Shown: piece after piece, positions 1 to 25,667 of the stretch
Numbering within the stretch: position 1 is the stretch's first letter
How the letters are laid out: each line of letters opens with the position of its first letter
From: Anaerolineae bacterium
GTDB lineage: Bacteria; Chloroflexota; Anaerolineae; JAAYZQ01
Direction: 5' to 3'
Length of the DNA stretch: 25,667 bases
Assembly (NCBI GenBank): GCA_035461725.1
Contig: DATHUZ010000505.1
Coordinates: forward strand, 1 to 25,667
The notes under the pieces: generated by a model
The model's input: the letters and a program-made list of their open reading frames with translations, nothing else
The model's database searches: none
What the model was told of the DNA's origin: nothing
Translations under genes and position numbers: made by a program

Positions 1-1
1 C

Positions 2-48
2 GATCGGTGTGAACCGGCCGTGGGAAAGTGGGCCGGTTCACACCGATC
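2..48. repeat. Perfect 18-bp inverted repeat (11-nt loop); terminator- or REP-like hairpin downstream of the rhodanese gene
   Basis: gatcggtgtgaaccggcc (2-19) is the exact reverse complement of ggccggttcacaccgatc (31-48). It lies about 30 nt past the TAG at 80-82. Any U-tract on the minus strand would fall outside the window. Confidence 0.75.
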
Positions 49-79
49 CGATCGTGCGGCTGCGTCGTGAGGTGCCTGG

Positions 80-616
80 CTAGGGATTGGCCGTTTCTAC
101 GGGCAGGCCGGCTGCCTGCCACGCAGCGAACCCGCCGAGCAGTGCCGAGGCACGATCAAAGCCGCGGTCGATCAACGTTTGTGCCACACGGGCACTTGCG
201 GCCTCCTGGCTTCAAGTTCAGTAGAGGACGAGATCGACGTCCTGTGGCAGCTCGTCGATCCACTCCTCGAGCTCTGTTTCGGGCGCAGAGATGGCGCCGG
301 CGATGTGCGACTGTTGATAGGCTGCGGCGCTGCGCACATCGACGAACAGTGCCTCTCCCGCCGCCACGCCTTGCTGCGCATCCTCGAGAGAGGTGCGCGG
401 CACGGCGGGGTAGGGGATCGAGGCGGTAGAGAGGGGCGCTGCTGTGGGCACCGACGCCAGGCGCGGCGCTGCGCCCCGGTTTTCGAACGAGACGATCACT
501 GCAGCGACCACGGCGACGAGGACGACGCCTACGAGAAGCGGGATCGCGAGTGAATTGGATTTCTGTTGTGGTTGCCGGCGGCGGGGTGCCGCGGCCTGAC
601 GCTTTTTCTTGCTCAC
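80..616 (-). CDS. Membrane-anchored rhodanese-like protein, putative selenoprotein with two in-frame UGA codons (U133-T-U135), 178 aa
   Basis: GTG start, basic N-terminus, one hydrophobic segment (LAIPLLVGVVLVAVVAAVIVSF), then rhodanese N-terminal motif FVDVRS..AY..SHIAGA. Past the ORF-track stop the frame reads LVLY-TGA-T-TGA-SQEAASARVAQTLIDRGFDRASALLGGFAAWQAAGLPVETANP-TAG(80-82), which supplies the active-site loop and the C-terminal rhodanese signature LxGGFxAWxxAGxPV. Confidence 0.85.
181..203 (-). promoter_or_regulatory. Candidate bacterial SECIS element(s) 3' of the UGA codons
   Basis: mRNA hairpin GUGCC-CGUGU-GGCAC (195-181) with G at loop position 2; the loop starts 21 nt after the second UGA and 27 nt after the first. 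An overlapping alternative is GGCC-GCAA-G(U)GCC (203-191). Short stems, found by eye. Confidence 0.5.
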
Positions 617-634
617 AATGCCTGTTACTTTCTA

Positions 635-670
635 GTGAACAAAGCGGCGTCCCGGGGTCCGGGACGCCGC
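635..670 (-). terminator. Rho-independent terminator after rpoD
   Basis: 12-bp perfect stem gcggcgtcccgg (644-655) / ccgggacgccgc (659-670), followed on the minus strand by TTTGTT. Confidence 0.75.
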
Positions 671-707
671 CCGAGAGTAGCGGGACCGATCACTCCCGGT
701 CGTGTGA

Positions 708-1931
<1,224 letters not shown>

Positions 1932-2452
1932 CCTGACCCAATCCCCCAATCTATCTCGGCTCCGCTGGCTGCCGGAGGGCCACGACCGGCGCTGCGGGCA
2001 TCCGCTTCACTGCGTGTTCCGACTCGTTTCTTTGAACCCGACGTCGGTGGCGTGAATGGCGTCTGCGCCTGGCGCGGGCCCCGGCTCTGGATCGCGCGCC
2101 AAAAGCAGGTGGTAGGGTGTGTTCGGCACGTACTGCTCAGGCCAAGGTGGTCGTTCCTGCCCGTTCGGCAACGTCGTTAGCGCATGCAACCAACACTCAG
2201 GTGTGTGTTCCTCCTCAAACACGCCGCGGCCGGGCAGAATCCGGCCGGAAAATGAGAACCGTACACGTGTGCTGGATAGCGGCTGCTGCAGGGGGGGACC
2301 CGGCAGTCGACGCCTTCCAATGTCCTCACAGAAATGGCCGCTGTCAGAGCGGCCAGACTGTGGTGCCTGTTGGTCACGTTCTTGACCGGGTTCATACACC
2401 TTTCTCGCGCGATAAATTCCCCAGGTGGCCGGGACGCGCCAAAGACAAGGCT

Positions 2453-2480
2453 ATTATACCATAAAATTCCAAAATGTGAA
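2453..2480 (-). promoter_or_regulatory. Sigma-70 promoter towards rpoD
   Basis: Minus strand TTCACA (2480-2475), 16-nt spacer, TGn-TATAAT (2458-2453). Confidence 0.65.
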
Positions 2481-2535
2481 CCCCCCAATTTGACCAATTC
2501 TGAAAACTGGCCTGGCGCGGTTGGGCTGTGGGCCC

Positions 2536-2564
2536 TTGACATGGCCCATCACCTGTGATATGCT
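2536..2564 (+). promoter_or_regulatory. Sigma-70 promoter for the PLD gene (divergent from rpoD)
   Basis: TTGACA (2536-2541), 17-nt spacer, TGn-TATGCT (2559-2564); purine-rich GAGGGGAAGGG directly before the ATG at 2594. Confidence 0.7.
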
Positions 2565-2593
2565 GACTCTATTCGACGGGCCGAGGGGAAGGG

Positions 2594-5500
2594 ATGGCAA
2601 ACCAGGCGGCGCGCCTGCTGCCGGCGGCCGGCCTGTGCCTGCTGGTGCTGGTGGCCAGCACCGCGGTGACGACGGGCCGGGCGCTGCCGGGCACGGCACC
2701 GGGCGCCGTGCTGATTCACGAGCTGGAGTATGACCCGCAGGGCAGCGATGCCGCCTGCGAGTGGTTTGAGCTGTACAATGCCCTGACGACGCCCATCGAC
2801 CTTGCTGGCTGGCGTGTGCGCGACAATTATGCGGCCGACGTGCTGCCCGCCCTCACCCTGCCGCCGGGTGGCGCGGCGGTGGTGGCGGCCAGCACGAGTT
2901 TTTACGACAACTATCCGGCCTTTACGGGCACGCTGGTCGTGCTCGGCAGCCCGATCGGAAATGGGCTGAACAACGATGGAGACCGCCTCATCCTGGAGGA
3001 CGCGGCAGGGAGCGCGGTGGATGCCCTGTCGTATGGGGCCGACAGGACGATCCTCGACTGCGGCGGCTATCCGTGTGCCGGGGTGCCGGAGGGAAGCTCG
3101 CTGGAGCGCGACCCCGCCGGGCGGGACACCGACACCGCGGCCGATTTCGTCGCGCGCCAGGCGCCCACGCCGGGACGGATCGTGACACCCCCGCCCGCCA
3201 CCGCCGACCTGCGCGCGGGAAAGAGCGGGCCTGCCACCACCCCGCCGGGGGCGGTCATCACGTACACCATCACTTTGAGCAACGCGGGCCAGGTGGCGGC
3301 GGATGGGGTGTGGATCACCGACACGCTGCCGGCGGGTGCCGCGCTGATCTGGCACAGCGCGCCCTACCCGGTGGTTCAGCCAGGGCCCGGCACCCTCGCC
3401 TGGGCGGTGGGGACCGTACCGACGGGGTCGGGAGCTGTGCCGCCGGTGCAGTTTGAACTGGCCGTGCGCCTGCCCGCCGATGCCGCGGGCGAGGTGGCGA
3501 ACGTGCTGACGGCGACGACGACGACGGGGGAAGCGAACCCACTCGACAATGGGGCGACGGCCGTGACCCAGATCGAGGAGCTGCCGGGCGGTGCCCCTGT
3601 CCTGCTCGAGGCGATCTACTACGACGGGTATGCCGCGTACGATTACGACGAGGCGGTGCGGCTGGTGAACGTGGGCAGCGGCACGCTGGAGCTGGGTGGG
3701 TGGAGCCTGGGGGAACCGGGGGTGCAGGCCAGGGCCACCTTTGCGCCGGGCACGCAGCTTGAGGCGGGGGAACGGATCTGGTGCGCGCGCAAGGCGACGG
3801 CGTTCGAGGCGCAGTTTGGCTTCAAGCCCGACCTGGAAACGGACGACACGGATCCGGACGTGCCCGAGATGGAAGGAAGCTGGCCCGGCCTGGCGAACGA
3901 CGGGGGCGCGTGCGTGCTGCGCGACCCCGACGGGCAGGTGATCGACGCGGTGGTGTATGAAGGTGGGGACCCGGACACGTCCGGCTGGAGCGGTCCGGCG
4001 GTGGTGCCCTGGGCGTCGGGCGGCTACTTTGGCGCCGAAGGGCAGATCCTGTACCGGAAGCGCGACGAAGGGACGGGCCTGCCCTGGTCCGGCCCCGTCA
4101 CGACGACGGTGACGGCCTGGGCGCAGGACCCGGCCGACCCGGTCGGGGGGCGGCGGGTGCTCTATCCGGGCTGGGACCTGGACCGGTTTTTTGCGACGGC
4201 ACGCGTCACCGAGACGGCCGGCCTGGTCGTGGCGATTGCTCCCGATCACCTGCTCGAGGAGGTCGTGGCACGGCTCGGCACGGCGCAGAGCTCGATCCTG
4301 ATCGAAGCGTACACGCTCGAGAGCCGGGCGGTTGCTGACGTGCTGCTCAACAGGCTCGCGGCGGGGGTGCAGGTGAGCATACTGCTGGAGGGCAGCCCGG
4401 CGGGCGGGATAAAGAGCGCGCAGCGGTGGATCTGCAACCAGCTCCGGCTGGCAGGGGCGAACGTGTGGTTCATGTACGCGGGCGCCAGCCACGCGCGCTA
4501 TCGCTACCAGCACGCCAAGGTGATCGTGATCGACGACCGGCTGGCGCTGATTGGCACGGAGAATCTCAACCCATCGGCGATGCCTGCCGACGACAAGGCG
4601 AACGGCACGGCGGGCAGGCGCGGCGTGTACCTGATGACAGATGCGCCGGGCGTGGTGGAGCGGGTGCGCGCGGTGATCGAGGCGGACCTCGACCCCGATC
4701 ACCACGCGGACCTCGTCACCTGCGCCGACGTGCCGGAGCTGTGCAGCGGAACGGTGCCGCCGGCCGAGCCTGATTGGGTGACGTACACGGTCGCTTTTTC
4801 GTCGCCGCTGGTCGTGCGCGGCAAGATGGCCTTCGAGGTGGTGCAGTCGCCCGAGAACAGCCTACGCACGTCCGACGGGCTGCTTGGACTGCTGGCGCGG
4901 GCGGGGGCCGGCGACACGGTGCTCGTGGAGCAGTTTTACGAGCACGCCGCGTGGGGCGACGCCGGCGCCACGCCCGAGGATGATCCGAATCCCCGTCTCG
5001 AAGCGTACCTGGCGGCGGCCAGGCGCGGCGCCCGGGTGCGCATTTTGCTCAACCGGCACACGTTCGACGATTACGAGAATGAAAACGTGGCCACGGCCGC
5101 TTATCTGCATTCTGCAGCCAGCGGGCTCGATTTCCAGGTCCGGCTGGGCGACCCGACGGCACTGGGCCTGCACAACAAGATGGTGCTGGTGCACGCGGGC
5201 GGCAAGGGGATCGTGCACATCGGCAGCATCAACGGCAGTGAGGTGTCGTCGAAGGCAAACCGCGAGCTGGCGCTGCAGGTGCAGAGTGACGCGGCGTACG
5301 ACTATCTCGCCGCCCTGTTCGCCCACGATTGGGCTGCCTCGCCCCTGCCGGTCTATCTGCCCCTCGCCTACAGGGGGTGCGCCCTGCCCTCGCCTGCAGG
5401 ATACCCTCTCATCACCGAGCTGTTCTACGCGGTTTCGAAGGAGCAGGAGTGGGTCGAGGTCGGCAATCCCACATCCGAGGCGATCGATCTGTCGCGGTTC

Positions 5501-5932
5501 ACGATCGGCGACGCCCAGCGCCCCGACAGTTACGAGGGGATGTACGTGCTGCCTGCCGGCACGGTGCTCGCGCCGCAGCAGGTGCTGGTGATTGCCAGCT
5601 CGGCGGCCGCGTTCCGCGCGGCGTACGGGGTGCCCCCCGATTTCGAGTTCTACGAGACAGACGGCACGGTGCCCACACTCGCCCGCGCGCCGCTGTGGGG
5701 CGAGGGAGAGTGGGAGCTGCGCGGTGACGGCGACGAGGTGCTGCTGCTCGACACGGCAGGCCGGTGGGTGGACGTGGTGGTGTATGGCGACTCGCACCTG
5801 CCAGGGGTGGTGGCGCACCCGGGCGTGGCCTTTGGGCACTCGCTCGAGCGTTTTCCGGCGCGATTCGACACAAATGACTGTGCCGTCGATTTTCGTGACC
5901 AGCCCTTCCCGAGCCCGGGAAGGGTGCCGTAA
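2594..5932 (+). CDS. Secreted multidomain protein: lamin-tail domains + DUF11 + phospholipase D-family (two HKD-type motifs), 1112 aa
   Basis: Signal peptide; LTD motifs (LIHELEYDP...EWFELYN, LLEAIYYDG...EAVRLVN, LITELFY...EWVEVGN); DUF11-like ADL..GKSGP...ITYTITLSN.G...ITDTLP; PLD motifs HAKVIVID...GTENLN and HNKMVLVH...GSING. Confidence 0.88.
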   Translation: MANQAARLLPAAGLCLLVLVASTAVTTGRALPGTAPGAVLIHELEYDPQGSDAACEWFELYNALTTPIDLAGWRVRDNYAADVLPALTLPPGGAAVVAASTSFYDNYPAFTGTLVVLGSPIGNGLNNDGDRLILEDAAGSAVDALSYGADRTILDCGGYPCAGVPEGSSLERDPAGRDTDTAADFVARQAPTPGRIVTPPPATADLRAGKSGPATTPPGAVITYTITLSNAGQVAADGVWITDTLPAGAALIWHSAPYPVVQPGPGTLAWAVGTVPTGSGAVPPVQFELAVRLPADAAGEVANVLTATTTTGEANPLDNGATAVTQIEELPGGAPVLLEAIYYDGYAAYDYDEAVRLVNVGSGTLELGGWSLGEPGVQARATFAPGTQLEAGERIWCARKATAFEAQFGFKPDLETDDTDPDVPEMEGSWPGLANDGGACVLRDPDGQVIDAVVYEGGDPDTSGWSGPAVVPWASGGYFGAEGQILYRKRDEGTGLPWSGPVTTTVTAWAQDPADPVGGRRVLYPGWDLDRFFATARVTETAGLVVAIAPDHLLEEVVARLGTAQSSILIEAYTLESRAVADVLLNRLAAGVQVSILLEGSPAGGIKSAQRWICNQLRLAGANVWFMYAGASHARYRYQHAKVIVIDDRLALIGTENLNPSAMPADDKANGTAGRRGVYLMTDAPGVVERVRAVIEADLDPDHHADLVTCADVPELCSGTVPPAEPDWVTYTVAFSSPLVVRGKMAFEVVQSPENSLRTSDGLLGLLARAGAGDTVLVEQFYEHAAWGDAGATPEDDPNPRLEAYLAAARRGARVRILLNRHTFDDYENENVATAAYLHSAASGLDFQVRLGDPTALGLHNKMVLVHAGGKGIVHIGSINGSEVSSKANRELALQVQSDAAYDYLAALFAHDWAASPLPVYLPLAYRGCALPSPAGYPLITELFYAVSKEQEWVEVGNPTSEAIDLSRFTIGDAQRPDSYEGMYVLPAGTVLAPQQVLVIASSAAAFRAAYGVPPDFEFYETDGTVPTLARAPLWGEGEWELRGDGDEVLLLDTAGRWVDVVVYGDSHLPGVVAHPGVAFGHSLERFPARFDTNDCAVDFRDQPFPSPGRVP

Positions 5933-6118
5933 CGGCGAGAAAACTCAGGAGCCAGGCACTCGAAGCGGTCGCGCTCCACTTTTCCACAGATCCACTGCCT
6001 GGTTGACCCGGCGCTGCCCGTCACAGAGGCGCACCGGCTGGCGGACGAGGCGGAGCGGCGCATCCAGGCGGGGATACCCGAGGTCAGCGAGGTACTGGTC
6101 CACATCGAGCCGGAATAA
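5933..6118 (+). pseudogene. Start-less fragment of a cation diffusion facilitator (CDF/FieF-like) C-terminal dimerisation domain
   Basis: 5990-6118 translates as IHCLVDPALPVTEAHRLADEAERRIQAGIPEVSEVLVHIEPE-TAA, matching the CDF cytoplasmic-domain pattern H..VD....V.EAH.IA...E..I......V..V.VH.EP. There is no start codon back to the in-frame TAA at 5930-5932. Not in the ORF track. Confidence 0.7.
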
Positions 6119-6221
6119 CTCTCCTCGCAACGAGGCTGCTTTTCTCAAACCAAACACGAACCTTTCCAACTCTGTCCAACGACTCTCCAAACCGAAGCCG
6201 TCCGACTTGCGATGAATTCTG

Positions 6222-6230
6222 TGGTAGAAT
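6222..6230 (+). promoter_or_regulatory. Extended -10 element upstream of the DUF3309 gene
   Basis: TGG-TAGAAT (6222-6230); no good -35 at 17-nt spacing. Confidence 0.4.
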
Positions 6231-6296
6231 TACTATTAGAAGGCGGAAATTGGAACCGCCTGCGAGTGTTTAACAAAGTGGAGGGAGATAACGAAC

Positions 6297-6452
6297 ATGT
6301 TGACGACGATTTTGGTGATCGTGTTGGTGCTGTTGCTGCTTGGGGCGCTGCCCCTGTGGCCGTACAACCGTAGTTGGGGATGGGCGCCGGGCGGCCTGCT
6401 GGGCTTTTTGCTGGTTGTCCTCCTGATCCTGTGGTTGGCTGGCGTACTCTAG
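6297..6452 (+). CDS. DUF3309-family small membrane protein, 51 aa (below the ORF-track cutoff)
   Basis: SD GGAGGG, then ATG; MLTTILVIVLVLLLLGALPLWPYNRSWGWAPGGLLGFLLVVLLILWLAGVL has two hydrophobic segments around the family-typical GALPxWPYxRxWG motif. A strong terminator follows. Confidence 0.85.
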   Translation: MLTTILVIVLVLLLLGALPLWPYNRSWGWAPGGLLGFLLVVLLILWLAGVL

Positions 6453-6488
6453 CCAGCCTGCGCAAAACGCGCGCATAGACGTAGAGGG

Positions 6489-6533
6489 ATGGGGAGCTGC
6501 CGCCTGTGGGCGGTGGCTCCCCATTCTTTTATT
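6489..6533 (+). terminator. Rho-independent terminator after the DUF3309 gene
   Basis: 16-bp stem (6489-6504 / 6509-6524, two G-U pairs), TGTG loop, then TCTTTTATT. Confidence 0.85.
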
Positions 6534-6567
6534 CACGCGACAGAGTTTCAAACGAAGGAGAGGGGCA

Positions 6568-7407
6568 ATGGACAAGACGGAGAGCAAGGTCGAATTCGTG
6601 ACGACGTACGCGCCGGCTTTTCGGCGACACTACCAGATTCACTACCACGACAGAGGGCGTTCTTACGAGGAGTACGAGCCGGCCTACTGCCTTGGTTACG
6701 AGCTGGTGGCGATCCACGGGCAGGGCAACCGAGCCTGGGACGACGTGGAAGGAAAAGCGCGGCGCCGGTGGAAGAGGCAGGGTGAGGCTCTGTCGTGGGA
6801 AGAGGTAAAGGGCGCCGTGGAGCACGGATGGAACGAGGCGCGAGAGGGGATCGGCCTGCAGGACGTGGACGAGTACGACGAGGACTTTTACGCTCACTTC
6901 CAAGCGAGGTATGGCGCAACGGGCCACGCCTACGATGACTATGAGCCGGCCTACCGCTACGGAACCGATCTGGCCTACGACGAGCGATACATGCGGCGGC
7001 TGTGGCCCGAGCTCGAGCCCGAGATTCGCGAAATCTGGGAGCGCAGGGGCGACACGCCGTGGAACAGCGTCAAGGACGCGATCGAGTACGCGTGGAACCG
7101 GGCGCGCAGCCCGCTAGACCACGCGTACGATCCGCTGGTGACGTACGACGAGGACACGTTTCAGGCCCACCACACGGCCACTTATCGCTCCGGCCGGCCG
7201 TACGAGTATTACGAGCCTGCCTACCGCTTGGGCTACGATCTGGCCTACAAACGGCGCTACCGCGGCAAGCCGTGGGAAGAGATCGAGCCGCAGGTGGAGC
7301 GTGAATGGGCGCGCAGCGGGAATGACACGCCGTGGCAAGAAGTCAAGGGGGCGGTGCACCACGCGTGGCGGGAGGTGCAGAAAGCGCTCACGCTGCAGGA
7401 AGGGTAG
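6568..7407 (+). CDS. Hypothetical protein made of three tandem copies (about 90 aa each) of a Tyr/Trp-rich domain, 279 aa
   Basis: SD AAGGAG. Each copy follows Y...F..H....Y......Y..YEPAY..G..L.......W..(V/L/I)E......W......W..VK.A....W... Confidence 0.85.
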   Translation: MDKTESKVEFVTTYAPAFRRHYQIHYHDRGRSYEEYEPAYCLGYELVAIHGQGNRAWDDVEGKARRRWKRQGEALSWEEVKGAVEHGWNEAREGIGLQDVDEYDEDFYAHFQARYGATGHAYDDYEPAYRYGTDLAYDERYMRRLWPELEPEIREIWERRGDTPWNSVKDAIEYAWNRARSPLDHAYDPLVTYDEDTFQAHHTATYRSGRPYEYYEPAYRLGYDLAYKRRYRGKPWEEIEPQVEREWARSGNDTPWQEVKGAVHHAWREVQKALTLQEG

Positions 7408-7418
7408 TGTTGCTTTTA

Positions 7419-8873
7419 CTACCGGCGACGGCGGCCACTCCGGCGCCTGGGCGTGCCTTTTTGCTCCTGCCTGGGTTCCGGCTCTTCGCCGGGCTGGGGG
7501 GGCGGCGCGTGGAGCGTCTCCTGGTAATAGTCGTCCAGGAGCATGGTCAACAGCGCCCGGCCCTCTTTGCTTTCCACCAGCTCCTGGATCAGGGGCTCGA
7601 AGCGCTCCATGCGCTCAATCCGGAGCTTGTCGCGGTCGCGCAGGCGAGATTCGAGCATGGCGGTGACCCGCTCGGACACGACGGCGGCGACGTCCTCGTC
7701 GGCCGGCAGGGGCCACTGGTCCATGGTGATCTTGTAGCGCTTGGCGATGCGCTCGAGGGTCATCTGCTCGAGCACGTCGACGAGCGAGATGGCGACGCCG
7801 CTGCCACCGGCACGCCCGGTGCGCCCCGCGCGGTGGATGTAGAGCTCCATCTCGTCGGGCGGCTCGTAGAGGATGACGTGCGACAGGTCGGGCAGGTCGA
7901 TGCCGCGCGCCGCGACGTCGGTGGCGACGAGGAAGCGGAGCTTGCCCTTGCGCGTGCGCTCCATGATCTTTTCGCGCGCCTCCTGCGACAGGTCGGAGCT
8001 GATCTCGTCGGCGTCGTAGCCAAAGCGCTGGAGCACGGCGGTGACATAGTGCACGCGCTGGCGGGTGTTGCAAAAGATGAGGGCACTGGGCGGGTTCTCG
8101 ACCTCGATGATGCGCACCAGGCTGCGATCCTTGTCCATGCGCGGCACGACGTAGTAGACGTGATCCACGTCGGTGACGTGCACGTGGTCGCGGCTGAGGC
8201 TGAGGAACTCCGGCTCGCTCAGGAACTCGCCGGCGAGGCGCATGACGTGGCCCGGGAAGGTGGCCGAGAACATGCCGCCCTGCATGCGGCGGCGCGGCAG
8301 GTGCTCGCGAATGGCGCGCATGTCGGGGTAAAAGCCCATCGACAGCATGCGGTCGGCCTCGTCAAAGATCAGGATCTGCAAGTCACTGAGCGACAGGTTG
8401 CGCTTGAGCAGGTGATCGAGGATGCGGCCAGGCGTGCCGACGACGAGATGGGCGCCCCGGCGGAAGGCGTCGATCTGGGGCTTGTAGGAGACGCCGCCAT
8501 AGACGACGGCGGTGCGCATGCCGCCGCTGCCGGCAAGCAGTTGGGCCTCCTCGCCGACCTGGTGGGCCAGCTCGCGGGTGGGGGCGAGGACGAGGGCCTG
8601 GGTGGTGGCGCGCTTGACGTCGACCCTGGCGAGGATCGGAAGCAGGAAGGCGGCGGTCTTGCCGCTGCCAGTGCGTGACTGGACCAGCAGGTCGCGGCCC
8701 GCGAGAAAGTAGGGGATGGCGCGCGCCTGGACGGGCATGAGCTGCGTCCAGCCAGCACGGGCGACGGCCTGCTGAAGCGGCTCGGGCAGGTCGGCGATGG
8801 TCACCGGTGGGAGTGTGCTCTCCGGCTCGACCATGCTGTCGTCTGAGGTTGGTTGTGTTGTGTGGTTGGTCAT
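7419..8873 (-). CDS. DEAD-box ATP-dependent RNA helicase, 484 aa
   Basis: Q motif (GWTQLMPVQARAIP), SRTGSGKT, PTRELA, TPGRILDHL, DEAD, SAT, TDVAARGID, HRAGRTGRAG; basic C-terminal tail. Confidence 0.95.
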   Translation of the reverse strand: MTNHTTQPTSDDSMVEPESTLPPVTIADLPEPLQQAVARAGWTQLMPVQARAIPYFLAGRDLLVQSRTGSGKTAAFLLPILARVDVKRATTQALVLAPTRELAHQVGEEAQLLAGSGGMRTAVVYGGVSYKPQIDAFRRGAHLVVGTPGRILDHLLKRNLSLSDLQILIFDEADRMLSMGFYPDMRAIREHLPRRRMQGGMFSATFPGHVMRLAGEFLSEPEFLSLSRDHVHVTDVDHVYYVVPRMDKDRSLVRIIEVENPPSALIFCNTRQRVHYVTAVLQRFGYDADEISSDLSQEAREKIMERTRKGKLRFLVATDVAARGIDLPDLSHVILYEPPDEMELYIHRAGRTGRAGGSGVAISLVDVLEQMTLERIAKRYKITMDQWPLPADEDVAAVVSERVTAMLESRLRDRDKLRIERMERFEPLIQELVESKEGRALLTMLLDDYYQETLHAPPPQPGEEPEPRQEQKGTPRRRSGRRRR

Positions 8874-8977
8874 CTCTTATCCTTTGTGTGCTCTTGCACC
8901 AGGTGATCGGCGTCCAAGATCTCGGACAGGGTTTACAAGGTAGATCGCGCCGTGACAGGCTTTGCCTCCGCAGGTGC

Positions 8978-11434
8978 TCAGGCCAGGATCTGGCCGAGCG
9001 GCCGGCGCAGCTCGACAGGCACCACTACCCACAGCTCCCCATCGACCGTGGCCTCTACGAGCAGCCCATAGAGGCGCAGGCGGCCCATCACCGACTCGGG
9101 CTTGTGCCACTGCCAGTAGCGGGATTCGTCGAGGTCGTTGTCGTACAGCTCGTCGAACGTCTGCCACGGCATGTAACCGCCGCGGGCCAGCACGGCGCGC
9201 AGCGCCGTACGCTCCTCGGCGCTCCAGTCGGCAGAGAGCGCCGCCAGCCTGCCCACGTCGGTGAGCCCCGCGATGATGGCGTCGACCAGCTCTGCCTTGC
9301 GCAGGGTCGACCACCCGCCTTCGGGGAGCACGACGTCGGCCATGCCCACCAATCCCTCCTTGGTATAGAGAGGCAGGGCTTGCGCCAGGGTGGGCTCGAG
9401 GATGGTGAGGGCGGCTTGCAGTTTTTGGCGCTTGGCCAGGTCTCGCCTGTACTGCGCCTCAACCCAGTCATCAACGACGTCGCGCTCCCCCGTACGGCGC
9501 AGCCAGTCCAGCCAGTCACGCGCCTCTTCGTATTCAGGCCACATCTCGAGCGCGTGTTCGAGCATCTCTTCGGCCCCCCTGTATTCTTCCTGCGCGATCA
9601 GGATGCGGGCCTGCGCGAAGGAGTAGAGGGCCATGTCGCGCGTGCCAAAATGGGTGGCTTCCGACAGGGGCGCGAGCATCGCGATCGCGGCTTCGATGTC
9701 CCCCTCGTCGAGCAGGTAACGGTTCAGGTTGAGGCGCGGAACGACGTAGAGCGGATCGAGCTCGATCGCCTTGCTGTAGAGCTCTTTGGCACGGTCATGT
9801 TCCTCGCGGCGCGAATAGACGGTGGCGAGGTTGTTGTGGATGTCGGGTGCGTTGGGCTCGAGCTCGATCGCACGCCGGAGCCTCTTTTCGGCGAGGGCCA
9901 GATCGCCGGCCTGGAGCGCCTGCATGCCCTGTGCGTGGAGGGCCATCACCTGGGGCGAGTAGGGAGGGCGCGCGGTCTCTGATATCTCGATCTGGCGCAT
10001 CTCGACCTCCTGCCATTCTCCCCCATGCCACATGCGCAGCGTCTCGCCGGGCTCGATCTGGCCTGCTTGGGACAGCATGGCCAGCGCGTTCATACGGTCC
10101 TCGTCACCACCCGACTGGCTGAACGCGAAGCGACGGATGGCGGCATAGGCGGCCGGGGTGCCGATACGCGCCAGCAGGCTGACGCCCGCGCCTGGCTGCA
10201 TCTCTTCCCAGACGATCTTTTCGGCGACGAGCACGAGCTGTGGAAAGCGCTCGACGAAACGCGCCACCTCGCGCTCGAACCGTTGGGGCGCCAGCCGGTC
10301 CTCGCGCTGGATCAACTCGACGAACTCCTGGAGACGTTGTTTGGAGATCAGGTGGTCGATGGGAAAGTATGGAAAGCGGTCGGACCAACCGAGGCCGCGC
10401 TGCCCGTCACGCACGGCCCGCACCAGGGGCTCGACGCCCGGCGACTCGGCCTGGAGTGCTTCCAGGTGCCGGCGTGCATCTTTCATGCCGAGATTGGCCA
10501 TGGCAACGGCGAGAAAGAACCTGGCCTGCGCGCCCAAGGCCTTAACGTCGGGGCGAGCCGCATCGACGTCGTCGAGCCCGGCGAGCATGTCGTACACGCG
10601 CTCGTCGTCGTCCATGGCCGCGAACGCCTCGGCGGCTTTCAGGCGCTCGTCGGGGCCGTCGGGCGTGAGCTCACGCAGCCTCGACCACGCTTCGGCGGCC
10701 TCCTCTCGCCGTGCCGACCAGGCCAGGAAGCGGACGGCGTTGCTGAGGGCCTGCAGGTTGTCAGGATCACGGGCGAGAACGTTGAGCGTCTCCTCGATAG
10801 CCCGCTGGGGCTCGCCGTTGAAAAAGAGGGCGAGGGCCAGGTTGTTGCGCGGCGGCGCCCAGTCGTCGAGGACGCGGATCGCCTGCCGGTTGGCCCGGAT
10901 CGCGGCGGGATAGTCGGCCTGCTGGAGGGCGCGGTTTGCGGTGTTGAGGTGGCGCACAGCGGTCTCGACCTGGCGCAGTGGCACGCCATGCTGCTCGGCG
11001 ACCAGCGTCATGTCGTGCTCCAGCAAAGAGATCGTTTCGCGCACCATCCCGGCAAAGGCACTATTGGGAGCCTGTCGCTGCAGCTCGCGGAAGGCCTGCA
11101 GGGCATAGGCGTGCAGGCCCAGGTCGTAAAAGATCGACGCCAGGGCGAGCGTGTAGACCTCGTCGCGGCCGAGCTGCGCCGCGCGCTCGTAGTGTGGCAA
11201 TGCATCCCACGGCTCGCCTGCCTGCAATTTAGCGAGGCCGAGGGCGTATTGCAGCTCGGGCACCCGCCCGTGCCTGGCGACGAGCGGCTGCAGGAGGGCG
11301 ATCGCCTGGTGTGGCTTGCCGGCATCCAGTAAGTGCTGTGCCTGATCGAGTGCCTCTTCCAGGGCGGCGGCAGGGCCGCGTGGTGCGGTGCGTGCCGTGC
11401 GCGGTGGTGTGCGTTTCTTCTTGCGCTTGCTCAT
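8978..11434 (-). CDS. Tetratricopeptide-repeat protein with an uncharacterised C-terminal domain, 818 aa
   Basis: Many TPR-like helices (e.g. APPRNNLALALFFNGEPQRAIEETLNVLARDPDN, DIHNNLATVYSRREEHDRAKELYSKAIELDP); ATG 7 nt after the nfo stop. Confidence 0.88.
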   Translation of the reverse strand: MSKRKKKRTPPRTARTAPRGPAAALEEALDQAQHLLDAGKPHQAIALLQPLVARHGRVPELQYALGLAKLQAGEPWDALPHYERAAQLGRDEVYTLALASIFYDLGLHAYALQAFRELQRQAPNSAFAGMVRETISLLEHDMTLVAEQHGVPLRQVETAVRHLNTANRALQQADYPAAIRANRQAIRVLDDWAPPRNNLALALFFNGEPQRAIEETLNVLARDPDNLQALSNAVRFLAWSARREEAAEAWSRLRELTPDGPDERLKAAEAFAAMDDDERVYDMLAGLDDVDAARPDVKALGAQARFFLAVAMANLGMKDARRHLEALQAESPGVEPLVRAVRDGQRGLGWSDRFPYFPIDHLISKQRLQEFVELIQREDRLAPQRFEREVARFVERFPQLVLVAEKIVWEEMQPGAGVSLLARIGTPAAYAAIRRFAFSQSGGDEDRMNALAMLSQAGQIEPGETLRMWHGGEWQEVEMRQIEISETARPPYSPQVMALHAQGMQALQAGDLALAEKRLRRAIELEPNAPDIHNNLATVYSRREEHDRAKELYSKAIELDPLYVVPRLNLNRYLLDEGDIEAAIAMLAPLSEATHFGTRDMALYSFAQARILIAQEEYRGAEEMLEHALEMWPEYEEARDWLDWLRRTGERDVVDDWVEAQYRRDLAKRQKLQAALTILEPTLAQALPLYTKEGLVGMADVVLPEGGWSTLRKAELVDAIIAGLTDVGRLAALSADWSAEERTALRAVLARGGYMPWQTFDELYDNDLDESRYWQWHKPESVMGRLRLYGLLVEATVDGELWVVVPVELRRPLGQILA

Positions 11435-11441
11435 GATCTCT

Positions 11442-12311
11442 TTACCCAGCGTCCTCGACGAGGGAACGGAGGATGCGCAGGTTCTCTCTATCTTCTTCCA
11501 GGTCAGGCCCCTTGTCGGTTTCGAGAGTCATGGGGATGCCGCGAAAGCGCGGGTCGTTGAGGAGACAGCGGAACGGCTCGAGGCCGAGCTGGCCGTGGCC
11601 GATGTGGTCGTGGCGGTCGACGCGGCTGCCCAGCTCACGCTTGGAGTCGTTGAGGTGGATGGCCTTTAGCCGCTCCAGCCCGAGCACGGCGTCGAACCGG
11701 CTCCAGGTGGCCTCGTAGCCCTCGCGGGTGCGGAGCTCGTAGCCGGCGGCAAAGGCGTGGCACGTGTCGAAGCAGATGCCGAGGCGCTCGGGCTCGCGCA
11801 CGCAGTCGATCATCCCACGGAGCTGCTCGAAGGTATACCCCAGATGATCGCCCTGGCCGGCGGTATTCTCCAGCCACACCTGCGCCCTGTGTCCGGGCAG
11901 CCGTCGGTGGACCTCCTCCAGTCCCTGGCTGATGCGGGCGAGCCCAACCGCCTCGCCGGCGCCCTTGTGCGAGCCGGGGTGGATCACCAGGCCGGGCAGA
12001 TCGAGCTGCTCACAGCGCTCCAAGTCGTCTACCAGGGCGTCGATCGATTTATGCCACAGCTCGTCGTCGGTGGTGCCCAGGTTGAGCAGGTAGATAGCGT
12101 GCGCAAAGACGGGGGCGATGCCAGTCTCACCGAGCATGGCACGAAAGGCGGCGATCGCCTCGTCGTCGAAGGGGGGCGACTTCCAGCGGTTGGGGTTCTT
12201 GACGAAAATCTGGATGCAGTCGCACCCCACGTCGCGCCCGCGCTCGAGCGACTTGTCGAGGCGGCCAGAGGTGGATTGATGGGATCCAAGGAGTAACCTG
12301 GGTGTGGTCAT
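11442..12311 (-). CDS. nfo: Endonuclease IV (AP endonuclease)
   Basis: LGSHQS..G, QIFVKNP, HAIYLLNL, HPGSH, LENTAGQG, CFDTCHAFAAGY, HLNDSK, DRHDHIG, LET motifs; SD GGAAGGAG. Confidence 0.95.
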   Translation of the reverse strand: MTTPRLLLGSHQSTSGRLDKSLERGRDVGCDCIQIFVKNPNRWKSPPFDDEAIAAFRAMLGETGIAPVFAHAIYLLNLGTTDDELWHKSIDALVDDLERCEQLDLPGLVIHPGSHKGAGEAVGLARISQGLEEVHRRLPGHRAQVWLENTAGQGDHLGYTFEQLRGMIDCVREPERLGICFDTCHAFAAGYELRTREGYEATWSRFDAVLGLERLKAIHLNDSKRELGSRVDRHDHIGHGQLGLEPFRCLLNDPRFRGIPMTLETDKGPDLEEDRENLRILRSLVEDAG

Positions 12312-12325
12312 GGGCTCCTTCCACG

Positions 12326-12904
12326 TTAACTCTTGTCGGGGGCCAGGGTGAGCCGGCCACGGGTGGCGGTGGCATCTTCGAACAACGCCAGGACGTAGAG
12401 CAGGGAGGAGAGGCGGTTCAGGTAGCGCACCACCTCAGGGTTGTGGAGCAGGCCGTCATCGACCAGGCGGACGGTGTGGCGCTCGGCGCGGCGCACGACG
12501 GTGCGCGCCAGGTGGAGCGCGGCGCCGGGCAGGCTGTCACCGGGAATGACAAACTCGGACGGCATCTCGACCTGCGGCGCAACCTGCGCGATCCACTCCT
12601 CCAGCCGGGCCACGCCGGCGGCGGTTACCCGGCCGGCGAAGGGGTTGCCGGGGTCGCCGGCGGCCGCCAGCTCGGCCATGAGGGTGTAAAGGTCACGCTC
12701 GATCTCGATCACGAGCTGGCGCGTCGCCGTCGACGCGCCGGTGGCCCGTGCCAGGCCGAGGGCGGCCTGCGCTTCGTCGACGGTGCCGTACGCCTCGGGC
12801 CGGAGGTCGTACTTGGGCACGCGCTCGGGGCCGAGCAGGCCAGTGCGGCCATCGTCGCCCCGGCCTGAATAGAATTCCGATTTGGCCGTAGCCCGCGTTT
12901 GCAC
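12326..12904 (-). CDS. pduO: Cob(I)alamin/cob(I)yrinic acid diamide adenosyltransferase, PduO type
   Basis: YSGRGDDGRTGL, EAYGTVDE, LHLARTVVRRAER, YLNRLS motifs. GTG at 12904 chosen because the ORF-track start at 12940 overlaps pfpI. Confidence 0.88.
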   Translation of the reverse strand: MQTRATAKSEFYSGRGDDGRTGLLGPERVPKYDLRPEAYGTVDEAQAALGLARATGASTATRQLVIEIERDLYTLMAELAAAGDPGNPFAGRVTAAGVARLEEWIAQVAPQVEMPSEFVIPGDSLPGAALHLARTVVRRAERHTVRLVDDGLLHNPEVVRYLNRLSSLLYVLALFEDATATRGRLTLAPDKS

Positions 12905-12911
12905 GGCTGCC

Positions 12912-13433
12912 CTATTCACTGAGCGCGGCGACGATGGCACGGCAGAAGGCGGGCAGGTCGGCAGGCGTACGCGACGTGATGAGGTTGCGGTCGACGACCA
13001 CTTCCCGGTCGACGTACTCGGCGCCGGCGTTGATCATGTCGTCCTTGATGGCGTAGAAGCAGGTGGCCTGCCTGCCCTCGAGGATGCCGGCAGAAGCCAG
13101 GACCCAGCCGGCGTGGCATATGGCGGCCACGACTTTGCCCTGGCGAAAGGCGTCGCGCACTAACTGGAGCACGGCAGGGTAGCGGCGCATCAGGTCGGGC
13201 GCATAGCCGCCGGGGACGACGACGGCGTCGACGTCGTCGGCGCTGACCTGATCGGCGGCGACGTCGACCTGGACGGGATAGCCGTGCTTGCTGGTATAGG
13301 TATCGGCACTGCCGGTGCCGACGACAAAGGTCTCGGCGCCCGCCTCGCGCAGGCGCAGGAGCGGGTACCAGAGCTCGAGCTCCTGGTACATGTTTTCGGC
13401 CAGTACGGCCACGCGTTTTCCTTCAATTGCCAT
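12912..13433 (-). CDS. pfpI: PfpI/DJ-1 family protein (type 1 glutamine amidotransferase-like), 173 aa
   Basis: ELELWYP, VPGGYAPD, nucleophile elbow AICHAG, DRNLITSR.PADLPAF; SD AGGAGG. Confidence 0.92.
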   Translation of the reverse strand: MAIEGKRVAVLAENMYQELELWYPLLRLREAGAETFVVGTGSADTYTSKHGYPVQVDVAADQVSADDVDAVVVPGGYAPDLMRRYPAVLQLVRDAFRQGKVVAAICHAGWVLASAGILEGRQATCFYAIKDDMINAGAEYVDREVVVDRNLITSRTPADLPAFCRAIVAALSE

Positions 13434-13516
13434 GGATTACCTCCTGTCAGGTATATTCACGATCGTAACCGCATCGTATGGTCAGAGGAACGAACCACCG
13501 TTGGTGTTCGGGTATG

Positions 13517-13545
13517 AGTATAGCAGGGAAGGCACCCCGTGGCAA
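13517..13545 (-). promoter_or_regulatory. Sigma-70 promoter of the pfpI-pduO-nfo-TPR operon
   Basis: Minus strand TTGCCA (13545-13540), 17-nt spacer, TGn-TATACT (13522-13517). Confidence 0.7.
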
Positions 13546-13563
13546 GTGCCAAACGACTGCGCG

Positions 13564-15852
13564 CTAGAAGAGGGGGATCTGGACGCCTTCGCGCTCTACG
13601 ATGGGGTCGAGGCCGACGATGGTGCGCAGGACGTATTCGTCGACGTCGGGCTCGCCGGCGAGCTGGCGGACGTGACGGTACTTGATAAAGTGCCAGCCGG
13701 CGGCATCGACGGCGCGCTGCCAGATGGGGTTGTGGGCGAGCTTGTAGGCGGCGAGGGCGGCGCGCCCGCCCGGCAGGACGAGGTAGCGCTGGGCGGCGGG
13801 CGGCAGGTGGTCGAGGGAGAAGGCCTCGCTGAGGGCGGCCTGCCAGTGCACGGCAAAGAGGGCATGCCAGTGGGCTCCCTCTTTCCAGGCAACGTCGAAG
13901 GGACCCTCTGCCACGGGCGTGTATCCCAACCGCCGTCCAAGCAGGTGGAGCTGATCGATCACAGACGCCCGCTCAGCCTCGCGGGCGCCCGGCCCATCCT
14001 CTGGACGGAGCTGCCAGTGACCGGGCGAGGCTTGGTGGGCGTAGGCGCGCAAGACCAGGGCGACGAGGTCGGGCTCGGGCGCCAGGGGCCCCGGAAAGCG
14101 CTCGTAGATGGCCTGCGCAAACTGGAGCTCGGTAAGGGCGAGGGTGGTTTCGAGCAGATCGTAGGCCGCTGCTTCGACGCTGTCGGACAGCGGGGCGGAC
14201 AGGCCGGCAGGCTCGGCAAGCCAGTAAAATGGATCGCCGCCGCCAGGTGCCGGCAGCGACAGGATCGCGGGGGTTTCGCGCGCGCGCCGCGCCACCGCCA
14301 CGGCGCGGTCGAGGGGGCCCGGTTCTGCCGCGTCGGGCGCGGCGGCGAGCAGTCCTGCCTGTGCCAGGGCGGTCCAGATGGCGGCGTGGAGTGTGGGCCA
14401 GCGGACAGGCTCGCCGCGGGCCCGGATCGCCTCGACGGCGGCGTCGATGGCCGTGCGCTCCATTTCGAGCTCGAGGTCGGGGGAGTGGGGAAGTGAGGAA
14501 GTGGGGAAGTGGGGAGTGGGTGCGAGCACGAGGCGGTGGCCCGTGCCGCTGTGGGCCAGGGACAGGACGCGTGTGGTTGAGGCGCCGGCCGCGGTGAGCA
14601 AGCTCTCGACGACGGCGGGCGGCCGGTCGTGGAGGACAAACACCAATCTGCCGTCGCCGGCGAGCAGGTGGGCGAAGGAGCGGAGCGACGAGGCCAGGCC
14701 AGCGGCGTACCAGCTCGCGTCGGAGGTGCGCTGCTGGAGGAGGGGGCGGAGCGGCGCCACGGCCTCAGCGCCGAGCAGCCACGCCCCCCAGAGGTAGGCG
14801 AGGGACCAGATGGGTGGGTCGAGTGGGGGCGGGGCAGTGAGGAGCAGGGGCAGGCTGGACGGGGGCACCAGGCGAGCGGCATCGCGCACGACGTGCTGGC
14901 CCACGTAGGCACTCCAGTCGCCACCGGCGGCCGACAGGCGTGCCGGATCGAGTGCCAACCCGGCGACAGGCGGCCCGGCCATGGCCACGAAGCGGTCGAC
15001 CGCCTGCTGGAAGGCGAGCCACACGTTGCGCTCGACGAAGCGGGGCTGGGCGACGAGCCGCTGGCGAGGCGGGCGGCGCTCGTCGCCGCCGGCCTCGGGC
15101 GCCAGGGCGGAGCAGCGATCGAGGCAGTCGAGAAGGAGCACCTTGAGCGCGTCGCGCAGGGGGCCGGCGTCAAAGAGGGCCTCCACTTTCATGGTCAGCT
15201 CGACGAGGGCGTAGAGGCTGCGCGGTGAGTAGAGGGTGAGCAGCTTTTCGATGCTCGCCCTGAGGCGGGCGTCGGTGCCGCGCGGCGCCAGCCTGTCGAG
15301 CAAAAAGTGATAGTGCAAACCACGCGGCTGCACCTCGTCGAGGCGGGCGCGGTCCTCGGCGTCGGCGGCGGTGGTGCCATCCCAACTGCACGCGGCGCAC
15401 TGCACGCGTTTCGTGACCGGCACGGCGGCGTCGCGATCCCAGGTGTACTCGGAGGCGACGGCGGGACGCAGGCAGGCGGGACAGGTGGCGGTGTAGAGGC
15501 GTTCGAGGTAGCGGCGGAGGGGGATGCCCTGCTTGAGGCTGTCGCCCAGACGGGCGACGGCAGCGTCGAGCTCACGCGGTGGGGGCGGGGCGAGCGACGC
15601 GCGGACGAGGAGGACCACCAGCGGGTCAAAGTTGAGGGCGACGGCACGGCGGCCCTCGGCGAGGACGTCGCGCACGACGGCGGCGTCCTGGCAGTAGGGG
15701 ATGAGGACGAGATCGCCGGGGCGGGTGTAGGCGCGCACGTAGGCGGGCGCCACGCCGGCGGGCACGGGGGCGCGCAGGCGTGCGGCGATGGGCCCGGGCA
15801 GGCCGGGAGTGGGCCCTCTTTCGCCAGGGACAAAGTAGTCGATATCGTTCAT
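13564..15852 (-). CDS. Degenerate Zn-ribbon adenine DNA methyltransferase-like protein, 762 aa, C-terminal QIPLF
   Basis: TRPGDLVLIPYCQDA...GRRAVALNFDP aligns by eye to MTase motif I (DPFxGSG lost). Cys pairs CPAC and CAAC; LLLTAPPP at the DPPY position; GRLVFVLHD. Start placed at ATG 15852 (MNDIDY) because a promoter lies just upstream. Confidence 0.75.
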   Translation of the reverse strand: MNDIDYFVPGERGPTPGLPGPIAARLRAPVPAGVAPAYVRAYTRPGDLVLIPYCQDAAVVRDVLAEGRRAVALNFDPLVVLLVRASLAPPPPRELDAAVARLGDSLKQGIPLRRYLERLYTATCPACLRPAVASEYTWDRDAAVPVTKRVQCAACSWDGTTAADAEDRARLDEVQPRGLHYHFLLDRLAPRGTDARLRASIEKLLTLYSPRSLYALVELTMKVEALFDAGPLRDALKVLLLDCLDRCSALAPEAGGDERRPPRQRLVAQPRFVERNVWLAFQQAVDRFVAMAGPPVAGLALDPARLSAAGGDWSAYVGQHVVRDAARLVPPSSLPLLLTAPPPLDPPIWSLAYLWGAWLLGAEAVAPLRPLLQQRTSDASWYAAGLASSLRSFAHLLAGDGRLVFVLHDRPPAVVESLLTAAGASTTRVLSLAHSGTGHRLVLAPTPHFPTSSLPHSPDLELEMERTAIDAAVEAIRARGEPVRWPTLHAAIWTALAQAGLLAAAPDAAEPGPLDRAVAVARRARETPAILSLPAPGGGDPFYWLAEPAGLSAPLSDSVEAAAYDLLETTLALTELQFAQAIYERFPGPLAPEPDLVALVLRAYAHQASPGHWQLRPEDGPGAREAERASVIDQLHLLGRRLGYTPVAEGPFDVAWKEGAHWHALFAVHWQAALSEAFSLDHLPPAAQRYLVLPGGRAALAAYKLAHNPIWQRAVDAAGWHFIKYRHVRQLAGEPDVDEYVLRTIVGLDPIVEREGVQIPLF
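14479..14521. repeat. G-rich 8-nt tandem repeat inside the methyltransferase-like gene
   Basis: gggggagt ggggaagt gaggaagt ggggaagt ggggagt gggt: four 8-nt units plus one 7-nt unit make 39 nt, so the frame is preserved. Encodes a Pro/His/Ser linker (PTPHFPTSSLPHSP). Confidence 0.8.
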
Positions 15853-15861
15853 AACGACGGT

Positions 15862-15890
15862 AGTATACCATAAATCGGAGGCCGCGGCAA
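15862..15890 (-). promoter_or_regulatory. Sigma-70 promoter for the methyltransferase-like gene (near-leaderless)
   Basis: Minus strand TTGCCG (15890-15885), 17-nt spacer, TGn-TATACT (15867-15862); only 9 nt to the ATG and no SD. Confidence 0.65.
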
Positions 15891-15986
15891 GGTGGGTGGC
15901 AGTCGGAGGGGGGATTGCTGGCGCTCTCGCAATGACAGGTTGGCGAGGGGCAGGTGCGATTGCTCGCCGCAACGCGCGGCAGGCGC

Positions 15987-16015
15987 TTGCCAAAAGCCCT
16001 CATCCCCGTTATAAT
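15987..16015 (+). promoter_or_regulatory. Sigma-70 promoter for the lipoprotein genes
   Basis: TTGCCA (15987-15992), 17-nt spacer, TATAAT (16010-16015). Confidence 0.7.
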
Positions 16016-16046
16016 GGGGACGAACGTGGAGGACAATGAGAGACTT

Positions 16047-16814
16047 ATGGACAAGCGCTTGATCATCCTTGCTGCCATGGCGATGGGCCTGGTGCTGCTG
16101 GCTTGCTCGGCGAGCGACCTGGCGCCACGCCCGATCGCGCGCGCCACGGCCGAACCGACGCGCACACTGCGCCCGACGTTTACGCCTACCAACACGCCGA
16201 CGAGCACCGATGTGCCGACAGCCACTCCGACTCCCACCAGCACCTCGACACCCACGCCGCGACCTACCAACACGCCGCTGCCGACAGATACGCCGCTGCC
16301 GACGGACACGCCAAGCCCGTCGCCGACGTCGCCACCCACAGACACCCCGTCGCCAACGGTGCCACCGACCGCTACCCGCCGCCCGACTGCCCGCCCGCCC
16401 AGCCCGCCGACCGCCACGCCGCGGCCCCAACCAACCAGGACCCCAGCCCCAGCGTTTACGGGAACCGTGGTGAAGGGATTCGCGCGCTGCGATGGCTATC
16501 GCGGGATCGAGGGCCACGTGAAACATGGGAACGGGTCGGGCTTTGGGGGCGTGTCGATCGGGGTCTGGTCGGACACGTGGGTGGGCATCGTGACCCAATC
16601 GGAGGCGGATGGCAAGTATACCTTTAACCTGAGCAACCTGCCGCCGGGCACGTTCAGAGTGGCGGTCGTCCGACCCGAAAGCTGTGCGATGCAGGACGTG
16701 CTGACTGCATTCCAGTGCACCTACCTGTCGGCGCCGGTACAGATCGCGATCACCGAGAACTGCACGGGCGCGGGGGCGAGCCAGGTGACTGTGCTCGACT
16801 TTACAGGGCCATAG
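16047..16814 (+). CDS. Lipoprotein with Pro/Thr-rich linker and C-terminal beta-sandwich (carboxypeptidase-regulatory/CnaB-like) domain, 255 aa
   Basis: MDKRLIILAAMAMGLVLLA-C lipobox; about 100 aa of PT-rich linker; C-terminal I.G.V....G.....V.I......G.Y.F..L.PGTF.V.V pattern with four Cys. The exact start is uncertain. Confidence 0.8.
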   Translation: MDKRLIILAAMAMGLVLLACSASDLAPRPIARATAEPTRTLRPTFTPTNTPTSTDVPTATPTPTSTSTPTPRPTNTPLPTDTPLPTDTPSPSPTSPPTDTPSPTVPPTATRRPTARPPSPPTATPRPQPTRTPAPAFTGTVVKGFARCDGYRGIEGHVKHGNGSGFGGVSIGVWSDTWVGIVTQSEADGKYTFNLSNLPPGTFRVAVVRPESCAMQDVLTAFQCTYLSAPVQIAITENCTGAGASQVTVLDFTGP

Positions 16815-16831
16815 CAGAGCCGGTGCCGGGA

Positions 16832-16864
16832 CTGCCTTCTGGCATAGGGTATGCCGGGTGGCAG
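16832..16864 (+). other. Intergenic stem-loop between the two lipoprotein genes (no U-tract)
   Basis: ctgcc..ggcata-ggg-tatgcc..ggcag imperfect hairpin; could be an mRNA stabiliser or a weak terminator. Confidence 0.4.
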
Positions 16865-16995
16865 GCTATAAGGAACCGGCGGCCGGGAGAAAGCCAAAGC
16901 GGAACCGGTTGGGAGCGGCAAGCGTCCTAGATGCAGGCTGGGCCTGTCTCCGGCTGTCATCGTTTGCTTCAGCGGTGTGTGTGTGGAGGCTTGGA

Positions 16996-19900
16996 ATGCG
17001 CTGGCCGAGATCGCTGCAACTGCTGTTGGTTGTCCTTCTCTTCGCCGCCTGTGCGGAAAAAGCGGCGCCGATGCCTGTGGCTACAAGTCTCGCAACCGCG
17101 ACACCCGTGACCGGGTCTCGTATGGCGTCGATCCCGACAGAGGTCACGAAGCGTACATCCACCTCGACGGCTGCCCCTACCCGTCGCACCGAACCGACGA
17201 GACGGCCCGCCTCGCCAACCGCTACCAGGGTGGCGCGCGTCGACAGAGCCTGGCCCAGGCCTCTGGCCGCGCTCGACCTGGGTGTGCCCGCCGGCAACAG
17301 CTACGGGCCACGTGCGGTCGTGATTCATCCTGACCTACGCCGCCTGTACGTACGGACTCGACCGCCGGTTGCCTATGGGAATGAACCGGGAACCATAACC
17401 GTCATCGATCTCGAGACAGAACAGGTGCTGGACGTGGTCGCGACCGGTCCCGATGGTTACGCCGATGGCGATCTGATCATCGACAGCGTGCGCGACAGAG
17501 TGTACGCCCTCAACCCCGGAGACACGACGGCGACGGTTCTCGACGCCGGCACGCTGGAGACGGTGCGCACGATCGAGGGCGTCGACCGGCTGGCCGTGGA
17601 CGAGGACGCGGGGACGGTCTATATCGCCGGCCCCGTCAGCCTGCGTGCGCTGGATGCCGAGACGCTCACGCTCGCCGGCGATAGAGCGCTCGAAGCGTCT
17701 CGCTCGCTAGCGCTCGAGGTGGATCCGGCCGGCGGTCGTCTCTACCTGACGCACGAACAAATGGGCGGCGGCTATGCGCTGACCGTTTTCGATGCCGCCA
17801 CCCTCGACCGGCTCACGACCGTAGCCCTGCCCGGCGGGCCCGACGATCTGGTCGTGGCCGCCGACCGGCAACAGGTGTTTGTTACCTTTAACGACGGGGA
17901 GCATAATCTTTTGTGGGTGCTCGATGCCGACGGTAGCGTGCTGGAAGAGTCGACGCTGGGCGAGTGGACGCAGCACACGTACCTGGCCCTCGATGCCGCC
18001 GGGGGGCGGCTGTTTCTCTCGCAGGATGCCTACAACAAGGAAGGGGTGTTGGTGCGCGATCTGGGGACAGGCAGGATGGAGCGCCTGGTGGACCTGGAGC
18101 ACGCGCCGGGCCGCCTGGCGTGGGACCCGACCGGCGGGCGCCTGTTTGCCAGCCTGACGTACGCAGACCGTCTCGCCGCCATCGATCCACGAACGGGCGA
18201 GGTGAGCGGTGTGCTGCCGACGGCGGTGACGCTGGTGGACGTGGAGGTCGATCCGGAGCGGGGACATCTGCTGATAACGGACAGTGCGGGGCGGCTGCAC
18301 GTGCTAGAAAGTGACGGGAGCCGCGAGGTGGCGCTGCTGGAGGGCGAGGGCGAGATCGCGGTCGACGGCCGCAACGGCCGGTACTATACGGGAGGAGGGG
18401 GTGCGCGGCAGGTGCGCATCGTGGACGCGGATGCGCTCGAGCTGACCGGCACGATCGACACCCGCGCCGTGCCCGTCGCCGACCCGTATCACGACGATAC
18501 TCTTTACCTCGTGCGCAATGGCGTTTATGTAGCGAGCCTCGAGACGCTGACGATCACGATGGCGATCTCGGACACGCTGCCGCAGAGCCCGGGTTTTTCG
18601 CCGAATCCGGCGGCGGTGGGGGCGCTGGTCGATCCAGACAGTGGACAACTGCTCGTCCTGATCAACAACGGGATTCCGGGCTCGAACAATGGCAACTATT
18701 TGCACGTGTATGAGCCGGACAGCTATGAGCGGATATTCGAGGATTTCGAGCGCAGCCCGGTCTATCTCGACGTGGACCCAACGAGCGACCGCGCCTACGT
18801 GGCGCGCATCCGAATGGACAAACGCTCGGTCAGCCAACTGGTGAATGGGCGCGAGTACGCGGACCGCATCGACGGGCTGTTCGGCCCCCTGTACGTCGAT
18901 CCAGGCCTGGGCCTCGTTTACCTGAGCACCACCGACGAGAACGAGGGGCACCTGGTGCTGATCGACGGCGCCAACCTGAATGTGGTGGGCAGTGTGCCGA
19001 TCGCGGGCGGGTTTTCGCTGCGCGCGCTGGACACGTCGCGCCACCTCCTCTACCTGGCGACGAGGGATGGGCAGCTGGAGATCTGGGCGGCGACGGGTGG
19101 TGATCGGCCGGAGGATGCACCCCCGGTGCGGGCACCGCTGTCGGTGGATCCGGGCGCGCGGCTACACGTCGCGCCCGGCACCGATTCGGTCTTGGCCGGC
19201 AGCCTCTACCGGTCCGACGATGAGGGACGCACCTGGCACTTTCTCGGGACCGGCCTGCCGGCGGGCGGGGTGGGCCACCTCGCCGTGTCACCCGCTTTCG
19301 ACGACGACGGCACGCTGTTCGCGGCGCAGGCAGTGGGCAGCCGTGGCAACCTCGGCGTCTGGAAGTCGGATACAGGGGGCCGCACCTGGCGCATGGCGAA
19401 CAACGGTCTCGACGACCTGTCCATCGTCGATCTGGCCATCTCGCCTGCTTTTCCCGGCGACGGCACGCTGTTTGCGCTGACGCGAGACCAGGGCCTTTTC
19501 CGGTCGACGGATGGCGGTGAGGCGTGGGAGCCGCTGGCCGACCGCTACCTGCCGGCCGATGCCGGCTCCGACTCGCCCAGGTTGATCGCCATATCGCCGA
19601 CGTATCGAGACGATCAGACGCTCTACGTGGCCCACCAGGGCCTGCACCGCGCAACCGACGGGGGTGAGACATGGACCCAGGTGGTGGATACAGGGGCAGA
19701 GGCGCTGGCCCTGGCGCCCGACTATGCGACGAGCCACACGCTGTATGGCTGGTTCGGGCACGCGGGCTTGCTCCGCTCGGGGGATGGGGGTGACAACTGG
19801 CAGCCGGTCAGCGCCGGGCTGTTGATCGAAGGTTACGGTGTCCCTCGCCTGTTTCTGCCGGCAAGCAGCATCGGCGGCAACACGGTCTACTTCTTGTGGG

Positions 19901-21918
19901 AGACTCACACACCGGGTGAGAGGCCGCAGATCTGGCGCTCAACAGACGCGGGCGAGACGTGGCAGCGCCTGGTTGGGGCCGTGCCGGAGCCGCTCACGCG
20001 CCTGGAGCTGGCACCCGATGGCGCGGCATTCGTGGGCCTGGACGAGATGGGGCGCGTCAGGCGCTGGCCGGTGGCGGATATGGCCTGGGAGGTGCCGGCG
20101 CTGCCCCCGCTGGCAGAGATCCAGTTCGACCGCATCGCGCTGCCACCAAACTTTCGTGGCGATGTAGAGACGGCGTCGACACAGCGTGTGCTCTATGGCG
20201 TGAGCCAGATGGCGGGCGTGCTCTTTTCGCCTGACGCGGGCCTCACCTGGACGGCCACGGGCTACCCTCATCGCCACCTGTTCGGGGCGCTCGACGCGCT
20301 GCTCGCGCTGCCGTCGGGCGAGGCGCTGGCGGCCACACAGATGGGCCTGTACCGCTACGATCCGGCGCGGGGGTGGGCGGTCGTCGAAGGAGGGCTGCCG
20401 GCGGGCGGCGCAGTGACAGGGCTGGAGAGGGGAGAAGATGGCGCGCTGCGCCTGCTCGGGGAGAAGGGCGAAGAGCTGTCGATCTATATGTCCGTCGACG
20501 AAGGCCATACCTGGACCGAGCCGCTGCCGCCGCTGCCGGTACCCGCGGTCGCGGACGACTGGATCTTTTCGCCGGCTTTTTCCACGGACCGGACGGCGTT
20601 CCTGGCGGTGTCGCAGGGCAGGCCGTTACGCAGCAGAGGCGGCGGAGCGTGGGAAGAGGTGGGCCCCCCCGGTGACTGGTACCTGTCGGCCCTGGACGTA
20701 TCGCCGGCGCTCGACCAGGACGGTCTGGTCTTGATGCGCACAGACACCAATGTATTGTGGCGGTCTCTTGACCTGGGCGATACATGGCAGCAGATCGGTG
20801 GAGCGTGGCCCGCGGACGTGGCACCGACGGGTATCGCCCAGGGATCGGGCTACCGGCTGCCGGCGCTGACCTTCTCGCCCGATTTTGGCACCGATCGTGT
20901 GGCCTTGACGAGGGCGGGAGGTACCCTCTACCGCTCGGCGGATGGAGGAGAGACGTGGACGGCCGTGCTGACCCTGGCTCCGGGGATGGTACATACCGCT
21001 TTTTCGCCCGCCTATGAGGCGGATGGGGTCATCTACCTGGTGCAGGGGGAAACCGTGTACCGCTCTGCAGATCGGGGCGCCTCGTGGCAGGAACTGCCAG
21101 GGGCAGCGTGGAGCGCCTTCGAGGAGATGCAGATCGAGATCTCGCCCACTTTTGCGCGGGCTCGAACGCTGCTCGCCTGGAACCTGGGGGGACTGGTCTA
21201 CCTTTCGGACGACGCGGGTGGCTCGTGGCGCGCTGCCTCAGCAGGGCTGCCGCCCAACGGCCTCCGGCAGGTGACCTTCTCACCGGCCCATGCTGACGAC
21301 GGCCTGATCTATGCCGCGCCTTACCAGGGGGGCATCTACCGCTATGCGGGTGACGGTGCCTGGGTGCTCGCCACGCAGGCGACGGGCAGACCACGCGCCG
21401 CGCCGGCACCCACTGCCACGCCGCCCCGTCCTCCCGCTGTGGCGCCGACTCTCGCGCCCACGCCGCAGTGCGAGGTAACACCGGAGCGGTTTGCCGACCT
21501 GTGGCAGGTGCAGGCCGCCAGACTCGGCTGTCCTGTGGAGCCAGAGCGGCAGTTGACGCTCGCCGTACAGGCATTCGAGCACGGGCTCATGATCTGGGAC
21601 TCGGAAGAGCGGGCGATTTATGTGCTGCTTGACGGCGGCACGTGGCAGGCGCTCGAAGACAGGTGGCAGGAGGGGGTGGACCCGGCTTACGATCCCGATC
21701 TGCCGCCACCGCCTCGCCAGCCACAGCGCGGCTTTGGCAAGGTGTGGCGCGAGGCCCTCGGTGGACCCGACGCGCAGATCGGCTGGGCCGTGGAGGTCGA
21801 ACGGGCCGTCGCCGGCTGGCAGCAAGGGTTCGAGCGCGGCCGCCTGTACTGGACCGACATGGCAGGTGGGACCGTCTTTTTGCTGTACGACGATGGAAGC
21901 TGGCAATCGATCAAGTAA
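16996..21918 (+). CDS. Large surface lipoprotein: YVTN/YncE-like propellers + BNR/Asp-box propellers + LGFP-like C-terminal domain, 1640 aa
   Basis: SD GGAGG, then MRWPRSLQLLLVVLLFAA-C lipobox; S/T/P linker; YVTN-like blades; about 12 SxDxGxTW Asp-boxes; second PT linker; C-terminal Q.FEHG.MIW...QRGFGKVW...IGWA...Q.FERG.L.W. The ORF-track start at 16858 is an over-extension. Confidence 0.88.
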   Translation: MRWPRSLQLLLVVLLFAACAEKAAPMPVATSLATATPVTGSRMASIPTEVTKRTSTSTAAPTRRTEPTRRPASPTATRVARVDRAWPRPLAALDLGVPAGNSYGPRAVVIHPDLRRLYVRTRPPVAYGNEPGTITVIDLETEQVLDVVATGPDGYADGDLIIDSVRDRVYALNPGDTTATVLDAGTLETVRTIEGVDRLAVDEDAGTVYIAGPVSLRALDAETLTLAGDRALEASRSLALEVDPAGGRLYLTHEQMGGGYALTVFDAATLDRLTTVALPGGPDDLVVAADRQQVFVTFNDGEHNLLWVLDADGSVLEESTLGEWTQHTYLALDAAGGRLFLSQDAYNKEGVLVRDLGTGRMERLVDLEHAPGRLAWDPTGGRLFASLTYADRLAAIDPRTGEVSGVLPTAVTLVDVEVDPERGHLLITDSAGRLHVLESDGSREVALLEGEGEIAVDGRNGRYYTGGGGARQVRIVDADALELTGTIDTRAVPVADPYHDDTLYLVRNGVYVASLETLTITMAISDTLPQSPGFSPNPAAVGALVDPDSGQLLVLINNGIPGSNNGNYLHVYEPDSYERIFEDFERSPVYLDVDPTSDRAYVARIRMDKRSVSQLVNGREYADRIDGLFGPLYVDPGLGLVYLSTTDENEGHLVLIDGANLNVVGSVPIAGGFSLRALDTSRHLLYLATRDGQLEIWAATGGDRPEDAPPVRAPLSVDPGARLHVAPGTDSVLAGSLYRSDDEGRTWHFLGTGLPAGGVGHLAVSPAFDDDGTLFAAQAVGSRGNLGVWKSDTGGRTWRMANNGLDDLSIVDLAISPAFPGDGTLFALTRDQGLFRSTDGGEAWEPLADRYLPADAGSDSPRLIAISPTYRDDQTLYVAHQGLHRATDGGETWTQVVDTGAEALALAPDYATSHTLYGWFGHAGLLRSGDGGDNWQPVSAGLLIEGYGVPRLFLPASSIGGNTVYFLWETHTPGERPQIWRSTDAGETWQRLVGAVPEPLTRLELAPDGAAFVGLDEMGRVRRWPVADMAWEVPALPPLAEIQFDRIALPPNFRGDVETASTQRVLYGVSQMAGVLFSPDAGLTWTATGYPHRHLFGALDALLALPSGEALAATQMGLYRYDPARGWAVVEGGLPAGGAVTGLERGEDGALRLLGEKGEELSIYMSVDEGHTWTEPLPPLPVPAVADDWIFSPAFSTDRTAFLAVSQGRPLRSRGGGAWEEVGPPGDWYLSALDVSPALDQDGLVLMRTDTNVLWRSLDLGDTWQQIGGAWPADVAPTGIAQGSGYRLPALTFSPDFGTDRVALTRAGGTLYRSADGGETWTAVLTLAPGMVHTAFSPAYEADGVIYLVQGETVYRSADRGASWQELPGAAWSAFEEMQIEISPTFARARTLLAWNLGGLVYLSDDAGGSWRAASAGLPPNGLRQVTFSPAHADDGLIYAAPYQGGIYRYAGDGAWVLATQATGRPRAAPAPTATPPRPPAVAPTLAPTPQCEVTPERFADLWQVQAARLGCPVEPERQLTLAVQAFEHGLMIWDSEERAIYVLLDGGTWQALEDRWQEGVDPAYDPDLPPPPRQPQRGFGKVWREALGGPDAQIGWAVEVERAVAGWQQGFERGRLYWTDMAGGTVFLLYDDGSWQSIK

Positions 21919-21925
21919 CAAGGAA

Positions 21926-21953
21926 CAGGCAGCAAGCGTTTGCCTGCTGCCTG
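21926..21953. terminator. Hairpin between convergent genes (probable bidirectional terminator)
   Basis: caggcagca (21926-21934) / tgctgcctg (21945-21953), flanked by aacaa and ttgtt. Confidence 0.6.
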
Positions 21954-21970
21954 CTCGTTGTTACTGAATG

Positions 21971-22612
21971 CTAACTATTCTTTTTTCCGGTCTCGTTCGT
22001 GGGCACGAGCAAGAAGCTGCACGCGCCCTCACCGTGGCGCATGCTGGTCAGGCGCCGGGGCTCGACATCCAGCAAGGTGCGGATCAGCTCGGTGTCGAGG
22101 ACGCACACCTCGTCGTGCTGGCGCGATACCTGGCGGTAGGGGCAGTTGACGTTGGTGATCACATACCCGTCGTCGGTCTCTTCCCACCGGCTCAAAAAGC
22201 CCTGCTCCTCGAGGAACTCGGACACCTGCTCCAACCGGTCCTCGAAACTCTGCCCCTCCTCCCGGGGCGGCGCCTCGCTGGCGACCCTTTCTGCCATTCT
22301 GCGGAAAATGGCATCCGTCTCTTCATTGCTCACCAGCTCCTTGACCTCGCTCAGGAGGTGCCTGGCGAGCTCGCCGTAACCGTGAGGAAAGAGATCGTCG
22401 GCCGCGTCGGTGAGAGTATAGACCAAGCGCGGCCGCCCAACACGCTTGGAGCGGCGCACCTTGTTGGCCACTACCAGGTTCTGCGCCTGTAGCACGTTGA
22501 GGTGGTGACGGATCGTCATCGGCGTCAGCTCGAGGCGCTCGGCAAGGTCCTCCACCGTTGCCTGCTTGTCCTCACGCAGTATGTTCAGTATTTCTTGGCG
22601 AGTGCTTTGCAT
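21971..22612 (-). CDS. SufR-like (ArsR-type HTH) transcriptional regulator with C-terminal Cys ligands, 213 aa
   Basis: N-terminal HTH (TVEDLAERLELTPMTIRHHLNVL), GRPR..Y.LT, FP.GY.EL; C-terminal NCPY...VC...C triad typical of SufR-family proteins. Confidence 0.8.
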   Translation of the reverse strand: MQSTRQEILNILREDKQATVEDLAERLELTPMTIRHHLNVLQAQNLVVANKVRRSKRVGRPRLVYTLTDAADDLFPHGYGELARHLLSEVKELVSNEETDAIFRRMAERVASEAPPREEGQSFEDRLEQVSEFLEEQGFLSRWEETDDGYVITNVNCPYRQVSRQHDEVCVLDTELIRTLLDVEPRRLTSMRHGEGACSFLLVPTNETGKKNS

Positions 22613-22701
22613 CTTTTTCCTTCCTTTACCAGGCAGCCGATCTCACTCATCGGATCTGCTTCGATATTCGCATCATTGCGCCTGCCGATACCTACAGAAG
22701 C

Positions 22702-22730
22702 ATTATAGCACAGGAGGTCAGATTTGTCAA
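22702..22730 (-). promoter_or_regulatory. Perfect-consensus sigma-70 promoter of the SufR-like gene
   Basis: Minus strand TTGACA (22730-22725), 17-nt spacer, TGn-TATAAT (22707-22702), AT-rich upstream. Confidence 0.85.
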
Positions 22731-22772
22731 TTTGTTATTATATTTATGAGCGAGGCGATAGCGAGGAAACTC

Positions 22773-23627
22773 TCACCTTACCCGCTCCGTCCAGTCCAAC
22801 GAGGCATAGCGCGCCTGGTGCAACGCGACGGCTGTCTGTCGCTCGCGAGGGGTCAGGCTACACTGTTCGAGCTCGAGGTTGAGTACCTGGCCAAATCCCG
22901 CAGCCAGGCAAGTGGCAGCCTCGAGGAAGGGAACAGGCCGGCGCAGAGCTTCGTGCAGCGTCAGGGCGCGCGAACGGAGACAGGTGCACTCGAGCTCGCG
23001 TGCAGCCTCGTCAAGCGCGAGGTAGTGGACGATGCGCCCCAGGTCGCCGTATAGAGGGAGCGTGCCATGCTGGAGCACGCCACCGCGCGCCCGCCATTGG
23101 GCACTGCCCACGAGCTTGCGGTCACCGACTGTGATCTCGTACTGAGATGGCGTTTCGAAGCAGATCGCGGTGAGGCTGGCTTGCTCGGGCCGGCGCCCGG
23201 CCGCCTGGACGGCCATTGCGCCGAGGCGCTCCAGTCCGGCGAGCAGGCCGGCGCTCAGGCGGCGATAGCCATCCACCACCCCATCGCCCGCCCTGGGATC
23301 GGCCGCGGGCAGCGCAACCGAGTAGGTGAGCTCGTCGGTGTGGAGGATGGCCCGCCCACCGGACGGACGGCGTACCACGCCGATGCCACCGACGCGGCAC
23401 GCTGCCAGGTCAACGTCGGCGAGAGGCTGGCTGCGACCGAGGCTGAGGCAGGGAGGCGCCCATTGGTAGAAGCGGATCGTCGGCAGGCTATCGCCCGCCA
23501 CCACCGCTTCGAGGATGGCCTCGTCGATGGCCATGTTGGTGGCGCCATCCGCTTCGGCGTCGACCAGTAGCCGCCACCTGGCGCGGGGGTAAGAGCCTGC
23601 GCCGGGATCCACGCTATCAGCAGCCAT
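22773..23627 (-). CDS. lipM: Lipoate-protein ligase family protein, LipM/octanoyltransferase-like (catalytic domain only), 284 aa
   Basis: NMAIDEAIL, RFYQW.PP.LSLGRSQ, RRPSGGRAILH..ELTYSV, CF.TPS.YEI....RKLVGSAQ.R...VLQHG; no C-terminal LplB domain. ATG at 23627 overlaps the proC end. Confidence 0.8.
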   Translation of the reverse strand: MAADSVDPGAGSYPRARWRLLVDAEADGATNMAIDEAILEAVVAGDSLPTIRFYQWAPPCLSLGRSQPLADVDLAACRVGGIGVVRRPSGGRAILHTDELTYSVALPAADPRAGDGVVDGYRRLSAGLLAGLERLGAMAVQAAGRRPEQASLTAICFETPSQYEITVGDRKLVGSAQWRARGGVLQHGTLPLYGDLGRIVHYLALDEAARELECTCLRSRALTLHEALRRPVPFLEAATCLAAGFGQVLNLELEQCSLTPRERQTAVALHQARYASLDWTERVR

Positions 23628-24459
23628 CACCGCCCTTTTCCTGTGCCTGGCTGCCCAGGGTGCGCGAGCGCTGGTATGCCGCCCAGATGGCGCGCGACAG
23701 GACGGTGCGCAGCCCGCCTTTCTCGAGGTGGTAGAGCGCCTCGGCCGACGTGCCACCGGGCGACGTCACCTGGTTGCGGAGCGCGGCCAGGTGCCGGGGC
23801 GACTGGCGTGCGTACTCGACACTGCCACGCAACGTCTCGATCACCAGTCGCTCGGAGACGTGGCGCGAAAAGCCGAGGTGGACGCCCGCATCGACCATCG
23901 CTTCCATCAAGAGAAAGACGTAGGCCGGCCCCGTGCCGCTGAGCGCCGTCGCCATGTCGAGGTAGCCCTCATCGTCGACGTACACCTCTTCGCCCAGGGC
24001 ACCCAGAATGGCGAGTGCCTGCGCTCGCTGCCCCTGGCTGGTCGCTTCGGTTGCCGTCCACACGGAGATGCCCATGCCGATTTGTGCCGGCGTGTTGGGC
24101 ATCACGCGCACGATCGACGCGACGTCGAGGGCGCGCTCGATGGTCGACATGTGTGCGCCGGCCACGATCGAAAGGAGGAGTGCATCTGGCACGACGTGGC
24201 CCGCGAGCTCGCGCAGCACGCCACACAGCACCTGCGGCTTGACCGACAGGACGACGAGGTCCGCCTCGCGCACTGCCTCGACGTTGTGCGTGGTGGTGTG
24301 CACGCCATAGCGGTCAAAGAGCTCCTGCCCACGCTCGGCACGCGGCCCACCGGCCACGATCTGATCCGGCGCCACCATGCCTTCGCGCAGCAAGCCCTTG
24401 ATCATGGCCTCGGCCATAATGCCGCTGCCTACAAATGAAATGCGAACGCCACTCAACAT
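23617..24459 (-). CDS. proC: Pyrroline-5-carboxylate reductase
   Basis: GSGIMAEA Rossmann motif, LSVKPQ, RVMPNTPA, ATALSGTGPAY, VTSPGGTS. Confidence 0.95.
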   Translation of the reverse strand: MLSGVRISFVGSGIMAEAMIKGLLREGMVAPDQIVAGGPRAERGQELFDRYGVHTTTHNVEAVREADLVVLSVKPQVLCGVLRELAGHVVPDALLLSIVAGAHMSTIERALDVASIVRVMPNTPAQIGMGISVWTATEATSQGQRAQALAILGALGEEVYVDDEGYLDMATALSGTGPAYVFLLMEAMVDAGVHLGFSRHVSERLVIETLRGSVEYARQSPRHLAALRNQVTSPGGTSAEALYHLEKGGLRTVLSRAIWAAYQRSRTLGSQAQEKGGDGC

Positions 24460-25430
24460 CGCGTTTCCACCTCCATCTCTCGCACAGCGCGCTCAGCCTC
24501 TTCCTCGGTCAATGGCAGCGGGTAGTTGTACATGGTGCCGCCGGGCTGCTCGTTGTAGAAGGGACGGTTGCAGTCGGGGCAGCCGGAGGTGCGAAAGGGG
24601 TCACCGCCGGGCGGGGTCTCGCCGGCAAACCGGGTTCCAAAAGAGAGCAGCCTGCCCTCCGTGTCGAAGGCCATTTCTTCCGCACGTACCACGTTGTGAG
24701 TTACCAGCCAGCGCGCCATCTGCATGCGCCGGTACGTGGACAGGGGGGGCGGCGTGCGGTCCGCGAGGTGAGTGCCGCGCACAGGGGTGAAGGCGAAAAG
24801 GCCCACCGTCACACCCAGGTCGTGGGCCCACTGGATGCGCTCGACCATCTCGGCTTCGGTCTCACCGAGGCCGACGATCAGGTGGACCGCGGCGTGGCCC
24901 GGAAACTCGCCGGCCACCGCTTCGATGAGCGCTACAGAACGATCCCAGCTTCCGGTCTTGGTGTTGCGGAAGACGCGATCGCAGGCGGCGTCGAGGCCAA
25001 AGCCGACGTGGTCGGCGCCTGCTGCGACCAGCCGGCGCACCTCGTCCAGACTGCGGGGCAGGATGGCTACGTCGAACGGTACGTCACACACGGTGCGTAC
25101 TGTCTGGAGCACGGTCAGAGCCTGCAAGAACGCGTCGTCGCTAAAGGTGACCTGCAGGCAAGCGCGGCGGAGTGTCCCGTGTTCGACCGCTTCCGCCAGC
25201 GCCGCTGCCACACGGTCGAGCCTGAAGGAGGGCCAGGTGACGCGAGACAACTTTTGCGCAGATGCATGACTGTCACGCGCCTGCGTGCAAAAGGCACAAT
25301 TCATGAGGCAGCGGCCGCCAAGCATCAGGTAGGCTGTGGTCGGCGCCGCTTCCATCGTCACGCTCGCCAGACCCAGTACCCCGGCGGTGCCGATCGAGAC
25401 CTGCACAGATTCGACTTCTTTCGTCATCAT
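24453..25430 (-). CDS. lipS2: Radical SAM protein of LipS2 type (biotin-synthase-like lipoyl synthase subunit), 325 aa
   Basis: CLMNCAFC (CxxxCxxC); C-terminal TSGCPDCNRP matches the TxGCPxC(N/D)RP motif described for LipS2; same operon as a lipoate ligase-family gene. Confidence 0.8.
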   Translation of the reverse strand: MMTKEVESVQVSIGTAGVLGLASVTMEAAPTTAYLMLGGRCLMNCAFCTQARDSHASAQKLSRVTWPSFRLDRVAAALAEAVEHGTLRRACLQVTFSDDAFLQALTVLQTVRTVCDVPFDVAILPRSLDEVRRLVAAGADHVGFGLDAACDRVFRNTKTGSWDRSVALIEAVAGEFPGHAAVHLIVGLGETEAEMVERIQWAHDLGVTVGLFAFTPVRGTHLADRTPPPLSTYRRMQMARWLVTHNVVRAEEMAFDTEGRLLSFGTRFAGETPPGGDPFRTSGCPDCNRPFYNEQPGGTMYNYPLPLTEEEAERAVREMEVETRC

Positions 25431-25483
25431 GTATCTCTACTCGCTCACTCCAGAGCGCTCGTTCCCTTTCGACAAGCCGGCCC

Positions 25484-25512
25484 ATTATAGCCTACCCGTG
25501 TCCAGAAGTCAA
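25484..25512 (-). promoter_or_regulatory. Sigma-70 promoter of the lipS2-proC-lipM operon
   Basis: Minus strand TTGACT (25512-25507), 17-nt spacer, TATAAT (25489-25484). Confidence 0.75.
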
Positions 25513-25527
25513 TGGAAGGTTGAGCAG

Positions 25528-25556
25528 TTGGCAGGGCTGCTACTATGTGATAAAAT
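25528..25556 (+). promoter_or_regulatory. Sigma-70 promoter for the deaminase gene
   Basis: TTGGCA (25528-25533), 17-nt spacer, TGn-TAAAAT (25551-25556). Confidence 0.65.
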
Positions 25557-25601
25557 GAAACAATTCGAGAGAATGGCTGTATTAATGGCTGGGAGGGAGT
25601 A

Positions 25602-25667
25602 TTGAGCCTGTACGACGTGGTCGCCGAGATGCCAAAGGTGGAGCTGCACGTGCACCTGGAAGGGAGC
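25602..25667 (+). CDS. add: Adenosine/adenine deaminase family protein, 5' end only (runs off the window)
   Basis: SD GGAGGGAG, TTG start; MSLYDVVAEMPKVELHVHLEGS contains the PKxELHxHLEGS metal-binding motif. Confidence 0.85.
   Translation, partial: MSLYDVVAEMPKVELHVHLEGS

Follow-up and report, generated by a model that had tools for sequence, protein, structure and literature searches.

We found that a gene listed with 132 residues in the genome of an Anaerolineae bacterium is very probably an intact, mis-called gene for a 178-residue membrane-anchored rhodanese selenoprotein. Two UGA codons lie one codon apart in its frame and, judging from the sequence and its relatives, both are almost certainly read through as selenocysteine (Sec). 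A hairpin just downstream, conserved and covarying across relatives, is a candidate bacterial SECIS element that may serve both codons. The gene lies in the window (the whole 25,667-nucleotide stretch analysed), which is contig C505 of a MAG consisting of 854 contigs and estimated at 71% completeness.

Reading frame and protein architecture

A standard list of open reading frames gives this gene as 132 aa (218..616). As the first-pass annotation had described, accurately in both coordinates and sequence, this product ends in the middle of a domain and its frame continues through two TGAs into a complete rhodanese. After ...DLVLY come TGA (220-218), ACT (217-215), TGA (214-212), and then 43 sense codons ending in ...GLPVETANP and a TAG. 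The 178-aa read-through product matched the Pfam Rhodanese family (PF00581) with 60.4 bits, against a gathering score of 22.2, over residues 77-169, and both TGAs therefore lie within the match. The expectation that gene callers shorten the protein was borne out by the best database matches, which were fragments of 97-142 aa ending in ..LVLY or ..LYCT. One source calls one such fragment, the shortened 132-aa product of a 92%-identical orthologue (P0002), "flagellar basal body-associated protein FliL"; the transmembrane (TM) and linker region very probably misled that annotation. The features of the locus are as follows.

80..616 (-): whole coding sequence when read through, 178 codons and a TAG; predicted membrane-anchored rhodanese selenoprotein, with the same full-length frame in orthologues
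614..616 (-): GTG start codon; N-terminus V/M-S-K-K-K, orthologue starts coincide and several are ATG (MSKSK.., MSKKK..)
545..616 (-): residues 1-24, a basic N-terminal tail containing nine Lys/Arg; cytoplasmic in the predicted topology
482..544 (-): single TM helix, residues 25-45; a hydrophobic stretch that orthologues conserve, helical in the AlphaFold2 (AF2) model
410..481 (-): low-complexity Pro/Ala/Thr linker, residues 46-69; pLDDT 54-72, variable in length and sequence between orthologues
92..409 (-): rhodanese homology domain, residues 70-175; PF00581 match of 60.4 bits, pLDDT >94, Foldseek matches
218..220 (-): UGA1, residue 133; accessory Cys/Sec position where strand 128-132 ends
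212..214 (-): UGA2, residue 135; canonical position of the catalytic Cys in rhodaneses
181..195 (-): candidate bacterial SECIS hairpin; stem GUGCC (195-191), loop CGUGU (190-186), stem GGCAC (185-181)
80..82 (-): true stop codon TAG, read from the sequence

An AF2 model built from an alignment of 32 family members had a mean pLDDT of 82. Within its rhodanese domain (pLDDT >94), the strand formed by residues 128-132 runs into U-T-U, which is followed by a helix at residues 136-150. The top Foldseek matches were the single-domain rhodaneses BH2092, Alr3790, lp_1913, GlpE, and YgaP, with E-values of ~1e-8 against the top solved chains. Alignment with phmmer to domain 2 of 1yt8 and to 6mxv placed the canonical catalytic Cys at residue 135. 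The initial assignment of the catalytic Cys position to the first UGA was thus mistaken: the canonical site is the second UGA, and residue 133 is an extra position two residues earlier. The catalytic loop reads U-[SGA]-Q-E-x-x-S (U-S-Q-E-x-x-S in the window protein), with an invariant Glu138 and no Arg. This acidic/amide loop, lacking the usual basic residues, is unlike those of thiosulfate sulfurtransferases, and the absence of Arg therefore argues against simple thiosulfate anion binding.

The charge around the TM helix is biased, with nine Lys/Arg before it and a net charge of ~+1 just after. By the positive-inside rule, the basic flank of such a helix stays cytoplasmic. Paralogues with UTU or CAU motifs (L059, P0033) carry lipoprotein-like signals and long Pro/Thr linkers. 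From the charge bias, the AF2 helix, and these paralogue signals, we infer that an N-in/C-out topology with the rhodanese domain facing outward is likely. We also observed DedA-family membrane proteins fused to a C-terminal CxC-type rhodanese (..LYCTCPDE..; P0017, P0024, and P0028), whose rhodanese domain is probably cytoplasmic given a basic stretch after the last TM segment. Outward location is therefore not a property of the whole family.

Codon states and selection across orthologues

Every orthologue fetched, from 11 metagenome contigs and, besides the window's own genome, the genomes of 19 relatives, showed the same layout, and 30 distinct orthologues at 46-93% identity were compared. 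When TGA was read as U, the metagenome contigs all ran on into the same conserved tail, with UTU in six and CTU in five. An orthologue was present in 21 of the 22 genomes searched from the same bacterial family, each with one or two internal TGAs and none with zero. In 19 of these genomes, the top-scoring match was C/U-T-U in every case, with no discards. Residue 135 was encoded by TGA in 30 of 30 orthologues. Residue 133 was TGA in 13, TGC in 11, and TGT in six, and never TGG or any other codon, so that the motif LYCTU occurs in 17 orthologues while the window protein has LYUTU. Cys stands at both positions in the homologues P0014, P0016, P0018, L086, L122, and L139. The CxC/CxU/UxU series predicted from the window alone, with Cys or TGA at both positions, was found among homologues.

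To place these states in a phylogeny, we used a maximum-likelihood tree of 102 domains, in which all 18 UxU genes fell within Anaerolineae. The Cys/Sec label at residue 133 changed seven times on this unrooted tree, and at least four of the changes were forced by well-supported branches. Outgroup phyla were CxU throughout, which favours repeated Cys-to-Sec gains as the direction of change.

The genome also encodes the machinery for Sec insertion, as the first-pass reading would require. We identified a tRNA-Sec (67.8 bits with Rfam; anticodon tca, i.e., UCA, by ARAGORN), selA (582 bits) and selB (312 bits), both without internal stops, and selD (362 bits), which has one in-frame TGA at the position equivalent to catalytic Cys17 (..TTAAG-U-ASK..). 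This selD (G000:C203, L018, TGA at nt ~1034) is itself a selenoprotein gene, and two different candidate hairpins follow its UGA.

Purifying selection acts on the tail as it does on the segment before the UGAs. By the Nei-Gojobori method, median dN/dS was 0.24 for codons 136-178 with the hairpin codons removed and 0.26 for codons 66-132, and UTU-UTU pairs gave 0.06-0.43 after the UGAs. The tail is thus constrained in the way the suggested dN/dS comparison was meant to reveal. These values bear on the possibility that two nonsense mutations have turned a rhodanese gene into a pseudogene. Standard translation does end after 132 residues, and gene callers do shorten the gene. However, dozens of orthologues that have diverged to 46-93% identity share these TGAs; the tail is intact and purifying selection acts on it, as does selection at the RNA level on the hairpin described below. 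The orthologue codon counts and the tail dN/dS refute the pseudogene reading, to which we give almost no credence. The initial judgement that two chance nonsense mutations would be a poor account of this gene held up for the same reasons, with the TGAs kept across divergent orthologues and the tail under selection. In a metatranscriptome run, we found only a partial, diverged piece matching positions 405-611.

We likewise regard it as vanishingly unlikely that the TGAs are assembly or sequencing errors, or that this organism reads TGA as a sense codon under code 4 or 25. The genome is a fragmented MAG, which leaves some room for error. However, contigs from two independent sequencing studies (runs X2 and X3) span 54-326 and 133-283 and show no difference at 212-220, so both TGAs recur in independent metagenome runs and assemblies; the concern about assembly error raised in the first-pass annotation is thereby answered. 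Reassignment is contradicted by TGA serving as an ordinary stop elsewhere in the window, where it closes long genes such as an 850-codon frame at 8978-11527 (-), and in L038, where it also terminates the orthologue. Moreover, selA and selB lack internal stops, and the genome carries dedicated Sec machinery. The independent contigs and the TGA stops in the window refute the error and reassigned-code readings, respectively.

Directly upstream of the rhodanese gene lies an rpoD-like sigma-70 gene (regions 1.1-4; 708-1949 (-)), and this adjacency is kept in every longer orthologous contig (L027, L030, L031-33). The downstream neighbour encodes a 566-aa protein with only weak glycosidase-like matches, and neither neighbour offered a functional clue. 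Between the rpoD stop and the rhodanese start, at ~638-670 (-), is a perfect 12-bp GC-rich inverted repeat (GCGGCGTCCCGG / CCGGGACGCCGC) with a 3-nt loop, followed by TTTGTT. From its sequence, this repeat looks like an intrinsic terminator, and the rhodanese gene may therefore have its own promoter; a consensus terminator scan did not list the repeat. Elsewhere in the window, at 2594-5932 (+), a 1112-aa open reading frame begins with a signal-like segment and contains two HxK(x)4D-like motifs (..YQHAKVIVID.. and ..GLHNKMVLVH..). Its translation is reminiscent of a phospholipase-D-family nuclease or phosphodiesterase.

The candidate SECIS hairpin and decoding of the first UGA

The candidate hairpin, whose stem begins 16 nt downstream of UGA2 and 22 nt downstream of UGA1, is encoded by codons 141-145 (S-A-R-V-A), which read AGT GCC CGT GTG GCA across the 30 orthologues, and the sole change, GCA>GCG, turns a U-A pair into a U-G pair and so keeps the pairing. 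Other invariant residues in the same orthologues used four codons (Leu131, Gly152, and Gly162) or five (Leu148 and Leu159). Because the hairpin codons are fixed while other invariant residues vary in codon, the constraint acts on the RNA.

We assessed covariation in a set of 102 distinct relatives with TGA, which included orthologues and paralogues as well as homologues in other phyla. The five pairs were formed in 98.8% of cells, compared to 24-62% when the 3' arm was slid by one to three columns. Three of the five pairs showed compensatory changes: G-C<->C-G 24 times, C-G<->U-A 28 times, and, in the innermost pair, C-G<->U-A once. No shuffle reached the observed covariation score. Loop position 2 was G in 102 of 102 relatives and position 3 was U in at least 90%. 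In the E. coli SECIS, the corresponding loop bases are G23 and U24 (PMC8659212), which are matched by the loop G and following U of the window hairpin. In three CxC genes from fetched genome loci, only two or three of the five pairs were formed. The SECIS that the first-pass annotation expected 3' of the UGAs thus has a conserved, covarying candidate in the right position that lacks a counterpart in CxC forms. We consider this covariation-backed candidate SECIS for CxU/UxU rhodaneses to be new here.

Thermodynamics alone provided no evidence for the hairpin because its folding energies were ordinary. Its free energy of −7.6 kcal/mol (z = −0.9) is unremarkable for GC-rich sequence, and single-sequence folding likewise gave z-scores of −0.06 to −1.3. 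Searches with Rfam, over the whole window at the gathering threshold and over 100-260 at E <= 10, found no SECIS and no other relevant family. Like the E. coli fdhF-type SECIS, the candidate is a hairpin within the coding sequence just after a UGA, with the apical-loop G-U conserved. It differs in that its 5-bp stem lacks the bulged U, in that it stands at 16 and 22 nt rather than 11 nt, and in that it apparently serves two UGAs. RNAalifold also drew UGA2 into a small stem, CYUG(A)...CARG, but its pairs track the Thr/Sec/Gln/Glu codons and include several mismatches, and we make no claim for it. When the whole genome was scanned for TGA followed by 16 nt and a GC-rich 5-bp hairpin with a GU loop, 24 matches were returned, among which only two rhodanese genes (on C505 and C149) had real-looking coding frames. 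This geometry may therefore not be general for the selenoproteins of the organism.

A comparison of natural variants indicates how the first UGA may be served. The 15-nt spacer and the hairpin are identical between the CTU gene L027 and the UTU genes L037 and L041, and only TGY<->TGA separates the two states. By this sequence comparison, UGA1 would require no extra RNA element. In the mechanism we propose, SelB-Sec-tRNA(Sec) would decode both UGAs, signalled by one hairpin within the coding sequence with G-U in its loop. This would amount to two successive SelB-dependent Sec insertions, at UGAs two codons apart, from a single 15-nt hairpin. A Cys-to-Sec switch at the first site would then need one base change, which appears to have been made or reversed at least four times in Anaerolineae.

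The most serious alternative is that only UGA2 is a genuine Sec codon, while UGA1 is leaky, read by a near-cognate Cys or Trp tRNA, or mostly terminating. In that case, UxU genes would make only small amounts of full-length protein, or their product would be C/W-x-U. The greater distance of the hairpin from UGA1 than from UGA2 fits this explanation, particularly as SECIS function in E. coli is described as spacing-dependent, at 11 nt (PMC8659212). So does the tolerance of Cys at residue 133 in 17 of 30 orthologues. However, residue 133 is always TGA, TGC, or TGT, without a single TGG or other codon. The UxU state has also arisen or reverted at least four times and persists in whole clades with downstream dN/dS of 0.06-0.25, whereas a mostly terminating codon ahead of an essential catalytic residue should be purged. 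In addition, a UxU rhodanese was earlier catalogued as a double selenoprotein (PMC1976440). We therefore view restriction of Sec to UGA2 as improbable. Because residue 133 is only ever Cys or TGA, and because UxU clades are under selection downstream, we judge Sec at this position likely and have good confidence, from sequence comparison, that its TGA is decoded as such. The proposal that both Cys positions are recoded as Sec accordingly fared well, with the machinery, the Cys/TGA series, selection on the tail, and the covarying hairpin all in its favour.

Known relatives, proposed function, and significance

Rhodanese selenoproteins with a CxU motif have been catalogued before, as "COG0607 form 2, CxU" (PMC9312934) and "form 3, NF041203, CxU" (PMC13188914). 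The best NCBIfam match of the window protein was NF041203 ("rhodanese_LYCAU"), at 88.5 bits, and did not reach the curated cut-off of 115. The CTU orthologue L031 (88.3), the organism's own CAU paralogue (77.5), and an acidobacterial homologue (88.1) also scored below this value, and by the curators' rule these proteins therefore form a sister clade rather than members of the family. They resemble NF041203 in having a single rhodanese domain whose catalytic Sec follows a Cys by two residues (..LYC-x-U..), with a Glu next in the loop and then the S-A-R/G-x-A segment that encodes the hairpin. The window protein differs in its N-terminal anchor and linker and in U for C at the first position.

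A UxU form of rhodanese-related sulfurtransferase selenoprotein was reported in 2007 from the metagenome of Olavius algarvensis symbionts (PMC1976440). There, a second Sec was described as having evolved two residues from the first, in a single observation, and the selenoproteins of that metagenome were assigned to deltaproteobacterial symbionts or left unassigned (PMC1976440). Compared by description only, that protein has the same U-x-U rhodanese pattern as ours; here, the pattern occurs in Anaerolineae, in at least four lineages, and with SECIS covariation. The earlier view that a Sec pair one residue apart is rare therefore stands, whereas its novelty does not, given the 2007 report (PMC1976440) and the catalogued CxU family. 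This is not a new class of selenoprotein but a mis-called gene rescued within a known family. What is new here is the membrane-anchored clade, near-universal in one Anaerolineae family and adjacent to rpoD, with repeated Cys/Sec switching at residue 133. Also new is the breadth of the CxU family in Acidobacteriota, with one homologue each in a MAG of Nitrospirota and one of Geobacteraceae.

More distant comparisons set the protein apart. The TsoB rhodanese/DsbD fusion-like double selenoprotein (NF045694, UxxxxU) is also a membrane-associated rhodanese with two Sec residues, but the match was weak (28 bits), and TsoB has a different Sec spacing and is a much larger fusion protein of a different family. 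E. coli GlpE, PspE, and YgaP share the fold and carry their catalytic residue in the same strand-to-helix loop, and YgaP is also membrane-anchored. However, these enzymes use Cys in a loop of the C-x4-[RS]-S type rather than U-S-Q-E-x-x-S. The rhodanese domain of YgaP is cytoplasmic and its TM helices are C-terminal. No relevant report of a characterised CxC-motif rhodanese emerged from a literature search.

Further rhodanese selenoprotein genes occur in the same genome and among its relatives. A second CxU-type gene (G000:C149:4415-4828, L056; ..FYCAU..) encodes a long Pro/Thr-rich N-terminal linker, and its hairpin, GCGCC-CGUGC-GGCGC, is a compensated version of that in the window. A third (G000:C288:636-893, L057) has one Sec at the catalytic position (..VVTYUNMHNRGS..) and a genuine TGA stop; its predicted product appears to be cytoplasmic, with no TM segment. 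Tandem pairs of these rhodanese genes were found in acidobacterial and Anaerolineae contigs (L086, L091, L097, L107, L124, and L131), and L086 holds an all-Cys CSC copy and a Sec-containing CSU copy within one 3.3-kb locus. The CTU gene of L129, which was binned as Propionibacteriaceae, is nearly identical to that of L117 in an Anaerolineae MAG, and the two are sister tips with branches of 0.14 and 0.003. This points to a binning error and not to transfer.

As we picture it, the window gene would encode a type-II membrane protein in which a basic cytoplasmic tail leads into one TM helix, followed by a Pro/Ala-rich linker and one rhodanese domain. Sec135 in the catalytic loop and Sec133 at the end of the β-strand would make up a vicinal U-x-U pair. 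Because side chains at positions i and i+2 at the end of a strand point the same way, the two selenols could pair up as a diselenide or bind sulfur, selenium, or a soft metal between them. The pair might act as a carrier of sulfane sulfur or selenium (as a perselenide or persulfide) or as a redox-active diselenide or selenenylsulfide centre. An outward-facing centre for chalcogen transfer or redox chemistry is the function class that we put first, although tentatively. Taken as a whole, we lean slightly towards a single hairpin that directs both Sec insertions, combined with a vicinal diselenol on the outer face that would handle sulfur, selenium, or soft metals, or serve in the envelope as a very oxidising or very reducing diselenide couple.

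Public protein sets store this gene and dozens of its relatives as fragments of 97-142 residues, and reading through the UGAs recovers a conserved selenoprotein of the envelope, near-universal in one Anaerolineae family. Pairs of CTU and UTU genes with an identical spacer and hairpin constitute a natural experiment on how much UGA-to-SECIS spacing SelB tolerates, and the same pairs bear on processive double Sec insertion. With these genes, Chloroflexota and Acidobacteriota bacteria of soil and sediment join the users of CxU/UxU rhodanese selenoproteins, and the family suggests selenium-dependent chemistry outside the cytoplasm.

Follow-up and report, generated by a model that had tools for sequence, protein, structure and literature searches.

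An intact gene in an Anaerolineae genome raises the question of what a DNA methyltransferase (MTase) is for once its catalytic motifs have gone and its last residues resemble a docking peptide for the β sliding clamp. The gene lies in a 25,667-nucleotide stretch of DNA, here called the window (contig DATHUZ010000505.1 of assembly GCA_035461725.1). A preliminary description had read its product as a domesticated pseudoenzyme derived from a restriction–modification (RM) system. Here we compare that reading with family alignments, structure models and gene contexts.

Gene structure and start codon

The open reading frame of 762 amino acids had been described as intact, which our analysis bears out; it lies on the minus strand, a point that the description had left unstated (Table 1). 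An alternative reading of 809 amino acids from a TTG start was rejected: because orthologues begin at M-x-x-I-x-Y-F-V-P-G, the ATG is the true start. The earlier claim that the gene has its own promoter now has a candidate in TTGCCG-17-TATACT with an upstream TG, and the scanned region holds three σ70-like sites against 0.2 expected. As the −10 element of this site ends 9 nt before the ATG, the mRNA is predicted to be leaderless or nearly so. A terminator-like hairpin inside the gene (14261–14233) was set aside as no more than chance expectation. One copy of the gene was detected in the source genome, which is 71% complete.

Table 1 Features of the gene and its surroundings in window coordinates (aa, amino acid residues of the encoded protein).
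Feature	Position	Strand	Remarks
Gene, 762 codons plus TAG stop	13564..15852	-	ATG at 15852, stop 13566-13564
Promoter-like site TTGCCG-17-(TG)TATACT	15862..15890	-	σ70-like, consensus match only
MTase-like Rossmann domain, N-terminal part (aa 23-87)	15592..15786	-	β1-β2 with remnants of motifs I and II
Motif I remnant GDLVLIPYCQDA (aa 46-57)	15682..15717	-	Canonical paralogues: PGDxVLDPFCGSG
Motif II remnant AVALNFDP (aa 70-77)	15622..15645	-	Canonical ribose-binding Asp aligns with N74
Insertion (aa 88-310): Zn ribbon plus helical target-recognition-like domain	14923..15591	-	Common to canonical Zn-ribbon MTases
Zn ribbon (aa 120-160)	15373..15495	-	C124, C127, C152, C155
MTase-like Rossmann domain, C-terminal part (aa 311-450)	14503..14922	-	
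Motif IV remnant LLLTAPPPLD (aa 336-345)	14818..14847	-	Canonical paralogues: FTDPPFG
Winged-helix domain 1 (aa 455-547)	14212..14490	-	Model pLDDT 92.6; VIA-align Z 8 to cullin WHB and forkhead-type winged helices
Winged-helix domain 2 (aa 553-617)	14002..14196	-	Model of C-terminal half and structure comparison
Restriction-endonuclease-like α/β domain (aa 618-747)	13612..14001	-	Homologous to long-form NmeDI_C
Flexible C-terminal tail LDPIVEREGVQIPLF (aa 748-762)	13567..13611	-	pLDDT <50 in full model, 52-63 in domain model
Predicted β-clamp-binding motif QIPLF (aa 758-762)	13567..13581	-	Match to motif definition of PMC11139829
Conserved downstream neighbours (context)	11442..13433	-	pfpI deglycase 12912-13433; PduO-type adenosyltransferase 12326-12940; nfo deoxyribonuclease IV 11442-12311

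A Zn-ribbon methyltransferase scaffold

Aligned by hhalign with six canonical Zn-ribbon MTases of Pfam family PF01555, the family alignment matched over residues 19–435 (about 400 columns; probability 100%, E = 2e-39), and the motifs corresponded column for column. Structure comparison with VIA-align gave Z scores of 15–17 over about 165 aligned residues to the Rossmann MTases Trm11, Trm14, TrmN and TrmI, reaching 17 for the first three. Together these comparisons identify a class I Rossmann MTase fold, which the preliminary description had listed for checking. Its assignment of the scaffold to Zn-ribbon adenine MTases of the COG1743 type stood in part: the relationship to Zn-ribbon MTases holds, whereas PF01555-type enzymes are nearer than COG1743/DUF1156 specifically. 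The four Zn-type cysteines that it had reported in CPAC (residues 124–127) and CAAC (residues 152–155) are retained and, across the alignment, are found in 139/139 (C124), 139/139 (C127), 138/139 (C152) and 137/139 (C155) members.

Standard annotation does not reveal this relationship. Pfam and NCBIfam scans of the window protein returned no match; it does not reach the gathering threshold of PF01555, and the gene is also missed when the genome is searched with PF01555 in six frames. A weak PF01555 match was obtained for 9 of 58 family members, and PADLOC reported a weak MTase_II match (E = 1.5e-5). Searches of PDB sequences with family profiles yielded noise only. The full-length model gave weak Foldseek matches to the PDB (E above 0.02) because the protein consists of several domains; resolution came from folding the C-terminal half alone.

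Loss of the methyltransferase motifs

The SAM-binding loop had been read as IPYCQDA in place of DPFxGSG and the catalytic motif as TAPPP in place of DPPY, and both are present, at residues 51–57 and 339–343, respectively. In motif I of the window protein, Asp is replaced by Ile and the two Gly by Gln and Ala. Nor does the family at large have the (D/E)PFxGSG signature: 139 members, most of them short forms, give the consensus DPF[GCA]x[ST]P, in which neither Gly survives, whereas motif I of the long forms described below is still Gly-rich (DP[FW]GRGGW). The acidic residue that ends β2 in motif II is replaced by N74, in a column that holds Asp in 17 of 139 members. Motif IV has changed from DPPF to APPP, with the polar first and the aromatic last residue gone.

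We found the motif IV signature (D/N/S)PP(Y/F/W) replaced by a non-canonical loop throughout the 139 aligned members and eight long forms, and such a tetrapeptide was absent from the entire sequence of the six long forms scanned. Motif IV was thus degenerate in all relatives examined, across Chloroflexota classes. The preliminary description had allowed for recent decay, in which orthologues would retain canonical motifs; judged from these alignments, the loss is ancient instead, and SAM binding and catalysis would both have gone. The replacement loops are themselves partly conserved (P342, R/P343, P/L344 and N/D345 in motif IV, and D51-P52-F53 in much of the family) and could reflect residual ligand binding or non-canonical activity.

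Winged helices and a probably inactivated nuclease-like domain

In the model of the C-terminal half (pLDDT 92.6), two winged helices accompany a putative restriction-endonuclease-like domain. The latter resembles solved structures modestly (AF1548 and BspD6I, Z of about 6; FokI, E = 2e-3) and is matched by ESM Atlas neighbours carrying PF27126 (NmeDI_C) with TM scores of 0.72–0.85. The connection of the window domain to NmeDI_C runs through homologous long forms annotated with PF27126, which carry DCxW..FEVEWTA..APERTELVRHK and have the D/ExE/E residues intact.

The segment GRRLGY...FDVAW...LFAVHWQAA, pointed out earlier near the end of the protein, is found at residues 639–673. Its interpretation as a degenerate PD-(D/E)xK-like core gains support from these distant relatives, in which NmeDI_C has D..FEVEW..ER where the window clade has FAVHW..GR, with FAVHW for FEVEW and GGR for PER. 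The catalytic acidic series (D ... E-x-E/K ... E) is broken: compared with the long forms, E667 is replaced by Ala, E669 by His and E696 by Gly, leaving D653 as the only one of the four acidic positions to be kept. R697, K704, K724, R726, H727 and R729 form a set of conserved basic residues in the same domain.

A conserved, predicted clamp-binding motif at the C terminus

The protein does end in QIPLF, as had been reported. This pentapeptide fits the published definition of the clamp-binding motif, Q-φ-x-[L/M]-[F/L] or the hexapeptide Q-φ-x-[L/M]-x-[F/L] (PMC11139829), and is placed in a terminus predicted to be disordered, residues 748–762 having low pLDDT in both models. Whether the motif is conserved had been posed as a check, and it is: Q-x-x-L-F is near-invariant, the hexapeptide variant also occurs, and Q758 is conserved in 137 of 139 diverse members. 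A canonical penta- or hexapeptide was present in the last 12 residues of 232 of 257 relatives, and of 118 of 120 long forms; it persists in members of different classes and in those with as little as 25% identity. GLDP, just upstream of the pentapeptide, is conserved as well. None of the six canonical PF01555 paralogues (0/6) has a C-terminal clamp motif.

To gauge its frequency, the last nine residues of 10,858 stop-to-stop open reading frames of at least 150 amino acids in the source genome were scanned for Q[LIM]x[LM][FLIW]. Nine were positive, among which the gene studied here and DinB were the only credible genes; a tail of this kind seldom arises by chance. On this sequence pattern, the protein is predicted to bind the clamp physically.

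Distribution, selection and gene neighbourhood

Homologues that are intact and full-length number more than 1,000; all are named hypothetical, and the Anaerolineae branch is free of any Pfam domain. The family is specific to Chloroflexota, and its presence tracks taxonomic families in a largely all-or-none manner, with counts such as 15/15, 18/19 and 7/8 in some families and 0/18 and 0/21 in others. About half of the sampled Anaerolineae genomes lack the gene, which is therefore not essential for replication. The dN/dS ratio, another check proposed beforehand, was 0.24 (0.22–0.30 per domain, at dS 0.65); purifying selection acts on the protein throughout.

The preliminary description had noted that the window holds no restriction partner, and this remains so: the neighbours are housekeeping genes, with neither a restriction partner nor mobile-element genes in the window. 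Neither a linked partner nor a patchy or mobile distribution nor active motifs, the marks of an RM or defence system, were found. In sister genomes the order is dnaX-ybaB-recR-gene-pfpI-pduO-nfo; dnaX, which encodes the clamp loader, lies with ybaB and recR directly upstream in six of them. The same trio is absent upstream of the gene in the window, and pfpI has a promoter-like site of its own at 13545–13517, so membership of an operon is unproven. The nfo gene lies downstream in about 20 genomes, and the order polX-x-TPR-gene was seen at 9/9 Limnocylindria loci. These neighbour associations are clade-specific. In two Anaerolineae families (f37 and f57) the adjoining genes are unrelated housekeeping genes (CAP-domain protein, cation efflux protein, penicillin-binding protein and inositol-phosphate synthase), and a universal operon partner is therefore absent. 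Clusters of response-regulator/GAF and ABC-ATPase genes at many loci were rejected as paralogue noise, their distances and strands varying.

Long forms and the mismatch repair genes

The nuclease-intact long form was present in 30/30 sampled genomes of two Chloroflexota families, whose names point to Limnocylindria. In the same 30 genomes, searches for MutS (MutS_I) and MutL (MutL_C) found 0/30, as did those for a convincing NucS (0/30). The short form of the window co-exists with MutS and MutL in its genome. One could imagine from this that the family, derived from an RM enzyme, makes up a third type of post-replicative repair system that depends on the clamp. The long form, which in these two families has an intact nuclease centre and the clamp motif and lies downstream of polX, would be a clamp-activated repair endonuclease with the dead MTase module as a base-flipping sensor of lesions or mismatches, and the short form of the window a nuclease-dead descendant that serves as a clamp-bound sensor or adaptor beside MutS and MutL. 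We consider this quite unlikely. A strict rule by which an intact nuclease goes with the absence of MutL failed in one family (f72; loci L034 and L037), which has the intact residues as well as MutL, and in another (f66), which mostly lacks both MutL and the protein family studied here. A general loss of numerous repair genes has been reported for Limnocylindraceae (PMC13212565); that MutS and MutL are missing in this group may belong to the same wider trend and need not mean that the family has replaced them.

A proposed domesticated fusion tethered to the clamp

We infer that the protein is probably a domesticated, doubly inactivated RM fusion that is tethered to the β clamp and acts as a non-enzymatic sensor, adaptor or clamp-occupancy factor. 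The fold, the ancient motif loss and the conservation of the C-terminal motif all support the domesticated pseudoenzyme first suggested in the preliminary description, with clamp binding itself still predicted from the motif. The ancestor would have been a single-chain RM-type enzyme that joined a Zn-ribbon N6/N4 MTase, two winged helices and a PD-(D/E)xK nuclease of the NmeDI_C type, and the Anaerolineae clade of the window would have lost both catalytic centres. Carried by a flexible tail some 12 residues long, QIPLF would dock in the hydrophobic cleft of the β clamp (DnaN), as the tail of Pol IV does, and would thereby enrich the protein at clamps located at forks or repair patches. Contacts with duplex DNA may then be made by three sets of modules, none of which would cut or methylate it: the Zn ribbon with the target-recognition-like insert, the pair of winged helices and the basic face of the dead nuclease domain. 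The pathway served in this way may be replication-coupled repair.

The tail need not serve the clamp. The C-terminal Q-φ-x-L-F could instead bind another partner, make an intramolecular contact or act as a degron in a DNA-binding or regulatory factor that works independently of the clamp, and the shortness of the motif and the conserved GLDP, a constraint that extends beyond the pentapeptide, would suit such a role. However, the tails fit both published motif forms exactly, across classes and at low identity, at the extreme end of a low-confidence tail; in the genome the motif is shared only with DinB, and the neighbours include replication and repair genes, among them the clamp-loader gene dnaX. 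We regard this alternative as unlikely. More doubtful still is a clamp-bound protein that has remained an enzyme, whether a non-canonical MTase using the D-P-F and P-P-R-P-N loops, perhaps for maintenance methylation like that of DNMT1 with PCNA, or a nuclease with a rearranged site. Conserved replacement motifs (LDPF[GCA]x[ST]P and [PL]P[RP][PL][ND]), the retention of D653, K704 and K724, and the Gly-rich motif I and intact acidic nuclease residues of the long forms speak for it. Against it, in the window protein motif I has lost its Asp and both Gly, motif II its Asp, and motif IV the polar residue at its start and the aromatic one at its end; only one of the four acidic positions in the long-form nuclease is kept, and PF01555 does not recognise the protein.

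Finally, its descent from MTase and restriction-endonuclease domains, together with the PADLOC hit, might suggest a decaying RM or defence remnant present in the genome by chance. Conservation at the sequence level effectively refutes this extremely improbable reading: over 1,000 homologues are intact, selection is purifying, a single copy was found in the 71%-complete genome, the distribution follows lineage, and the context is one of housekeeping genes with partner and mobile-element genes absent.

Comparison with known systems

Zn-ribbon N6/N4 MTases of PF01555 (motif order I - insert - IV; six paralogues from other Anaerolineae, L023–L028) share with the window protein the Rossmann fold, the Zn ribbon LYxTxCxxC, the helical insert and the ExNVW and LWxxWL segments. 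They differ in having DPFCGSG, a motif II Asp and TDPPFG at the positions taken in the window protein by IPYCQDA, N74 and TAPPPL, and they lack a QLxLF end; the window protein has in addition the two winged helices, the dead nuclease domain and the clamp motif. COG1743/DUF1156 MTases appear among the AlphaFold DB cluster neighbours (E = 5e-13 to 5e-8, TM about 0.3–0.4), ranking below proteins named 'DNA methylase N-4/N-6', and no DUF1156 sequence match to the window protein was found. The nuclease-like domain is related through the PF27126-annotated long forms to the family of the R.NmeDI C-terminal domain; among PD-(D/E)xK restriction endonucleases its fold is weakly like those of AF1548, BspD6I and FokI, with the acidic residues replaced.

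NucS/EndoMS combines a PD-(D/E)xK-type nuclease domain and a DNA-binding module with a C-terminal clamp peptide, five residues long and essential for activity (PMC8228993), and, as does the long form, occurs where MutS and MutL are missing. It shares no sequence or domain homology with the family, in which NucS_C gave no convincing match, and the window protein, unlike NucS, lacks the nuclease residues and occurs with MutS and MutL. Pol IV (DinB) and other clients have the same C-terminal Q-φ-x-[L/M]-[F/L], the DinB of the source genome ending in QLRLL; the catalytic body of Pol IV is unrelated, and no enzymatic activity is predicted for the protein of the window.

Clients of the β clamp form a small, well-studied set of polymerases, ligase, MutS, MutL, Hda, NucS and some transposases. 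A pseudoenzyme derived from an RM fusion would be new among them, and the protein is uncharacterised so far. If the preferred reading of a clamp-tethered, inactivated RM fusion is right, a large unannotated family would represent a new class of clamp client and a new route to one: a selfish defence enzyme domesticated into the replication and repair machinery, with the clamp-docking peptide as its best-conserved short motif. The family would also offer a natural series, from nuclease-intact long forms in genomes in which MutS, MutL and a convincing NucS were not found to nuclease-dead Anaerolineae short forms beside MutS and MutL, which could reveal how replication fidelity is upheld in these lineages. 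DNMT3L, DNMT1 with its PIP box and the ATL lesion sensors are DNA-modifying folds that have been kept as non-catalytic modules or tethered to a clamp; across different folds and lineages, they are alike in concept to the protein proposed here.

Gene and window

The intact gene proposed in the preliminary description is present, with a promoter-like site ahead of it, and all of the motifs quoted there were found in the protein, at amino acids (aa) 51–57, 339–343, 124–127, 152–155, 639–673 and 758–762. A longer reading of the same ORF from a TTG start is also possible; we took the ATG because orthologues begin there. Upstream lies a sigma-70-like site whose extended −10 element stops 9 nt short of the ATG, a spacing that suggests a leaderless or nearly leaderless transcript. 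A similar site across the 3′ end of the gene would drive pfpI separately.

Table. Features of the window
Feature	Position	Strand	Basis or remark
Very large secreted-type protein, 1,112 aa	2594–5932	+	Lamin-tail domains, DUF11 and PLD; unrelated to the gene
nfo (deoxyribonuclease IV)	11442–12311	−	TIGR00587, 283 bits against a cut-off of 130; ORF also described as 'xylose isomerase-like TIM barrel'
Second promoter-like site, TG-n-TATACT extended −10	13517–13545	−	Consensus match; overlaps 3′ end of the gene
Gene under study, 762 aa	13564–15852	−	ATG 15852, TAG 13566–13564
Promoter-like site of the gene, TG-n-TATACT extended −10	15862–15890	−	Consensus match
Very large secreted-type protein, 1,686 aa	16858–21918	+	BNR/sortilin repeats; unrelated to the gene

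The other genes of the window (G+C approximately 66%) are housekeeping genes: those for an rpoD-like sigma factor, a DEAD-box helicase, a TPR protein and a giant BNR-repeat protein, together with nfo, a PduO-type adenosyltransferase gene, pfpI and lipoate and proline genes. As stated previously, no restriction partner is present; genes for a restriction enzyme, a specificity subunit or mobile elements are all absent from the window.

A conserved family

Pfam and NCBIfam scans found no recognised domain in the window protein, and PADLOC returned a weak MTase_II match (aa 30–107). More than 200 full-length homologues of approximately 755 aa share 50–75% identity, all of them 'hypothetical' and from Anaerolineae metagenome-assembled genomes (MAGs). 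When 50%-identity representatives were searched exhaustively, 1,095 matches were obtained, 329 of them below 1e-30; among these, identity falls to 25% at a nearly constant length. One copy was found in the window's own MAG (71% complete). Presence was largely all-or-none per taxonomic family across 201 genomes of the class, and again followed taxonomic family among 301 genomes of the phylum, 66 of which carry the gene (15 of 15, 18 of 19 and 7 of 8 compared with 0 of 18 and 0 of 21). Against the closest relative (74% identity), dN/dS was 0.24 overall at a dS of 0.65, with values of 0.24, 0.30 and 0.22 for the methyltransferase-like, winged-helix and nuclease-like parts, respectively. The gene is conserved, with its presence tracking taxonomic families, and is not decaying.

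Degenerate methyltransferase motifs on a retained fold

In the AlphaFold model (pLDDT 80.7, pTM 0.75), the N-terminal half is a seven-stranded Rossmann methyltransferase fold interrupted by 220 inserted residues that form a Zn ribbon plus a helical domain. Against Trm11, Trm14, TrmN and TrmI the fold scored Z 15–17 in VIA-align, and its neighbours in AlphaFold DB and the ESM Atlas were 'DNA methylase N-4/N-6' proteins, followed by DUF1156 proteins. Six canonical paralogues, traced from weak six-frame matches in other Anaerolineae genomes, all contain PF01555 in the permuted order motif I, Zn ribbon, motif IV; profile–profile comparison aligned the family with them over aa 19–435 (probability 100%, E 2e-39). 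Motif I reads PGDxVLDPFCGSG in these paralogues, VLDPF[GCA]x[ST]P in the family consensus and GDLVLIPYCQDA in the window protein. The invariant Asp of motif II is mixed (N/A/S/D) in the family and N74 here, and motif IV, FTDPPFG in the paralogues, is T[AS][PL]P[RP][PL][ND] and TAPPPLD, respectively. A canonical motif IV was found at the aligned loop in none of 139 aligned members and none of eight aligned long forms (the 860–1,000-aa relatives described below), and its tetrapeptide nowhere in the six long forms scanned. Among the 139, the four Zn cysteines hardly vary. At the level of sequence, the proposed catalytically dead methyltransferase scaffold therefore holds, with motifs I, II and IV degenerate and the fold retained, and the loss of these motifs is ancient.

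A nuclease-like domain and a clamp-type tail

Modelled separately, aa 455–762 (pLDDT 92.6, pTM 0.89) form two winged-helix domains (Z approximately 8 and 7) and an alpha/beta domain that modestly resembles restriction-endonuclease-like proteins (AF1548, both BspD6I subunits and Hna at Z approximately 6; FokI at a Foldseek E of 2e-3). ESM Atlas neighbours of the same overall architecture combine PF01555 with PF27126 (NmeDI_C), and the family profile picks up long forms in other classes of the phylum. One long form used as query retrieved 1,801 relatives; among the matches listed, PF27126 is annotated and the source-named relatives are mostly Candidatus Limnocylindrales. The long forms are almost invariant at DCxW...FEVEWTA...APERTELVRHK, where the window's clade has FDVAW...FAVHWQA...PGGRAALAAYK, in line with the nuclease-like core lacking acidic residues that had been described. 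With R697, K704, K724, R726, H727 and R729 invariant in this clade, the pattern is consistent with a nuclease fold that has been retained to bind DNA.

The C-terminal QIPLF had been read as a motif for binding the beta clamp, and its sequence pattern is conserved. Among 139 diverse members, the first of the last five positions is Q in 137, the second L, I or M, the third variable, the fourth L (115) or M (15), and the fifth F (70) or L (46). Q-phi-x-[LM]-[FLIW] forms the exact C-terminal end of 215 of 257 full-length members, and in 232 a canonical penta- or hexapeptide lies within the last 12 residues; the other 25 are largely near-matches. Variants such as QIPLPL and QLTLPL represent the known hexapeptide form. 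Of 120 long forms, 118 have the motif, mostly with two or three residues after it. The six canonical paralogues all lack such a C-terminal motif. Nine of 10,858 ORFs of at least 150 aa in the window's genome show the pattern near their end, the sole other credible gene among them encoding DinB (Pol IV; contig C84, 8081–9190, + strand; ending QLRLL), a classical clamp client. The tail is of low confidence in both models. The family's tails agree with both clamp-binding definitions given in a 2024 review, Q-phi-x-[L/M]-[F/L] and Q-phi-x-[L/M]-x-[F/L], which often lie at a free C terminus (PMC11139829).

Clade-specific neighbourhoods

The gene–pfpI–pduO–nfo string recurs in approximately 20 related genomes. 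In six sister genomes (L081, L060, L062, L066, L072 and L004), including the closest relative, dnaX–ybaB–recR lies directly upstream on the same strand and (pfpI)–pduO–nfo follows; in the window the upstream part has been lost, and a divergent gene starts near 15954–16030 instead. In all nine Limnocylindria loci (L045–L050 and L055–L057), polX comes first, followed in order by a single gene, a gene for a small TPR protein and the long form. The TPR gene lies on the same strand as the long form and stops 7–196 bp short of it, with polX approximately 1.8 kb further upstream. This TPR protein (approximately 280 aa; for example, L047:6182–7015), which gave no NCBIfam match, may be a partner subunit. 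Neighbours in other clades are unrelated. There is no universal partner; genes of replication or repair occur in all three of the differing clade-specific contexts.

Interpretation

The evidence points most strongly to a methyltransferase–nuclease fusion that has been domesticated and inactivated in both parts: the C-terminal peptide would dock the protein on the beta clamp, the retained non-catalytic modules would bind DNA, and the protein would act in replication-coupled repair or surveillance. The analysis shows the homology, the state of the motifs, their conservation, the purifying selection and the gene neighbourhoods; binding to the clamp and to DNA, and loss of SAM binding, are inferred. 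The conservation data in effect exclude a decaying restriction–modification remnant. A tail serving a different partner is unlikely; its residues match the clamp-binding definitions. Less probable still is a residual, non-canonical enzymatic activity, which the conservation of the replacement loops themselves would favour and to which the loss of both sets of canonical residues is opposed. Full-text literature searches found no description of the family, nor of any bacterial methyltransferase-like protein tethered to the clamp, and we regard the domesticated fusion as a proposed new class of beta-clamp client, a restriction–modification-derived pseudoenzyme.

The long form and a possible role in repair

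Two taxonomic families, f65 and f88, whose source names point to Limnocylindria, carry a nuclease-intact long form in 30 of 30 sampled genomes (92–99% complete); its loci (L029, L031, L035, L036, L045–L050 and L055–L057) encode 920–1,000 aa with intact nuclease-like residues and the clamp motif. MutL_C, present in 257 of 301 Chloroflexota genomes, was found in none of these 30, nor was MutS_I, and NucS_C gave marginal partial matches, none convincing. This association carries three caveats: the two families may stem from one evolutionary event, family f72 has intact nuclease residues together with MutL, and a general loss of many repair genes is reported for Limnocylindraceae (PMC13212565). 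MutS and MutL are present in the window's genome and in four complete Anaerolineae genomes. The window's MAG (at C803:2624–2962 and C551:328–657) contains two MutS_I-containing ORFs of approximately 890 aa and two MutL_C matches, a doubling that may reflect strain mixture (4% contamination) or real duplication.

We consider the long form a candidate for a repair nuclease that replaces the missing proteins. NucS is a PD-(D/E)xK nuclease with an essential C-terminal clamp peptide, found in the absence of MutS and MutL (PMC8228993), and the long form recalls it in its clamp motif, its intact nuclease-like residues and its occurrence in genomes where neither MutS_I nor MutL_C was found.
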